A stretch of 64,000 nt of DNA from an uncultured archaeon (lineage in GTDB: Archaea; Thermoproteota; Nitrososphaeria; Nitrososphaerales; Gagatemarchaeaceae), in assembly GCA_963799775.1 (NCBI GenBank), contig CAWCYD010000003.1:1952001-2016000 (forward strand), given 5' to 3'. Shown here one piece after another: positions 1 to 64,000 of this stretch. How positions within the stretch are numbered: position 1 is the stretch's first letter; each line of letters opens with the position of its first letter. The position numbers and the translations under genes are program-made. The notes under the pieces were generated by a model. It had not been told where the DNA came from and ran no database searches. It was given only the letters and a program-made list of their open reading frames with translations.

Positions 1-393
1 AACATCGAGGCGCTCAACGAGGAGGTCATCTGCAGCGCTTTCGCCGCCTCCCTCGCGAGGAAGCTCCGGCAGGTCATGGGTGAAGAAAAGGGAAGGGAAT
101 ATGTTGACAGCATCATCGACATGATAGGGTCGCTCATCTCGCCCTCCCCACGAGACGCTCCGGCGCAGTCCTTCGCGGCCATCGCCGGCGCAGGAGCGGG
201 GGCAGCGTCCGGCGCGTCGATGACGCCATCGCGGCTGGAATCAAATGGACCTTTCTCCCCTTGTGGGAGCGGTGCCCTCTCCGTCTCGTGGTCCTGTGGA
301 TTGGAGGTCCGACCTGCTGCAGTTGCTGACGGACATGTCGAGGAGGGACTAGGATGCCGAAAGACCCTCAAGACATATTCGACGACGACCTAA
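1..393 (+). CDS. Hypothetical protein, 5'-truncated by window edge
   Basis: Open frame from base 1 (NIEALNEEVICSAFAASLARKLRQVMGEEK...); no recognisable motif; 3' end uncertain. Confidence 0.3.
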   Translation, partial: NIEALNEEVICSAFAASLARKLRQVMGEEKGREYVDSIIDMIGSLISPSPRDAPAQSFAAIAGAGAGAASGASMTPSRLESNGPFSPCGSGALSVSWSCGLEVRPAAVADGHVEEGLGCRKTLKTYSTTT

Positions 394-833
394 GGGAGAA
401 GGTCTACCAATCCACCCGAGAGAAGGTCGAGTCGCTTTGGTACGCATCGGTGGACGGGGACATCGAGCGGGTGAGGGCCATCCTCGACGAGGGCTACCAC
501 GACGTCAACGGAGGGAACAGGTGGCAGGTTGACATGGACCCCAACGGGTGGTCTAGGACGCCCCTCCACGCGGCCGTGCTCAATGCGAACGTGAAGCTCG
601 CGAAGTTCCTCCTCACCAAAGGGGCTGACCCAAACCGGAGGACCAAGTACGGCGACACGCCGCTCCACTTCGCTGTTGAGGGAGGCCAGCTCGAGATGGT
701 CAGGCTCCTTTTGAAGAACGGCGCGGATGCCTCAGTCAAGAACGACGACGGCGACACGCCCTTGGACATCGCCAAGGCTCATCGCCTGACGGAGATCATA
801 TCCCTGCTCCGACCAAAACCAAAGAAGGCGTGA
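354..833 (+). CDS. Ankyrin repeat protein
   Basis: Ankyrin motifs RTPLHAAV...GADPN, GDTPLHFAV...GADAS, GDTPLDIA. Confidence 0.92.
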   Translation: MPKDPQDIFDDDLREKVYQSTREKVESLWYASVDGDIERVRAILDEGYHDVNGGNRWQVDMDPNGWSRTPLHAAVLNANVKLAKFLLTKGADPNRRTKYGDTPLHFAVEGGQLEMVRLLLKNGADASVKNDDGDTPLDIAKAHRLTEIISLLRPKPKKA

Positions 834-890
834 TGGCTCCAATGTGCGCGCGACATTAAAGAACAACCTGCAAAGAGCGACCGATTCCTC

Positions 891-2693
891 ATGAGATTCT
901 GCTCCGCGTGCGGCGCTCGCCTGAAGTCATCGGCGAGGAGGGCTTGCCCCAACTGCGGAGCTCGCATCGAGGCGGCGCCGGAGGAGGCCGTCCGCGTAGA
1001 GCGCCAGCCCGTCAAGGCTCTCGCAGAGTCGTTCCCCTACCGGCAGATGAGGCCCTTCCAGAAGGACGTCCTCGAGAAGATCGACGCCGCGCTCGCCTCT
1101 GGCAAGAAGTTCATCATCCTGGAGGCGCCCGTCGGGTTCGGCAAGTCGGCCGTCGCCGCGGCACTATGCCGTCGCACGAGGTCGGCGTACGTCCTGACCT
1201 CTACGAAGCAGCTCCAGGACCAGTATTCCTCCGACTTTGGGTTCACGACTGTGATGGGCAAGTCCAACTTCACGTGCTTCGTCCCGACGAGCTCCGGCCG
1301 CCTGGTTGCCTGCAGCAAGGGGCGCTGCGAGGCGGACTGGAGCCTCTCCGACTGCCCCCACTACCTGACCTTCGACCAGTACGAGGACCACCTCAAGCGC
1401 CTCTGCGACAAAGACTCGAAGTGCGAGAAGCTTATGAAGAGCAACGGCGGGAAGATCTGCACCTACTACAAACAAAAGTGGGACTCGCTCAGGAGGGACG
1501 TCACGGTCGGCAACTACTCCTTCTTCTTCAGCGAGCTCAAGTTCACCGACGACCTCAGGAAGAGGATGCTCCTCGTGTGCGACGAGGCCCACGACCTGGA
1601 GAGGCAGCTCGTCGGCGCGGCCGCGTTCACGCTGATGACAGCTCGCAGGTCCGACAATACTCCGAGGAGGGCCGGGAGTTCAACATCCCCTTCAAGGAAG
1701 GCATGGAGACGGACGCGGGCCTGTGGCTGGCCGCTTTGGGCTCGGCCAAGGAGGTGCTGCGAGGATTCTACGACGCCAATGAAGAGAATCTCTCGATGCA
1801 GGACCGAATGGTGTCCTGCTCCGACGTATTGGAGTCGCTCGAGGCCTTCACCCACGACCTGAAGGCTGCGCCGCAGAACTGGGTCGTCTGCGGCATGAAG
1901 AGGACGAGCATGACACTCGACGCCCAGAGCGGGGCGCACGCAGAGCTGGTCGACGAGGTGTCCTTCCAGCCCCTCGACATCGCGGCGTACACCGCCAAGC
2001 TCTTCGACACAGCGGAGACCGTCCTGCTGATGTCGGCCACCATCTTCTCCGACTCGCTCCTCTGCAAGACCCTCGGGATCCCGATAGAAAAGGCGGAGTT
2101 CGTGAAGGTCTCAGACTCGTCGTTCCCTGTGGAGAACAGGAGGATCTACTCGATGGATGTCGCGCGCCTCAGCAGGGCGACGATGGACGCTTCTCTGGAG
2201 AGCGTCGCCAAGGCGGTAGACGAGATAATGGACCGGCACGCCGGCGAGAGAGGCGTAGTCCACACCACGTCATACTTCCAGGCGAAGTACGTGATGGACC
2301 ACGTCTCCGAGCACAACAAAGCAAGATTGGTCACGACGGAAGGAAGCGCGAACAGGGGCGAGCTACTGCGGGCACACGGTGTCAAGGAGGGGTCGGTGCT
2401 CATCTCACCTAGCCTCTACCAGGGAGTCGACCTCAAGGACGACCTCTCGAGGTTCCAGGTGATAGTCAAGGTTCCCGTACCCCGACCTCTCGGACCGGAG
2501 GACCCAGGTCAAGATGGAAAGGGACAAGGGCTGGTACCGTTGGCAGACGGCCCAGCGTCTAGTGCAGACTTACGGAAGATCGGTTCGTAGTGAAACCGAC
2601 CACGCAATAACCTACATTTTGGATTCCAACTTTCCGTCCTTCGTCAGGGACAACAGGAAGCTCTTCCCGCAATACTTCCTCGAAGCGCTTTAG
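891..2693 (+). CDS. Rad3/XPD/DinG-family SF2 helicase with N-terminal zinc ribbon (frameshifted near ~1640 and ~2475)
   Basis: CxxC..CxxC N-terminus; Q motif RPFQ, Walker A EAPVGFGKS, Cys cluster, DEAH, LMSATI, QGVDLKDD; final frame KVPYPDLSD...QTYGRSVRSETD ends TAG 2691-2693. Confidence 0.88.
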
Positions 2694-2725
2694 GCGTGAC
2701 TCTTTGCCGTCGCATGTTCGCTGAA

Positions 2726-2929
2726 TCATCGCGCGAGTTCCTTCTTTAGAAGGATGACGCTTTCTAGGAGAAGGATTTCATCCGCAAGCGTCTCCGGAGA
2801 CAGTCTCCCCGCAGAAGCTACGCGCTTCATCATTACGGGTTCTAGGTCTTCGAGCAGAGCCCTGACCGTCGTTCTTTCTGAGCCGTCAGGCATTCTTGCG
2901 GCGTGGCCTCTTCGCACGACGGTTGGCAA
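2726..2929 (-). CDS. Small hypothetical protein
   Basis: Short ORF (likely start MPDGSER); helical, no motif. Confidence 0.4.
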   Translation of the reverse strand: MPTVVRRGHAARMPDGSERTTVRALLEDLEPVMMKRVASAGRLSPETLADEILLLESVILLKKELAR

Positions 2930-3074
2930 TCCAAGAATCTACTATCTCGTTAAGCCATTCCTCGACCTCAGGTTTGGGGCGAGATAGCCTGCTCCTCAGA
3001 TAGGAGAGGTCGTCTTGGTACTCTTTGTCGGTCCGTTTCATGGGATAGAATAGACTCTGCCCGGATTTAAGCAC
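2886..3074 (-). CDS. Small hypothetical protein
   Basis: Short ORF overlapping next gene, basic C-terminus. Confidence 0.4.
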   Translation of the reverse strand: MLKSGQSLFYPMKRTDKEYQDDLSYLRSRLSRPKPEVEEWLNEIVDSWIANRRAKRPRRKNA

Positions 3075-3129
3075 CGACCCCGGATTGCGTTTGCGTCGGA
3101 CTTTTGGTCTCTACTGGGATTTTGCTCTA

Positions 3130-4511
3130 TTAGCCGTACACCGCCGGCATAATGTCGACAGGAATGAAGAGTGTAAGGTCAGTGCTGCCGACGCCGACAT
3201 CGACTATGAGCGTGTAGAGCCTTGGGGGCGCGTTTCCCGAGGCCGTGAAATGGAGGCCGAAGTAGAGCGGGGCGTAGGCGATTATCGACCGATTCGTTTG
3301 CGGTTCAGACACCGCAAACTGCATCCAAGTCGGCTGGGGCAACACTTGGCCGTTCCCACCAAGGAACCCCGCAATCGAGAGGGAGACAGGGAGGGTCTGA
3401 TTTGTATCGCCGCCCTGAGGATCATAGATTATCGACTGGATATCGAGGTTTGACTGGCCGACCGAGTCCTCCGCCGTGCTCCCAAGGAATTCCTGATTTG
3501 CAGCCAGGGATCGCAAGACGACGAAACGGTTCGCGTTCTCCAACAGCCCCGCAGGCAGAGCAATCTCGCCGATGTTTGAGCTGCCTGTGGTCGCTTGAAT
3601 TATCAGGGGATTGTTGTTGCCGTTGAGGACGAGGTTGGAAAGAGGGTTGAGCACGGTCTCGCCGGCGAGAAGCATCTCTGCTCGCGTCCCGTTTGGGCCG
3701 ACCTCCGGAAGGAACGACGGCAGGAACTTTATCCAATATCCAGAAACAAGTCCAATCGAGCTGAGGTTGACGTCCTCGATGACTGTGGGCGACGAAATGG
3801 TCAGGGGATATTCTTGGAGACTAGGGAATCCAGTGATCGAGGACGGGGTAGAGCCTGGGGACGGGTTGGGCTGGCTCGGCGAGCCGACCGATATCGTGAT
3901 GTCTCCCTCGGCGTAATTAGCCGACTCGATCTGCTTGATCCCAAAGTAGTCCGACGTGAAGGAAAGACCGAAGGTGGCGTTCGCGACAAGGATGTAGTCC
4001 CCCGTCGTCAACGAACCCAGACCGAATCCGTTTTCGACGGACGAGCTCGTGGCGACCAGCTTCATCGAACCTGATTGAAAGAGAGAAGCGGTGATGTTCT
4101 GGGTATTCTGCCAGTCTGAGACCCCGAAGTTGAGTGTGGCATTAGGGTAGACCACCAAGGTCGGGATGCTGGTAGTCGTGTTCTTCAGGGGGTCTGGGGC
4201 ACCACAGTTCCGCACCGAAGTTGTTGCGCTCTGGTTCGTCGTTGCTGAACCGGCCCAGCAATAGGCCCTTGCTCGCCGTAAAACACCCCGTCGCCCACAC
4301 GGACGGAAATCTGGGGGATGCTGGCAACTGAGGCAGGAAGCGGGGGAGGACCGAATAGGCGGCCCGTCCCATATGGCCCCGGGCTCAAAACCTTGGGGCT
4401 AACGGTGTCTAGGACGTAGATGCCCGCCAACGCCGCCACAATCAGCAAGACCGCCAGCCATACGGCATTCGCGCTAACCCACTGAGCGCGTGAGGAGGGG
4501 TCAGTTTCCAA
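3130..4511 (-). CDS. Membrane-anchored secreted beta-rich protein (frameshift near ~4210)
   Basis: N-terminal TM (AVWLAVLLIVAALAGIYVL) in 4185..4511 continues into the S/T/G-rich 3130..4215 frame. Confidence 0.65.
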
Positions 4512-4603
4512 CGATCATCCTACCGTTATCTGTACGACCTGCCGGGAGCATCCTTCAGATAAGGCGTGGGGAGGAAAGTTCCACATGGAGAGAGCTTCTT
4601 CAC

Positions 4604-5373
4604 TCAGCCGGGCGCAGCTATCCCACTGTGCTCTATCGTGAAGTGTAGTATCACTAGGGCTCCCCACTCGTCACCCGCGACCGCCGTGTAGGTGCCCGGC
4701 GGGAAGCCCTCCATCATCGAATTCGAAGTAGCTCCTCCCATCCCAGAAGACGTCGTCGATGCCATCAGCGGAGAGTAGATCCCCGTCGCATTTACTATCG
4801 AGAGCATCTGGGTGGCGTTCCCCGTGCCCGGGAGTATCAAGGCCATGTCGCTGGAGGGCTGGAAGAGGTATCCCGTGACGTACCTCACCAGCATCGGGCA
4901 GGCGACTGGAGCGTAGATTTGTAGAGGGTGCCCTTCGGTCAGGTTGGCCGCAGCAAAGGGCACCCTGGTAGATCGCGACCCCATAGGGCAGGTCGAAGGT
5001 GCCCGCACGGCCCGTCAGAGAGCCCGTTGACGGCCCATGAGGACGACGTGCTGACGTTGCTACTCGAGACGCGGAGGTTGTAATCGTCCACCGTCATGCT
5101 CACCATCGAGCCGTTGATCCCGGGCCCTTGATAGAAGTTCAACTTCAGCTGAAGCTGCAGTCCGTCGGTGGAGTTGGCTCCGCCCGATGTGCTTCCACCG
5201 GTGGAGGACATGGATGTCGTCGATGTAGTAATTGTCGACACCAAAGTTGTCGTCGCCCTAGAGCTTGTCTGCGAAACGCTGGAACTTGTCGTTCCCTGCT
5301 GGGTGACAAAGAAGCCTGCCCCAACCACAATCGCCGCAACGACGACTGCGAATGCAACTGTCGCTCCCTTCAT
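4604..5373 (-). CDS. Membrane-anchored secreted protein, AGDEWG family (frameshift near ~4990)
   Basis: Signal anchor, Thr/Ser linker, CPMLVRYVTGYLFQPSSD and GTYTAVAGDEWG; paralog of 17799..18842. Confidence 0.75.
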
Positions 5374-5575
5374 GATTCTTCGTCTATCCTGAGGTCTGCA
5401 TGGCTATTTAGTCCTAGGCACTAGAACGGTCTGTTCGCGCTAGACCCATGTCAAATTTGGTCGAGGGTTCCCGTGCAGCGTCTCAACATGTTGTGGAAAT
5501 GCGATAGCTCGACGAGCCGGGGCCCGCGTGACCTCCTTGCAACGCTTAAAGTGTTGAGGAGCATCCTTGCGCCGG

Positions 5576-6137
5576 ATGGAAGGCCCCTTCGCCTACGTCT
5601 TCTGGCACTGGCCCAAGGAAGGGATAACACCTGCATCCTACGAGACCAGGCTGTCCTCGTTTCAGCGTTCCCTTGAGTCGAGCAAGCCGAGCGGGCTCAT
5701 CGAGGCAACGAGCTTCCGTGTCGACAAGCTGCCCTGGGGCAACCCGGCGGGCGCTCTCTATGAAGACTGGTATGTCGTGAAGGACTTCGCCTCGCTGGGT
5801 GCCCCTGAACGACGCGGCGATCTCCGGGACGGCCCGCGAACCCCACGACTCTGTCGCCAGGGACTACATGAAGGGGGCCGGGGGAGTGTTCAGGATGATC
5901 AGCGGGGGGCTGCGCCTGCGCGACGCCGAGTTCGTGGCCTGGGTCGACAAGTCGGTCGGACCCTCCTACGAGTCCTACTATGAGGAGATTGCAAAGAACG
6001 TCGGCGCGAGGAGCACCGACCTGTGGCGAAGACAGATGGTCCTCGGTCCTTCTTCCCAGTTCTGCGTTCACAGCGAGGACGAGATTCAGTTCCCCGAGAG
6101 CTTCCGTCCGATCTCTGCCCAGTTGCAGCGAATCTAG
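5576..6137 (+). CDS. Hypothetical protein (frameshift near ~5800)
   Basis: FAYVFWHWP...YEDWYVVKDFASLG joins LNDAAISG...LWRRQMVLGP in next frame; TTAAA box ~5546. Confidence 0.65.
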
Positions 6138-6182
6138 TGAGAACGAAGCTCGTCTAGAGTCAATAAATACGGCCGCAGCCTG

Positions 6183-6980
6183 TTGTTTCAGGCGTTGGCC
6201 GAGAGCGAAGCGATCAAGGACGCGGTGAAGGAGTCATATGGCGCACTAGCGGAGAAGAGGTCATCGTTCGACATCGTGACCTGCTGCGAGCCGAGCGGCG
6301 AACCCAAGCTTGAGCAGCTAGTCAGATACGGCTATTCCGCGGCCGAACTCGAGCACGTACCCGAGTCGGTGAAGGTCATGTCCGACGGGTGCGGCAACCC
6401 CACGGGCCTAGCGATCATCAGGAAGGGGGACACCGTGCTCGACCTGGGGTCGGGAGGTGGCATCGACGTGCTGCTGGCGAGCAGGAAGGTCGGCCCTCAC
6501 GGCAGGGTCATCGGTCTTGACATGACGCCGCAGATGGTCAGCAGCGCAGCAGAGAACGCGAAGAGGTTGAACCTGGCCAACGTGGTGTTCAAGCTAGGCG
6601 AGATAGAGAGCATTCCGCTCGAGGACGAGAGCGTCGACGTCGTGATAAGCAACTGCGTCATCTGCCTCAGCCCGGACAAGGAGGCCGTCTTCCGCGAGGT
6701 GCACAGGGTAATGAGGCCAGGTGGAAGGCTCGCGGTAGCCGACGAAGTCGCAATCCATCCGTTCACAAAGGCGGAGATGGCGGACCCCGAGAAGTGGTGC
6801 TCGTGCGTGGCCGGGGCGGTGACCGAAGACGCGTACGCCAAGGCCCTGGTCAGGGCAAATTTCGACCAGGTCTACGTGAGGCGACTGCGGCCGCCATCTG
6901 ACTCGATGCCCAACGTCTTCAGCGCATTCATCAGCGCCGTCAAGCCGTCCTCAGAGGTCCGAACTCGCGGTCTAACGTGA
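6183..6980 (+). CDS. arsM: Arsenite methyltransferase-like class I SAM methyltransferase
   Basis: TCC, GCGNP, VLDLGSGGGID, VISNCVI, WCSCVAGA motifs typical of ArsM. Confidence 0.78.
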   Translation: MFQALAESEAIKDAVKESYGALAEKRSSFDIVTCCEPSGEPKLEQLVRYGYSAAELEHVPESVKVMSDGCGNPTGLAIIRKGDTVLDLGSGGGIDVLLASRKVGPHGRVIGLDMTPQMVSSAAENAKRLNLANVVFKLGEIESIPLEDESVDVVISNCVICLSPDKEAVFREVHRVMRPGGRLAVADEVAIHPFTKAEMADPEKWCSCVAGAVTEDAYAKALVRANFDQVYVRRLRPPSDSMPNVFSAFISAVKPSSEVRTRGLT

Positions 6981-7461
6981 AGGGGCGGGCAGCCTGTTCG
7001 TCAAGTACTCCAGCGTTTCGGCGAGTTGCGCTCGCTTCTCTTCCAGGCCCCTGTTCTCCCTCTCCAGAGCGGAGACCCTCTCCTCGAGCGCCGAAATCTC
7101 TCCCTCGGTTCTGCACCTTTCGATCTCTCGATCCAGCGCGTGGGACCTCTCCTCCATGGCTGCCAGCCTTTCTTGCATCTGAGCGTCCACCGACCGGGCC
7201 TCCTGCATCTCCTTGCCCAGCTGGGAGAGCTTCTCCCTGCTCAGGAGCGCGTACCGGCGCTTGCCCCTGACGGCAGGAATGTCGGTGCCGCAGCGCTTGC
7301 AGCTCATCAGGTCGATGATGACCGCTTCAGAAGCGGCGCCCAAGAGAGGCTCGCTCGAGTGCATGAAATGAAGAGCGGGCCGTGAAACTGTCCCCGTTGC
7401 AGCTGGGGCAGAGCAGGCCCTGCTTTTGCTCTCGCCGCTTCGACGGCGTCCCGTCAGGCAA
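6972..7461 (-). CDS. Zinc-ribbon plus coiled-coil protein (probable frameshift near ~7370)
   Basis: CPSC upstream and CKRC in ORF 6972..7364, then heptad-rich E/R/L tail. Confidence 0.5.
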
Positions 7462-7483
7462 CGTCAGCACTTGTCCTGCAGGC

Positions 7484-7747
7484 CTAGTTGGACTGGGCCT
7501 GAGGAGCGACTTGCTGTTGCTCTAAAGAGGGCTTTCCCTCTGCCAGCGCCCTGAGCATGTCCCTGACGACTCCTAGTGAGCTGTTGCTCGACTCGAGGAG
7601 AGCCGCGTATCTTGACATCTCCAAGATCGGTATCTGTTCGACGAGCACGGAGATCTCGTTCTCCAGCGCGGACCTTGTCTGCTCTAGGTCTCCCAGTCGT
7701 GCCTCTAGTTCTTCCCTTCTTCCTCGCGATTCGCTCGCAGTTTCCAT
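7484..7747 (-). CDS. Small coiled-coil protein
   Basis: ATG start, heptad pattern, co-oriented with 6972..7461. Confidence 0.55.
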   Translation of the reverse strand: METASESRGRREELEARLGDLEQTRSALENEISVLVEQIPILEMSRYAALLESSNSSLGVVRDMLRALAEGKPSLEQQQVAPQAQSN

Positions 7748-7880
7748 GTGGGTGCAGTAGGCGTCGCTCTATGTCTGCCACCCCGCCCAAATGAGTTGAG
7801 CCGGAGGTGAACTTTGGTGGAGCGGTCGACCACCGACCGCTCTCAGCTTATATCCCCGAGGGCGACGGTGCGTCCCAAAG

Positions 7881-8288
7881 ATGGTCCGAACGAGACGAAG
7901 AGGGACGGCCATCGTCGACACACCGAAGGGGATCCTCGTCGTCAGCAAGGACGGCGGGAGCTTCATCCTTCCCGGAGGAGGCGCGAACCGCGGCGAGAGC
8001 GAGAAGGACGCCACGATACTCGAGCTGAAGGAGGAGACTGGGATGGAGGCGGTCGAGGTCGACTACCTGTTCGACTTCACGGGGATGGTCCACAAGGACT
8101 CTAGGGGCAGTTACTTCAGGAACGCCCACAAAGTGTTCGTCGTGACGGAAGGGCACCCCCGAACCAAGGCAGGAGATCAGGCGGGTTGCATACTACGACG
8201 GCTCCGCGCCGAAGATATCCTACTCAGCGCGGCAGATCATCGAGAGTTACCGGTCTTCCAGAGCCTCGGGGCGCCAGACCCAGCATGA
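7881..8288 (+). CDS. NUDIX hydrolase (3' frameshift near ~8155)
   Basis: Nudix box LPGGGANRGESEKDATILELKEETG. Confidence 0.85.
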   Translation: MVRTRRRGTAIVDTPKGILVVSKDGGSFILPGGGANRGESEKDATILELKEETGMEAVEVDYLFDFTGMVHKDSRGSYFRNAHKVFVVTEGHPRTKAGDQAGCILRRLRAEDILLSAADHRELPVFQSLGAPDPA

Positions 8289-8365
8289 ACGCTCAAGGAA
8301 CCATCTTAGGTATTCATCAATACTAACACGTTTGATGTTCCCTAGGTTCTCCTTGATGATAGGCG

Positions 8366-8593
8366 ATGCCAAAGGACAAGGCCAAGGCTAAGGGGTCACA
8401 GCTGTTCAAGTGCGACAAGTGCGGGGCGACCTTCACAGACCGCGAGATGCTGGAGAAGCACATGAAGAGCCACACAACCGCAAGGACGCCGGGCCCCTCT
8501 GGCGGGGGCGAGACTGTGGTCCAGGGCCAACCGCGGACGCCTCCATCTTCAGCTCCACCCGAACCGACACCTGCCGTTCCTCAAACAGTGTAA
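8366..8593 (+). CDS. C2H2 zinc-finger small protein
   Basis: FKCDKCGATFTDREMLEKHMKSH plus Pro-rich tail. Confidence 0.8.
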   Translation: MPKDKAKAKGSQLFKCDKCGATFTDREMLEKHMKSHTTARTPGPSGGGETVVQGQPRTPPSSAPPEPTPAVPQTV

Positions 8594-8620
8594 ACGCTAC
8601 AATCACGAGCGCTAGGGGCG

Positions 8621-8935
8621 CTAGGTGTCCTTCGCGGTCTGCCCTTTCTTTCTCTTCGAGTCCATCGTCCTGTCGATGATCTCAGTCTGCTTCTGCAGGA
8701 ATGACCTGTACGCGCCCAAAAGCTCCGCCTGCTCCTTGCGCGTCATCTCGTCCACGGTCTTCAAAGCCTCGGTGAGACCCTTCGAAGCCTTGGCGAAGGA
8801 GCTGTCGAGGGCGTCCGCGACGTTGGGCACCTCGCGCGAAAGCCTCGCGCGGGCGGCACGGGTCACAGCGTCCAGAAGCTCGCCCGCGTTCTTCGCCGTC
8901 TCCTTCGCTTTCGCCTTGACCTCTTCCGAACTCAT
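8621..8935 (-). CDS. Helical hypothetical protein
   Basis: Start MSSEEVKAKAK at 8935 with TTAA box upstream. Confidence 0.6.
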   Translation of the reverse strand: MSSEEVKAKAKETAKNAGELLDAVTRAARARLSREVPNVADALDSSFAKASKGLTEALKTVDEMTRKEQAELLGAYRSFLQKQTEIIDRTMDSKRKKGQTAKDT

Positions 8936-8979
8936 GCCTGCTCTGACGACCCACCCATAGTTAAGACTCGCGGCGGCCC

Positions 8980-10243
8980 TCACGCCTTCTTTCTCATCCA
9001 GTTGTAGGCGATTCCCACCATCGCCATCACCAAGCTGACAGCGAGCAGCGTCCCGATGAAGGGGAGTATGGCCAGCGAGACCAGGAGCGACGCCCACGGG
9101 AGCAATCGTCTCGCTCCCCTCTCCTTGAGCATCCTGACGCCCGCCGCCGACCCGATGACATACGTGAGGATGGCCGCGCCGCTCGTCGTGAGAAAGGCAG
9201 ACTGGATGCCTATGTTGGCGAAGTAGAACACCGCTAGGCTCGCCATGACGACGGCGAGGAGGAAACCGGTCGAACGTCGAGGGACCCGCTCCTCTCGTCC
9301 ACCGTGGCGAGCACGCCCGGAAAGCCGCCGTCCCTGGAAGCGGCGTAGATCACCCTGGCCATACCTGCCACGTACGCGTTGACCGTGCCGAAGATTATGA
9401 CCACGGCCAGAGCCGAGATCACCACGACCCCCGAGGATCCTAGCACGGAAGACATGAGCACAGCGAATGGGGTGATCCCCCCGCCGCTCTCGTACGCCCC
9501 AGTGCCCACTATCGCGATCGCAACCGCGAGGTAGAGGACGCATACCAGGACGACGCTTATCGCGACGCTCCGCCCAAAGTCTCGCTTCGGGTCCTTGAAC
9601 TCCTCCGCCACGTTCGAGACGTTCTCGTATCCGAGGAACGACCAGACTATCAGAGCCGCTGCGACCCCCACCGAGGCGAGGCCGTCGGGCATGAACGGGG
9701 AGAAGTTGGAGGCGCTCACCTTCACGCTCGAGGCTACCACGGCGGACGAGAGGACGGCGATTATCACTGCGACCGTCGCCAGCTGGACCCTGCCGCTGAA
9801 CTTGATCCCGCGGAGGTTCACGGCGAACGCCGTCACGAGAAGCAGCCCCGCGAACAGGAAGGTCTCGGGCCTGGTCAACGGCACCGAGGACGCGACGTAG
9901 GAACCCGCCGCGAGGCTTATCGCTGGCGCCCCCGAGACAACCCATGCCACGAACAACCACGCGACGATCGCCGCAGTCCTCACACCGAACGCCTCCTTCG
10001 CGAAGGAGTAGATCCCGCCCGACTCTGGGTTGCGGGCCGAGAGCCTCGAGAAGGTGTATGCGAAAGGATAGCTCGCCAAAGAAAGAAGGCCCCAAGCCAG
10101 CAAGGAGGCGGGCCCTGCCGCCCTCGCGGCGAGCCCTGGGATCACGAGCACACCCGCCCCGAGGACGGAGCTGACGTAGAGCGCGACCGCGTAACGGAGG
10201 GTGATCTCCCGCTTCAGGTTCGAGGGCTGCAGACTCCGCGCAA
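8980..10243 (-). CDS. APC-family amino acid permease (frameshifted)
   Basis: LKREITLRYAVALYVSSVLGAGVLVIPG, PESGGIYSF, WSFLGYENVSNVAEEFKDPKR; multiple TM helices; start approximate. Confidence 0.88.
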
Positions 10244-10346
10244 CTCCTTAGAGCGATGAATGGGGGTCGTCGCGATATAAGGCGACGAGCAGCGTACGCC
10301 GGCGATTGGCGACAAGTAAATACCTCCCCGCCACCTCGCTCCCACC

Positions 10347-10772
10347 GTGGTAGTCAAGCCCAAGGGAGAAGTTCCCGCCAAGCCCGTCGACAAGGCCGTG
10401 AAGACAGAGATCCAGTGGCTGATCGATAGAAACGACGGAGCACCCAACTTCGAACTGAGGAAGTTCACAATCCGGCCCGGAGGCAGCATCCCGAAGCACT
10501 ACCATCCGGACATAGAGCACGAGCAGTACGTCCTCGGCGGAGACTACGAGCTCGGGATAGACGACAAGGTGTACAGGCTCAAGGCCGGGGACTCCGTGTT
10601 CGTCCCGGCAAAGGCGGTCCACTGGTATCGCAACAGCGGAGCAAAAGACGCGGAGTTCCTCTGCATCATCCCGAAGACAGACAAGTACGAAGCGATCTAC
10701 CTCGAAGAGGAGCAGACGTCGGCCGCCAAACCTAGAGCCTCCTCTCCATCTCGATCGCGTCGTCCCCGTTAG
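10347..10772 (+). CDS. Cupin domain protein
   Basis: PGGSIPKHYHPDIEHEQYVLGG...LKAGDSVFVPAKAVHWYRN cupin motifs. Confidence 0.88.
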   Translation: MVVKPKGEVPAKPVDKAVKTEIQWLIDRNDGAPNFELRKFTIRPGGSIPKHYHPDIEHEQYVLGGDYELGIDDKVYRLKAGDSVFVPAKAVHWYRNSGAKDAEFLCIIPKTDKYEAIYLEEEQTSAAKPRASSPSRSRRPR

Positions 10773-11184
10773 GGTAATACCGCCGGACGACCTTGCCTGT
10801 CTCAGTGAACGATAGGCCGTGGTAGAGGCCGATGGCGGGTTCGTTGTTGACGCCGACTAGCAGCCGGACCGTCGAACAGCTACCCGAAAGATACCGGAGC
10901 GCATCGCCCATCAGGAGCTCTCCTATCCCTCTCCGCCTGTAGGCGGACGACACGGCGACGGATTGGATCGACGCCTCCCGTCCTTGGACTTGGGCTATCA
11001 CGTAGCCCACCAGGGACCCGTCTTCCGAGGACGCCACTATGAAGCCCTCCCGACAGGTGACCATGTAGTAGAGGAACTCGAGCCGCCCGTACGGGTGGTC
11101 GGGGAACGACTCCTTCTCGATCCGGGTGACCTGCGCCAGGTCGCCGAGCTCGAAGCGCCTGAGCGTGATACCATCTTCTGACAT
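10732..11184 (-). CDS. GNAT acetyltransferase, RimI-like
   Basis: SVAVSSAYRRRGIGELL, NEPAIGLY, RRYYPNGDDAIEM. Confidence 0.88.
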   Translation of the reverse strand: MSEDGITLRRFELGDLAQVTRIEKESFPDHPYGRLEFLYYMVTCREGFIVASSEDGSLVGYVIAQVQGREASIQSVAVSSAYRRRGIGELLMGDALRYLSGSCSTVRLLVGVNNEPAIGLYHGLSFTETGKVVRRYYPNGDDAIEMERRL

Positions 11185-11220
11185 GGAATACCCTGAACAT
11201 CGTTCTCAAAATGTCGAACA

Positions 11221-11230
11221 ATATTAAATA
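11221..11230 (+). promoter_or_regulatory. TATA-like box upstream of the Ku-ligase-PolX operon
   Basis: ATATTAAATA ~33 nt before ATG 11263, in a divergent intergenic gap. Confidence 0.5.
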
Positions 11231-11262
11231 TCGAGGAGGCCAACCTTTTCCAAGGTCTAGCC

Positions 11263-12111
11263 ATGGCAAAGAACATCTTCGCCGAGGTGGAGAAGCAGGC
11301 CGACGCGGCGAGCGCCTCGAGGGCATCGTGGCGCGGGTCCTGAGCCTGAACATCCCTACCCTGGGGCTCGGAGCGGTCGAGTACCACATGCGCGCGGCGA
11401 AGGCCCACAGCGACCTCAAGCCGGTCCATTACATCAAAGTGGACAAAAAGTCCGGCAAGGAGGTGGTCCCCCGCGAGGTCCCGAGGATGTACCGCTACAA
11501 GATGGGGCCCCAGCGGCGAGCGTGTCGACATGGAGGAGATCTCGCCAGACGAGGCGAAGAAGAAGGTGAGGTTCGACGGCAAGTGGCTAGTCTCGGTCCG
11601 CACGGAGAAGAGATACTTCCTGAAGCAGGAGCTTGAGGCCTCAGGCCAGTGGATAGAGATTCCCGTCAATCAGGTGATAGACAAGCAGGACGGCGAGGAG
11701 ATAGAGCCCTTCGACAGGACCGTCAGGGTCGAGGTCGACAAGGACGGTTTCGTCCCCCTGGAGAGGCTGGGGGAGTACAAGATGAAGGAGGTCTACCAGC
11801 TGGGGCCGGACACGGACAAGAAGGTGAAGGAGACCGTGTCAAGGGTAAAGCAGCTCGCACGCTATCTCCTCGAGAAGCAGACCGCATTGGTGGCCTTCTT
11901 CTCCTGGGGCAGAGGGTATCAGTTCTACACCGCTGTCATCTATCCTTACGAGAGGAAAGACGGGACGCTCTGGCTCCTCATGGGGATGAGCGAGGGAATC
12001 CTGCAGCTGGACGAGGCCTGGGCGCTCGAGTCGGAGGAGGAGAAGAAGGGGAAGCTGGCCCCTGTCCCGACCGCGACCAGGAAGAAGCCCAAGGTCAGCA
12101 TCTCAAAGTGA
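11263..12111 (+). CDS. ku: Divergent Ku (DNA end-binding) protein, ~282 aa after repairing two compensating indels (~11337, ~11510)
   Basis: N-terminal RASWRG(V)LSL resembles Ku RxxWKGxISF; FVPLERLGEYKMKEVYQLGPD and LARYLLEKQTALVAFFSW...TAVIYP...LLM resemble the Ku core FVxxxEIDPIYFEKPYYLxPD...LLxxAL...xAIAxFV; directly upstream of a DNA ligase. Confidence 0.7.
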
Positions 12112-12136
12112 TCCAAAAGGAACTGATCGCGCTTCA

Positions 12137-12964
12137 ATGAGCGACGAGCTCTCGAATTACGTCCTCGAGAACTTCGCGCACGCGGTCAAGATGCCGCTCG
12201 CCGATTGGTTGTTGAAGAACGAGCTACCCGCTCTGGCCGAGCCGAAGCTCGACGGCATCAGGGTCTTCCTCTTCAAGAGCGGAGAGAAGCTGATAATCTC
12301 GAGCAAGCGCGGCGAGCTCTACACTCCGAAGAGTAGCCCGAAGGTCTTCTCGACCGTCCCCGAGTTCGTCCACGCGCCCCATAGGATGATCTTGGACGGT
12401 GAATACTTGGCAAAGAAGGGTCTCTTCTTGTTCGACGTCCTCCAAGTCGACGACAGGGACGTGCGCTCCATGCCCCTCACCGAGAGGAAGAAGATTCTCC
12501 ACGAGATCCTGAGAGGCAACAACCTAGAGGTGAAGACGAAGCTCGCGAAGACCACAGAGCAGATTTTGGACCTGAAAGAGAGGTTCATCAAGAAAGGCGA
12601 GGAGGGGATGATGCTCAAGAACCCTACCTCCACCTACGGGCAGCCCAACTCCTGGCTGAAGCTGAAGAGGTTCGACACGATAGACTGCTTCGTCAATGCG
12701 TACGAGGAGACACAGGAGATGAAGAGGACGGGGGTCCCCAGGTCATGGTTCCTAGCGGTTTACGATGACAATGGGCAGAGGGTCGAGATAGGCAAGGTGG
12801 GCGCGTTCCTGGAGAGGGTGAAGCCCCAGGACGTCACCATTGGATCTGTCGTCGAGGTCCGGTTCACCCAGGTCACGGAGGACATGAAGCTCCGCGGGGC
12901 CTTCATCATCCGGGTCAGACACGACAAGACGCCCAGCGAGTGCCTCCTCTCCCAGTTGAAGTGA
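12137..12964 (+). CDS. Minimal ATP-dependent DNA ligase (adenylation + OB domains)
   Basis: Motifs I EPKLDGIR, III ILDGEY, IIIa FLFDVL, IV EEGMMLK, V WLKLK, VI RVRHDK. Confidence 0.92.
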   Translation: MSDELSNYVLENFAHAVKMPLADWLLKNELPALAEPKLDGIRVFLFKSGEKLIISSKRGELYTPKSSPKVFSTVPEFVHAPHRMILDGEYLAKKGLFLFDVLQVDDRDVRSMPLTERKKILHEILRGNNLEVKTKLAKTTEQILDLKERFIKKGEEGMMLKNPTSTYGQPNSWLKLKRFDTIDCFVNAYEETQEMKRTGVPRSWFLAVYDDNGQRVEIGKVGAFLERVKPQDVTIGSVVEVRFTQVTEDMKLRGAFIIRVRHDKTPSECLLSQLK

Positions 12965-13503
12965 CCTTGGCCTACAAGAAGGACCTCGACCCCAAGTTCG
13001 CGAAGAAGATCGCAGACGACTTTCAGAAGAGGACCAATGACCTTTGCAAAAGAATCGACCTCGCGGGGAGCCTGAGAAGGCAAGCGCGTGTCGTGCACGA
13101 CATCGACTTCGCGGTCATCCCCAAGGGCGAGTTCGCAAAGTGGAAGGCGAAGGTCGAGGAGCGTCTTGGGGAGATAGGCGCCAGGGAGATCAACTTCGGC
13201 GAGGTGATAGCAGGCTTCCTCTACAAGGGCGTGCAGATCAACTACTTCATCTGCCCGAGCGAAGATTCTTGGGGCGTGACGTACATGTGGGCCACGGGCC
13301 CCAAGGGGCACACGATAGGCATGACAATAAAGGCACGGAACAAGGGACTGCTCATCAACTCGCAGGGGATTTGGACGCGAGAGACTCCTCCGACCTTGAT
13401 ACCAGCGAGGACGGAGCACGACGTGGCGAGGATCCTCGCTTGGAAGTACAAGCCTCCGGAGACGCGCGGGATTGACGTGAAGGAGAAACGTGCGTTCTAC
13501 TAG
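12961..13503 (+). CDS. polX: Minimal family X DNA polymerase (palm + thumb only, ASFV PolX-like size)
   Basis: AGSLRR...HDIDF, WATGPKGH, GLLINSQGIW, TEHDVARILAWKYKPPETR; GTG start overlaps ligase TGA (GTGA). Confidence 0.85.
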   Translation: MTLAYKKDLDPKFAKKIADDFQKRTNDLCKRIDLAGSLRRQARVVHDIDFAVIPKGEFAKWKAKVEERLGEIGAREINFGEVIAGFLYKGVQINYFICPSEDSWGVTYMWATGPKGHTIGMTIKARNKGLLINSQGIWTRETPPTLIPARTEHDVARILAWKYKPPETRGIDVKEKRAFY

Positions 13504-13515
13504 GCGAGCAGGCGC

Positions 13516-13710
13516 TCACCAGATCGTCATGAGCTTGCTCACTTTCTGGGTCGTCTTCTCCCAGTACTTGTAGTAGCACTCGGCGCAGAGCGTCGGTTCG
13601 CTTCTGGCGGCGGGCTGCCCGCACCACTCGCAGGACTTGGCCAAGGCCCTATGGGAGGGGTGGCACTGGGTTATCTCCCTTTTGGAACCTTCTACTTGTG
13701 AAACACTCAT
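13516..13710 (-). CDS. Small zinc-finger protein
   Basis: CEWC...CAEC pair. Confidence 0.55.
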   Translation of the reverse strand: MSVSQVEGSKREITQCHPSHRALAKSCEWCGQPAARSEPTLCAECYYKYWEKTTQKVSKLMTIW

Positions 13711-13755
13711 CTGGAACTTCACTCCTCTGGCGTCTCAGGGTGTTGTGCTTTGAGC

Positions 13756-13893
13756 ATGATATACCCGGTTCGACTCGAGGGATTCAGGCTAAGCAGGGTC
13801 TGCAAGAAATGCGGCGCAAGAGTGACAGGGACCGACCCCACGAATCCACAGCTGAACTTCGCAGCCCATAGCAAGCTCCACCAGCCAGACTGA
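13756..13893 (+). CDS. Unannotated 45-aa C2H2-like zinc-finger microprotein
   Basis: Manual translation MIYPVRLEGFRLSRVCKKCGARVTGTDPTNPQLNFAAHSKLHQPD. Confidence 0.45.
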   Translation: MIYPVRLEGFRLSRVCKKCGARVTGTDPTNPQLNFAAHSKLHQPD

Positions 13894-13921
13894 CTCTTGG
13901 GCTGAGCTTGTTCTCCTGCAT

Positions 13922-14413
13922 CTATTTGATGATGCCGCCCTCGCCGAGGAAGACAGAGACCGTCGTCCCGTCTGTCAGAAAGACGACGACTTGGCCTTCC
14001 GTCGGAGGCCGTAAGCTGCATCCAATGTCCGGCGGACAGTGCTCCATCGGGACCAGAGGAACGCTCGCTGTCACCTGGATGTCATTCCCAGACATCCTTA
14101 CATTGGTCGTGGCAGACGTATCATTGATCTGCACCGACTTTACCAGAGACGCCGTCGCAGTGTAGCCAGGCTTGGGGTCGAGCACGACGGTGCACGAGAA
14201 CGAACCGCCGGCTGCGCAGCGGCTGCTGATATCCACTGTGAGGTTCTTGTTGGGCGTGGTCGGCAGAAGTGCTATCGCTATTCCCACAGCCAGGATGACG
14301 ACGACCACGGCAGCAACGATCCTGAGCCTCTTCCTCCGCTGTGCGGCTCTCGCCCTGTCCTCTGGCGTGTCGCCTATCATCGTCGGCTCGTCGATAGGCT
14401 GGTCGAGCGACAT
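13922..14413 (-). CDS. Membrane-anchored small secreted protein, tandem copy 2
   Basis: Basic stretch + TM + four-Cys beta domain; paralog of 14424..14918. Confidence 0.75.
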   Translation of the reverse strand: MSLDQPIDEPTMIGDTPEDRARAAQRRKRLRIVAAVVVVILAVGIAIALLPTTPNKNLTVDISSRCAAGGSFSCTVVLDPKPGYTATASLVKSVQINDTSATTNVRMSGNDIQVTASVPLVPMEHCPPDIGCSLRPPTEGQVVVFLTDGTTVSVFLGEGGIIK

Positions 14414-14423
14414 CAGCCAGTCC

Positions 14424-14918
14424 TCACTCTCCGTTCGTTACGCCTAGCAATGCGGAGACAGTCGTCCCATCTGTCATAAAGACGGTGATTTGTGCGTGTG
14501 TCGGGGGCGGCTGGCTGCACCCGATGTCAGGCAGACAGTGTGACTCCGCGACAAGTGGGACGCTCGCCCCGATCTGAATTTCACTGCCGGCCATCTTCAC
14601 CGTAGAGGTGGTGGTGTCTGTCCCGTTTATCTGCACCGACTTTACCAGAGACGCCGTCGCAGTGTAGCCAGGCTTGGGGTCGAGAAAGACATTGCATGAC
14701 AGCGAACCGCCGGCTGCGCAGCGGCTATTCGCGAAGTCCACCGTGAAGTTCTTGCTGGGTGTGGTCGGGATTAAGGCGACAACGATTCCCACAGCCAGGA
14801 TGACGACGACCACGGCAGCAACGATCCTGAGCCTCTTCCTCCGCTGTGCGGCTCTCGCCCTGTCCTCTGGCGTGTCGCCTATCATCGTCGGCTCGTCGAT
14901 AGGCTGGTCGAGCGACAT
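14424..14918 (-). CDS. Membrane-anchored small secreted protein, tandem copy 1
   Basis: N-terminal ~45 aa identical to 13922..14413; TTATGA/ATAAG box upstream. Confidence 0.75.
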   Translation of the reverse strand: MSLDQPIDEPTMIGDTPEDRARAAQRRKRLRIVAAVVVVILAVGIVVALIPTTPSKNFTVDFANSRCAAGGSLSCNVFLDPKPGYTATASLVKSVQINGTDTTTSTVKMAGSEIQIGASVPLVAESHCLPDIGCSQPPPTHAQITVFMTDGTTVSALLGVTNGE

Positions 14919-14994
14919 CAGCCTGGTGTCGCAACACCCTCACTTATGAGTTCTTGGTTAGGATTATTCTTACCTTAGAGGTGACAGGTCAACG

Positions 14995-15212
14995 TCAACC
15001 CAGCAAGTAATTGGCGATGTCGTCGGGGTCGATTACGTCGATCTCCGCCACGGTCTCCTCGAGCTGTGCAAGCTCGATCGCGACCTCCCTGGTCATCGTC
15101 TTCCCCGACGCGTCCTTGTATGTCACCACCGATTTCTTGGGTCCTTGGTCGACTCGGCCATCGAGACGTACTCCAGACCCTTCGCCTTGAAAGAAGCTCT
15201 GATGTCCCCCAT
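14995..15212 (-). CDS. Small hypothetical protein (frameshift near ~15135)
   Basis: MGDIRASFKAKGLEYVSMAESTKDP joins KKSVVTYKDASGK...ANYLLG. Confidence 0.5.
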
Positions 15213-15288
15213 GAGTGTCAATTCTGCTACCTCGCCAGACGGTGCCGGGCTCCGTCCCTATTAACACTCACAGGACTACGGAAGGGCC

Positions 15289-15585
15289 CTACAGGGGACG
15301 GGCGAAGTCTTTCGTCGTGACGTCGTACGTCTTGCCGTACGTCCTGGTCTCCCCCTTTGCCAGGATGGTGACCGTAATCCTTCCCTCCAAGAGGCTGACG
15401 AGCTCGTAGACCGCGCCGCACTTCGGGCAAGGGAACTTCTTGCCTGCCTCCTTCTCGAAGTTGTTCAGAGCTATCTTGGTCGTGAAGTTGCTGGAGCACT
15501 CCGCGCACACCAATTTGGCCTCCTGTCCGGACCCTGAGGCTTTCTGCGGCTTGGCCCGCTTGGATAGTTTCGACTTGCTCGGCAA
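15289..15585 (-). CDS. Zinc-ribbon protein
   Basis: CAEC...CPKCG; ATAAATA box upstream on minus strand. Confidence 0.7.
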   Translation of the reverse strand: MPSKSKLSKRAKPQKASGSGQEAKLVCAECSSNFTTKIALNNFEKEAGKKFPCPKCGAVYELVSLLEGRITVTILAKGETRTYGKTYDVTTKDFARPL

Positions 15586-15759
15586 TCCGGCGCTCGGACT
15601 CTGGTGCCGCGTATTTATTCGATGCGCCGTCTCGCACCCTTCTTGCGGCCCGGGTCAAGTCCCTCGGCAAATCGAAGCTATGTCCTATGGCATGTTTCGG
15701 AGTCGGTCGAGGCTCAATCGGATGGAAGCGGCCGCGGTGAGGTATTTCTTACCTACTTA

Positions 15760-15774
15760 GTAGTAACTTACTAC
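15760..15774. promoter_or_regulatory. Perfect inverted repeat, candidate operator of the dioxygenase-hydrolase operon
   Basis: GTAGTAA-C-TTACTAC immediately before TTATTAA box (~15780) and ATG 15812. Confidence 0.5.
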
Positions 15775-15811
15775 CGGACTTATTAACAAGCGCGCCCTAT
15801 TACCACTTGTC

Positions 15812-16881
15812 ATGTCGAAGGTCTCCGGTCTCATAAAGGGGCTGCATCACATCAGCCTGGTCACGTCCGACCAGGAAGCCAACCGGAGGTTCTACACGGA
15901 GGGTCCTTGGGCTGAGGCGCGTCAAGCTCACCGTGAACCAGGACGACCCAGTTCACCGGCATCTCTTCTACGCCGACGAGAGAGGGACGACAGGGACCGC
16001 GATCACCTTCTTCGAGTGGCCGGAGCTCCCACGTGGGAGCGTAGGTCTTGGGTCTCCGCACCATCTCTCCTATTCGGTCAAGAGCGTCGACGCGCTCCCA
16101 AAATGGATGGCGTGGCTGCGCGAGAACGGTGTTAGCGTGGCCGGCCCGTATCAGAGGCAGGGCCGCCTCTCGCTATACCTGCGCGACCCTGATGGCGTCC
16201 TCGTTGAGGTCACGGCCGCCAACCCCGAGAACGTCTCGGCCGACTATCTCACGCAGCAACTAAAGGACGCGAAGACGCCGCAATTCACCTCTGAGATGAA
16301 ACTTGTAAAATTCGACCACGCGTCCCCCCTCTCGAGCGAGTCCTTGGTAACGCACAAGTTCCACGAGAAGCTGCTCGGCATCGAGGGGTTCTCCGAGAGG
16401 CCCAATCCGGACCAGCCAGGGACGACCCTGGCAGAGGTGGGAACGAGCGATAACCCCGGGTTCCTGAGGTACCTGACCTCGCCGACCGCGCAGACAGGGA
16501 TGGTCGGGAGGGGCAACATACACCACATCGCCTTGGCCGTCGAAGAGGACGAGGACCAGCTGAGGATCAAGCGGAGCCTCGACGATGCGGGGATACACAA
16601 CTCGGGGATAATAGACCGGTTCTGGTTCAGGTCGCTCTACTTCAGAGACCCCGACTACAACCTCCTCGAGATCGCGACGAAGAAGCCAGGGTATGGCGTC
16701 GACGAGCCCGCCGACAAGCTCGGGCACCTCGCTCGTCCTGCCAAAGTGGTTGGAGGGGTCGCGCGGCAAGATAGAGGCGGCGCTGAGGGAGACCGACAGC
16801 AAGAACACGCGCAGCTGGCCTCCAAAATACGAGAAGGTCACCTCTCCTCCGGAGAGCATCCCCTACGGGCAGGTGTCCTGA
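15812..16881 (+). CDS. Ring-cleaving dioxygenase, VOC/glyoxalase family (MhqO-like; frameshifts ~15905, ~16725)
   Basis: GLHHISLV, TVNQDDP..HLFY, ITFFEWP, GNIHHIAL, IIDRFWFRSLYFRDP..LLEIAT..PG, LVLPKWLE. Confidence 0.88.
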
Positions 16882-17501
16882 TGGCGGACCTCGATTTCGT
16901 CCTCAAGTTCGTCCCGTCGACCGGCTCCAAAATGACCCTGCTCCTCCTCCACGGGACCGGGGGCAACGAGAACGACCTGATCCAGATGGGCAAGGAACTC
17001 TCGCCGAAGGCGGCGCTCTTGAGCCCACGCGGCAGGGTGCTCGAGAACGGCGCGCCGCGTTTCTTCAAGCGACTCGGTGAGGGGGTCTTCGACATAAACG
17101 ACCTCACCGAGCAGACGCACGCGCTGGCAAGGTTCATCGACCAGGCCTCGGAGGCCTACGGCTTCGACCGCGGGAGGGTGGTCGCCGTGGGCTACTCCAA
17201 CGGCGCCAACATCGCAGGGAGCCTGCTGATCCTCCACCCGGGCTCGCTTGCAGGCGCGGTCCTCTTCCGCCCGATGGTCCCCTTCGTTCCGCAGACCCTC
17301 CCAAACCTCTCGGGCAAGCCGATAATGATCCTGGCTGGGGCCCGCGACAGGATCGTCTCAGGTGCTGAGACAGTGAAGCTCACCGAGCTCCTCGACAAAG
17401 CTGGGGCGGACGTCACCCTCAGATGGGCCGAGGCTACCCACGCGTTGGCGATAGAGGAACTGATGGCGGCTAGGGAGTGGCTCGCGGCTAAGTTCCCATA
17501 A
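16881..17501 (+). CDS. Alpha/beta hydrolase (phospholipase/carboxylesterase, MhqD-like)
   Basis: LLLLHGTGGNENDL, RFFKR, GYSNGANIA; ATG overlaps upstream TGA. Confidence 0.9.
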   Translation: MADLDFVLKFVPSTGSKMTLLLLHGTGGNENDLIQMGKELSPKAALLSPRGRVLENGAPRFFKRLGEGVFDINDLTEQTHALARFIDQASEAYGFDRGRVVAVGYSNGANIAGSLLILHPGSLAGAVLFRPMVPFVPQTLPNLSGKPIMILAGARDRIVSGAETVKLTELLDKAGADVTLRWAEATHALAIEELMAAREWLAAKFP

Positions 17502-17504
17502 CGC

Positions 17505-17666
17505 TCAATGCCTCCCGTATCCCTTGCAGTGGCAGTCGATCATCTCGCCCTCGCACCCGCTGCAAAGAATCATAAAGGACCCGTCTCCAGCGTTGATGTC
17601 GACCAAGAGCTGTCTCTCGCAGAAGACGCAAACGTGCTTGGACGCAGGGACGGTCGCCACTACCAT
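17505..17666 (-). CDS. Unannotated 53-aa Cys-rich zinc-finger microprotein
   Basis: Manual translation MVVATVPASKHVCVFCERQLLVDINAGDGSFMILCSGCEGEMIDCHCKGYGRH. Confidence 0.5.
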   Translation of the reverse strand: MVVATVPASKHVCVFCERQLLVDINAGDGSFMILCSGCEGEMIDCHCKGYGRH

Positions 17667-17798
17667 CCCTTCGCCTTCACCCTCATGCAGCGCGACTGAC
17701 GAAAAAAGACACAGATAACCGAGCGGAATCCCGGGACCGTAGCGAAGAGATGAGAGACGATTACAGAAGATGGTTACACTGCTCCCCGTTCAGAAGGC

Positions 17799-18842
17799 CT
17801 ACCTGATTCCAGTGTCTATCGTGACGTTGAGCTGCGTCGTCTGGTTCGCCACTATCGTGAAGCTCTTGGGAAGGGAGGAGCTGCAGCCAGGGAATTGGCA
17901 TGGAGAGAGGCTCAGGGAGTAGTTGCCCGGAAACAGAGACGCCTGGAAGGTCCCTGAGACATTGCAACCATCCGAGACCCAAGAGACCACATAATGCGTC
18001 TGACCTTCTCCAAGGGGTGGTGTAAGGACCGCTTGAATCGAAGAGTACTGAGATGGAGCGGGGCCCATGGAAGAGCTGGCGCTGCACACAGGCTGCGTCG
18101 GCCCGACGTCGAAGGCCGCCAACAATGTCCCGGTTGCGCTTGAACCGGCGATTGTGGTAGTGACCGTCAGCGAACCATTCGCACCCATCACAAAGTGAAG
18201 AAGGACGAGGGATCCCCACTCATCGCCCGCCGCGACCGTGTACGGGCCCGGCTGCAAGGGCGTGGGTGAGGTCGTCGACCCTACGCTGACCCCGCTCGGA
18301 TACAGGGATGTCACGTTGACCTTGGCCGCAATCGCGACGGAGGTCGCGTTGCTTCCGCCAGGAAGGATGACCGCAAGGTCGCTCGTGGGCTGAAAGAGAT
18401 ACCCAGTGACGAGCCTGAGGAACAACGGGCACGGGACGACAGGGAAGATCCGGAGCTGTTGGCCTCCGGAGACGTTCTGGGTGATGTACGTCCCGCGATA
18501 CATCGCCACGCCGAACGGGAGGTCACCTGTCCCACAGGCTCCCATGGAGAGCCCGGTGACAGGCCAATCTGTTGAAGCGGAGGCGTTGTTCAGGCCTTGT
18601 AGCGAGTTGTATTCGTCCACGTAGATCCCCAGAGTCCCGTTAGGAGCGGGGTTCACGGAGAGCTCGAGCTTCAGCGAGCCACTGGCGTTGCTCTCGACGC
18701 TCGCCGTGCTCGTCGAAGTGCTCGAGGACTGCGCAGTCCGCGTGCTCGTGGTCTGACCAGGCTGCGCCGTGATCAGAAAAGCGGCCGCCAGCAAGCCTGC
18801 GACTACAACGACAGAGGCGACGACAGCTAGGCGCGCGTTCAC
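17799..18842 (-). CDS. Membrane-anchored secreted protein, AGDEWG family, with extra C-terminal domain
   Basis: Signal anchor; CPLFLRLVTGYLFQPTSD; GPYTVAAGDEWG; C-terminal GPTQPVC...IDTGIR domain. Confidence 0.8.
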   Translation of the reverse strand: MNARLAVVASVVVVAGLLAAAFLITAQPGQTTSTRTAQSSSTSTSTASVESNASGSLKLELSVNPAPNGTLGIYVDEYNSLQGLNNASASTDWPVTGLSMGACGTGDLPFGVAMYRGTYITQNVSGGQQLRIFPVVPCPLFLRLVTGYLFQPTSDLAVILPGGSNATSVAIAAKVNVTSLYPSGVSVGSTTSPTPLQPGPYTVAAGDEWGSLVLLHFVMGANGSLTVTTTIAGSSATGTLLAAFDVGPTQPVCSASSSMGPAPSQYSSIQAVLTPPLGEGQTHYVVSWVSDGCNVSGTFQASLFPGNYSLSLSPCQFPGCSSSLPKSFTIVANQTTQLNVTIDTGIR

Positions 18843-18902
18843 GGTCCTTCGTAGCCAAGATTAGTCGGGGGAGTTATAATCCTAGGCTCCAGAACGACCC
18901 TA

Positions 18903-20528
18903 CTACTTCGCGTATATCGCCGCGAAGTACTGGTAGTAGGGGTCCTGCGATGGGTTGACGGCCTGTGCGACGAAGCTGATCGTGAACGACGTCGAGCCGG
19001 TGGTCCACCTTTGGAAGGTATAGCCTGACAGGGGCCCGACCGTCACCGTGTAGCTCTGGCCGCTGATGAGCCAGAACGAGTACGGCTCGAGCGACTGCGC
19101 GATGGTGGTCCCGTTCAGGTTGGCAATCGTGATGAGAGAGCCGCAGGTGCAGTTTACGAAGATCGGCTGCCCGCTCGACGAGTCCGTCGCCTCGATGGTG
19201 ACATGGACCGCCTCGCTCGCGGGTATCACCTGGTAGAACGAGTTGACGACCATGTCGCTCTGGAGGTTGATGTACTGCCAGCGCGTGAATGTGGTCGGCG
19301 TCGTGTTGTTGTAGTATCTGTAGACGAAGAACTTGTTCTCGCATCCCGCCGTCTGGGCGCAGTGGTACATGACGAGCTCCTCGTTCCCGTTCGGGACCGA
19401 GACGGAGCCTGGGGTGTAGCCCGACGCGATGTTGTTCCAGACGCCGTTTATCCTGACTTGGAAGTAGGCGCCGACCACCAGCCCGCCGTCCATGGTGTGC
19501 GCGATGACCGTGATAGTGTGGTTGCCCGCCCCCGAGTGCGCGTAGGGGAACGCGAGCTGCTGGAAGTAGGCCGTCACAGTGGTGTTCCCGGTGAGCGTGA
19601 CTGTGAGGCTCGCGTTGGTCAGGCTGTGGTCGCCGTTCCAGTATTGGAATAGGACCGAGGCGGCCGAGTCTGCCGTCACCGTGTAGACGTCGCCGTACTT
19701 GGCGGTGAAGTTGGCGGGGATGACGTCGATGCTGTGGGCGCTCGCCTGCTGCAGCTGGTGGTCGATGATGTCGAGCTGGACGCCGACCAGGGACTTGCCG
19801 TTCAGCAGCTTCGCGGTGACTGCGAGCGTCTGTGCGCCGAGCGGCTTGTAGAAGGCGACGAGGCTGGTGTTCTGGTTAAGGAGCACTGTCACGCCAGCGG
19901 AGGTCACGCCCGAAGACCACTTGACGAAGGAGTAGCCCTTCAGAGTCGCTGCTGTTATCATGTAGACGACTCCGCCCGGGAGGTTGATAGAGGCGGGCAG
20001 GGGCTGGGGCGTGCCTGGCTGGTTCAGGCCTGTCACTAGAGCAGTGAGGCCTGCGAAGGTCGCGCCGTCAGGGAGCTCGCCTGCGATTGTGAGCGTGTAT
20101 GTCGCGGGAGGAGGAGGCGCCGTGGTGGTCGTCGTGGATGAGGTGGCTGTCTCTGTCTCCGTGGTGCTTGTCGTGCTGTTGGTCGTCGTCGTGCTGGTTG
20201 TCGTAGCGTTGCTCGTCGTCGTAGCGTTGTTCGTCGACGATGTCGAAGACGTCCCGGTCGTAGTTGCGCTGATGGTGATCGTCGGGCTGCTCGTAGTGGT
20301 TGTTGAGGGTGTCGTCTCGGTGCTGGTCGTCGAGGTGCTGCTCGCGGCCGGCGTTGTGGCAACCGCTACAGTAGTCGGCGAGAGGGATGTCGTCGAAGAC
20401 GTCGACGGCGTCAGCGTCGTCGAGACGGACGAGGTCTTTTGCTGGGGCCCCATCGCGACAAAGGATATAGTCGCGACTGCCAGAATTATCAAGATGACCG
20501 TGGCCGCACCTGCGGTAATGCCGTTCAT
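18903..20528 (-). CDS. Surface protein with Thr/Ser-rich stalk and repeated beta-sandwich domains
   Basis: Signal anchor, ~110-aa Thr/Ser tract, repeats ending GYxFxxW...AxY. Confidence 0.8.
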   Translation of the reverse strand: MNGITAGAATVILIILAVATISFVAMGPQQKTSSVSTTLTPSTSSTTSLSPTTVAVATTPAASSTSTTSTETTPSTTTTSSPTITISATTTGTSSTSSTNNATTTSNATTTSTTTTNSTTSTTETETATSSTTTTTAPPPPATYTLTIAGELPDGATFAGLTALVTGLNQPGTPQPLPASINLPGGVVYMITAATLKGYSFVKWSSGVTSAGVTVLLNQNTSLVAFYKPLGAQTLAVTAKLLNGKSLVGVQLDIIDHQLQQASAHSIDVIPANFTAKYGDVYTVTADSAASVLFQYWNGDHSLTNASLTVTLTGNTTVTAYFQQLAFPYAHSGAGNHTITVIAHTMDGGLVVGAYFQVRINGVWNNIASGYTPGSVSVPNGNEELVMYHCAQTAGCENKFFVYRYYNNTTPTTFTRWQYINLQSDMVVNSFYQVIPASEAVHVTIEATDSSSGQPIFVNCTCGSLITIANLNGTTIAQSLEPYSFWLISGQSYTVTVGPLSGYTFQRWTTGSTSFTISFVAQAVNPSQDPYYQYFAAIYAK

Positions 20529-20652
20529 GTACGAACCTATTCAGAGGACCAAGCCCCAATACCCTTACGCAAGCCTGCGCCAGAACTATGTTAGAGGCTG
20601 CTTCTCTGGCGCAGTCGCCTAAAATATCGCCCGTCTGCACCTTTCCCTCGCG

Positions 20653-21081
20653 ATGGCAGTGAGAGTGGTTCCCAAGAGCTTCGAGGTCGGAAGCGGCGGC
20701 GAGGAGGACATCGTGGACATCACAGGGAGAGTCCAAGGCGCTGTCCGTGAGTCGGGCCTAGGGGACGGCGTGGCTACCGTGTTCGTGACGGGGTCCACGG
20801 CCGCGATAACGACCATCGAGTTCGAGCCCGGGCTCGTCAAGGACTTTCCGGCGATGCTCGAAGGGGTGGCTCCAAAGCGTGGCGTCGACTACGAGCATCA
20901 GAAGAGGTGGCACGACGGAAACGGTCATTCGCACGTGAAAGCGTCACTCGTGGGGCCAAGTCTCTCAGTTCCGTTCCTGAAGGGTGACCTCGTGTTGGGC
21001 GAGTGGCAGCAAATCGTGCTCGTCGAGTTCGACACTAGACCACGCACGAGGAAGGTAGCGGTCCAGCTCGTCGGGCAATAG
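20653..21081 (+). CDS. yjbQ: YjbQ/UPF0047 family protein
   Basis: GSTAAITTIEFEPGL, DGNGHSHVKASLVGPS, LGEWQQIVLVEFD. Confidence 0.92.
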   Translation: MAVRVVPKSFEVGSGGEEDIVDITGRVQGAVRESGLGDGVATVFVTGSTAAITTIEFEPGLVKDFPAMLEGVAPKRGVDYEHQKRWHDGNGHSHVKASLVGPSLSVPFLKGDLVLGEWQQIVLVEFDTRPRTRKVAVQLVGQ

Positions 21082-21167
21082 CCCGTTCTTGGCGCACGGA
21101 AAGGCACGAAATCTTGTCAGTTTTACACAAGTAATGCTATATTCATTTCAAGACAACCGGAGAGGAG

Positions 21168-22316
21168 TTGAGCCTGCCCCAGGCCTCCGCCCTCGACGAA
21201 TCGCCTCGAAGGAAGCTCAATCGCGAGCTGGTGCAGATGGCCAGGTCCATCGCCGAGGTGGGCCCCAACGTGAACCAAATCGCTCTGACCCAGAAAATCT
21301 TCAAGGAGACCGTGAGATACAGGTACCACCGCTTCTTTCTGAACAAGGGAATAAAGATTCAGGCGATGCCCAGTTACTCGAGGCTCGGGTTCAAGAGGCT
21401 CATTCTGATTGTGAAGCTGGCCTCCAGTTGCGAGAAGAACGCGAAATCCATCTTCAGCGCCCTGAGCGACCTCTGCTATCTCCACAGCTTCACGCGCGTT
21501 CTTCTCAGGGGAGAGTATCTCGTGCACGTAGCCGTCCCCCACGGCCTGGCAGAGCGTTGTGCTGGGGTGTACATGGGCCTGCAGAGGGCAGGGTTGTTCA
21601 CAGAACTGGAGATCCTCTCCTTCGACGAGATGAGGAACCCGCCCATGAAGCCGGCGTTCTACGACTTTGTACGCGGGACCTGGGCGTTCGACTGGACCGC
21701 CATAGACAAGGACGGAACGAAGCTCGCGCTAGGAGCGGCCCCGAAGGCCGAGAAGTACGACAGGACTGACCTCCTGATCCTGAAAGAGCTGGACAAGGAC
21801 GCGGGCAAGACGCTCGTCAGGATGGCCGACGACCTAGGAGTTAGCGTCAACGCCCTGGAGTTCCACTACCGCGACCACGTGAAGGCGCGCGGCCTGATCA
21901 AGGGCTACCGCCTTGTCTGGCAGGGCACGCGGGCCGACCTGGAGCACGAGAGGGCCGTCTCAAGGAAGGATTTCTACATCGAACTCACCATCCTACTCGA
22001 GGACGGGACGCGGGAAGAGCTCGCCGAGCTGATGCTGCTCCTCAACAGGACGCCCTTCCTCTGGAGCGAGGCCTACGGCTCCTCTTACTGCGCGGAGCTA
22101 TTCTTGCCCCACTACGCCTACATCGGTTTCATGGAGTACATCGACGCCTTCGCCAACAAGGTCGGGGAGAAGCTGAGGATCTTCGTCATGGACCAGAGCC
22201 GCGCGACGAGGTTCGTGATATCCTACTTCCTCTTCGACGGCGACTCGAAGACGTGGCGGCTCGACGAGAGGTCCGTCATGAGGGCGCTCGGGATGCTCGC
22301 GCCCCCCAATTCTTAA
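21168..22316 (+). CDS. Archaeal tandem Lrp/AsnC-like wHTH transcriptional regulator
   Basis: Two HTH-like segments (KETVRYRY; DRTDLLILKELDKDA..LVRMADDLGVS..ALEFHY..HV), each followed by a ferredoxin-like region. Confidence 0.7.
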   Translation: MSLPQASALDESPRRKLNRELVQMARSIAEVGPNVNQIALTQKIFKETVRYRYHRFFLNKGIKIQAMPSYSRLGFKRLILIVKLASSCEKNAKSIFSALSDLCYLHSFTRVLLRGEYLVHVAVPHGLAERCAGVYMGLQRAGLFTELEILSFDEMRNPPMKPAFYDFVRGTWAFDWTAIDKDGTKLALGAAPKAEKYDRTDLLILKELDKDAGKTLVRMADDLGVSVNALEFHYRDHVKARGLIKGYRLVWQGTRADLEHERAVSRKDFYIELTILLEDGTREELAELMLLLNRTPFLWSEAYGSSYCAELFLPHYAYIGFMEYIDAFANKVGEKLRIFVMDQSRATRFVISYFLFDGDSKTWRLDERSVMRALGMLAPPNS

Positions 22317-22346
22317 ATCACTAGGAAGGAGCCGAGGAGTAGAGAC

Positions 22347-22907
22347 ATGGACCAACCCCTCGCCGGGAAGAGAGTAGCGGTGCTCGCGGAGAACATGTAC
22401 GAGGACTTGGAGCTGTGGTACCCACTCATCAGGTTGAGGGAGGCTGGAGCGGATGTCACAGTCGTGGCGCCCAACGCGGGTGCGACCTACAAGAGCAAGC
22501 ACGGGTTGGAGGTCAAGGCAGACGTCTCCGCGGAGGACGCGAAGGCGAAGCAGTTCGACGCGGTTGTTATCCCGGGCGGGTTCGCTCCCGACTACATGAG
22601 GAGGTCGGAAGCTATGGTCAAGTTCGTGAGAGACGCGTACAACGAAGGGAAGGTGGTCGCAGCGATATGCCACGCAGGCTCGATGCTCGTCTCAGCGGGC
22701 GTGCTCAAAGGGAAGACGGTGACCTGCTACAAATCGATAAAGGACGACGTCGTGAACGCGGGCGGCAAGTACGTGGACAAGGCGGTGGTGAGAGACGGCG
22801 ACCTCATCACTTCGCGGGTGCCTGACGACCTCCCAGCCTTCTGCAGCGAGATAATATCGGCCCTCTCAAAGTCGCCCCGCGTCGCAGCCCAATCGCGGTC
22901 CCACTAG
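22347..22907 (+). CDS. pfpI: PfpI/DJ-1 family protease/deglycase
   Basis: YEDLELWYP, IPGGFAPDYMR, AAICHAG, LITSRVPDDLPAF. Confidence 0.92.
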   Translation: MDQPLAGKRVAVLAENMYEDLELWYPLIRLREAGADVTVVAPNAGATYKSKHGLEVKADVSAEDAKAKQFDAVVIPGGFAPDYMRRSEAMVKFVRDAYNEGKVVAAICHAGSMLVSAGVLKGKTVTCYKSIKDDVVNAGGKYVDKAVVRDGDLITSRVPDDLPAFCSEIISALSKSPRVAAQSRSH

Positions 22908-22984
22908 CCACCCGAAACCTGCAAGAATTCACCTCTGCCCGATTCCAGAAAGCCCCCTCGCGGAACCTGCCCGAACGTCCCAAT

Positions 22985-23000
22985 CGGTGAATTATCACCG
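22985..23000. promoter_or_regulatory. Inverted repeat, possible operator
   Basis: CGGTGA-ATTA-TCACCG upstream of ORF 23027. Confidence 0.3.
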
Positions 23001-23026
23001 CGGAGGCCTCGTTCCAGGCGAAATCG

Positions 23027-23467
23027 TTGGGAATCAAGATAATGATGCCTCCGGACGCGGTCGACAGCGCAGCGGGGGCGTTGATCGCCAAGCAGGTGCT
23101 CCGCGAGATAGCCCGAAGCCGCGTGAAGACCGCTCTCGACGAGCATTACTTCGCCGTGATGCTGCACAAGGGCGTCTCGCGCAATCTGAAACACCTTACT
23201 TTCGTGGATATCTCCAAGCTCCTGGGTCGCCCCACCGCCAGCGTCCACCGCATGATCGCGGATCACATGGTCAACGGAAGCGCGAGGGGCGGATGCAAGC
23301 TCTGCAACGGCGCCTCCAAGGAGCTGAGGGCCCTTGTCGTAGACGACGAAATCAGGATGAGGAACGACGACCCGTTCTCCCTTTTCATAATGCTCTCCTC
23401 GTTCGAGTCGACGAAGCGCCGCAGAGCCAGAGGGCCGACGCGGCTCGTCGATATCCTCCGGACGTAA
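23027..23467 (+). CDS. Hypothetical protein with HTH-like segment and CxxC
   Basis: FVDISKLLGRPTASVHRMI; CKLC. Confidence 0.5.
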   Translation: MGIKIMMPPDAVDSAAGALIAKQVLREIARSRVKTALDEHYFAVMLHKGVSRNLKHLTFVDISKLLGRPTASVHRMIADHMVNGSARGGCKLCNGASKELRALVVDDEIRMRNDDPFSLFIMLSSFESTKRRRARGPTRLVDILRT

Positions 23468-23509
23468 GAGCCTACTCGCGCCGGGCTAGTTCGAGAACGG
23501 GAGCGAGGG

Positions 23510-23959
23510 CTAGCTCGCCTGCAGCGCCGCTAGGGGCTGGTCGGCGTCCTTCCCCATCGACTCCAGGATCTCGTCCTTCACGCTCTTCTTGCTCATGTGC
23601 TTCGCAAAGTCCGCCAACGTGATTATCCCCAGAAGGCGGTTCTCCTTCACCACCGGGAGGTGCCTGATCTTTTTCTCAAGCATCAGGGCCGCGGCCTCTC
23701 TTGCGGGCCTGTCAGGATGGATCGTGATGAGCGGCGAGGAGACGATGTCCCCGACGTGGACGTGGAGCGGATCCTTCCCTTCAGCCGTCACCTTCCGGAT
23801 GATGTCCCTCTCGGTCACTATCCCAGTCGCCCTTCCCAAATCGAAGACTATGAGGCTGTCCCTGTCAGCGCCCCTCATCAACCGTGCCGCGTCGCTCACG
23901 GGGGTGTTGAGCGTGGTCAATGGCACGTCTAAAGTCATCAAATCTCTTACCCGTGGCAT
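23510..23959 (-). CDS. CBS domain pair protein
   Basis: GIVTERDIIRKV, IRHLPVV..LLGIITLAD. Confidence 0.9.
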   Translation of the reverse strand: MPRVRDLMTLDVPLTTLNTPVSDAARLMRGADRDSLIVFDLGRATGIVTERDIIRKVTAEGKDPLHVHVGDIVSSPLITIHPDRPAREAAALMLEKKIRHLPVVKENRLLGIITLADFAKHMSKKSVKDEILESMGKDADQPLAALQAS

Positions 23960-24102
23960 GGATTCTGGAGTGTCTCCGAGGCTAATGAACCGCTTCGAAG
24001 AGGGCTCTATACTTGAATGTGGAATATAGAATCTCAATAGGGATTCTGGCTAAATGGCCCTATGACAAGGGTTAAGTTCGCGCCCTGGCGTGAACGCAAT
24101 CC

Positions 24103-24636
24103 TTGCTCGGACTGGGAGCTGCAGCCCCGGATTTCCACGACCTGCAGGCGGCAGACGGCAAGCGTTACTCTCTGCACTCCTTCGACGCCAAGCCGATCCT
24201 GGTGGTCATCTTCACTTGCAATCACTGTCCATATTCCCAGGCGTACGAAGACCGTATGGTCGCCATCCAGAAGGACTACGCGCAGAAAGGGGTCCAGCTC
24301 GTCGCGATAAACTCCAACGACGACAAGACCTACCCCGAGGACGGCTATCCGGAGATGGTGAAGAGGGCGAAGGAGAAAAGCTTCAACTTCCCCTACCTCC
24401 GCGACCCCGACCAGAAGGTGGCCACCGCGTACGGGGCCGTGTGCACCCCGCACGTCTTCGCGTTCGACAAGGAGAGGAAGCTGCGCTACCGGGGAAGGAT
24501 CGACGACTCCAGGGCACCCTCTGCGGTCAAGAGCCCGGACCTCAGGAACGCCCTGGACGACCTCGCCGCGGGCAAGACCCCGAGGGTCGCCGACACGCGG
24601 CCGTTCGGCTGCTCCATCAAGTGGATGGAGCTCTAG
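24103..24636 (+). CDS. Thioredoxin/peroxiredoxin-like redoxin
   Basis: FTCNHCPY, AINSND, YGAVCTPHVF, YRGRIDD, GCSIKW. Confidence 0.92.
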   Translation: MLGLGAAAPDFHDLQAADGKRYSLHSFDAKPILVVIFTCNHCPYSQAYEDRMVAIQKDYAQKGVQLVAINSNDDKTYPEDGYPEMVKRAKEKSFNFPYLRDPDQKVATAYGAVCTPHVFAFDKERKLRYRGRIDDSRAPSAVKSPDLRNALDDLAAGKTPRVADTRPFGCSIKWMEL

Positions 24637-24747
24637 CGAATGATTCTCTATAGTGCGCCCTCTCGCCAATAGCTCAACGTCACGTCTCTATCATCACCGT
24701 TGCGACGTCGATTAGGCGTAAATGCAAAATCTGCCCGATACCTGACA

Positions 24748-25089
24748 ATGCACTATCTAGTCACCGGCGAAATGATCGAAGAGGCGCTCGCGGGCAAGAC
24801 CCGAGAGGAGTCTGCAATGTATGTCCAGCACGTGGTCAAGCCCAGCCTCGAGGCGCTCGAGAAGCTCGTCGAGGAGGACAAGGTCGTCGGCGGGATGGTC
24901 GCAGGTGCGAGGGATTGTGCTTTCATAATCGACGCCGAGTCCAACTCGGAGGTCGGCAAACTTCTAGGGAACCTTCCGTTCTGGGCGGACAATAGGTGGT
25001 CGGTCACACCGCTGCAGTCATTCCAGTCCAAGCTCGACCAGGTCAGCGAGTCAGCCCAGACCATGCGGACCGTAGTCGTAGAAAACTAA
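24748..25089 (+). CDS. Dimeric alpha-beta barrel protein (muconolactone isomerase/DUF3303-like)
   Basis: FIIDAESNSEV..LL..LPFW....WSVTPL. Confidence 0.6.
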   Translation: MHYLVTGEMIEEALAGKTREESAMYVQHVVKPSLEALEKLVEEDKVVGGMVAGARDCAFIIDAESNSEVGKLLGNLPFWADNRWSVTPLQSFQSKLDQVSESAQTMRTVVVEN

Positions 25090-25215
25090 CGCTCGGGAGA
25101 ACTCACCCATCTCCCGGGGCGGAGCGCAACATTCGCCCCGGGTCTTGCTTCAACCCCCGGAGAAGGCCCAACACCTAAAGAGGCAACAGGGACGAGCCGA
25201 ATCCGGGCCGCCGAA

Positions 25216-26394
25216 TTGGTCGAAGACAGACAGAATCGCGTCGTCGTGACGGTGCTCGCGAACAGGCTCTTCTACTCGATCAACTGGTTCTCCATCCCGC
25301 CAATCTTCTACCTCATCGCGCTGGACCTCCACTCTCAAGTTTCGGGCCTGGGGCTCATCTCGTCGGCCTTCCTCGTCGGGATAGGCCTCTTCCAGGTCCC
25401 AGGAGCGCTGCTCTCGGCGAAGTACGGCCCTAGGAGGATCTGCATCACTGGGATGCTCATCCTCTCCCTCTCAGCGGTCATTTGCGGGGCGGTCTCGAGC
25501 ATCGGCCTCATCGCCGTCCTGAGGTTCTTCAGCGGGATGGGGATGGCTCTCTTCTTCGCGCCAAGCATCGCCCTGATGACGAGCCACTCCCGGCCCGGAA
25601 GGGCCGGCTTCGTCCTCGGTCTCAACAACGCGACTGCCTCGCTCGGCGGCGGCATCGGGCTGGGCGTCTGGGCCCTCGTCGGAGTCGCCATGGGATGGAG
25701 GCTCAGCCTCGTGCTCATAGGAGGGCTCGGCCTTGTCTCGACCGTCTTCCTCTACCTCTTCGTCCCCCGCGCCGAGCCCGCGCGGGACTTTGCGATGAGG
25801 CTCCCCGACCTCAGGAGGATCTTCCTCGACAGGTGGCTGCTCTTGGTCGGGGCCGTCCTTCTCGCCTACAACATAGGCAACACGCTCGATGCCACCTTCG
25901 TCGAGGTCTACCTCCACGACAGCCTGGGCCTCTCCGCCGGTCTCTCAGGCGCGGTGGGCAGCCTCGTGGTCCTCTGTGGCCTCTTCACCGCCCCGCTCGC
26001 AGGCCACTTCCACAACAGGGTCAAGCGAGTCAAGCCCGTCCTGGCGCTCTCGGGCGCTGCCATCGCCGTCGGCGTCGCGCTCGCCTACCTTGCGACCCCC
26101 CTCTCCGTGGCAGCTTCCGCCATCATCGTGGGCCTCGCGAGCGGCGTGGGGTACACGTTCGCCTTCGGGACTGCGTGGAACTCGTATCCGCAGAGGACTC
26201 AGAGGGCGGTCGGCCTGAGCTGGGTCAACTCCATCCAGCTCCTCTTCAGCTTCTGGGCGCCCTACGTCTTCTCCTTCGTGGTGGTGGGATACGGCTACCC
26301 GCTGGCTTGGCTGACAGGCGGGCTGTACACGGCGGTCTTCATCATCCCGCTCTTGGTCTGGCGCGTGCAGCCCGTGGTGCATGCAGAGGCCTAG
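25216..26394 (+). CDS. MFS transporter
   Basis: ~12 TM helices; GALLSAKYGPRR motif A. Confidence 0.9.
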   Translation: MVEDRQNRVVVTVLANRLFYSINWFSIPPIFYLIALDLHSQVSGLGLISSAFLVGIGLFQVPGALLSAKYGPRRICITGMLILSLSAVICGAVSSIGLIAVLRFFSGMGMALFFAPSIALMTSHSRPGRAGFVLGLNNATASLGGGIGLGVWALVGVAMGWRLSLVLIGGLGLVSTVFLYLFVPRAEPARDFAMRLPDLRRIFLDRWLLLVGAVLLAYNIGNTLDATFVEVYLHDSLGLSAGLSGAVGSLVVLCGLFTAPLAGHFHNRVKRVKPVLALSGAAIAVGVALAYLATPLSVAASAIIVGLASGVGYTFAFGTAWNSYPQRTQRAVGLSWVNSIQLLFSFWAPYVFSFVVVGYGYPLAWLTGGLYTAVFIIPLLVWRVQPVVHAEA

Positions 26395-26963
26395 CCGCGG
26401 GCTTCTTCGCCTCCACCATATACCACACTCCGAAATCGCGGGACCTGCCCGCGAGGCCGAACTTCCTTATCCCTCCTGTGACGAGCGCCGGCTTGAAGAA
26501 GTCCCCCTCATCGTTCCGCGTCTGGAACTCGAGCTCGTGCGAGGCCTTCGGCGCGTAGTCGACTATGAGGAGGGCCCCTCCAGGCTTCAAGACCCGCGTC
26601 ATCTCTTTGAGGGCAGGCTGAAGCTTCTCGATGTGGTGGAGCACCATGACCGAGACCACGATGTCGAAGAACCCGGACTCGAATCCCAGGCTCCTCGGCG
26701 CTGGCCTCGGCGAACTTGACGAGGCGCGCGAGTTCCTTGTCCAGGTTCTTCTTCACCCCGCCCAGGACGTCCTTGGAGGGGTCGACGGTCCAGATCTCGC
26801 TCCCCTTGGCTAGCCGGCGCGCGAGGAACTCCACGTTCAACCCGAACCCCGTCCCGATGTCGAGGACCGTCAGCTCCTTGTTGGCAGGGACGCGCTTCTC
26901 GAGCTCCTTCCTGATTTCGGCCCCATACCCATGGAGATCCGTGTTTGGGGATGTCGATTCCAT
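26342..26963 (-). CDS. Class I SAM-dependent methyltransferase (frameshift ~26690)
   Basis: VLDIGTGFG; VMVLHHIE..ALKEMTRVLKPGG; 3' end uncertain. Confidence 0.82.
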
Positions 26964-27038
26964 CTTCCCGCCCTTGTAAAACAAGGTTCCCTCAGAGAAG
27001 GACGGGCCGACTAGAAACCTTTTCTTTGCTTGGGGAGT

Positions 27039-27215
27039 TCAGCCTGCTTCGGAGAAGACCTTCAGATACGGAGCAAGCGTCAGTTGCTCCTCGTTCGTCC
27101 ACTGGTGCCCGCAAGGGCAGGAGTGCTTCTCGCCGTGGATGTCGTCGCTCTCATTGACGCAGTGGTGGACGTGCCACAACTGGCCGACGAGCGCCTTGCC
27201 GCAGGGCTGAGACAA
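27039..27215 (-). CDS. Unannotated 58-aa Cys/His-rich microprotein
   Basis: Manual translation (TTG) MSQPCGKALVGQLWHVHHCVNESDDIHGEKHSCPCGHQWTNEEQLTLAPYLKVFSEAG; TTATTA box ~25 nt upstream. Confidence 0.5.
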   Translation of the reverse strand: MSQPCGKALVGQLWHVHHCVNESDDIHGEKHSCPCGHQWTNEEQLTLAPYLKVFSEAG

Positions 27216-27381
27216 ACGCCTATTTCTCGCTCTCGAGGTAATAAGCGGTTGTGCACCCCGAATATCGACCCGAAATCCATGAGGAGAAGGAGCGCAACGA
27301 CAGGGCCGTCCAAGTTATTGACACTTTGAGAAACCGATTTTCACTCCGCCGATAATGTGCGGATGCGGGCTCCTGGACACC

Positions 27382-28021
27382 ATGCAATCGAGCGAAGCTG
27401 TCGGGTTCCTGGGCAAACCAGTGGATGGACCTCTACGGGAGGCAGATGGGTGTGGTGGCGGGTTTCACGTTGAAGATAAACGGCGACGTCGAGTCCGTCG
27501 GGCTCGACCAGGGGAGCGGCTCGCTGACCGAGGTGAAGGGGAGCAGGCTGCTCTGCCACGAGCAGACCCTGATCGTCGTCCCGATGTGGAAGGCCGAGGT
27601 CACGCGCGTCACCGGAGAGTCGGAGGTCTTGCGCAAGAGGGTCTCGGCCCTCCTGGAGCTCGAGAGAGACTCGAAGGAGAAGGGGACGGCAACGGCCGAG
27701 CTCGAGCAGATGCGCAGCCAGTACGAGGCGAGGGCAGCCAAACTGGAAGAGTCCAGCCTGAAATCGCTAGAGGAGATGAGGTCGAGGGTCAAGGAGATCG
27801 AGGAGCAGGACCAGACCATCTCCAAGTTCCTGCTCAACGTCAGCGTCCAGTTCAGGTCAGGCGAGATAAGCGACTCCTCTTTCGCGGTCATCAACGACCG
27901 CTTCTCCGCAATGAGGAGCCGCAACACCAAGGAGAGGGAGGAGCTGCAGACGGCCCTCGCGATGCTCTCCAAGAAAGAGAGCGCCCAAGTCGTGGAGATG
28001 CCGGTCCCGACCTCGAGCTGA
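27382..28021 (+). CDS. cdvA: CdvA-like protein (PRC barrel + coiled coil; frameshift ~27420)
   Basis: FLGKPV-DLYGRQMGVVAG PRC-barrel start, VPMWKAE, long coiled coil, VQFRSGEISD. Confidence 0.75.
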
Positions 28022-28056
28022 CGCGTCCTTCCGAGGCGTAACGAGGCCTATTCCGC

Positions 28057-29118
28057 TCACTTGGTCTTCAAGCCCAGGGCCTTCACGAACTTCCGGAACG
28101 CCGGCTCGCCCATCAAGAACCTCACGAACATCAGGTGCTCCATTATCTCCGCGTCCGGCGCGTCTAGCCTCCTGGCTTCGGCGACCATCGCCTTGTAGGC
28201 CGCGAGCATCCCCGGGCTGTTGCCGAACTGCGACCTCTCCGTCGGCCCCTCCTTCCCGAAGCTCTCTAGGAGGGCCATGCAGAGCATCAGGTCGAGGTAG
28301 ACCGCCCTGTCGGTCGCCCCCTTCATCCAGCCCAAGTTGACCACGATGTGCCCGTCGTCGTCGCTCGGGAAGATCGAGCCGAACGGCGCCTCTATGAACT
28401 CGACTTTTAGCTTCTTGAGGGCCCCAGCGGTTCCCTTCCTGTAGATCTTCTGGACCGCGGGCATCTTCTCGAACCCCTGGAAGTACTCGGTGAACGGATG
28501 AAGCGACAGCGCGGGCTGCCTGTTGAACCTTACCGGGAGGCTCTTCGTCGTCCTTGCGAAGGCCTTCTTCGAGCCCTCCTTCTCCAGCTTGAGGTCCTTT
28601 ACGAACTGCTTCCAGACCTTGGTAGGCGGCCCCATCTTCAAGTACTCAACAAGCTGGGCTTTTGGCATCTCGAGCCTCTCCGCCTCCTCGACCGCGTGTT
28701 TGTAGGCCGGGACCTCGATGGGCGAGACCCAGTAGAGCTCGAAGTTCCCCATGAACTTCTCGTGCTCCTTGGTGAACCACTCCTTGTCCTTCATCCACTG
28801 GCCGATGTGGAAGAGCTCGTGGACGATGTCTAGGTAGAGCACGTGGTCGTCGCTGTTCCTGAGGTGGTATGTCCCGACCGCAAGGTTCCCGTCGTGGTCC
28901 CTGATGCCCATGTACATCCACCTGTTCGAGAGGAACCCTATCCTGAGCCGCGAGAGGACCTCCTCGGTCTTGTCGCCGAAGACCTCCCTCACTGCGCCGA
29001 CCTTCTCGAAGCCCTCGAAGTAGTCGGTGAAGGGCTGGAGGGACGGTTGAGGCGCCTTCCTGTTCACCTTGACGGGGAGGTCCACGCTGCGCCGGGACTC
29101 GAGCGCCGCTTTGGTCAC
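28057..29118 (-). CDS. Two-domain zinc metallopeptidase-like protein (second domain lacks HExxH)
   Basis: Internal repeat PFTDYFEGFEK / PFTEYFQGFEK; HELFH...SPIEVPAY in domain 1 only. Confidence 0.7.
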   Translation of the reverse strand: MTKAALESRRSVDLPVKVNRKAPQPSLQPFTDYFEGFEKVGAVREVFGDKTEEVLSRLRIGFLSNRWMYMGIRDHDGNLAVGTYHLRNSDDHVLYLDIVHELFHIGQWMKDKEWFTKEHEKFMGNFELYWVSPIEVPAYKHAVEEAERLEMPKAQLVEYLKMGPPTKVWKQFVKDLKLEKEGSKKAFARTTKSLPVRFNRQPALSLHPFTEYFQGFEKMPAVQKIYRKGTAGALKKLKVEFIEAPFGSIFPSDDDGHIVVNLGWMKGATDRAVYLDLMLCMALLESFGKEGPTERSQFGNSPGMLAAYKAMVAEARRLDAPDAEIMEHLMFVRFLMGEPAFRKFVKALGLKTK

Positions 29119-29186
29119 GCGAGGCCCGCACGAGCCGTCCCCAATAAAGTTGAGCGGCCGCCGGGTCTCGTGGCAGAATCCTTTTC

Positions 29187-29684
29187 TTGCTACGTCTTCA
29201 CCCCGTCATCGAAGCCTTGGAGAAGAGAAAGCGTAGCCGGCCCTCATGGGACGAGTACTTCATGCAGGTCGCCAACGTCGTCAAGACCAGGTCGACGTGT
29301 CTGTCATCGGCGAAGGGTTCAGTTCTTGTCTTGGGCAGACAGATTGTCTCGACCGGCTACAACGGGACACCGGCGGGGACGAAGCATTGTGACGAGGGAG
29401 GGTGCGCAAGGTGCCTCGCCGTCAAGGACGGAAGGATGAAGTCTGGCACCAACTTGGACGCCTGCAGTTGCTGTCATAGCGAAGAGAACGCTATAGTCCA
29501 GGCTGCCAAGAATGGGATAGCCACAGCCGGTGCGACGCTTTACTCGACCCATACTCCGTGTACCTTTTGCTCAAAGATGATAATCAACGCCGGGATAAGG
29601 AAGGTGGTCGCCTCCTCTGCCTATCCCGACCAGCTGGGTGTCCGCCTCATGAAGGAGGCGGGCCTAGAGCTCGTCATTATCTGA
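29187..29684 (+). CDS. dCMP deaminase family protein
   Basis: RPSWDEYFM, RSTC, TGYNG, HSEENAI, PCTFCSKMIINAGI. Confidence 0.92.
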   Translation: MLRLHPVIEALEKRKRSRPSWDEYFMQVANVVKTRSTCLSSAKGSVLVLGRQIVSTGYNGTPAGTKHCDEGGCARCLAVKDGRMKSGTNLDACSCCHSEENAIVQAAKNGIATAGATLYSTHTPCTFCSKMIINAGIRKVVASSAYPDQLGVRLMKEAGLELVII

Positions 29685-29694
29685 AGTGCCGGCT

Positions 29695-30408
29695 TCAGGC
29701 GCTATGAAGAGGAGCTTCGTGCCATCCAGCCCTCTCCAGAGACAGTGACCCGTCCCAGAAGAGCGTCCGCCCGTCCGTGTCCTTGCAATCGATCTCCACC
29801 TTGATATTCTTCGCGTCCTCGAGCTCCTTGAAGACCTCAAGGTCCACCTCGACCTGAGCTCCTCCCTTCACCTCGTGCGGCCGTGTTGACCTCGAATCGG
29901 CTCCTCCCGGGAGCTGGGTGGAGACCTTCAAGCCGACGCAGTCGCCCCCGGAGTTAGAGACGACGAGGCGGTAGCTCCGCCTGTCGACTATGAGCTTAGA
30001 TCCCGCGGCGACCAGCTTGAGCGAGAGAGCGGGTCTGACCTGGGTCGCCCTCCTCTTGTTCGAGACGAGCCTCTCGAGCTCTGGGCAGACCTGCTCCAAT
30101 ATCGCCAGGCACTCTTCCGTCCTAAAATCGCCCAGCCGCTTGGAGGAGACCTTCCCCTGCACATCCTCCATGACGACCTTCGCCTCGCTGTCCAGGACGA
30201 CGCTCCTGAGCTCTCCGAACGAGTCGCCGAGCGATTTGGGGTCGAGCACGACGGGTTCCTTGAGCCATCCAAGGACGTTGACCATCGTGCCGACTATCCT
30301 GCCTGTCTTTCTCTCCTCCTCAGCCGCTAGCCTTGAGCACGTCGAGTAGAGCTCCCCCAGCTTGGCAGCCTGCTGCTCGACGACGGCATTTGTCCCCGTG
30401 GAGGACAC
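29695..30408 (-). CDS. Hypothetical protein
   Basis: Long ORF with host-like codon usage; no motif recognised. Confidence 0.65.
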   Translation of the reverse strand: MSSTGTNAVVEQQAAKLGELYSTCSRLAAEEERKTGRIVGTMVNVLGWLKEPVVLDPKSLGDSFGELRSVVLDSEAKVVMEDVQGKVSSKRLGDFRTEECLAILEQVCPELERLVSNKRRATQVRPALSLKLVAAGSKLIVDRRSYRLVVSNSGGDCVGLKVSTQLPGGADSRSTRPHEVKGGAQVEVDLEVFKELEDAKNIKVEIDCKDTDGRTLFWDGSLSLERAGWHEAPLHSA

Positions 30409-30507
30409 ACCCTATCGGTTGGTGGAAGGCCTATCCTCGAATAACAAGCATTATGGAAAGGCAATTCGTGTTCGCGGTCCATACCAGACCGCAGAAGGGG
30501 CCTGTTC

Positions 30508-30867
30508 TTACACCAGCAGCAGGGCGACGATTGCGACGAGGAAGACCCAACTCACCGACATCAGGGCCAGCTTCGACATGGTCGAGAAGGCCATCGCGTT
30601 TCCCCTTCTGATTGACCGCTCTGTGTACTTGCGGAGAAGGTAGAGGGTCAGCCCCGGGACAGCGATTCCGAGGGTGACGACGTAGTCCCCGATTACCAAC
30701 CAGACGTTCTGGCCGCGCCCGGGCCCGACCGAGACGATGAGGATGATTGCGAAGCAGAATGCCAGCGCGAGTAGCCCCGCGGAGACGAGGAGCCTCCGTC
30801 CCTCCAGCAAAGACCTCTTCAAGTCTTTGAAGGCGTTCTCTTCGCTCACTGGATGGGCGAGGCTCAA
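30508..30867 (-). CDS. Three-TM membrane protein
   Basis: Three hydrophobic segments; TTTATA box upstream (~30896). Confidence 0.65.
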   Translation of the reverse strand: MSLAHPVSEENAFKDLKRSLLEGRRLLVSAGLLALAFCFAIILIVSVGPGRGQNVWLVIGDYVVTLGIAVPGLTLYLLRKYTERSIRRGNAMAFSTMSKLALMSVSWVFLVAIVALLLV

Positions 30868-30974
30868 ATTTCGCCTTTACGAGACTTCCCAGACGTATAA
30901 ATTTATAGTGAAGGCCAGCTTCATTGCTACCAAAGCCGCCACGTGGGCGCGCTCAGGGGACGATCGCGGTCAGG

Positions 30975-31055
30975 TCACTCGTCATCGTCGTCGGAGTCGT
31001 TGTCCTCAAAGTCATCTTCGAAGTCGTCGTCGGTCTCGCCGTCTTCGGCTGACAT
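30975..31055 (-). CDS. Unannotated 26-aa hyper-acidic microprotein
   Basis: MSAEDGETDDDFEDDFEDNDSDDDDE; TTAAAA box ~27 nt upstream. Confidence 0.45.
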   Translation of the reverse strand: MSAEDGETDDDFEDDFEDNDSDDDDE

Positions 31056-31162
31056 TTCGCCCGTGTGCCTTCTAGCTATGCTTTTAAGAATTTCTTGAAA
31101 GCGCGGGCTCGAATCTCCGTGAGGCTATCGCTTAAAGAGGAGTCACATCGGCTCTGAGCGGC

Positions 31163-31444
31163 ATGGTCTTGATTAGGGTGGCCGACGACGGCTCAGGAGA
31201 GACTCCAGTCGTGGAGAAGGGAAGGGACGCGCCTTTCAAGCAGGGGAACCTTTTCGCTTACGAGGTGAAGGACGAGGTGGCGAAGTACTGGAACAAGCTG
31301 CCGCCCCAGCGGAGGGCGGAGCTCTTCAAGCAGTCCAAGAAGGAGAAGAGGGCACCTCCGCCAGATCCTCGACGGGTTCGTCTTCAAGCCCGCCCACACA
31401 AAGTAACAAGAGTCGCACCAAGCGCCTTAAATCGACGGCGCTAA
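31163..31444 (+). CDS. Small basic hypothetical protein (3' end possibly frameshifted)
   Basis: ATG with TTAAA box upstream; alternative tail QILDGFVFKPAHTK. Confidence 0.55.
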   Translation: MVLIRVADDGSGETPVVEKGRDAPFKQGNLFAYEVKDEVAKYWNKLPPQRRAELFKQSKKEKRAPPPDPRRVRLQARPHKVTRVAPSALNRRR

Positions 31445-31457
31445 TCCGGGCGAGCAC

Positions 31458-32150
31458 TTGTATTACTGCCCGAGCTGCGGCCACGAGCTCCCAGACGAGG
31501 CTCTCTTCTGCTCCAGCTGCGGCTCCAAGCTCGTCCAGCTGGGCGCCGGCGGGCCTGAGGCGCTTGGGACGGGGTCGCAGCCTACTTCGCCCCCTCCCGT
31601 CCCCGACCAGGGCTGGGCTGCCCCTCCTCCCCCTCAAGAGGAGCGGAGGCGTCCACGCGCCGGAGGGAGGGCGCTGGTCTTGGCAGTCGTCGCGATCCTG
31701 CTCGTCCTCCTTGTGGCCACCACCTTCGAGACGGGATTTCTGGGCTCCTCGGCGGGGCCTAAAGCCGTCAACTCCCCCAACAACCCGTTGACAGGGGCGC
31801 AGCTCTACACGGCCTACACTTCAGACCAATCACAGGCCGACGCGTCCTACACGAACAAGACCATCTACATCCAAGACACCTTGGACACGGGGGTGAGCGT
31901 GGACCTGGGCTCAGGACAATACTACTCGACCGTCGCCGCAGGGGAGGTGGTGCTGGTATGGAACTCGCCGTCCCAGGTCGACCAGCTCTCGGCGGGCTCA
32001 ACGGTCCTTGCCAAGTGCTCGGTGGTGGGGGCGGTCGCGCCTTTCGGCGCCCAATCACTTGAGGTCTACCTGCAGGCTTGCGACCTGATTAGCACCCAGT
32101 CCCAGACGAGCACCTCGACCAGCGTAAGCGTGCCCGCGAACAGCGTCTAA
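31458..32150 (+). CDS. Zinc-ribbon + TM + extracellular OB-like domain protein
   Basis: YCPSCG...FCSSCG, Pro linker, TM, LYTAY..DQSQADASYTNK. Confidence 0.75.
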   Translation: MYYCPSCGHELPDEALFCSSCGSKLVQLGAGGPEALGTGSQPTSPPPVPDQGWAAPPPPQEERRRPRAGGRALVLAVVAILLVLLVATTFETGFLGSSAGPKAVNSPNNPLTGAQLYTAYTSDQSQADASYTNKTIYIQDTLDTGVSVDLGSGQYYSTVAAGEVVLVWNSPSQVDQLSAGSTVLAKCSVVGAVAPFGAQSLEVYLQACDLISTQSQTSTSTSVSVPANSV

Positions 32151-32791
32151 GGCTGCTTCGCGCCGCAGTGGTAGCAGAACGTGGCCGTCGGCGAGATCTT
32201 GGTCCCGCAGCTCGTGCAGAACTTGGTCGGGCTGCCCGGCGTCGGCGGGGGGTTCGCGTCCATCGATGCCTGGCTGGGCGAAGAGCCCACCTTCATCGGT
32301 TGGAGCTCGTCTGGGATGGAGAAGAACGCGATGGCCTGGACTATCTCAGCCACGAAGAGGAGGATGAAGCCCAGCAGCACGATGGTCAGCACCGAGCCGA
32401 TCAGGTAGAGGGTAGCGGCCGTCTTGAACGTCCCGACGCCGAGCTTGTCGCCTATCTTGTCGTAGGCCCTCTTGAGGAAGACGGCTGAGACGATGAGCGC
32501 TATCCAAGCGATGAAGAGGCCTATCCCAAGGCCAGCCAGCCCGGCCACGCCGAAGGTGAACCTCGACCCGATGACCCCGATGAAGATGACTGCCGCCCCC
32601 GAGAGGGCGCCCACTATCCCCGTTACCGCGGCTAGGACGACGTCGTTGAAGATCGTCCTGTCCCCGGCGTAGTCCGCGACGTCCTTGATCGCGACGATGA
32701 GCAGCACGTAGCCGATGAGGCTGACGAAGGGGATGAAGATGAGGATGGACCCGATGCCGCCGAGCATCTTGGCTTGCGAGAGTGTAGCCAT
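32147..32791 (-). CDS. DUF996-like membrane protein with C-terminal zinc ribbon
   Basis: AKMLGGIGSIL...IAFFSIP; FCTSCG...FCYHCG. Confidence 0.82.
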   Translation of the reverse strand: MATLSQAKMLGGIGSILIFIPFVSLIGYVLLIVAIKDVADYAGDRTIFNDVVLAAVTGIVGALSGAAVIFIGVIGSRFTFGVAGLAGLGIGLFIAWIALIVSAVFLKRAYDKIGDKLGVGTFKTAATLYLIGSVLTIVLLGFILLFVAEIVQAIAFFSIPDELQPMKVGSSPSQASMDANPPPTPGSPTKFCTSCGTKISPTATFCYHCGAKQP

Positions 32792-32853
32792 CTCTCAGAG
32801 CAGCATCAACTATCCTTCCTTCGCATATAAGCGCTAGGCAGCGTGGCTGGAAC

Positions 32854-33009
32854 TCAAGCGAAGCCGTGGGCAGCCTGCCAGCAGCAGCACTCGGCAGCGA
32901 AGGAGTTCGAGGCCTGCGAGCAGCCCCTGCAGTCCCTCGCGGTCTCAGCTGCGAGGCATATCGCAGGGGTGCAGTTGCACTCGGCGCAGCGGATCGGGAC
33001 CCTTGCCAT
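32854..33009 (-). CDS. Unannotated 51-aa Cys-rich (metallothionein-like) microprotein
   Basis: MARVPIRCAECNCTPAICLAAETARDCRGCSQASNSFAAECCCWQAAHGFA (9 Cys); TTTATA box at ~33034-33039. Confidence 0.6.
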   Translation of the reverse strand: MARVPIRCAECNCTPAICLAAETARDCRGCSQASNSFAAECCCWQAAHGFA

Positions 33010-33138
33010 CGACCTTCGACGCTCTCCCGCTCGTATAAACCTCAGTCAGAGGTCATGGGCGACTATAGGCCGGCTGCGCCTCCGAGTGTCGGAGGTGTCG
33101 TCCACATCCATTGGGGAGTTGAGCGAAGGGGTGTGCTC

Positions 33139-33198
33139 TCCAGTCTTCGTTCGGTCAAGCGTAAGATGCGTTCGGTACCAAACGACACTCGACAGAAC
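33139..33198 (+). repeat. Island boundary site, copy 1
   Basis: TCCAGTCTTCGTTCGGTCAAGCGTAAGATGCGTTCGGTACCAAACGACACTCGACAGAAC. Confidence 0.8.
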
Positions 33199-33215
33199 CT
33201 TTGGGACCGAGAACA

Positions 33216-33644
33216 TCAAGCCGTGAAGGACAAGGTCGTAGTCAAAGAGATTGCTACACCGCTTGCCTCGGTGACGAAGATGTTTCCTGAGTATGATGCT
33301 CCGGGCACTAGGCCGAATATTACCGCGTAAGAAGTTCCATTAGCGCCTGCACCAAGCGGCAGGGTTGCTGTCGAGATTTCGACCGTTTGTCCGATGGAGT
33401 TGTGAACGACGACAAAAACTATCCCCGTCACATTGGTTGAGAATTCATTCGTAAACGTTGCTTCTATGCTGTCAAAAGCACCGAAGGGTGTGTAAGAAGG
33501 AGGGTTCACGATGATCCAGCACTGCGCGCAGACCCCGGAATAGCTGTAACGACCTATAGTAATCGCATTCGCAGGAAAGGAACCAACTGTGATGAGCAAC
33601 AATAAGGTGAAGGAAAAGCAAAGTGTTGGATTGGTTGACAACAT
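33216..33644 (-). CDS. Secreted small beta-sandwich protein
   Basis: Signal peptide; GIVFVVVHNSIGQTVEISTATL...Y..NIFV...GVAIS. Confidence 0.7.
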   Translation of the reverse strand: MLSTNPTLCFSFTLLLLITVGSFPANAITIGRYSYSGVCAQCWIIVNPPSYTPFGAFDSIEATFTNEFSTNVTGIVFVVVHNSIGQTVEISTATLPLGAGANGTSYAVIFGLVPGASYSGNIFVTEASGVAISLTTTLSFTA

Positions 33645-33764
33645 TTCAAAAATGTGTTTTAGGATATTTAAGCGGTGTGAAACTATAGCATCGGGTACTC
33701 AATCGTTAGATCAACTAGACTAATTCGTTGGACTTCGAAATAAAAAGAGGTGAGACCTTACAAC

Positions 33765-34553
33765 CTAGGTTGTAAGGTCGTAGGTTATTTCGTTCGAGTA
33801 CTCGGTTATTCCAGAGTAGGACAGGTTGGATTGTTCGGCAGTATTGATGTTGGTCCCACCGTAATAGGGTCCGCTGCAAGTAATACTGCTCGATGTGCTG
33901 TATTGGTAGGTGTATGACGAATCGTGCAGGAAAAGCAGAACGCTGAACAACGTTGTTGCGCTTGGAGTGAAGCCAGTATGTGGTGTCCCGGTATTGATTC
34001 CGTAAACACCCGAGTATGCGCCAGCGTATCCCGCAATATTGTACGAGGAAGGAGAATACGAGAGTGATGTGTCTGCAAAGAGGACGTTGTAGTTGTTGTC
34101 GAGAAGTTCACCGCCTCCTTCGACTGCTGTTCCAGAATAAGAAAGCGTTAGTTCCCATGAGTATCCGACTCCGAGAGTGGTGGTATATCTGGACGAGAAT
34201 GCCTGATGATAGGTTCCTCCAACAAGGACGGATAGCTGGAGCAGAGTAGTGGTCGATGTACCGGAGCTGTTTTCCTCCGCTACCATTTGCGCCCAATAGC
34301 TGTTGCCTTGGGTGTCAAAGACATCGCCGTTTAGTTGGATGCTGTAGCTTGAGCTATTGGTAGAGAACGAGTGATCTATGGTGGTTTGTGAAGCCGGTGT
34401 TATACCGGCTGAACAGTCGTTACCAGTTGCATAGTAGTTGGTTCCAGAAGTGCTGCCTCCTATGTTGGCGAATAGCGCTGTGAGAGGAGTTGCAAGGATG
34501 ATTGCCAGTCCTGTCAGAACGAACAGAGTTTGCTGTTTGCGTGTGAAGTTCAT
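33765..34553 (-). CDS. Secreted thermopsin-like (peptidase A5-like) domain protein
   Basis: Signal peptide; SIQLNG...YWAQMV and C-terminal TAEQSNL resemble thermopsin SLQLN/YWxQNV/TxET motifs. Confidence 0.55.
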   Translation of the reverse strand: MNFTRKQQTLFVLTGLAIILATPLTALFANIGGSTSGTNYYATGNDCSAGITPASQTTIDHSFSTNSSSYSIQLNGDVFDTQGNSYWAQMVAEENSSGTSTTTLLQLSVLVGGTYHQAFSSRYTTTLGVGYSWELTLSYSGTAVEGGGELLDNNYNVLFADTSLSYSPSSYNIAGYAGAYSGVYGINTGTPHTGFTPSATTLFSVLLFLHDSSYTYQYSTSSSITCSGPYYGGTNINTAEQSNLSYSGITEYSNEITYDLTT

Positions 34554-34656
34554 TTTCGATTGGAGGACTAAGAATCAATACTTGCCGCCAATCTCACCCA
34601 GAACCGTGCTGCAGAGCTAACGTGTGCACGAGGGCACTTGGGTTAGCTTCTCTGCC

Positions 34657-35202
34657 CTAGACCTTGCTATGGTCTCTCGACCTTCTGTTGTTATCATTCG
34701 TCCAGTCGGTCGAAGACGCCTGAATGGGAATTCCCTCGGAAGACGGGATCCTGATTAGGCAAATAGGCAACGAATACTCATGCCTGATCAATTCTGCTAG
34801 CTTCTCTACAGTTAGGGGACTGACCACGAAGTACGCTATATTGAGAGTCGGAAACATAATTTCGAACTCTTCTTTCCTTATCTCGAAAGGAGTTGCAAAG
34901 GCGATTCTGAAATCGTGTTGAAACGCAGTCAAGTGTTTGTACACTTCGAACATGCTCATCTTCCGAGGACAAACATCAACAATCACGAAATCGTGAAGTT
35001 CCAGACCCAAGGTGGTGAAGGCCTCTTCCAGTGTTGTGGAGAGGTCTACTTCGAACTTGTGTACTCTCAGATTTGCCTTGGCAAAGTGAGGTAGTTGTGC
35101 GTGGTCGGAAATCAGTAATATTCGGCCTTTTGGCGCGCCCTTCGGCACGTTGCGTGGCTTCCCCACCCAACGTGCAAACGGTCCGGAAGATAGCCCTAGC
35201 AT
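34657..35202 (-). CDS. Atypical response-regulator receiver domain
   Basis: RILLISD...DFVIVD..PRKMSMFEVY...FATPFEIRKEEF...FVVSPLT: thaumarchaeal REC pattern, conserved Lys missing. Confidence 0.7.
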   Translation of the reverse strand: MLGLSSGPFARWVGKPRNVPKGAPKGRILLISDHAQLPHFAKANLRVHKFEVDLSTTLEEAFTTLGLELHDFVIVDVCPRKMSMFEVYKHLTAFQHDFRIAFATPFEIRKEEFEIMFPTLNIAYFVVSPLTVEKLAELIRHEYSLPICLIRIPSSEGIPIQASSTDWTNDNNRRSRDHSKV

Positions 35203-35326
35203 TGGACTTTCTAAGAGTGTTCTGGCATTTCTACCCTAGTTCACCCATGCAACCTAGGTTACCTGTTAACGTGGGATATTGGAGCAAATCCTCACTATTG
35301 ATGCTATGCATCAGGAGACTTTGAAT

Positions 35327-35587
35327 CTAGGAGTCAACCCTCAAGCGTGACGCTTGGAGGTCAGGGTTTTGGAGGGCCTTCTCCAATGGCATCAGAAGGA
35401 TCCCCTGGTCCGTCTCTATGAAGACAAACACTTTCTTCTCAAGCTCCCTGGCCGACCATTTTTGGAGGCCGTAGACTCGGGCAATCTGTCTTGGCAGGGT
35501 GATTCGGAGAGACCCACCCTGTGAATATGGCGAGGCAGCGCCAAGAATCCATTCGACTTTGATCTTCAGTTCCTTCTTTTCGCTCAT
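35327..35587 (-). CDS. AbrB/SpoVT-like DNA-binding protein, copy A
   Basis: QGGSLRITLPRQIARVYGL swapped-hairpin motif. Confidence 0.75.
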   Translation of the reverse strand: MSEKKELKIKVEWILGAASPYSQGGSLRITLPRQIARVYGLQKWSARELEKKVFVFIETDQGILLMPLEKALQNPDLQASRLRVDS

Positions 35588-35841
35588 CTAGGAATCTTGC
35601 TCCTTGAAAACCTCTCGGCAGTCTGTTGATTATGGTTTGGGCTGTGTCTCAGTTTCCATCTTTCGCCTTGTAATCCTTCTATGTGATCTTGAGAGAGCAA
35701 ATGTCGCAAATGAGCCCTGATAGTCCGCCTTGAATAGGCGGTGAGCAATACGAGATCTTGGACCGATGCAGGTTCATTCTTCTTCAGGAGGGCGAGGTAA
35801 ATCCTCCCACACGCATAACACTTGGACGATGAGTCTTCCAT
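35584..35841 (-). CDS. Small wHTH protein with N-terminal CxxC, copy A
   Basis: CYACGRIYLALL...ASVQDLVLLTAYSRRTIRAHLRHL...WKL; ATGA overlap with AbrB gene. Confidence 0.7.
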   Translation of the reverse strand: MEDSSSKCYACGRIYLALLKKNEPASVQDLVLLTAYSRRTIRAHLRHLLSQDHIEGLQGERWKLRHSPNHNQQTAERFSRSKIPR

Positions 35842-36118
35842 GTTGGGATTCCTAGCGATGAACCTTTCGATATACCCAAAGAAATACCAGAGTCCTAGTC
35901 CCTATCGTGAAAGTATTGTCAAAGGCCTCGGGGTCTATTGATGGCTTTTGCATTAAACCTAGATGGGAAATCCACATTTAACGACCGATTGTCAAACACA
36001 TGGCTTGGAACCTCGGGAATCAGTGCTAATTCTCCTGGTGTCTAGCTTTGTCTGCCTGTGGTTCTATGTGTAATGAAGCAAAAAGCCGTAGAGTCAACAG
36101 AGCCTTTGCATGGTGATG

Positions 36119-36149
36119 TCCAGTCTTCGTTTGGTCTAGCGTAAGATGC
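36119..36149 (+). repeat. Boundary site, internal partial copy 2
   Basis: TCCAGTCTTCGTTTGGTCTAGCGTAAGATGC. Confidence 0.75.
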
Positions 36150-36223
36150 TCCATAGAAGCTGTTGCACCATAGCAACTCATTCAAGAGAAGAAGATTTTG
36201 GTAAAAAAGATCGCGAGGGGCAG

Positions 36224-36703
36224 CTACGCATATGGGGCACGTGCTCTACAGACATCGACAAGTTTCCTTATCGTCAGCGGTCTCACGATGAAGAAGCGTA
36301 CGTTGATACCTGGAAACATTGTCAAGAACTCGCTCTTCTTTATCTCAAAAGGGGAGATAATACCCAGCACAGCTTCCCCACAGCCGCTCATTCTTCTGCA
36401 CAATTCGAACACGCTTACTTTTGCGGAGAAAGTATCAAGAACTACCAGTTCTTGATGATTCGAGTTGATGCTGGCAGCAGCACCCTCGAGCGATGAGGTC
36501 GCATCCGCCTCAACGCCGAGCCGCTTAAGATTCGCCGTTAAGGCACAAAGCCCTTCATTGTCGGCTGTTACGAGCAATACTCGGCTCGGCAAATTATACC
36601 TTATGCTCGGGTGCGACCTCGAGCCCTTTCGCAGAATTCGGGAAGACGATTCTGGCAAGAACTTCACTAATACTGTTCTATCGACGTATTTGCCCTGGCT
36701 CAT
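36224..36703 (-). CDS. Atypical receiver domain, second copy
   Basis: RVLLVTAD...ELVVLD...VSVFEL...ISPFEIKKSEF..MFPG...FIVRPLT. Confidence 0.7.
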   Translation of the reverse strand: MSQGKYVDRTVLVKFLPESSSRILRKGSRSHPSIRYNLPSRVLLVTADNEGLCALTANLKRLGVEADATSSLEGAAASINSNHQELVVLDTFSAKVSVFELCRRMSGCGEAVLGIISPFEIKKSEFLTMFPGINVRFFIVRPLTIRKLVDVCRARAPYA

Positions 36704-36804
36704 TTAGATACCTACGCCCTTGTTAACAGGATTCACACGCTAACTTCTAAGTGGGACGCTTCGGAATTTGCCTGCGCGCACGAGTATCTACCACGATTCG
36801 TTTT

Positions 36805-37053
36805 GCTCTATCTTGAGTCGAGAAGCTTGCAGATTTGGACTCTGGAGAACTTGTTCCAACGGCATGAGCACGGGCCTCCGCATCGGTCTCATTGAATACA
36901 AAGACCTCTTTTCAAGGTCTCTGTCAGACCAATTCTTGTAGTCCATAAACACGGGTAATCTGTCCGGGAAGAGTTATCCTGAGAGATTCAACTTGGCGGC
37001 CCAGCCCCAAGAAATCGACTCGACGGTTATGTGCAGTTAGTTTTACCGCTCAT
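36805..37053 (-). pseudogene. Decayed third copy of the AbrB-like gene
   Basis: Broken frames give SLRITLPGQITRVYGL, WSDRDLEKR, LMPLEQVLQSPNLQASRLK with several indels/stops. Confidence 0.8.
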
Positions 37054-37397
37054 GCTAGATTTTGACCTTTTGTGGTATTCCTGAGCGACTCCACTAGGTG
37101 ACCTGTCTGGGAACGGCATACAGTTTGCGACTGGTATCTTAGCCATCTGTTGGTTCGCGCCAATCAATCTGGGAGTGTACGACCAAGGCCGCCATGGGGA
37201 GCTTAGGCTCAATACCCTCTGTTAATCAGGGGCGTCTCCCAGATCAACACGGAGTTCCATATCCTCGCGTAGCTGCTTCACCTTCTAGATCAAGCCGTTA
37301 ACCCGGAGGCGAGTTCCATCGGTTAACAGGTACCGAGACAGCTGCGTCCCCGCGTTAGACAGGCGCCATCACTCCTAAACTTCACATCAAATCGAAA

Positions 37398-38201
37398 ATG
37401 AATCACCGACTCGAAAATCGACAATTCCTTCCAATCTCAGCAGCAATCCTCGCCCTGTTGGTAATGTTGCCAGTCGCTGCGAAAGGCGATGTAGGCAACA
37501 GCAACACCTACTACACCATGTATCATAGCGGTTCTTCCCTGGGCGAAGTCTCAGGTTCCGCTCAAATCAACAATTGGGGTGGCACTTGTACCGTATACAC
37601 TGACGATACAAAGACTACCCAGGTCAGTGGCTGTTCGTTCAGCATCCAACAGAACGTCGGGATGTATGACAGCGCATCAGACTTCATATGGACGCAAGCC
37701 GTGTGGTATGTCTGCACGACCTGCACCAACGCATACTTCCAACCTAACTTCGAAGTGTACCAGTCCTCCTCGTGCGGATCCACAACTCCATGCACGAATG
37801 TCGTCGGTACCGCCTACGACTTCACCAGTCCCTTGACCGACTACTCCTTCTGGTCAGATGTCTACACCAGCGGCAGCGAAATCATAGCCAACTTCACAGC
37901 CACATACACGCCCACAGACACAACGGTGTTGTCATGGAACCACGCCTACAGCAGCTCTTTCTCCGGCCTATACACAACAAATACTTACATTGTTGCAGTG
38001 GGTATCGGAGGAGGACAGTACACTGAGTTTGCCAGTGGCACGGATTTCAGCATGAACAACTATGTGTCAACAACATGGTCCGAATGCGTCTTCTCGACAT
38101 GCACTCCTTGGTACAACACACTCACGGGCGAAGGATCCGATCTGAGCTACAGCGGCGTGGCATCAGGTACCTACAACCTCTCTTACGCCCTCGACTACTA
38201 G
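37398..38201 (+). CDS. Secreted thermopsin-like domain protein, second variant
   Basis: Signal peptide; SIQQNV...IWTQAV, VGIGGGQYTEF, TGEGSDLSYSG; similar layout to 33765..34553. Confidence 0.55.
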   Translation: MNHRLENRQFLPISAAILALLVMLPVAAKGDVGNSNTYYTMYHSGSSLGEVSGSAQINNWGGTCTVYTDDTKTTQVSGCSFSIQQNVGMYDSASDFIWTQAVWYVCTTCTNAYFQPNFEVYQSSSCGSTTPCTNVVGTAYDFTSPLTDYSFWSDVYTSGSEIIANFTATYTPTDTTVLSWNHAYSSSFSGLYTTNTYIVAVGIGGGQYTEFASGTDFSMNNYVSTTWSECVFSTCTPWYNTLTGEGSDLSYSGVASGTYNLSYALDY

Positions 38202-38439
38202 CAACAAGACGCAAATCAGCGAAAGATGGTACTCGAGTTCTTTCGGGAGCCGAGTACCTTCCAAATTTTTTTCGGAAAAATCTCCTGCAAAGCAGCCGAC
38301 CACTGGCAAGCGATAACCAGATGCGAGCGCAATACCCTAGCAGATGAGAAAATGACTAGGATTGTCAAAACTGCAGTTGCCCGAAAGACTTGTTTCTAGG
38401 CGCTGGACCTGATTGGGTACCGAAAGCTTTGTCTTGGGT

Positions 38440-39279
38440 TTACTGCAATCCTTCCCAGTTCGGGAATGCCACGTCAACATAATTCATGCTTGTCGATATT
38501 TGGAAGGACGTCAAGAGGAATGGTGATGCGGGACAGCTCGGCAGGATTCCTTCCGAACCTGCAAAGTCAGACGCATTTACTTGCCCTGTCTGATAACCTA
38601 CGGCCAAGGGGAACGAGAGGCATCCCGCAAGCCTAGGGAACGACTCATCATAGAATCCCGTGGCGTTTGTGTGCGCCGTGAGGAGATAATCAACAGTGAA
38701 AGTGGAGTTTACTGAGAGTTCAGTCAGGTTCTCACTTTGGGGAAAAGCGAAGATCGAGAATGAGGGAGTGTAATCCTTTAGGTGTTGGACGCTCATGGCG
38801 CCACCCGCAGACCTCGTGAAGTTATCTTTCCAAATTCGAATCTGGTTTCCCACCTCGCCGTTTTGGTAAAAGGTATCACCAAGCTGCGAACTTGGAAGGA
38901 CTTCTAGGTAGGTCAGTCGTATGCAAACGTTCGAGTTCAGATTAGGTACCACCAATACTGGTATCGTGATGTTCGTCGTGTTCTCGCTTACCTCTGCTCC
39001 GATTGGCGCATTCTGAAAATTTCCACACTCGGAAGGGAAGCTTGTCTCAGTCTTGGTAATAGTGCTGAAGAGCTGTTGGACACTTGTAACGGTCGAAGTA
39101 TTAACAACACTCGGGGCATGTGATGTTGTCGTCACGAATACCGAATATGTAGCGGTGGTCGTGATGAAACGCGTAGATGTTGACGTTGTGACGCCAAGAA
39201 GGCTGTCGTATCCGGCTATGGAACCAAACACTACTGTAAGAACGACAAAGACCAAGGATATCATCCTGAAGTTCGGCAA
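38440..39279 (-). CDS. Membrane-anchored secreted protein with Thr-rich stalk
   Basis: Signal anchor, Thr tract, TIPVLVVP..VC, ATGFYD...C..FPLAVGY. Confidence 0.7.
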   Translation of the reverse strand: MPNFRMISLVFVVLTVVFGSIAGYDSLLGVTTSTSTRFITTTATYSVFVTTTSHAPSVVNTSTVTSVQQLFSTITKTETSFPSECGNFQNAPIGAEVSENTTNITIPVLVVPNLNSNVCIRLTYLEVLPSSQLGDTFYQNGEVGNQIRIWKDNFTRSAGGAMSVQHLKDYTPSFSIFAFPQSENLTELSVNSTFTVDYLLTAHTNATGFYDESFPRLAGCLSFPLAVGYQTGQVNASDFAGSEGILPSCPASPFLLTSFQISTSMNYVDVAFPNWEGLQ

Positions 39280-39543
39280 TTGCGCTCTGGCGAAAGGGTC
39301 GAAGCCCCCAAAAAAATCTTCTGGTATTTATTTTCTGAGACTTGCGTCTGGTTGTATTGCTGTTCCTTTTGAAATAGGGAAGAGCCACTCTAACCCTAAG
39401 ATTGCCCACGTATTCTGTCGAGTTAGGCAGAATCTAATTGACGCAGTAGCCAACAAGTCATGGCCGAATCGCAACATGGACATGAAGCTCTAGGCCTACT
39501 AACTCCAACTTCTCTCCACATATCCGCAGGGGGATTCAGTCAA

Positions 39544-39813
39544 CTAGGCTGAATCCGAGTCGATTCTGAATCGTGATGCTCCGAGGTCGGGATTTTGGAG
39601 GGCCTTCTCGAGTGGCATCAGAAGGATTCCTTGGTCCGTCTCTATGAAGACAAACACTTTCTTCTCAAGTTCCCTAGCCGACCATTTTTGGAGGCCGTAG
39701 ACTCGGGCAATCTGTCTTGGCAGAGTAATTCGGAGAGACCCGCCCTGTGAGTATGGCGAAGCAGCGCCGAGAATCCACTCGACTTTTATCTTCAGCTCCT
39801 TCTTTTCGCTCAT
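39544..39813 (-). CDS. AbrB/SpoVT-like DNA-binding protein, copy B
   Basis: First 77 aa identical to 35327..35587 despite synonymous changes. Confidence 0.75.
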   Translation of the reverse strand: MSEKKELKIKVEWILGAASPYSQGGSLRITLPRQIARVYGLQKWSARELEKKVFVFIETDQGILLMPLEKALQNPDLGASRFRIDSDSA

Positions 39814-40067
39814 GTCTGAACGTTGCTCCTTGAAAATCTCTCAACATTCTGTTGATTATGGTCTAGGCCGTACTTCAATTTCCATCTTTCGCCACGCAAT
39901 CCTTCTACGTGATCTCCCAAGAGCAGATGTCGCAGATGAACCCTGATAGTTCGCCTTGAATAGGCGGTTAGCAAAACGAGATCTGGAATCGATGCAGGTT
40001 CGTTCTTCTTTAGAAGGGAGAGGTAAATCCTCCCGCATGCATAGCACTTGGACGATGCGTTTTCCAT
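39810..40067 (-). CDS. Small wHTH protein with CxxC, copy B
   Basis: Paralog of 35584..35841; same ATGA coupling. Confidence 0.7.
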   Translation of the reverse strand: MENASSKCYACGRIYLSLLKKNEPASIPDLVLLTAYSRRTIRVHLRHLLLGDHVEGLRGERWKLKYGLDHNQQNVERFSRSNVQT

Positions 40068-40342
40068 GTTATGATTCCTGGCGATGAACCTATCGATATA
40101 CCCAAAGCAATACTAGAGTCCTAGTCCCTATCGTGAAAGTATTGTCAAAATACCGTGGTTGTCTTGATGGTTTTTCATTAGACCTAGATTGGCAATCCAG
40201 ATTTAACAGCCAATTGTCAAACACATGATTGGAAACCTCGGGAATTAGTGCTAGTTCTCCTGATGTCTAGTCTTGTCTCCCTAGTTCTATTTGTAATGAA
40301 GCAAAAAGGCTTCAAAGTCGATAGAGCCTTTCCGTGGTACTG

Positions 40343-40403
40343 TCCAGGGTTCGTTCGTTCTGGCGTAAGATTGGTTCGGCATCAAACGACACCTCGGCAG
40401 AAC
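40343..40403 (+). repeat. Island boundary site, copy 3
   Basis: TCCAGGGTTCGTTCGTTCTGGCGTAAGATTGGTTCGGCATCAAACGACACCTCGGCAGAAC; by hand 10 mismatches + 1 gap versus copy 1. Confidence 0.8.
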
Positions 40404-40458
40404 AATCAAAGGAATACCATTATCTGAGGCATCCTCTCGAGACGGAAGCAAGCTCTCC

Positions 40459-41465
40459 TTGAACGTCGACCCGAAGCTCGTGAAGTATCCCTTCCTCAGG
40501 TCCGCCAGGGACTTCCTCGTCTCGTATCCGCTGGACGAGGTGGTGGAGTCGGTCTACAAGCCGATCCTCGACCAGGCGCGCTACCGCCTCACCCTCGCGG
40601 TGAGGAACCCCAACTTCGACGTCCAGAACGTGCGCCTTCTGGGCTACCAGCCCTACGCCAGATGGAGCAAGGACACTAGGAACCCGGAGGACGTGATAGA
40701 GTTCTACAGCTACTTCGTCGCGGTCCTCGCCTCGAAGAACGAGCCTTACCTGACCCTTGCCCTTGCGAGGACAGAGGCTGCAAGGGCCAAGTCGTTCTTC
40801 ATCAAGGAGCCGCCGGAGCAGATGATAGCCCTCCTCAAGGAAGCTGCGGGTCTTGAGCTCAAGCTCCTCGAGCCTGAGCGCGGGGGAGGGGGCCAAGACG
40901 TGATAACGTGTCCCTTTGAGAAGTACGTCGAGGTGGTCACCGAATACGAGCTCACGAGGGAGGCGAGGTGGCAGCTGGTCAACACACGGCTCTCGGGAGG
41001 ACTGATCTACTTCACGGTCAACGACATCAAGGACCTCTTCGCCGCCCTCGTCCAGGGCCTGATGATCTCGGGCATGAGGTCGCTCAGGGCTTCGCCGGTC
41101 CCCGGCTTCGTCCGCTCCCTGGTGGACGAGTTCAGGTCGCTGATACCGAGGCCTCCCACACGCCAGCAGAACCAGTTCGACTACATCAAGCGCCTGCTCG
41201 AGCATCCCATCACGGACGGGAGGCACCGCGTGATCTGGCTGATACTCGCGCCCTACTTCACCACGATCAGGGGGATGGACGAGGCTTCAGCGACGGACGC
41301 GGTCCTCTCCTACATAGGGGCTCGCGATACAAGCAGTTCATCCGCTACAACGTCCGGAGGGCCATGCGTAGCGGGCTCTTCCCGCTCTCGGAGCAGTCGA
41401 TAATGAAGAACCACCCCGACGTGATGGCGGTGCTCCCAAAGGGCGTGCTAAAGGAAGCACAATAA
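40459..41465 (+). CDS. priL: Primase large subunit N-terminal domain fused to PriX-like domain (frameshift ~41320)
   Basis: KYPFL, ARTEAARA, WQLVNTRLSGGLIY (PriL-NTD); YIKRLLEHPITDGRHRVIWLILAPY...IRYNVRRA..SGLFPLS (PriX-like); no Fe-S Cys set. Confidence 0.7.
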
Positions 41466-41497
41466 GGAAAGAGAAGCCCTTGGAGAAAACGGTTCTT

Positions 41498-41605
41498 CTA
41501 GAACGGCGGAGACGGCCTGTTGATCAGGGCATAGGCCGAGGCCCTCGCCTTCAGCTCCTCCTCCGTGAGCGGCTTCTTCCGCTCCTCAGCAAGAATCTGA
41601 GCCAT
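41498..41605 (-). CDS. 35-aa small protein
   Basis: MAQILAEERKKPLTEEELKARASAYALINRPSPPF with TTAAA box ~30 nt upstream. Confidence 0.4.
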   Translation of the reverse strand: MAQILAEERKKPLTEEELKARASAYALINRPSPPF

Positions 41606-41750
41606 TGCAGCAATTAGAACGGGCTCCGGCCGCTTTAAGGATTTGCATAGAATACGTATGTCATCTACAATATATCGATATTCTTCGTAATACATGTACA
41701 AAGCGTATATTTCCAGTAATTTTATAATCTGCGGCGGGGAACGAGGGACC

Positions 41751-42746
41751 GTGCAAGTCCGAAGAGTCCAGGCCACGGCAGGGGGCACCTTCATGATCAC
41801 GGTGCCCAAGGAGTGGGTGGAGAAGCTCCAGCTCAAGAAAGGCGACCTCGTCTCGACCGAGCTGGACGAGGGGAGCCTCGTCATCACGCCGACCGCCCCG
41901 AAGTATGCGGGGCACTCCAGGACCATCGACATAGACCAGCTCAAGGACCAGAGGTTCCTCGACCTCGGGATCACCGCCTCGTACATCCAGGGCAACGACG
42001 TGACTAGGATCTTCTCCTCGAGCAACAAGATGCAGCCCCGGCACAAGCAGATGATCCGGCAGACACTCGAGGGGATAATGGGGGTCGAGGTCTCCGAGGA
42101 CTACGCCGATCACGTGGACCTCATCAACCTCATCGACCCGGCCAAGTTCTACCTCATCGAGACGGTCGAGAGGTTCTCGGCCACCTCCACCGCCGTCCTG
42201 AACGACGCCGTCACGGCCCTCGACAAGGGGGACGCCACCCTCGCCCAGGACTCCTTCTCCAGGGGAACGGAGAGCACCAAGCTCTACAGGCTGATAATGC
42301 GGCTCGCGTTCCAGGCAGCGAAGAGCAGGAAGCTCAGGGAGGAGATGCAGCTCGCCGACGTCTCCCAGGTGATAGTGATGACAATCGCCACGAGGGAGCT
42401 GGGGAGGATCGCATACTACTCGATGTGGGTCGCGCAGCACGTCGCCGCGCTCACGCAGGGGCCCGACCGAGACTACGTCTCGATAGTCCAGAGGATGTCG
42501 AAGACCACCTCCGACATGCAGGCGCTCGCGCTCAAGGCACTGCTCTCGAAGGACATCGTCTCAGCCAACGCGGTCTTCCAGAAGATGCCGCAGGTTAGGC
42601 AGCTCTACGAGAGCGGCTACAAGCTGCCCGTCGCCTACGAGGAGAAGAACGCCTACCGCCTCTCGCTCATACTCAGGGATATCCGGGGGATCGCAGGCTA
42701 CGCGGTGGCGCTCGCGGACGACGCCGTCCTCGGAATATTCGCGTAG
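41751..42746 (+). CDS. phoU: Archaeal PhoU-family regulator with N-terminal AbrB domain
   Basis: VRRVQATAGGTFMITVPKEWV..LKKGD; SYIQG; two PhoU helical repeats; AT-rich upstream region. Confidence 0.85.
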   Translation: MQVRRVQATAGGTFMITVPKEWVEKLQLKKGDLVSTELDEGSLVITPTAPKYAGHSRTIDIDQLKDQRFLDLGITASYIQGNDVTRIFSSSNKMQPRHKQMIRQTLEGIMGVEVSEDYADHVDLINLIDPAKFYLIETVERFSATSTAVLNDAVTALDKGDATLAQDSFSRGTESTKLYRLIMRLAFQAAKSRKLREEMQLADVSQVIVMTIATRELGRIAYYSMWVAQHVAALTQGPDRDYVSIVQRMSKTTSDMQALALKALLSKDIVSANAVFQKMPQVRQLYESGYKLPVAYEEKNAYRLSLILRDIRGIAGYAVALADDAVLGIFA

Positions 42747-42763
42747 ACCCGGGGTCGAGGGCC

Positions 42764-44161
42764 TTGCCAAGAAAGCGGTCGCGGCGGACTCCCAAGAAAG
42801 CACGCTTCCCCCTCGCGCGCCGGCTCGCTAGGATCAGCGGCCCGGAGAACGTCATCGAGGGAGGGCAGAGGTTCGAGGAGTTCACCGAGGACATGGCGGG
42901 ATACAAGGCGACCCCTGCTGTCGTCGTCAGGCCCGGCTCGGAGGCAGAGGTCGTCAAGATAGTCGCGCTCGCCTCTGCGGCGAAGCTCCCGATCGTCCCG
43001 AGGGGCGGGGGGAGCAGCCTCACAGGGGCCTCGGTCTCCAAGGGCGCCATCATCGTCGACATGAGGCGGATGGACGCGATCCTCAAGGTGGACACGGTGA
43101 ACTGGCACGTCCGGGCCCAGGCGGGCATCACGCTCGAGGACCTCAACAAGGCCCTGGCGAAGCACGGCTTCTTCTTCCCGCCCGACCCCGCGAGCAGCTC
43201 GATCTGCACGGTGGGAGGGGCAATCGCGGAGGGGTCTGGAGGCCTGCGGTGCGTGAAGTACGGGACGATGAAGGACTGGGTGCTCGCCCTCCGTGTCGTG
43301 CTAGCCAACGGCAAGACATCGAACTTTGGCGAGCCGCTCGCCAAGAACCGGGCCGGGTTCGACCTCGTCCACCTGATGGTGGGGAGCGAAGGGACCCTGG
43401 GCATAGTCACGGAGGCCCACCTGAAGATGATCCCTATCCCGACCACGAAGACGAGGCGCCTACTCCTCACATTCGCGGACTGGCGCTTGGCTGGGGACGC
43501 CATCTGCAGCCTGCGGGCGGCGAAGATAATGCCGCACATGTTCGAGTTCCTCGACAGGGACGTCATCCGGGCTTTGAACGAGAAGCTCCAGGCGCACCAG
43601 GACGAGGCCGAGGCGACCCTCATCGTGGACATCGAAGAGCCGGACCTCGAAGCGGCCATGAGGATCTTCAAGCCGCTCAAGGTCTCCATCGCCAGGGACG
43701 AGAAGGAGGCGGAGGAGTTCTACCAGATCCGCTCGATGGCCTACCTCGCCATCCGCGACATGGCGTCCGCCGTCCAGGTGGAGGACATCACGGTCCCCTT
43801 GGACAAGCTCACCGAGTACATGATGAAAGTCAAGGAGGTGGCCTCGAAGTATGGCCTGAGGATACCGGTCAACGGCCACGCAGGGGACGGGAACGTCCAC
43901 CCGGTCATCCTCTACGACAAGGATGACAGGAAGAGCCGCGAGGCCGCCCACGGGGCCTTCGAGGAGATATGCCGCTACGGGATTGAGCTGGGGGGCTCGG
44001 TGACCGGAGAGCACGGCGTAGGGGTGCAGAAGCCCAGGTTCCTCAGGGAGCAGCTGATCGCCCACGACGCGAGGGAGTCTCTCAGGCTCATGAAGGGCAT
44101 CAAGAAGCTCTTCGACCCCGAGGGGATAATGAACCCGGGCAAGTACGTGGAGGCCGCATGA
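42764..44161 (+). CDS. FAD-linked oxidase, GlcD/D-lactate dehydrogenase family
   Basis: PRGGGSSLTG, FPPDPAS, GSEGTLGIVTE, GHAGDGNVHP, TGEHGVG, FDPEGIMNPGK. Confidence 0.92.
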   Translation: MPRKRSRRTPKKARFPLARRLARISGPENVIEGGQRFEEFTEDMAGYKATPAVVVRPGSEAEVVKIVALASAAKLPIVPRGGGSSLTGASVSKGAIIVDMRRMDAILKVDTVNWHVRAQAGITLEDLNKALAKHGFFFPPDPASSSICTVGGAIAEGSGGLRCVKYGTMKDWVLALRVVLANGKTSNFGEPLAKNRAGFDLVHLMVGSEGTLGIVTEAHLKMIPIPTTKTRRLLLTFADWRLAGDAICSLRAAKIMPHMFEFLDRDVIRALNEKLQAHQDEAEATLIVDIEEPDLEAAMRIFKPLKVSIARDEKEAEEFYQIRSMAYLAIRDMASAVQVEDITVPLDKLTEYMMKVKEVASKYGLRIPVNGHAGDGNVHPVILYDKDDRKSREAAHGAFEEICRYGIELGGSVTGEHGVGVQKPRFLREQLIAHDARESLRLMKGIKKLFDPEGIMNPGKYVEAA

Positions 44162-45174
44162 AGCTCCACGCGGGCTTCGACGGCGGGGGCACGAGGACCA
44201 CCTGCGTCCTCTGCGACTCGCGGGGAGTGGTGCTCGGCGTCGGCACGGGCGGTCCCGCTAACTACCACAACAGGGGAGTGGAAGACGCTCTCGCTTCTCT
44301 CAAGGGGTCCTTCGACCAGGCCCTTGCCCGTTCGGGCCTTGCCGACGAGCGGCTGGCCTTGGAGGCGTGCTTCGGGCTCGCCGGCCTCGACTCCCCCAAG
44401 GACTTTCAGATAATGCGCGGCGCGATACGCTCCATGACGCTCGCTAAAGGTGCGGGCCGAGGAACGAGATATATGGTCGAGAACGACTGGCGCACCGCCA
44501 TCGCTGGGGCCTTCATCGCCTCTCCAGGCGTGGTCCTCATCGCCGGCACGGGGTGCGTCGCGGCAGCCCAGCGCGGGGGCGAGGTGGTGAGGGTCGGCGG
44601 ATGGGGCCTGGTCGTCGACGACAGGGGGAGCGGCTACGACATCGGAAGGGACGCGCTCTACGCCGCGATGAGGGACTACGACGGGAGGGGCCCGAAGACG
44701 GCCCTCCTCGGGATGACGATGAGGAAGCTCAAGGTGAAGGAGCCGCAAGGGATCATCGAGCGGGTCTACGCAGAGAGAATGCCCGCCTCTGAGATCGCCT
44801 CCCTCGCCGTCCTCGTCAGCCAGGCAGCGGCCTCCGGCGACAACGTCGCCATCGAGATCTTGAGGGCGAAGGGCAGGATTCTCGGGGAGCTGGTCGTCTC
44901 GGCCGCCTCAAAGCTCGACATGCTCTCGACGCGCTTCGGCGTCTTCCTCAACGGAGGCGTCTTCAAGGCAGGCCCGCCCCTCTTGGAGCCTCTGGAGGAG
45001 ACGATTCGCGCGTCTGCCCCTCACGCCGTGTTCGTCGAACCCAAACTTCCTCCGGCATGCGGCGCCCTCATCCTCTCTTTGGGGAAGGCCGGCACCAAGG
45101 TCGACTCCCGCTTGGTCGCCAGGATGCGCGCCTCGCTCAACAAGGCGGGCGCGAAGATCGGGCCTTCAGGCTGA
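44158..45174 (+). CDS. BadF/BadG-family (N-acetylglucosamine kinase-like) ATPase
   Basis: GFDGGGTRT, ENDW, LIAGTG, GGWG..DDRGSGY.IG. Confidence 0.88.
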   Translation: MKLHAGFDGGGTRTTCVLCDSRGVVLGVGTGGPANYHNRGVEDALASLKGSFDQALARSGLADERLALEACFGLAGLDSPKDFQIMRGAIRSMTLAKGAGRGTRYMVENDWRTAIAGAFIASPGVVLIAGTGCVAAAQRGGEVVRVGGWGLVVDDRGSGYDIGRDALYAAMRDYDGRGPKTALLGMTMRKLKVKEPQGIIERVYAERMPASEIASLAVLVSQAAASGDNVAIEILRAKGRILGELVVSAASKLDMLSTRFGVFLNGGVFKAGPPLLEPLEETIRASAPHAVFVEPKLPPACGALILSLGKAGTKVDSRLVARMRASLNKAGAKIGPSG

Positions 45175-46959
45175 CTTGCGGACGTTTCTCTCCAGCACAC
45201 GCTGGACGACGACCATCGCCGAGATTGCGCAAATGAGGATCAGGAAGAGGACGACGCAGCCCGCCGCGAAGGACTGCTCCGACCCCGGGTTCCCGCTCGA
45301 GTAGAAGCTCCACAGGAGCGTCGAGAAGAGCTGGTTGCTCGACGACTGGAGGAGGAGCACGGCGCCGAGGGCGTTGAAGCTCCCGATGAAGACGTAGAGC
45401 CACGCGCCTGCGATGCTGGGCCTCGCGAGTGGGAGGAAGATCCGCCTTATCGTCGTTGTGGCGCTCGCGCCCGAGGCCCGCGCGGCCTCCTGAAGCTCCA
45501 TCTGGACCTGGACCACGCCGCCGCTTATCGACCTGATCCCCTGCGGCAGGAGGCTCACCGTGAGCGCGATGACCATCACCCCAAGCGTCCCGTAGAGGCC
45601 CGTCGGGATGGTGAGGAACGCCCAGAGCAAGCCGAAGCTCAGCACTAGCGCCGGGATGGAGATGGGGAACATCCCCAGGCCTTCCAGAAGGCCGCGCCCC
45701 CTGATCTTGGTTCTCCTCGCCGCGAAGACGATCGCCAGGGCGACCATCGAGATCACGCTGGCCGAGACCACCGACGCGATGATGCTGTTGCTCAGCGCGG
45801 GGAACGCGCCCGAGCTACCCGAGAGGAGGAACTTGAAGTTGGCCAGTCCGATGTTCCCGAAGAGGTTGTAGGGGTTCCAGCCTGGGACGAGCGAGAGCAG
45901 CGTGATCGTGAAGAGGGGGAGCGCCACCGCGAGCAGGAGGTATGCCACCAGGATCACCAGCGCCAGATACTTCCATCTCCCGAGGGAGAGGGCCCGCCCG
46001 CTCGAGTATCCCCTGCCCGTGACGACCTCGAACTGCCTGGAGTGCCCGAGCGACCTGTTGTAGAGGTAGACCATCGCCATGACTATCAGGAAGAGGAGCA
46101 CAGACTCTGTGCTCGCCTTCGCGTAGTTCGGGAGCCCTCCGTAGAGGTTGTCATAGACCGAGGACATCATCACGGTTATCCCCGCGGGGAGGCCTATCAT
46201 CGTAGGGGTCTCGAAGGAGCCGGCGGAGAGGGTGAAGCAAAGCAGGAAGGCCGAGAAGATGGCGGGGGTCATGAGGGGTATCGAGACCCTGACGAGCGTG
46301 TTGAGCACCCCCGCCCCGGATGACCTGCTCGCCTCCTCCAGGGACGTGTCCATGTTCCGCATCGAAGCGGCGATCGTGAGATACGCGAACGGGGTCAGGG
46401 CCATCGCGCTGGCGAATATCATCCCCGGCCAGCTGAAGATGTTGAAGGTCGATGCGGAGAGACCTATGTCGTGGGCCACTAGGTTGAGGAGGCCTGCCCT
46501 CCTCGCGAAGACGTAGATCCATGCCTGGTTCGCGATCAGGACGGGGAAGGCCAGCGAGAAGTATGGGAAGTAGAAGAGGACCCGTCGGAAGGGGGTGTCG
46601 GCCCTCACCGTGATTAGCCCGAGGAGCGTCCCCAGGGCCACCGCTATCGTCGCTGCGCTGCCCGCGGCGATGAACGTGTTTAGCACGGTCGAATATGTCT
46701 CGCCGTAGCTCAACAGGGCCTCGTAGTTCGCGAGGGTGTAGCGGCCTGAGAGCCCCGGCTCGCCGCTCCAGAAGCTGCTCTGGATCGTGAAGAAGACTGG
46801 ATAAAGGATGAAGACCGCGAGGACGGCGATTCCCGCAAGGAGAGCTATCGTGGAGAGGCTACGGATTGATGACTTTCCCGCGTTCGCCGTCAACGTGGCC
46901 CCGCTCCCCTTGCGGTCCCCCGCGACTAGGACTTCATGAACTGGAAGGTCTGCGCCCAC
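45166..46959 (-). CDS. ABC transporter permease (FbpB/iron(III)-type, two EAA repeats)
   Basis: LEEASRSSGA and LQEAARASGA loops; start uncertain. Confidence 0.9.
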   Translation of the reverse strand: MGADLPVHEVLVAGDRKGSGATLTANAGKSSIRSLSTIALLAGIAVLAVFILYPVFFTIQSSFWSGEPGLSGRYTLANYEALLSYGETYSTVLNTFIAAGSAATIAVALGTLLGLITVRADTPFRRVLFYFPYFSLAFPVLIANQAWIYVFARRAGLLNLVAHDIGLSASTFNIFSWPGMIFASAMALTPFAYLTIAASMRNMDTSLEEASRSSGAGVLNTLVRVSIPLMTPAIFSAFLLCFTLSAGSFETPTMIGLPAGITVMMSSVYDNLYGGLPNYAKASTESVLLFLIVMAMVYLYNRSLGHSRQFEVVTGRGYSSGRALSLGRWKYLALVILVAYLLLAVALPLFTITLLSLVPGWNPYNLFGNIGLANFKFLLSGSSGAFPALSNSIIASVVSASVISMVALAIVFAARRTKIRGRGLLEGLGMFPISIPALVLSFGLLWAFLTIPTGLYGTLGVMVIALTVSLLPQGIRSISGGVVQVQMELQEAARASGASATTTIRRIFLPLARPSIAGAWLYVFIGSFNALGAVLLLQSSSNQLFSTLLWSFYSSGNPGSEQSFAAGCVVLFLILICAISAMVVVQRVLERNVRKSA

Positions 46960-48113
46960 GCTGTCGCGCTGGTCGCGAGCACAGGGGTCGGGAAGTAGAT
47001 CTGCGGGGCGTTGATCGCGCCTGGGTCGAAGGTGGCAATCTCAGACTTTAGCGACCACTTTGCGTTCACGTTCTGGTTCACGGGTGTCCTGACGTTAATG
47101 TTTCCCCAGGCGGCCTGCCCCGCGGGCGAGGCCATGAAGTCGACCAGGAGCTTCGCGGCGTTGGGATGGAGCGCGCCCTTGAGGATGGCCGCGCTCGAAG
47201 GAGTAAGCATGAGCGGGAGACCTGTGATGTTCAGGAACTTCAGCGGCTGACCGGCTTGGATGTCCGGGGCCGCCTCTTGCATGTATCCGCCGACGCAGAT
47301 GGCGAACAAGCCCTGGGCCACGTCGTTCATGCAGCTCGTCGTGGTCGGGACGATCGTCGGAGAGGTCGCGTTCTTCAGGTCGTGCAGGAACGTGTAGACC
47401 GTGTTGTTGCCCAACGCGTTGGCGAGAGACGCCCAGTATTGGGTGAAGGCCGTCCCGGTGGTCGGGTCGTCCATCACGACCTCTCCCTTGAACTGGGAAT
47501 TGGCGACTTGGGCCATCGTCGTGGGCACGCTCGACGCGCTGATCATCTTCGTGTTATAGGCCCAGCCGAAGGCCAGCTCGATGACCGGCGTGCTCTGCTG
47601 GAGGGGGTCAGAGACGTTCTTCGGGAAAGCAGATGCATAAGGCGAGACGTATGGGGCGACCACGTTGTCCAACGGCTCCAGCTGGTAGAGTGTCGTCGCG
47701 GCCTGGAGCAAGATATCCGCGCTGTGGCCCTTGCTCGACAACTCTGACTCCACCTGCGGCACTGCCTGCGGAGGCTGGAGCGAGGTGTATGACACCTGGA
47801 TGTTTGGGTAGACGGCGTTGAAGGCCGCTGTGACGTTCGCGAACTGCTGCGCGGTCGGGCTTCCATAGAGAGTGACGCTCCCTTCTGCGAGCGCGGCCTG
47901 ATAGACGGCCGAGTCGTTCACGGTCGCCGTTGACGACGTCGTGCTCTGAGAGGTCGTCAAGGAAGTTGTCGAAGATGTCGACACGGTGCTCGTGCTAGAC
48001 GAGGTCGTCTTCGAAGAGTTGGAATTCAACGCGACGGCGCCGACGACTATGATAATGATGACCACAACCGCGGCGATAATGACCATGCTCGAGATCCCGC
48101 GTCTTGTTCGCAT
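46926..48113 (-). CDS. ABC transporter substrate-binding protein (FbpA/AfuA-like)
   Basis: Signal anchor, S/T linker, AALAEGSVTLY, AYNT, HPNAAKLLVDFMASPAGQ. Confidence 0.88.
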   Translation of the reverse strand: MRTRRGISSMVIIAAVVVIIIIVVGAVALNSNSSKTTSSSTSTVSTSSTTSLTTSQSTTSSTATVNDSAVYQAALAEGSVTLYGSPTAQQFANVTAAFNAVYPNIQVSYTSLQPPQAVPQVESELSSKGHSADILLQAATTLYQLEPLDNVVAPYVSPYASAFPKNVSDPLQQSTPVIELAFGWAYNTKMISASSVPTTMAQVANSQFKGEVVMDDPTTGTAFTQYWASLANALGNNTVYTFLHDLKNATSPTIVPTTTSCMNDVAQGLFAICVGGYMQEAAPDIQAGQPLKFLNITGLPLMLTPSSAAILKGALHPNAAKLLVDFMASPAGQAAWGNINVRTPVNQNVNAKWSLKSEIATFDPGAINAPQIYFPTPVLATSATAWAQTFQFMKS

Positions 48114-48158
48114 CAGCGAAATCGAGGGCTCGCAGAGCCTATAAGGGTTGCATTAGGA

Positions 48159-49286
48159 TTATTCTAACTGAAGCTGCTTCCTGAACTCGACGGCCGTGCC
48201 AGATGGCAGGACAGAGCAGTACTCCTTCGGCAACGTGACGGAGACCTGCTCGCCGTCCACGAACGAGATGCTCTCCGAAGGCTTCACGACCTTGATCTTC
48301 AGCCGGCCCCCCATGGACACGAGCACCTCGGAGAACGCCCCAAGGTATGAGGTGAAGTCGACCTTGCCGCGGAAGACGTTCGTCCCCGCCTCTACTCCAT
48401 TCCCCGCAGCAACGACGATGTTCTCGGGCTTGATGCTCACCACGACCTGGTCGCCCACTCCCACTGGGGTGGCCGGTTCGAGCTCGCCTTTCACGTCGCC
48501 CATCTCGGTGGTGACGACCGCCTCGTGTCCGGAGAGCCCGGACACCTCCCCAGGTATCAGGTTCGCCCTGCCCACGAAGGACGCGACGAAGTCGTTGGAC
48601 GGCTTGGAGTAGACCTCCCTTGGCCTCCCGGAGGCCATCACCCTGCCCGCCCGCATGACGACCACCTTGTCCGAGATGGAGAGCGCCTCCCCCTGGTCGT
48701 GGGTCACGTAGATCGTAGTTATCCCGAGGGACTTTTGTATCCTCCTGACCTCGACTCGCACGATGTCCCTCAGGCTGGTGTCCAGGTTGCTGAGGGGCTC
48801 GTCGAGTAGGAGCACCTCAGGGTCGAAGACCAGGGCCCTCGCCAAGGCGATCCTCTGCTGCTGCCCTCCGCTCACCTGCGTGGCAGGCCTGTCGCCTAGG
48901 CCCGTGAGCCTCACCATGTCCATCACCTCGTTGACCTTCTTCTCGACCTCATGGTTCGACGTGTGCCTGATCTTGAGGGGGAACGCGATGTTGTCGAAGA
49001 CCGTCATGTGGGGCCAGATCGCATAGGACTGGAAGACTATCCCGACCCTCCTCTTCTCCGGCGGCAGGTTCGTGTCCTGAGAGTAGACCGTGTTGTCCCC
49101 TATCGCTATCACCCCCCTGTCGGGTGTCTCGAGGCCCGCTATGCATCGGAGCGTGGTGGTCTTCCCGCACCCGCTCGGCCCCAGCAACGTCGTCAGCGTC
49201 CCCTTCTCAAAGTCGACCGTGATGTCGTCGACGGCCACGATGTCCCCGTATCTCTTGGAGAGGTTGCTGACCCTGACCCCTTGCAT
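48159..49286 (-). CDS. ABC transporter ATPase (FbpC/PotA-like, TOBE domain)
   Basis: GPSGCGKTT, VSGGQQQR, LLLDEP, VTHDQ. Confidence 0.93.
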   Translation of the reverse strand: MQGVRVSNLSKRYGDIVAVDDITVDFEKGTLTTLLGPSGCGKTTTLRCIAGLETPDRGVIAIGDNTVYSQDTNLPPEKRRVGIVFQSYAIWPHMTVFDNIAFPLKIRHTSNHEVEKKVNEVMDMVRLTGLGDRPATQVSGGQQQRIALARALVFDPEVLLLDEPLSNLDTSLRDIVRVEVRRIQKSLGITTIYVTHDQGEALSISDKVVVMRAGRVMASGRPREVYSKPSNDFVASFVGRANLIPGEVSGLSGHEAVVTTEMGDVKGELEPATPVGVGDQVVVSIKPENIVVAAGNGVEAGTNVFRGKVDFTSYLGAFSEVLVSMGGRLKIKVVKPSESISFVDGEQVSVTLPKEYCSVLPSGTAVEFRKQLQLE

Positions 49287-49345
49287 CCTTCTTCGATTCG
49301 GCGGCTTTTCTGTTTAAAGCATTGCCTAGGGCGACGACCGCGTCC

Positions 49346-49861
49346 TCACCTTAGGAAGAGCGCCATCTCGACCTCGTCCTGAGGCTCTCCATCGATGTAG
49401 TATTGCCTCTTCTTGACCCCTTCCACCTGGAACCCGAACTTCTCGTATAGCCTGTAGGCCTTCTGGTTGCCCGAGAATACCGCCAGCTGGATCTTCTCTA
49501 TGCCCTTCTGCGCCCTCGCCCACTCTAGGCTCCTCGCGATCAATTCCGTCCCGATCCCCATGCCCCGATGTCCTTTGATCACGAGCATGCCGAGGACGCG
49601 GACGTGGCTGGACTTCTTCACGTCTCCGTAGCGCGAGAGCGTCAGGCTCCCCACCAGATCGATGTCCTTCCCCTTCCTTACCTCGGCGACCAAGACGAGG
49701 CAATCCTTCCTCTTGAAGAGCCTCCCCATCGACTTCTTCCTCTCCGTGGTCACCTCTTCGGTGAAGAGGTATCTGCCCTCGTCCGCGACGGACTGGACGT
49801 TCTTCGCGAACTGGTCGAGGTCGGGGGCCTTCGCCTTCCTGACTCTCACTGCGCTGCTCAC
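49346..49861 (-). CDS. GNAT acetyltransferase
   Basis: GMLV..GHRGMGIG, NQKAYRLYEKFGFQVEG. Confidence 0.9.
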   Translation of the reverse strand: MSSAVRVRKAKAPDLDQFAKNVQSVADEGRYLFTEEVTTERKKSMGRLFKRKDCLVLVAEVRKGKDIDLVGSLTLSRYGDVKKSSHVRVLGMLVIKGHRGMGIGTELIARSLEWARAQKGIEKIQLAVFSGNQKAYRLYEKFGFQVEGVKKRQYYIDGEPQDEVEMALFLR

Positions 49862-50029
49862 TGGCAGACTCCCTGCCTCTCAATCGACGCGTCGCGATAA
49901 TAACCTGCTCGCTGCTCGCCGCCCATAGGCAACTGCACCAATCCCAATAAATACTCAAAGTGGTTCGGACGCCTCCTGCCCTCTCACATGGGCTCCGAAC
50001 TCGTCACACGAAGGTGCCCCAGCTAACCA

Positions 50030-51335
50030 ATGTCATCGATGGGAATGGCGATGAAGAGCCTGCGTCGCCGCAGGTTGCGGACCGCTTTCACAGTCTCCGG
50101 GATCGTCGTCGGAGTTGCTCTGATACTCGTCCTTCTTTCCCTCACCGGTGGGACACTCCACGCGAGCGAGCGGCCTCATCAACACCCTGTCCCCCGCCCA
50201 GATCACGGTCGTCAACGCGACGGGCAGGACCACGGGATTCGGCGGAGGGGGCTCGTTCACCTTCAGGGGTGGAGGCGGCGGCTTCGGCGGCCGAGGCTTC
50301 GGAGGTGCCCCGCCAGGCGGCGGGAACGTGACGTTCGGGTCGCTCTTCGGGACCTCCAGCACTCTCGATCAATCGGTCTCTGACGCGGTCGGCAACCTGA
50401 CGGGCGTCTTGGTGGCTTCACCCACACTTTCGACCACCGGATACGTCAACGGGACCGCCGCGTTACTAAGCGGCATCAATCCCGCCACGTACACAGAGGC
50501 GACGGGAGGGCTCAACATAGTAAACGGGACGACCCTCTCGAACTCTACCTCGAGCGACCAGATAGTCATCGGTCAGAGCTTTGCTGCGAGCTCAGGGCTC
50601 TCGGTCGGGTCTGTCGTGACGGTGGGAGCCAACAGCACCGGCGGTTCGCTGTACTCAGTCGTCGGGATTTACTCTACAGGCAACTCCTTCACGGAGAGGT
50701 TCGCATACATCCCACTGGCGAGCGCCCAGACGATCGCCAACGAGGCCGGAAAAATCTCGGAGGTCTACGTGAAGACGGACAATCCGAACGACGTGTCCCA
50801 GGTCACGTCCGAGATAAACACGTCCTTCCCCGGCGTCTCGGCGATTTCGCCGTCGAGTTTCACGGGGGCCGCGGCGTCGCTCTCGGGCACCCTCACGTCT
50901 TTCTTCACGATAATAGGGCTGGCGGCTCTCCTCGCAGGGGGCTTCGGGGTCGTAAACACAATGATGATGTCGATTAGCGAAAGGACCCGGGAGATTGGCG
51001 CGCTGAAGGCGATAGGGGCCAAGAAGGGGCAGATAATGAGAATCTTCATGAGCGAAGCCCTCCTCATCGGGATAATCGGGGGATTCGTCGGCGTCGCGAT
51101 AGGGGTCGCCGTCTCACTGGTGCTGCCATTCGTCACCGGGGCAGCGACATCGACAAGGTTCGGAGGAGGCGCAGGCCTCGGCGGCCTCTTCAGGGGCGCT
51201 CTCTCGCCCGTCGTCACGCCCGATATCGTCTTGCTCAGCCTCGGCCTCGGAATCGTGGTAGGCGTCCTTTCAGGAGTCTACCCCGCGTGGCGCGCTTCGA
51301 GGATGGACCCAGTGGAGGCGCTCCGCCATCTCTAG
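50030..51335 (+). CDS. MacB/FtsX-family ABC permease (frameshift ~50150)
   Basis: RRRLRTAFTVSGIVVGVAL; NTMMMSISERTREIGALKAIGA; YPAWRASRMDPVEALR. Confidence 0.9.
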
Positions 51336-51363
51336 CAAGAAAGGCGGCGCCGCCAAGGCAGAC

Positions 51364-52153
51364 GTGCAGGATGCCGCTCCGGCGGTTGCGACCACGAAGG
51401 ATGGCAGGCCGGTAGTCGTCCAGACGACCGACCTGGCGAAGCGCTACAAGAGGGGCAGGATCTCGGTGAACGCGCTCGACGGCGTCACGGTGACGATAGG
51501 CAAGGGCGAGATAATCGGGATAATCGGGCCCTCCGGGTCCGGGAAGACGACCCTCCTAAACCTCATCGGAGGCCTCGACAGGCCCTCACACGGCAAGGTC
51601 CTCGTGGACGGGGTCGACCTTGGGTCGCTGGGCGAGGGAGAGCTTGCGGACTACCGCCTGAAGAAGATAGGCTTCATCTTCCAATTCTACAACCTCATCT
51701 CCACTCTCACCGCGGTCGAGAACGTCGAGCTCCCCATGGCGTTCGCGCGCGTGCCCAAGGAGGAGCGGATGGGCCGGGCAAACGAGCTCCTCGAGACGGT
51801 CGGGCTGGGTCAAAGGGTCCACCACATGCCCCAGGAGCTCAGCGGCGGAGAGCAGCAGAGGGTCGCCGTCGCTCGCGCCCTCTCGAACAACCCCTCGGTG
51901 ATACTCGGAGACGAGCCGACAGGAGACCTGGACTCCAAGTCAGCGAAGTCTCTCATGGACCTCATCTGGTCCCTGAGGAAGGAGAAGAAGGTCACCTTCA
52001 TCCTGGTGACACACGATCCGATAGTCGTCTTGAGGTGCGACAGGGCGTACTCGATAAGGGACGGTAAGGTCCATCAAGGAGATCATCCCGAAGACCGAGG
52101 ACAGGAAACAGCTCTCCGACGAGGAGAGGGTAATGATGGACTCTCTCTTCTAA
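51364..52153 (+). CDS. LolD/MacB-type ABC ATPase (3' frameshift ~52070)
   Basis: GPSGSGKTT, FQFYNLI, LSGGEQQRVAVARAL, DEPTGDLD, VTHD. Confidence 0.92.
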
Positions 52154-52267
52154 GAGCACGCCAGCGCGACGAATCCTTCAAAGATGTTTTAATTGAGCAG
52201 GACCGGCTGCGGTCTCAGAAGGGCCTTGACATCTCCAGGTGGCAGACGTATCGAGCGCAAGGCTGCG

Positions 52268-54679
52268 ATGTCGGCACTCGCCGTCGCGGGGCTGATCTTG
52301 CTGGCCTCTTTCTCCTCCTCGTCCCTCTCCTCCCCGCGGTCCGCTCACGTCGCTCACGGGGCGGCTCTGTCTCCGTCTAGCAATTTTCGGCCCGCCTCCA
52401 TGAGGTTCTCTGCCTCCCAAACAGGCCCCGCTTTGGCGACCTTGACGGTCCCCACCTACGACGAGCAGATAGGGACGACCTTCACGCAGAACCTCGGCGC
52501 CGTGACCTACAACGTCACCGCCCTCGCGCAAACGGACGCCGACGGCTACGGGCCGGCCTACATCCTCAACGGCCTGACCAACGCCGGCTACTGGTATCAG
52601 GTGGGGATTTCCTACCACTGGCCCAGCGTGGGCGGAGGTTACAACGCCGGGTTCGCGTTCAGCTACCAGGTCTACGCGGCCGACGGGAGGTCGGCATACC
52701 CCGCCAGCGGGTCTGGGTTAGGCACGTTCTCCAAGGCGGTGCACTCGGGCGACAGCATGCTCCTCAGCCTGACCTTCATCGGGACCGCGGTCCAGATGCT
52801 CGCGCAGGACTGGCAGACGGGCGCCGTCGCGAAGACCAGCTTCAGCAGCGAGGGAGCCTCCAGCTTCGTGGGGAACCCGTCGAACCCATCCAGCAACCAG
52901 GGATACTTCACGGGCATAATGACAGAGTGGTACCACGTCGGCGAATACACCGGGAGCGAGGGGAAGGTGACATACACCAACACGGCGGTGGCGCTCAACT
53001 CCGCCTGGCTCTGGGCCGACGAGTTCCAGGCTGGAAGCACCGGCGGAGACGTCTTCTCCAACCGGACCCAGACCCCGGTGACCTTCACCAACGCGCAGCA
53101 GCTCTACCCATTCGTCTCGAACGGCGCAGCCGTATACGGCTCGGCCCACCAGATCATCACGGGACTTCTCAACTCGGCCGCGTCGAGAGTCACACTGGTG
53201 CCAGCAACCCCATCGACTGGAGCCGCATCGTTTCTCGCCACATACACGCTGGCCGGCCTGAAGCAGACGTCTGCTTTGGAGGGAGGGAACACTAGCCTTA
53301 TCGAGGCCGACCCGGGGACGACCGTGACACTCTACGTCAACTCATCGGGCTCGTCGCCGCTCATGAATTGGGTTCTCAGCGGCACTTCGGGCACCTCCGT
53401 CACCTTTGCTGCCGGGGCCAACGTCACCTATGTCTACTACGAGTTGGTCGAGGAGACAGTTTCGGTCGGAGCAGCCAGCGGTGGTTCCTTACCTTCCTTC
53501 CCAACGCTAACCTACGAAGTGCCTGCCCAGATTGCTGGGTCTCAACCTCTCAGTGTCCCTGTATCTCAGCTTCTGGGCACGTCGCCCGTCTCCATCTTCA
53601 CCATGGTCGGTTCCAGTGCCAGCGTCACGGCTAGCGTCTCAGGCGCTTCGAGCGGAGAGCGGTGGGGAACCGCAATCCAGAACTGGACGATTCTCAGTTC
53701 TCCTAACACAATCCCGAGTCCCATCCTCTACTACCACCAATACGTCATCACATTGCTTTACATGACTGTTGGAGGCGGAACTCCCCCCGAGGCGCCCCGA
53801 TTCACTTCCAACGCATTCGGGGTCGCCGCTACCGCCCAGTTGAACAACGTCAGTCAATCTAGCGTTTGCCCATCACAGCTGTGTTCTCCATCCACCCCCA
53901 TCTTGACCTCAAGTGGCTGGTTCGACGCCGGGAGTTTCGGGTCTTTCACGTCGCTCCTTAACGGGAGCAACCCCGCCGAGAGGTGGAGCCTCTCCAATAT
54001 CCGTCCAAACAACGTCTCTGGAGTCATAACAACGCCGCTGATGGTGCTTGTCTCCACACCCGGAGAGGTTGTGACCGGAGTCTATACCCACCAATACTAC
54101 GTCAGCTATGGCGTCAACGACCCCGATGGAGGGACAATCTCAGCCAGCTCTGGCTGGTTTGACGCTGGAAACAGGGTGAATGTGACCGCCACCGCCAACC
54201 AGGGATGGCAGTTGGAAGGATGGAACGGCACCGGCTACGCGGTATATACAGGGGGAAACCCTCCATTAATCGTCGGTGGACCCTTCAGCTTGAATGCCAC
54301 CTTCTACGCGGGGCTTTCAATCTCCGCCGACAAGGGAACCAACATCGCCTACTCCTACGGCTCCGAGAGCGGGACGGTGCAAGCCGGAACCGACAAGACT
54401 GTCTATGTTGCGCCGTCTTCTAGCGTCAGCTTCAAAGCGACCCCATCCGACTTTCTGCACTCGTTTGCTTCATGGAAGGGGACCGGGCTCGCAAACGCCA
54501 CCAAGCCCAGCCTGGCGCTGACGGTTAACCAACCGACCTCGATTGCGGGGACATCGACCTACAATTTGATAGTGCTCGTCGGCGGGTTGGCGGGCGCGGC
54601 GGTCATCCTCGCTCTCTCTGGCTTCCTCTGGATTCGCAACAAGCAAAACAGGGCGAACCCCGGCGGGTACGCTGCCTAA
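52268..54679 (+). CDS. Large secreted/surface protein with C-terminal TM anchor
   Basis: Signal peptide; N-terminal LNGLTNAGYWYQVG domain (peptidase-like, uncertain); repeated SGWFDAG beta modules; C-terminal TM. Confidence 0.8.
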   Translation: MSALAVAGLILLASFSSSSLSSPRSAHVAHGAALSPSSNFRPASMRFSASQTGPALATLTVPTYDEQIGTTFTQNLGAVTYNVTALAQTDADGYGPAYILNGLTNAGYWYQVGISYHWPSVGGGYNAGFAFSYQVYAADGRSAYPASGSGLGTFSKAVHSGDSMLLSLTFIGTAVQMLAQDWQTGAVAKTSFSSEGASSFVGNPSNPSSNQGYFTGIMTEWYHVGEYTGSEGKVTYTNTAVALNSAWLWADEFQAGSTGGDVFSNRTQTPVTFTNAQQLYPFVSNGAAVYGSAHQIITGLLNSAASRVTLVPATPSTGAASFLATYTLAGLKQTSALEGGNTSLIEADPGTTVTLYVNSSGSSPLMNWVLSGTSGTSVTFAAGANVTYVYYELVEETVSVGAASGGSLPSFPTLTYEVPAQIAGSQPLSVPVSQLLGTSPVSIFTMVGSSASVTASVSGASSGERWGTAIQNWTILSSPNTIPSPILYYHQYVITLLYMTVGGGTPPEAPRFTSNAFGVAATAQLNNVSQSSVCPSQLCSPSTPILTSSGWFDAGSFGSFTSLLNGSNPAERWSLSNIRPNNVSGVITTPLMVLVSTPGEVVTGVYTHQYYVSYGVNDPDGGTISASSGWFDAGNRVNVTATANQGWQLEGWNGTGYAVYTGGNPPLIVGGPFSLNATFYAGLSISADKGTNIAYSYGSESGTVQAGTDKTVYVAPSSSVSFKATPSDFLHSFASWKGTGLANATKPSLALTVNQPTSIAGTSTYNLIVLVGGLAGAAVILALSGFLWIRNKQNRANPGGYAA

Positions 54680-54695
54680 CCTTCGCGGGCGGGCG

Positions 54696-54965
54696 CTACA
54701 TCTTGGGCCTGGAAAATGCTGAGATGAGGGCGAGCACGATTATCGCGACCACAACCAGGCCGGCGGCGTATGTGAAGCGGATGAAGACGAAGGTCGAGAG
54801 GAGGGCGACGATCGCGCCGAACCCAGAGTAGTAGAGCCTCTCCTGCCTCCGCTCCATGGTCAGCCCGAACACCAGGGCCCAGAGCCCGCTGAGCAGCAGG
54901 ATACCCGCGATTGCCTCGCGAGCGTGGATTATCCGGAAGAGCAGGAGCGCGACGGGGACAAGCAC
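54696..54965 (-). CDS. Small membrane protein
   Basis: Hydrophobic helices; true start probably slightly upstream. Confidence 0.6.
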   Translation of the reverse strand: MLVPVALLLFRIIHAREAIAGILLLSGLWALVFGLTMERRQERLYYSGFGAIVALLSTFVFIRFTYAAGLVVVAIIVLALISAFSRPKM

Positions 54966-55058
54966 CGTGACAATCAGGCCGTATCCCAGACCGATACGTC
55001 TCAGCCCAGCGCACCTGTGCAGCGATTGCCGGGGGTCACTAAATAAGGTGACGTTGCG

Positions 55059-55298
55059 TTAAGGGAACTTCTCGGCGATCATCGTGTTGGTGCTCGTGAT
55101 GTTCGCTATCTTGCGGACCTCAGTGTTCACGACCTCGTTGAGTTCAGCCATCGTCTCAGCCTCCACAACCACCACGATGTCGTAGACCGCGTACACCTCG
55201 TAGACCTCCTTGACCCCCTTCACCATCTTCAGCTGCGCCACGGTGTCCTTGTCGGTCCCGACCTTCACGTTCATCATGACGAATGCGAGCACGCTCAC
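55059..55298 (-). CDS. Stand-alone Lrp/AsnC ligand-binding (RAM) domain protein
   Basis: AFVMMNV..G...GVKEVYEVYAVYDIVV...VRKI..ITSTNTMI. Confidence 0.88.
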   Translation of the reverse strand: MSVLAFVMMNVKVGTDKDTVAQLKMVKGVKEVYEVYAVYDIVVVVEAETMAELNEVVNTEVRKIANITSTNTMIAEKFP

Positions 55299-55393
55299 GG
55301 CAGGGGCCTCTAGTCCAAACCTCCAAGCACGGGTATAAAATGCGTCACTGGACTTAAGAGAGGCCCATCCTTGGGGATGCCTAAGGACTCGGA

Positions 55394-55879
55394 TTGGCTG
55401 TCAAGAAGCGACGGGAGACTCGAGGCAGGATGTGGATTGCCGTGGCCGTCGTCCTCGTGATAGTCATCATCGTCGTCGCGGTAGGGGTCTACGGAGGTTC
55501 CCTGGGCATCCCCGGCCTCGGCCATTCCAGCTCGTTGTCCTCTCAGGGTTCCTCCCTCTTCACGGTGTTGAACGTCACACTGAGCACCTTCCCGGCCATC
55601 GAGGACGCCCAATTCGGCTTCGGGGCCTCCGCCGTGGTATTCAACCACAACACGGTGAACATCTCGAACACGACTGTCGTGGTCAATTCGATCAACCTCG
55701 GGACTTGCACCAGCGGGATTCAGCCGGGACAGCAGTTCGATTGCAAGGTCGGACAGAGCGTCGCTTGCCAGAACGCCCCCTCCCTCCCCTACGCTGTCAG
55801 GGTGACGGTGACTTTCGCCGGAGGCGCGACCCAGTCCTCAACGACAACGATTAACACGGCCCTGACCTTCTTGTGCTAG
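55394..55879 (+). CDS. Membrane-anchored secreted protein
   Basis: Basic N-terminus + TM + beta-rich Cys-containing domain. Confidence 0.65.
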   Translation: MAVKKRRETRGRMWIAVAVVLVIVIIVVAVGVYGGSLGIPGLGHSSSLSSQGSSLFTVLNVTLSTFPAIEDAQFGFGASAVVFNHNTVNISNTTVVVNSINLGTCTSGIQPGQQFDCKVGQSVACQNAPSLPYAVRVTVTFAGGATQSSTTTINTALTFLC

Positions 55880-55927
55880 ATTCCCGCCCGCGCCACGTAG
55901 ACACCAAAGCCATCACAATTATTACCG

Positions 55928-57445
55928 GTGTCGGCGGCCGAGAAAGGACCGAGGCTCCGGTGCCAGCGTTTGCAATACAAGTGGATCGTCCTCTCCAACA
56001 CGACTCTCGGCACGCTGATGGCGTCGCTGGACACGAACATCGTCCTCATAGCCCTCCCGACTATTTCCAGGGAGCTCAAGGCCACCTCCTTCTTCGACCT
56101 TCTCTGGGTGCTCCTCGGATACCAGCTGGTGAACGGCTCCCTCCTCGTCAACTTCGGCCGCCTCGCAGACATGTTCGGTCGGGTCAGGCTCTACACCTTC
56201 GGCTTCGCGATATTCACGACGGCCTCGGCGCTCTGCAGCCTGGCCCAGACGGGGGAGCAGCTGATAGCGTTCAGGCTGCTGCAGGGTGTCGGCTCAGCGT
56301 TCCTCTTCTCGAACAGCGGCGCGATAATCACTGACTCGTTCCCGTTGGAAGAGCGCGGGAGGGCGCTTGGGATCAACCAGGTCTCCATCGTCATCGGCTC
56401 GTTGCTGGGGCTCGTCCTGGGCGGCGTGCTGACGACGGTGGCAGGGTGGAGGTCCATCTTCTACGTCAACATCCCAATCGGCATCTTCGCAACCGTCTGG
56501 TCCCACTACCAGCTGAAGGAGCTCGCGACTATCAGGAAGGGGCAGAAGCTGGACATCGTCGGGAACGTGACGTTCGCGGGAGGGCTCGCGATGGTCCTCG
56601 GGGCGATAACGCTCTACGCAGTCTCCCTCGTGCCGCTCGACGAGTTCTTCGTCCTCTTTGTCGGAGGTGTCTCGCTACTCGTCGCCTTCGTGTACACGGA
56701 GCAGAGGGTGAAGGAGCCGATGCTCGACCTCTCCCTCTTCAAGATCAGGCTTTTCACCGCGGGGACGGTCGCCAGCCTCCTGCAGTCGCTGGCGAGGGGG
56801 GCGGTCACCCTCGTCTTGACCTTCTACCTGCAGGGGCCGTCGATGGCCCTTAGCCCTTTCACAGCGGGCGTCTTCCTCATCCCCATCTCGGTCGGGATCG
56901 CCTTTCTCGGGCCTCTCAGCGGTCACTACTCCGACAGATACGGGCCGAGGTTCTTTGCGACCTCGGGACTCCTTGTCTCGTGTGTGGGCTTCGTCATCTT
57001 GTCGGATATCGGGAAGACCGTCACCTTCTGGCAACTCGCGCTCCCCCTGTTCCTGGTCGGAGCCGGGATCGGCCTCTTCCAGTCCCCGAACAGGGCGTCT
57101 GTGATGAACTCCGTCCCGGCGAGGGCCAGGGGGATAGCCTCGGGGACGGCCACGACCGTCTTCGTGGTGGGGGCGAGCTTCAGCCTGAGCCTGGCCTTCT
57201 TCATCCTCACCTCCGGGGTCCCGATTGCAGAGCTCCAGAACATCTTCGTCGGGGGGACAGCGGCGGCCAACGCAAGCTGGGTCAACAACTTCATCAGCTC
57301 GATTCACATCGTCTATTACCTGTCCGCGGCGTTTGTTCTCGCGGGCGTCATCCCGTCCGTGCTTAGAGGGCCTTCAAGAGCCCAGGCGGTTGGGAAGCAG
57401 AAAGAAGAGGGCGCAGACAATCGTATGGACGAACCACCCAAGTAG
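55928..57445 (+). CDS. MFS transporter, DHA2 (14-TM) family
   Basis: LDTNIVLIALPTI, GRLADMFGR, WRSIFYVNIPIG, EPMLDLSLF. Confidence 0.93.
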   Translation: MSAAEKGPRLRCQRLQYKWIVLSNTTLGTLMASLDTNIVLIALPTISRELKATSFFDLLWVLLGYQLVNGSLLVNFGRLADMFGRVRLYTFGFAIFTTASALCSLAQTGEQLIAFRLLQGVGSAFLFSNSGAIITDSFPLEERGRALGINQVSIVIGSLLGLVLGGVLTTVAGWRSIFYVNIPIGIFATVWSHYQLKELATIRKGQKLDIVGNVTFAGGLAMVLGAITLYAVSLVPLDEFFVLFVGGVSLLVAFVYTEQRVKEPMLDLSLFKIRLFTAGTVASLLQSLARGAVTLVLTFYLQGPSMALSPFTAGVFLIPISVGIAFLGPLSGHYSDRYGPRFFATSGLLVSCVGFVILSDIGKTVTFWQLALPLFLVGAGIGLFQSPNRASVMNSVPARARGIASGTATTVFVVGASFSLSLAFFILTSGVPIAELQNIFVGGTAAANASWVNNFISSIHIVYYLSAAFVLAGVIPSVLRGPSRAQAVGKQKEEGADNRMDEPPK

Positions 57446-57610
57446 CCATATGTTTGAGCGCAATAAATACCCTAGATGTAAATGTGTTCACACAATTTAT
57501 AGTCAAGAGTCAAACGTTTGGTGACTATTTATAATAAGAATCCAATCGTAAGTTTTTAGCATAACGTTTAAGTAAAACTATGATGTTACATCCTCCAAGG
57601 GAAAAGTCTC

Positions 57611-57983
57611 ATGAAGAAGATTGAAGCAATAATCAGAAGGGAAAGGTTCCCTAATGTCGATGCCGCGCTGAAACAGCTAGGCGTCGGCGGTCTGACAGTT
57701 GAGGAGGTCGCCGGACGGGGCCGCGCTAGGCACACCACGACGGTCTTGGCAAAGGGCCGATGGAATTACGAAGAGGAGTACATCAAGAGGCTCAAGGTCG
57801 AGATCCTCGTGCAGGACTCTAATGCGCAGCCCGTGATCGACGCCATAATCGCGCACGCTTCTACGGGGTCGGTGGGAGACGGGAAGATCTTCGTCTCGAC
57901 AGTGGACGAGGCTCCTCGACATCGGCTCAAAGGCGGTCGACGAGAAGGCAGTCGCATTCGCGACCATCCCAAGGCAGAACTAG
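57611..57983 (+). CDS. glnB: P-II family signal transduction protein (frameshift ~57910)
   Basis: MKKIEAIIR, GVGGLTV..V.GRGR, TGSVGDGKIFVS; shifted tail LDIGSKAVDEKAV. Confidence 0.85.
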
Positions 57984-58087
57984 GGAATCACACATCGAGT
58001 CAGGCGCAAGAAGCAAAGGCGCCTGACCCATTTAGTTTACCACCCCAGTGCTAACCCTAATCGGGCTGAAGAAGACATATCTACTTT

Positions 58088-58969
58088 TTGCGCGCGAGAA
58101 CCTCGGTCGTGATTCCGCGCCAGTTCGTGCTGCACTCGCCAACCTCACTTTCTGAGGCGACGTCACTTCTCAGGAGACTGGACGACGCGAAGGTCCTTGC
58201 CGGCGGGCAGAGCCTTGTGCCCCTGATGAAGCTCAGGCTCGTAAGTCCCGCCAACATCGTCGACATCGGGAGAATTCCGGGGCTGAGTTACATCAAGAAG
58301 GACAGCGGCCATCTTCTGATTGGCTCGATGACGACCCACAACGACGTCGCAGTTTCGCCTCTCGTCGAGCAGAGCTGCGTCATACTCTCGGAGGCGGCCC
58401 GACAGGTAGGCGACAGGCAGGTGAGAAACAGGGGGACGATAGGTGGAACGACATGCCACGCCGACCCCGCAGCGGACATCCCGGCCGTCCTCCTCGCTTT
58501 GGACGCGGAGTTCACGGCGGCGGGATCCAAGGGGACCCGAGTGATCAAGTCCAAGGACTTCTTCCAAGACCTGCTCACGACGAGCCTCAGGAGCGGAGAG
58601 ATCCTAACCGAGGTCCGAGTCCCAGTCCTTCCCCCTAGGACCGGAGGCGCTTACGTGAAGCTCCACAGGGCCAAGGGTGATCTGGCGACTGTCGGCGTGG
58701 CGGCCGCGGTCACACTAGACAAGTCGGGGGACTGCGAAGACGTGAGGCTGGGCCTTGCCGGAGTCGGTTTGACTCCTCTGAGAGCTTCGAAGGCCGAGGC
58801 CACTTTGAGGGGACGCAAGCCTAGCGAGAAGCTCATCTCCGAGGCAGGAGAGAACGCGGCGGAGATATCGAGCCCGACCTCAGACGTGATGGGCACGGCC
58901 GAGTACAAGCGGGAGATGGTCAAGGTCTACGTCAAGCGGGCGATCCGGGAGTGCCTGAGCAAGGTCTGA
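58088..58969 (+). CDS. Molybdenum hydroxylase FAD subunit (CoxM/CutM-like)
   Basis: LAGGQSLVPLMKLR, QVRNRGTIGG...DPAAD. Confidence 0.92.
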   Translation: MRARTSVVIPRQFVLHSPTSLSEATSLLRRLDDAKVLAGGQSLVPLMKLRLVSPANIVDIGRIPGLSYIKKDSGHLLIGSMTTHNDVAVSPLVEQSCVILSEAARQVGDRQVRNRGTIGGTTCHADPAADIPAVLLALDAEFTAAGSKGTRVIKSKDFFQDLLTTSLRSGEILTEVRVPVLPPRTGGAYVKLHRAKGDLATVGVAAAVTLDKSGDCEDVRLGLAGVGLTPLRASKAEATLRGRKPSEKLISEAGENAAEISSPTSDVMGTAEYKREMVKVYVKRAIRECLSKV

Positions 58970-58975
58970 AGTGAG

Positions 58976-59507
58976 TTGGCAGAGTCGAACGCGCCCAAGC
59001 AGGTGAACCTCACCGTCAACGGCGAGAAGCGGTCCGGAGTCGCCGAGGCTATGGCACCTCCTCTCCTACTTCATCAGGGGGGAGCTGGGGCTCACGGGCA
59101 CCCACATCGGGTGCATCGTCGGAAGGTGCGGAGCCTGCTCGGTCGTCCTCAACGGCAAGGTGGTCAAATCATGCATGATCTTCGCGCAGCAGGTCGAGGG
59201 GGCCGAGCTCCTCACCATCGAGGGGCTGGCGCAAGGCGCGCAGCTCCACCCAATCCAGGAGGCGTTCTGGGAACACCACGGGCTCCAGTGCGGCTACTGC
59301 ACCCCGGGCATGATCCTCACGACGCTCGACCTGTTGCAAAACAACCCGGACCCCACGGACGAGGAGATCAGGGAAGGGATCTCGGGCAACCTCTGCATGT
59401 GCACGGGCTACGTCAACATCGTGAAGTCGGTGAAGGCTGCGGCGCAGAACATGGGAGCCACGAGAAAGGGGAAGGCTACTCCTTCCCGCTCTCGGCAGAG
59501 ACGATGA
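58976..59507 (+). CDS. Molybdenum hydroxylase 2Fe-2S subunit (CoxS/CutS-like; frameshift ~59050)
   Basis: LTGTHIGC..GRCGAC, QCGYCTPG, GNLCMCTGY. Confidence 0.9.
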
Positions 59508-60878
59508 CCTTGCGCTTCGGCGCCTGCTTCAGCTTCTGAGCCATTATCCCCGTAAGGCCCGCCGCCTCGACCCTCTTCTTCGCCTCTTCCACGGCCTTGG
59601 GCACGGTCTTCGCCCACCAGCCCCTCTCTCCCATCCTAGTCCGGAAGGGCGGCTTTGTCATCGAGTAGGTCGCCGTCAGCCCCTTCTCGGTCTTCATCAT
59701 CTCCCCGACGAACGCGACGAAATCGCCGATGACCGTCTCCCTCGGGAGGACGAGCGGGCCCCACCCGAATGCGGCGCGGGCCGCGTTGTAACCCGCGAGC
59801 GAGCCCGTGACCATGCACTCTTGGATGCCGACGTTGGTGCCCTCCCTTCTCTCCGGCGACGAAGAGGTTGCGGAACCCGATTACCCTGAGCGAGTCGTCC
59901 CTGGGCGCCATCGACATGAACCTCACCGCATTGCCCACGCCCCCTCCGAGAGGGTCCGAGTAGCGCGCGTCCTGCATGCCCTTGAGCTTCCTCACGTCCT
60001 CGAGGGGCATGAAGACGAGCCCGTTCGCCTTGAAGAAACCCGGGTAGGCGACCTTGATGGACTTGACATGGGACGGGTCGTACGGGAGGTTTGTGCTCAG
60101 GCCTATCTTGGTCATGTTCTGGACCTCCTCGGGGACGGGGATCTTCGCGCTCCCCTCCCTCTTCACCTCCTCCAGAAGCTCCGGGTCGATCGAGTCGTCG
60201 TAGAAAGAGCAGGCCGAGCTGAGGCCCCCGAAGCCTCCCCCGTGCTTCGCGTCGCGTATCTTCCGGAGCTCCGGCGCGCCCGCCTTCGTCGCGATGCTCA
60301 CCCTGTCCCCGAAGCTGTTGCAGCGGAGCATGCACTCCACGCAACCGTAACCATAATCCTTGCAGATCTGGACGCCGCCCGCCCCTCCACTCCCGTCGAC
60401 GAAAGCGTCGGCCTCGAGCTTCTGGCCTTTCTCCAGCAACACCTTGAGGACCATGTCGCCCTGGGCGTTCTGGGCCTTGCCCACCTCGACGTCGACCGCC
60501 TTGTTCCCGAAGATCAGCTCGACGCCGATGTCCCGGAGGTATCTCCTGATGGCGGTCTCCGCCTTCATGCAGTGGAAGATCGCATTGGCGTGGACCTTCT
60601 GGACGAGGTCCGTCCACCGCGCTCCAGTTCATGTCCGTCCGAGGATAGAGCAAGACCGGAGGGTTCTCGATGATATCCACGATCCACCCGCCCCCAAGCG
60701 CCTTTAGCTCCTCGGTGCCCGCCTGCCTCCCGTCGTTGTAGAAGATCCCCGAGTGCAGGCCCACGCCCATGAGCTGGTCTGTCCTCTCGACAAGGGTCAC
60801 GTCCGCGCCGGCCTTCTGGGCGCAGGCCGCCGCGCTTATCCCGCCGAAGCCCGCCCCCACGACGACGACCTTGGGCAT
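59476..60878 (-). CDS. GidA/MnmG-superfamily FAD-dependent oxidoreductase (frameshifts ~60590, ~59835)
   Basis: VVVVGAGFGGISAA, CGCVECMLRC-like Cys motif (GYGCVECMLRC), NLFVAGEK, VTGSLAGYNAAR. Confidence 0.8.
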
Positions 60879-60961
60879 CTGAGAATTTTTCTCGGCGAGT
60901 CGCGTTATAAGGCTAACTCGGATAGATAGGATAAATATTCACGGAGCGAGCACAAAGCTCG

Positions 60962-63394
60962 TTGCCGGGGCCCGAGCCGACCAAGGGGCGTCCTGCGGTG
61001 AAGCGCTGGGTCGGCAAGTCGATCAAGATCAAGGAGGACCGCAGATTTGTCCAGGGCAAGGGCCTCTACTCCGACGACATCAAGCTGGAGCCGTTGCTCC
61101 AGGCCGCCGTCCTCAGGAGCCCGCACGCGCACGCGAGGATCAAGAGCATCGACGTCTCAAAGGCCAAGAAGCTCAAGGGCGTCGTCACAACCCTCACAGG
61201 CCCGGAGCTCTCGAAGCTCACGGACCCGATGCCGAGCAGGACCGGCTATCCCATCAAGGAGTACGCGATGGCAGTCGAGAAGGCCGTCTACGCAGGCCAG
61301 CCCATAGTCGCGGTCGCGGCCGAGACGCGCGGGATTGCCGAGGACGCCCTGGACCTCATCCAGGTGGAGTACGAGCCCCTCCCTGCCGTCGTCGACCCCG
61401 AGGAGGCGATGAAACCCAACGCGCCCAGGATCTTCAAGGACGTGGAGAACAACACCTTCTTCTCGATAAAGCTGGAGTACGGGGACACCGCGAAGGCCTT
61501 CCGCGACGCCGACCTCGTCCTCAAGGAGCGCTTCTCGGTCCACAGGTATAGCTCGACGCCCCTCGAGCCGGACACGGTGGTGGCGCACTACGACAGGTCG
61601 CAGAACCTCCTCACCTACTACTGCAACGCCACGGGCTCCGGCTACCTGAGGGCGCAGACCAAGGGCTTCCCGGTCAAGGATGTCAGGGTGAGGTTCGTGA
61701 TCCCCGACATCGGAGGGACCTTCGGCGAGAGGTTCAGCGTCGCCCTGCAGGACATGACGATCGTCTCGCTCCTCTCCTGGAAGGCGGGCAAGGCAGTGAA
61801 GTATGTCAAAGACAGGCGGGAGATGCTGATGGCGGGGACGGAGGGCGCGAGGGACGCCGTCTACTACATGGAGATGGCGCTCAAGAAGGACGGCAGCATC
61901 CTCGGGCACAGGCTCAAAGACATCACGAACGAGGGAGGCTCCGCCTACTACGCCGGCTACTACAACACGATCAAGCTCACGAACATCACGGGCCTCTACA
62001 AGATGAAGAACGTCGCGCTCGACGCCTACTCGGTCGCCACCAACAAGGGCCCCGGAGGGTCGAACCGGGGCCTGAGCAAGCCTCACATGGGCTTCATCCT
62101 CGAGAGGATGGTCGACCTAGCCGCGAAGAAGCTCGCGCTCGACCCGGCCGAGATCCGCCGCAGGAACCTCATCAGCGCAGACGAGCTTCCCTACCGCACC
62201 CCGAGCGGGAACGTCATCGACGCGGGCAACTTCCAGGAGCTGCTCGAGAAGGCCCTGAAGGCCGTCGACTACGAGGGGTGGAGGGCTAAGCAGAAGGCGC
62301 TCCGGAAGAAGGGCAGGCACATCGGGATAGGCATCGCCTGCAACGTCGACCCAGGAGGCGCGAACCCAGGGAGGGAGCACATGGCCCGGGGCGGCTCGCG
62401 CGTCCCCGGCCAGAGGCTGACAGGCGCGACGGTCAGGATGGACCCGCTCGGGAAGGTCACGGTCCAGATCGCCGCGACGAACTGGGGGCAGAGCCACGAG
62501 ACCACCACCTCACAGGTCGTGGCAGACGAGCTCGGGGTCGCCCCGGACGACATCGAGGTCTCCTCCGTCTTCGACAGCTTCAGCAACCCGTGGTCGAGCC
62601 ACTCGGGGACGGGCGCCGACAGCTTCACCAGCGTGGACATGGGAGCGATAGTGGCCGCGTCGCGGAAGGTGAGGGCGAAGATCTTGAGGTTCGCCGCGAT
62701 GCTCCTCGACGCAAGCCCCGATGACATCCAGCTAGACGAGGGCAAGGCGTTCGTCGTGGGGGCACCCGACCGCTACGTCCCGATGGCAGACGTCGCCGCA
62801 TCCGCCTACGACAGGGTGAGGGCCGAGACGCTTCCCCCTGGTGTCGAGCCCGGCCTTCATGAGACTGCCTACTACTTCTACCCCTACGCGGACCTCCCCG
62901 ACGAGAAGAAGAGGGTCTCGGCCCACAACAACTACGGGAGCCAGGTCAACGTCGCCGTCGTCGAGGTGGACGTCGAGACCGGGAGGACCCACATCCTGAG
63001 ATACGTCGTCACTCACGACGCGGGCACCCTCATCAATCCGATGGTGGTTGAGGGGCAGATACACGGGCACGTCGCCCACATCGTCTCCGCCGCGCTGGGG
63101 GAGGAGATGGTCTGGGCCCCCGACGGGCAGATGCTCACCTCGACCTTCGCGGACTACATGAAGAACACGGCCGTCGACTCGCCGGACATAGAGGTCAGCC
63201 ACTTGGAGTATCCATCGCCCTACACGGCAACCGGCGGGAAGGCTGTGGGCGAGGGACCGACCATCCCGGTCTTCCCGGCGGTGGCCAACGCCGTGGAAGA
63301 CGCCCTCTCTGACTACGGCGTGAAGATAACGGACCTCCCCCTTCTCCCCTCGAAGCTCTGGACCTTGATCCAGGCAAGCCGCGCCAAACGCTGA
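60962..63394 (+). CDS. Xanthine dehydrogenase-family molybdopterin subunit (CoxL/CutL-like)
   Basis: RSPHAHARI, IGGTFG, GQSHETT, NPMVVEGQIHG, GKAVGEG. Confidence 0.93.
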   Translation: MPGPEPTKGRPAVKRWVGKSIKIKEDRRFVQGKGLYSDDIKLEPLLQAAVLRSPHAHARIKSIDVSKAKKLKGVVTTLTGPELSKLTDPMPSRTGYPIKEYAMAVEKAVYAGQPIVAVAAETRGIAEDALDLIQVEYEPLPAVVDPEEAMKPNAPRIFKDVENNTFFSIKLEYGDTAKAFRDADLVLKERFSVHRYSSTPLEPDTVVAHYDRSQNLLTYYCNATGSGYLRAQTKGFPVKDVRVRFVIPDIGGTFGERFSVALQDMTIVSLLSWKAGKAVKYVKDRREMLMAGTEGARDAVYYMEMALKKDGSILGHRLKDITNEGGSAYYAGYYNTIKLTNITGLYKMKNVALDAYSVATNKGPGGSNRGLSKPHMGFILERMVDLAAKKLALDPAEIRRRNLISADELPYRTPSGNVIDAGNFQELLEKALKAVDYEGWRAKQKALRKKGRHIGIGIACNVDPGGANPGREHMARGGSRVPGQRLTGATVRMDPLGKVTVQIAATNWGQSHETTTSQVVADELGVAPDDIEVSSVFDSFSNPWSSHSGTGADSFTSVDMGAIVAASRKVRAKILRFAAMLLDASPDDIQLDEGKAFVVGAPDRYVPMADVAASAYDRVRAETLPPGVEPGLHETAYYFYPYADLPDEKKRVSAHNNYGSQVNVAVVEVDVETGRTHILRYVVTHDAGTLINPMVVEGQIHGHVAHIVSAALGEEMVWAPDGQMLTSTFADYMKNTAVDSPDIEVSHLEYPSPYTATGGKAVGEGPTIPVFPAVANAVEDALSDYGVKITDLPLLPSKLWTLIQASRAKR

Positions 63395-63412
63395 GCCGAG
63401 GAGCGGATTCTT

Positions 63413-64000
63413 TCAGTTCGCCATGGGCCTGATGGCCCGCGGAGGCACGTGCACGTAGATGTCCTCGCCGTCGCCAGCGACCGAATCCACCTCGAACTTG
63501 TGCTTCGTCACGATGATCTCTGCGTTCCCGACGCGGATCCTGTTGTCCGTGACGGCGCCCCTGTACTCCCTGGCCACTATCTTCCCGCTCAGCACGTTCT
63601 CCTTGTAGTCCGGCTTGACCTTGCTCAGGCCTATCTCGTTGCGCCTTATCACGACATAAGACACGTTGTCTGGCAGCTCTCCGTCGAACTGACAGACCAG
63701 CTCGACCCCCACGTCAGGCATACTGAGGGTGGCCATCCTTGTCGCCCTGTCTACGCTCTTGACCTCGGCCTTGAGGATGTTGCCCCGCCCGATGAACTCG
63801 GCGACAAAGAGGTTCGCGGGGGTCGCATAGAGGCTCTCCGGCACGCCCTCCTGCTCGATTCTTCCATCGTGCATCAGGATGACCCTGTCGCAGATCACAA
63901 AGGCCTCCTCCTGGTCGTGGGTGACAAAGACGGTCGTTATCCCGATGCGTTTCAGGAGCTCCCTGAGCTCTCCCCGCACGCGCTCGCGCTCCTTCTGGTC
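63413..64000 (-). CDS. ABC transporter ATPase, C-terminal part (5'-truncated by window)
   Basis: VFVTHDQEEA, FVAEFIG, TOBE-like tail. Confidence 0.88.
   Translation of the reverse strand, partial: DQKERERVRGELRELLKRIGITTVFVTHDQEEAFVICDRVILMHDGRIEQEGVPESLYATPANLFVAEFIGRGNILKAEVKSVDRATRMATLSMPDVGVELVCQFDGELPDNVSYVVIRRNEIGLSKVKPDYKENVLSGKIVAREYRGAVTDNRIRVGNAEIIVTKHKFEVDSVAGDGEDIYVHVPPRAIRPMAN

Follow-up and report, generated by a model that had tools for sequence, protein, structure and literature searches.

A conserved operon of a divergent Ku, a minimal ATP-dependent DNA ligase and a minimal family X polymerase homologue in soil Thaumarchaeota, with a probable role in end joining

Described systems and the layout of the locus

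The archaeo-prokaryotic form of NHEJ, represented by Mycobacterium, Bacillus subtilis and Methanocella paludicola, uses a single Ku of ~280 aa, whose C-terminal tail is basic, and a dedicated ATP-dependent ligase whose gene adjoins that of Ku; Ku works there with LigD, or with Lig, AEP Pol and PE as separate proteins, and the distribution of the system is sporadic and accessory. To our knowledge, an AEP polymerase is a feature of all characterised prokaryotic NHEJ systems. Eukaryotic classical NHEJ joins Ku70/80 and DNA ligase IV with the family X polymerases Pol lambda and Pol mu. The PolX of African swine fever virus works with the viral ligase in base excision repair, and we know of no Ku in that viral system. 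The cited parts of two sources describe archaeal end joining as very rare, with one complete system characterised, that of Methanocella (PMC8708640, PMC7554672). The cited part of a PolX survey reports that PolX and NHEJ genes are associated in genomes, a PHP exonuclease domain in all studied prokaryotic PolXs, and a euryarchaeal affiliation for 288 of 296 archaeal PolX proteins; noncanonical PolXs, defined by a substitution at one of the three acidic catalytic positions, are described there as lacking polymerase activity and acting as exonucleases (PMC9226535).

The locus compared here with these systems lies in a window of 64 kb, the whole stretch of DNA that was analysed, and consists of three co-oriented genes on the plus strand behind a TATA-like box, with a 25-nt gap and then a GTGA overlap between them, an arrangement that the initial annotation had read correctly. 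The Ku-like gene (11263..12111; 280 codons when intact), recognised by Pfam, structure profile and model, is split into three pieces by two frame breaks and ends with TGA 12109-12111; after the 25-nt gap (12112-12136) follows the gene of a minimal ATP-dependent DNA ligase of 275 aa (12137..12964), recognised by Pfam, NCBIfam and invariant motifs. The third gene (12961..13503) encodes a 180-aa mini family X polymerase homologue, recognised by Pfam, profile and model and carrying D47, D49 and N94; its GTG (12961-12963) overlaps the ligase TGA (12962-12964) by 4 nt in the sequence GTGA. An alternative start at GTG 12940 would yield 187 aa, and the database copy of this protein has 180 aa. The TATA-like, A/T-rich element aatattaaatat (11220..11231, plus strand), read directly, lies 32-43 nt 5' of ATG 11263; a comparable A/T-rich box (TTAAATA, TTATAAA or TTTATATA type) occurs within 70 nt 5' of the start in 17 of 17 relatives, ~30-50 nt from the start codon as judged by eye and in GC-rich surroundings, and aatattaaatat is a candidate promoter of the operon. 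The operon is flanked by genes for a cupin, a GNAT acetyltransferase, a permease and small proteins that Pfam does not match; across the whole window, Rfam yielded no family at or above its gathering score, and a PADLOC defence-system search gave no match for Ku, ligase or PolX.

The operon shares with archaeo-prokaryotic NHEJ the single Ku of this size with its basic C-terminal tail, the adjoining dedicated ligase gene and the sporadic, accessory distribution; furthermore, the best NCBIfam model of its ligase is an NHEJ ligase domain, and the genome holds a LigD-type phosphoesterase. It differs in having a family X protein in the place of the AEP polymerase (AEP in 0/41 genomes of the family), in an unlinked phosphoesterase, and in a very divergent Ku. 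The initial annotation had called this composition eukaryote-like, which holds for the superfamilies (Ku, ATP-dependent ligase and family X, as a functional analogy) but not for the domains, since vWA, SAP, BRCT and 8-kDa domains are missing and the affinities are bacterial. In contrast to eukaryotic NHEJ, the operon has one 280-aa Ku instead of a paralogous pair, with no room for vWA or SAP; its 275-aa ligase is too short for BRCT repeats; its PolX has no BRCT, 8-kDa or fingers domains, and the catalytic triad is altered. Pfam found no additional domains in the three operon proteins (280, 275 and 180 aa). Because Mycobacterium tuberculosis Ku provided the sole solved chains matched by the sequence of the Ku-like protein, and the best PolX match was 3au2, the likeness to eukaryotic NHEJ is best taken as an analogy of composition, with sequence affinities that appear bacterial rather than eukaryotic (bacterial Ku, bacterial PolX, and possibly phage-type mini enzymes); nothing found shows that the eukaryotic pathway descends from this operon, and no claim is made on eukaryotic origins.

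No description of a Ku, mini-ligase and mini-PolX combination was found in the literature searched, in agreement with the earlier impression that it is undescribed in archaea, and the operon is apparently a real, conserved and undescribed variant of prokaryotic end joining. It probably encodes a self-contained end-joining module for DNA breaks. The divergent Ku would form a ring on the DNA end and hold it; the 275-aa ligase, without a DNA-binding domain of its own, would be brought to the end and seal it; the 180-aa PolX-like protein would act at the junction, where it may add or fill in a few nucleotides through an Asp-Asp-Asn metal site or, alternatively, assist by binding nucleotides or DNA and lining up the termini for the ligase. 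The cleaning of ends and the usual filling of gaps could be supplied in trans, by a phosphoesterase and a canonical PolX-PHP whose genes lie elsewhere in the genome. Such a module would represent a third end-joining composition, family X-based and widespread in abundant acid-soil archaea; if this is true, the eukaryote-type trio of Ku, ATP-ligase and PolX exists as a stripped-down archaeal operon.

The mini-PolX and the mini-ligase

The third gene was recovered as a family X protein of palm and thumb only, as had been proposed. It matched the Pfam family DNA_pol_B_thumb (PF14791) with 36.8 bits (E 3.7e-9; cut-off 25), and the best match of its profile among solved structures was the 575-aa PolX chain 3au2 (E 7.7e-11, residues 180-316), taken as Thermus thermophilus from the title of the sister entry 3auo. 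Only positions 164-315 of the 571-position NCBIfam PolX model were covered; the 8-kDa (dRP lyase), fingers helix-hairpin-helix and PHP domains are absent from the 180-aa protein. The structure model (pLDDT 87.7) has just one helix N-terminal to palm and thumb; in Foldseek it matched Pol beta, Pol lambda and T. thermophilus 3auo at E about 1e-10 to 1e-9, with E 1.6e-10 and below and TM-scores (query) of 0.65-0.73 against Pol beta and Pol lambda. That the mini-PolX arose recently by truncation of the full-length PolX of this genome was considered and rejected, the two being only 28% identical over 138 aa.

Close in size are the 174-178-aa 'Repair DNA polymerase X' chains (1jaj, 5hrb), which we take to be the African swine fever virus enzyme; profile positions 15-168 of the mini-PolX aligned to the 174-aa chain over its residues 18-173 (E 1.4e-7), and the 178-aa variant chain matched at 5.3e-8. 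The viral and archaeal proteins share the reduction to palm and thumb, a near-equal length and a ligase partner; identity is low, and the viral third Asp (within QLDLF) contrasts with an Asn in the mini-PolX. A small PolX directly followed by a ligase is also found in Escherichia phage vB_EcoM_IME392, whose PolX is 25-28% identical to the mini-PolX over 77-89% of its length; this phage PolX is, however, 252 aa long, with an N-terminal extension of ~70 residues and a canonical third Asp, the phage ligase has 647 aa, and no Ku is annotated within the 10-kb stretch.

The catalytic residues D47 and D49 are kept, and the third catalytic Asp is replaced by Asn (N94) in 158 of 158 mini-PolX sequences, so that the three acidic residues of family X are here Asp, Asp and Asn. 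N94 aligns with the Asp of QVDLR in 3au2, with that of QLDLF in the 174-178-aa chains, and with the Asp of the resident full-length PolX. Within an alignment of 67% mean column identity, G36, S37, R39, R40, H46, D47, D49 and N94 are invariant (158/158). The gap-filling PolX of the initial annotation therefore survives as a family X fold, and its gap-filling role is an assumption given the invariant Asn; polymerase activity is putative. With its third carboxylate replaced by Asn, the mini-PolX counts as a noncanonical PolX by the definition given in the cited part of the survey (PMC9226535). The noncanonical PolXs described in that part likewise have one catalytic acidic residue replaced; unlike the mini-PolX, which has no PHP domain and a single invariant Asp-Asp-Asn, they keep PHP and show 302 unique triad variants, a high variability attributed there to substitutions after inactivation (PMC9226535).

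The possibility that the mini-PolX is not a polymerase at all has to be taken seriously, at somewhat less than an even chance: it could be catalytically silent or re-purposed, as a sensor of gaps or termini, an end bridge or a ligase clamp, with synthesis at breaks performed by the canonical PolX-PHP, and the module would then still serve end joining, without a 'eukaryote-like' gap filling of its own. This reading draws on the fixed N94 and on the Asp that is kept at this position by the resident 563-aa PolX-PHP (VQVDLR) and by two short PolX proteins of phages; 33/41 family genomes contain a further, long PolX match (open frame 563-737 aa), and the loss of polymerase activity reported for altered triads in the cited part of PMC9226535 points in the same direction. 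Yet the variability of those triads contrasts with the frozen site of the mini-PolX, whose eight invariant residues suggest that nucleotides and metal are still bound. Through its carbonyl oxygen, Asn is able to ligate metal, and two carboxylates suffice for several polymerase families. How a Pol beta fold functions without the third carboxylate is the question posed by the frozen Asp-Asp-Asn site; if active, this site would be unlike that of any known active family X polymerase. The full proposal, that end joining in this TACK lineage has replaced the AEP polymerase by a family X enzyme, with the Asp-Asp-Asn site marking either a new catalytic variant or a new non-catalytic role of the Pol beta fold at DNA ends, is tentative, with the odds leaning against it.

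The second gene encodes a minimal ATP-dependent DNA ligase, as had been annotated, with motif residues invariant in 29 sequences; the architecture comprises nucleotidyltransferase and OB domains, without a separate DNA-binding domain. Pfam DNA_ligase_A_M (PF01068) matched with 87.6 bits (E 1.2e-24; cut-off 26.2), and matches to the C-terminal OB domain were weak. The invariant residues are K37 (KxDG), G40/R42, D87-G88-E89, F99-D100, K161, K175/K177 and R261/D263/K264, presumably representing motifs I, III, IIIa, IV, V and VI; mean column identity of the ligase alignment is 73%. The best NCBIfam match was NHEJ_ligase_lig (TIGR02779), but since its 100.7 bits are far under the cut-off of 227.75, the mini-ligase is not classed as a LigD ligase domain. 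Among solved structures, 4eq5 matched at 9e-18, compared to 7.7e-4 for 1vs0 ('Putative DNA ligase-like protein Rv0938'); by sequence match, the mini-ligase is no closer to NHEJ ligase than to archaeal replicative ligases. A predicted complex of ligase and PolX scored 0.00 in a prediction made without control runs, a value that speaks neither for nor against a contact. With 275 and 180 aa, ligase and PolX are among the smallest of their families, and attractive for structural work and as tools.

The divergent Ku and its two frame breaks

The identification of the first gene as a Ku homologue is backed by Pfam, a profile search of solved structures, Foldseek and VIA-align. The match to Pfam Ku (PF02735, the Ku70/Ku80 beta-barrel; curated cut-off 25 bits) is marginal: the C-terminal piece from the window scored 23.6 bits, four of six intact relatives passed with 32.0, 35.6, 26.2 and 35.1 bits, and the other two remained below with 22.6 and 22.4, as may be expected of a divergent member of the family. 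The profile search of solved structures matched two distinct sequences only, both Mycobacterium tuberculosis Ku entries (E 3e-5). An intact product was modelled as initially proposed, by AlphaFold2 from an intact relative that is 83% identical over the C-terminal piece (pLDDT 77.6; confidence low to middling at residues 59-74 and about 100-150), and, among the matches listed, the model matched Ku structures only. All Foldseek matches listed were Ku chains, the best at E 2e-8; VIA-align gave Z 14.4 against M. tuberculosis Ku (rmsd 5.2 over 172 aligned residues), Z 14.4 against B. subtilis Ku (rmsd 2.6 over 122 residues), and Z 12-13 against human Ku80. The predicted structure thus has the Ku core fold, a beta-barrel with ring-forming arms.

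This was the only Ku match found in the whole genome. The divergent Ku is so distant that only 62 cluster representatives among 1.84 billion proteins reach E 1e-3, and a profile comparison with one classical Ku of the same order was barely significant (E 0.022, 37 columns), too weak for placement in a tree, so that no Ku phylogeny is given. The mean column identity of the Ku alignment itself is 77%.

The initial annotation had explained the absence of an open reading frame by two compensating indels, and the DNA and protein alignments with relatives place both of them. The first break (-1) is a GGG run (11335..11337, plus strand) that is one G short compared to the relatives; the second (+1) is the GGGGCCCC (G4C4) run (11504..11511, plus strand), which is one base long; each was located by DNA alignment with 9 relatives and by protein tiling. 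The resulting pieces, 11263-11337 (frame 1), 11340-11510 (frame 0) and 11512-12108 (frame 1), together cover the 280-aa protein that is intact in 17 relatives, except for one residue at the first break. Ku is intact in 17/17 relatives aligned, and the three pieces fall in one frame in 18/19 related loci. A start at GTG 11328, which would require one frameshift only, was rejected, as the relatives start at an ATG matching 11263 and the N-terminal 25 residues are conserved. Only one public soil run contained as much as 15% of the words sampled; of its contig pieces, the 9/19 listed all fail to bridge 11335-11337 or 11504-11511, and the nearest listed piece ends at 11501.

Both indels sit in homopolymer runs. 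Since other genes of the same 3-contig assembly are also split, the two frameshifts are probably homopolymer assembly errors and not the mark of a dead gene: in the LigD_N phosphoesterase gene, Pfam profile positions 1-77 fall in one frame and 79-107 in another, and an amino-acid permease in the window appears split too. A true pseudogene, or a gene switched by homopolymer slippage, would leave the module inactive or decaying in this organism; two frame breaks within one 850-nt gene, in an accessory module that was often not found in relatives, fit such a reading, which is nevertheless unlikely. The indels compensate each other, the three pieces contain no stop codon or further lesion and share 82-88% identity, even throughout, with the nearest of the intact relatives used, and the downstream ligase and PolX are intact, in addition to the similar single-base splits elsewhere in the assembly. 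Two frameshifts were seen among the relatives; an NN scaffold gap lies at the site of one of them, and only the other, in locus L070, may be genuine.

Distribution, other repair genes and the role of the module

The order Ku-ligase-PolX on one strand, whose conservation the initial annotation had proposed to check, is kept in 37/42 named Thaumarchaeota loci, Group I.1c (Gagatemarchaeaceae) included; the five exceptions are three loci cut by a contig end, L066 with Ku alone, and L070 with Ku and ligase without PolX. Both searches covered 25 of the family genomes, which are related and not independent samples; Ku and mini-PolX occur together in 14 of these, and neither was found in 8; Ku only was found in 2 (one at a contig end) and PolX only in 1 (at a contig start). 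The patchy occurrence of the divergent Ku (24/36 sampled family genomes) and of the mini-PolX (20/41) marks the module as accessory. The trio is spread over two archaeal families at 60-90% identity, a level that vertical inheritance in the host would lead one to expect; the operon is a conserved, chromosomal feature of non-ammonia-oxidising soil Thaumarchaeota, namely Group I.1c and one more family of that order. In several relatives, homing-endonuclease-like ORFs interrupt the trio between its genes, and the flanking genes vary among relatives.

A LigD-type AEP polymerase was not found in any of 41 family genomes searched (TIGR02778, E 1e-3; genomes 55-100% complete; B. subtilis control positive), and the best match in the genome of the window reached only E 0.04, in line with the earlier claim of a module without an AEP gene. 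The parallel claim for a phosphoesterase gene is true of the operon but not of the genome, which encodes a stand-alone LigD-type 3'-phosphoesterase (LigD_N, TIGR02777; G000:C3:1330075-1330546, frameshift-split) ~634 kb from the operon. Such a phosphoesterase is found in 29/41 family genomes (26 above cut-off), and never adjoins the Ku operon where both positions are known (G007, G018, G030 and the genome of the window). The genome also encodes a canonical 563-aa PolX-PHP with an Asp-Asp-Asp triad; together with the phosphoesterase, this means that the operon is not the sole possible source of gap filling and end cleaning.

The module might repair nicks, abasic sites or single-strand gaps instead of double-strand breaks, with Ku aiding the processing of ends or abasic sites, as a minimal base-excision kit comparable to the small viral PolX and ligase pair; this is quite unlikely. 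The end-to-end alignment of the mini-PolX (profile 15-168) with the 174-178-aa chains agrees with such a kit; abasic-site processing is reported for bacterial Ku in the cited part of PMC4245934, and the cited part of PMC10640624 places the hosts in acidic soils, where depurination damage is plausible. Conversely, Ku in its solved structures forms a ring that can load only at a free DNA end, neither an AP endonuclease nor a glycosylase was found in or beside the operon, and the mini-PolX has no 8-kDa dRP-lyase domain. That the trio is instead a captured viral or mobile kit, for example for circularising or protecting the DNA of a linear element and serving the element, not the chromosome, is very unlikely: it would fit the mostly tailed-phage affiliation of the nearest ESM Atlas clusters of mini-PolX (158-196 aa) and ligase (244-316 aa), which are leads only, as well as the PolX-ligase pair of vB_EcoM_IME392, the homing-endonuclease-like ORFs and the varying flanks, whereas no integrase, capsid or terminase genes were found in the vicinity of the operon, the 64-kb window yielded no tRNA, PHROG gave no match for Ku or PolX and only the generic phrog_114 for the ligase, IMG/VR pattern scans with the Ku and PolX alignments, insensitive to distant relatives, found none, and the two-family spread speaks for host genes.

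Another family of the same order encodes a classical Ku (140-167 bits); in the 4 genomes of this family that were tested, Ku lies within about 0.4-2.5 kb of a 924-1007-aa frame with a LigD polymerase domain, and no mini-PolX was found in these 4 genomes. The divergent Ku of a further family likewise adjoins a mini-PolX. A single archaeal order offers a natural comparison, with the classical Ku beside LigD in one family, and the divergent Ku with mini-ligase and mini-PolX in two.

Organization and conservation of the operon

The three genes lie on the forward strand at window positions 11263-13503, in an assembly of 2.47 Mb (three contigs) that is 82% complete; the window itself covers G000:C3:1952001-2016000. 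The Ku-like gene extends in three frame pieces from an ATG at 11263 to a TGA at 12109-12111; the ligase gene (ATG 12137 to TGA 12962-12964; 275 codons) follows 25 nt after the Ku stop, and the gene for a small family X DNA polymerase (mini-PolX; 180 codons) begins at a GTG (12961) that overlaps the ligase TGA, and ends at 13503. An A/T-rich element (aatattaaatat, 11220-11231, forward strand) can be read from the sequence upstream of the first ATG. The initial annotation proposed a Ku, ligase, and PolX end-joining operon with two compensating indels in its first gene. Its coordinates, the gap and overlap it gave, and its approximate placement of the indels all agree with the window sequence.

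The Ku coding signal runs in frame 1 up to 11337, in frame 0 from 11340 to 11510, and again in frame 1 from 11512 to the TGA. Of 19 related loci taken from genomes of this family, 18 have the three pieces joined in one open frame of ~280 codons; at the sole exception, the loss of frame coincides with an NN scaffold gap. In a protein alignment, the window pieces tile the Ku of the relatives completely, with one residue lost at the first break; in a DNA alignment with nine relatives, the window lacks a single base at the GGG run (11335-11337) and has a surplus base in the GGGGCCCC run (11504-11511). At least one other gene of this assembly is split likewise: the LigD_N phosphoesterase gene matches positions 1-77 of the Pfam profile in one frame, and its match resumes at 79-107 in the following frame. 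The last transmembrane helices of an amino-acid permease (8980-10151, reverse strand; AA_permease_2, 2e-40, profile positions 25-322 of 427) apparently continue in a second frame, probably owing to a further single-base assembly indel. Since the frames of the relatives are intact and gene splits recur in this assembly, both Ku breaks are probably homopolymer errors of the assembly; part of the locus is covered by one public run, and none of the contigs listed for it bridges either break.

The proposed gene order is conserved in other archaeal genomes: a scan limited to a single genome for each species yielded 42 loci, and Ku, ligase, and PolX follow each other in this order on one strand in 37 of them. 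Three of the five exceptions lie at contig edges, one is a Ku gene alone, and one is a frameshifted Ku with a ligase and without PolX. All 42 loci belong to metagenome-assembled genomes of Thaumarchaeota or Nitrososphaerales, one of them Candidatus Gagatemarchaeum stordalenia. In samples of the family, 24 of 36 genomes carried the divergent Ku and 20 of 41 the mini-PolX; among 25 genomes common to both samples, which are related and not independent, 14 carry both genes, eight carry neither, and three are discordant (two at contig ends). A search for amoA gave no match in the host genome, and equally none in the control genomes, so that little follows from it.

Some relatives carry additional sequence within the operon. 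An extra ORF of ~160-170 aa separates Ku and ligase at six homologous loci (L005, L009, L033, L049, L058, and L061), with a LAGIIDGEG-type motif and a weak match to Pfam LAGLIDADG_1 (0.0037), and inserts of 0.6-1.5 kb occur between ligase and PolX at L033, L042, and L069. These inserts resemble free-standing homing endonuclease genes that have invaded the gene cluster.

A divergent Ku and a minimal ligase

By sequence and fold, the first gene encodes a divergent Ku, in line with the Ku-like protein of the initial annotation; profile searches and a structure model of a relative converge on this assignment. Against the Pfam Ku cut-off of 25 bits, the C-terminal piece in the window scores 23.6; of six intact relatives, four exceed the cut-off (32.0, 35.6, 26.2, and 35.1 bits) and two fall short of it (22.6 and 22.4 bits). 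Searched against the Protein Data Bank, a profile of 33 sequences matched just two different sequences, each from Mycobacterium tuberculosis Ku entries (E 3e-5). An intact relative was modelled with AlphaFold2 (pLDDT 77.6); for this model, all matches listed by Foldseek are Ku chains, and VIA-align gave Z-scores of 14.4 to the Ku proteins of M. tuberculosis and B. subtilis, and of ~13 to human Ku80. The family is narrow and remote, with 62 cluster representatives at E 1e-3 out of 1.84 billion proteins, and comparing its profile with that of a classical Ku from this order gives a barely significant match; NCBI annotates two database copies as "Ku protein" and the remaining named copies as "hypothetical protein."

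The second gene product is, by homology, a minimal ATP-dependent DNA ligase. It matches Pfam DNA_ligase_A_M (1.2e-24), with weak matches to OB domains; of the NCBIfam models, the NHEJ ligase domain ranks highest, but its 100.7 bits fall far below the cut-off of 227.75. The best matches to solved structures are archaeal replicative ligases (9e-18), and chain 1vs0 ("Putative DNA ligase-like protein Rv0938") is matched at 7.7e-4. The ligase motifs of the initial annotation were also recovered: across 29 sequences there is no variation at the adenylation lysine or at the residues that we assign to motifs III to VI. Two other long open frames of the host genome (599 and 627 aa) also match ATP-dependent ligases.

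The altered catalytic site of the mini-PolX

The third protein belongs to family X as claimed, with palm and thumb regions supported by Pfam (Pol beta thumb, 3.7e-9), profile searches, and a structure model (pLDDT 87.7) that matches Pol beta, Pol lambda, and the Thermus thermophilus PolX entry 3auo; its catalytic triad departs from the family norm. The profile of 22 sequences matched the 575-aa PolX chain 3au2 at 7.7e-11, and aligned end to end with the 174-178-aa "Repair DNA polymerase X" chains, which we take to represent a small viral enzyme (1.4e-7 for the 174-aa chain, 5.3e-8 for the 178-aa variant). The mini-PolX has a G-S-x-R-R loop and a D-x-D pair. Asn aligns with the third catalytic Asp, which is kept in chain 3au2 (QVDLR), in the resident long PolX (VQVDLR), and in the small "Repair DNA polymerase X" chains (QLDLF). 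Residues G36, S37, R39, R40, H46, D47, D49, N94, and C98 are invariant in all 158 mini-PolX sequences compared (the window, 37 loci, and 120 database proteins).

The Asp-Asp-Asn mini-PolX poses the most interesting question of the operon. An altered catalytic triad defines noncanonical PolX in PMC9226535, and by its sequence the mini-PolX is a noncanonical PolX under this definition. The same paper describes noncanonical PolXs as exonucleases without polymerase activity and with highly variable triads, and reports a PHP exonuclease domain in all studied prokaryotic PolXs; in contrast, the mini-PolX has a frozen site and lacks the PHP domain. Since the noncanonical class is reported to lack polymerase activity, yet the mini-PolX lacks PHP and its site is frozen, the chances that this protein polymerizes appear nearly even.

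The ligase and mini-PolX pair is possibly of viral ancestry. The nearest feature clusters of both proteins in the ESM Atlas consist of small proteins mostly from tailed phages, to be regarded as leads and not as alignments; short PolX proteins of 158-196 aa are apparently common in these phage clusters. GenBank phages gave five weak matches to the mini-PolX (25-28% identity). One of these, Escherichia phage vB_EcoM_IME392 (comparison locus L072, record positions 7051-9817), has a 252-aa PolX gene followed directly by a 647-aa DNA ligase gene; its PolX has the normal third Asp, unlike the Asn of the mini-PolX. IMG/VR pattern scans, PHROGs, and PADLOC returned nothing specific for the operon proteins.

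Other end-joining genes and the genomic surroundings

The operon is real and conserved, and by composition it would be a new form of prokaryotic end joining; its functions we infer from homology, synteny, and conservation. Two kinds of Pfam Ku occur within the host order: classical Ku (140-167 bits) in 12 of 23 genomes of family f15 and one of nine in f4, and divergent Ku (21-28 bits) in eight of 24 genomes of f1 and two of 13 in f7. In the four f15 genomes tested, classical Ku lies ~0.4-2.5 kb from an open frame of 924-1007 aa with a LigD polymerase domain, and no mini-PolX was found; both f7 genomes carry divergent Ku and mini-PolX on the same contig. This contrast agrees with a statement in PMC7554672 that the ancestor of ammonia-oxidizing Nitrososphaerales gained a complete bacterial NHEJ complex; the comparison shows that the module of Ku, mini-ligase, and mini-PolX differs from this acquired complex.

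The initial annotation had noted neither an AEP polymerase nor a phosphoesterase gene. The first absence holds: neither the host genome (best E 0.04) nor any of 41 family genomes yielded a LigD-type AEP polymerase. The second holds for the operon alone, as a stand-alone, frameshift-split LigD-type 3'-phosphoesterase gene lies ~634 kb away (G000:C3:1330075-1330546 of the host genome; locus L023, 1396-2086), adjoining a CDC48-like AAA ATPase gene. LigD-type phosphoesterases occur in 29 of the 41 genomes (above the model cut-off in 26); wherever the positions of both genes are known, they are not neighbors of Ku. The host also encodes a canonical full-length PolX of 563 aa (G000:C3:10732-12423; locus L071, 433-2124, reverse strand), which ends in a PHP domain and keeps the Asp-Asp-Asp triad. 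Its identity to the mini-PolX is only 28% over 138 aa, and 33 of the 41 genomes have a second PolX match of similar kind within a long open frame. Given these two genes elsewhere, the operon is less self-sufficient, and the genome less bare, than had been supposed.

The combination was described as unfamiliar for archaea, and no description of the operon was found in the literature searched on archaeal Ku, NHEJ, PolX, and Gagatemarchaeaceae, whose supplementary tables may list the genes. A survey of Ku evolution (PMC11936186) includes thaumarchaeotal Ku only from Nitrososphaera and Nitrosocosmicus and never mentions PolX; PolX and Thaumarchaeota are unmentioned in a bacterial NHEJ survey (PMC7719229) and in an archaeal break-repair review (PMC8708640). 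The main text on Gagatemarchaeaceae genomes (PMC10640624), whose supplements may list genes, mentions no NHEJ, DNA repair, ligase, or polymerase.

A 68-aa ORF (13516-13722, reverse strand) with CxxC...CxxC spacing and no Pfam match runs convergently with the PolX gene; one relative (L007) has a partial tblastn match of 26 aa (69% identity) in the corresponding position, truncated where the locus stops. Two tandem paralogous genes (13922-14413 and 14424-14918, reverse strand; 163 and 164 aa), without Pfam match, are identical in their N-terminal 44 residues, membrane anchor included. The window contains no tRNA. Between ~34000 and 40000, G+C drops to 0.49-0.50 from ~0.61 elsewhere, and this stretch may be a foreign island; Pfam assigned no family to four of the five ORFs scanned in it, and the fifth has only a sub-threshold response-regulator match. 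Just past it, the ORF at 40459-41403 has a sub-threshold PriX match.
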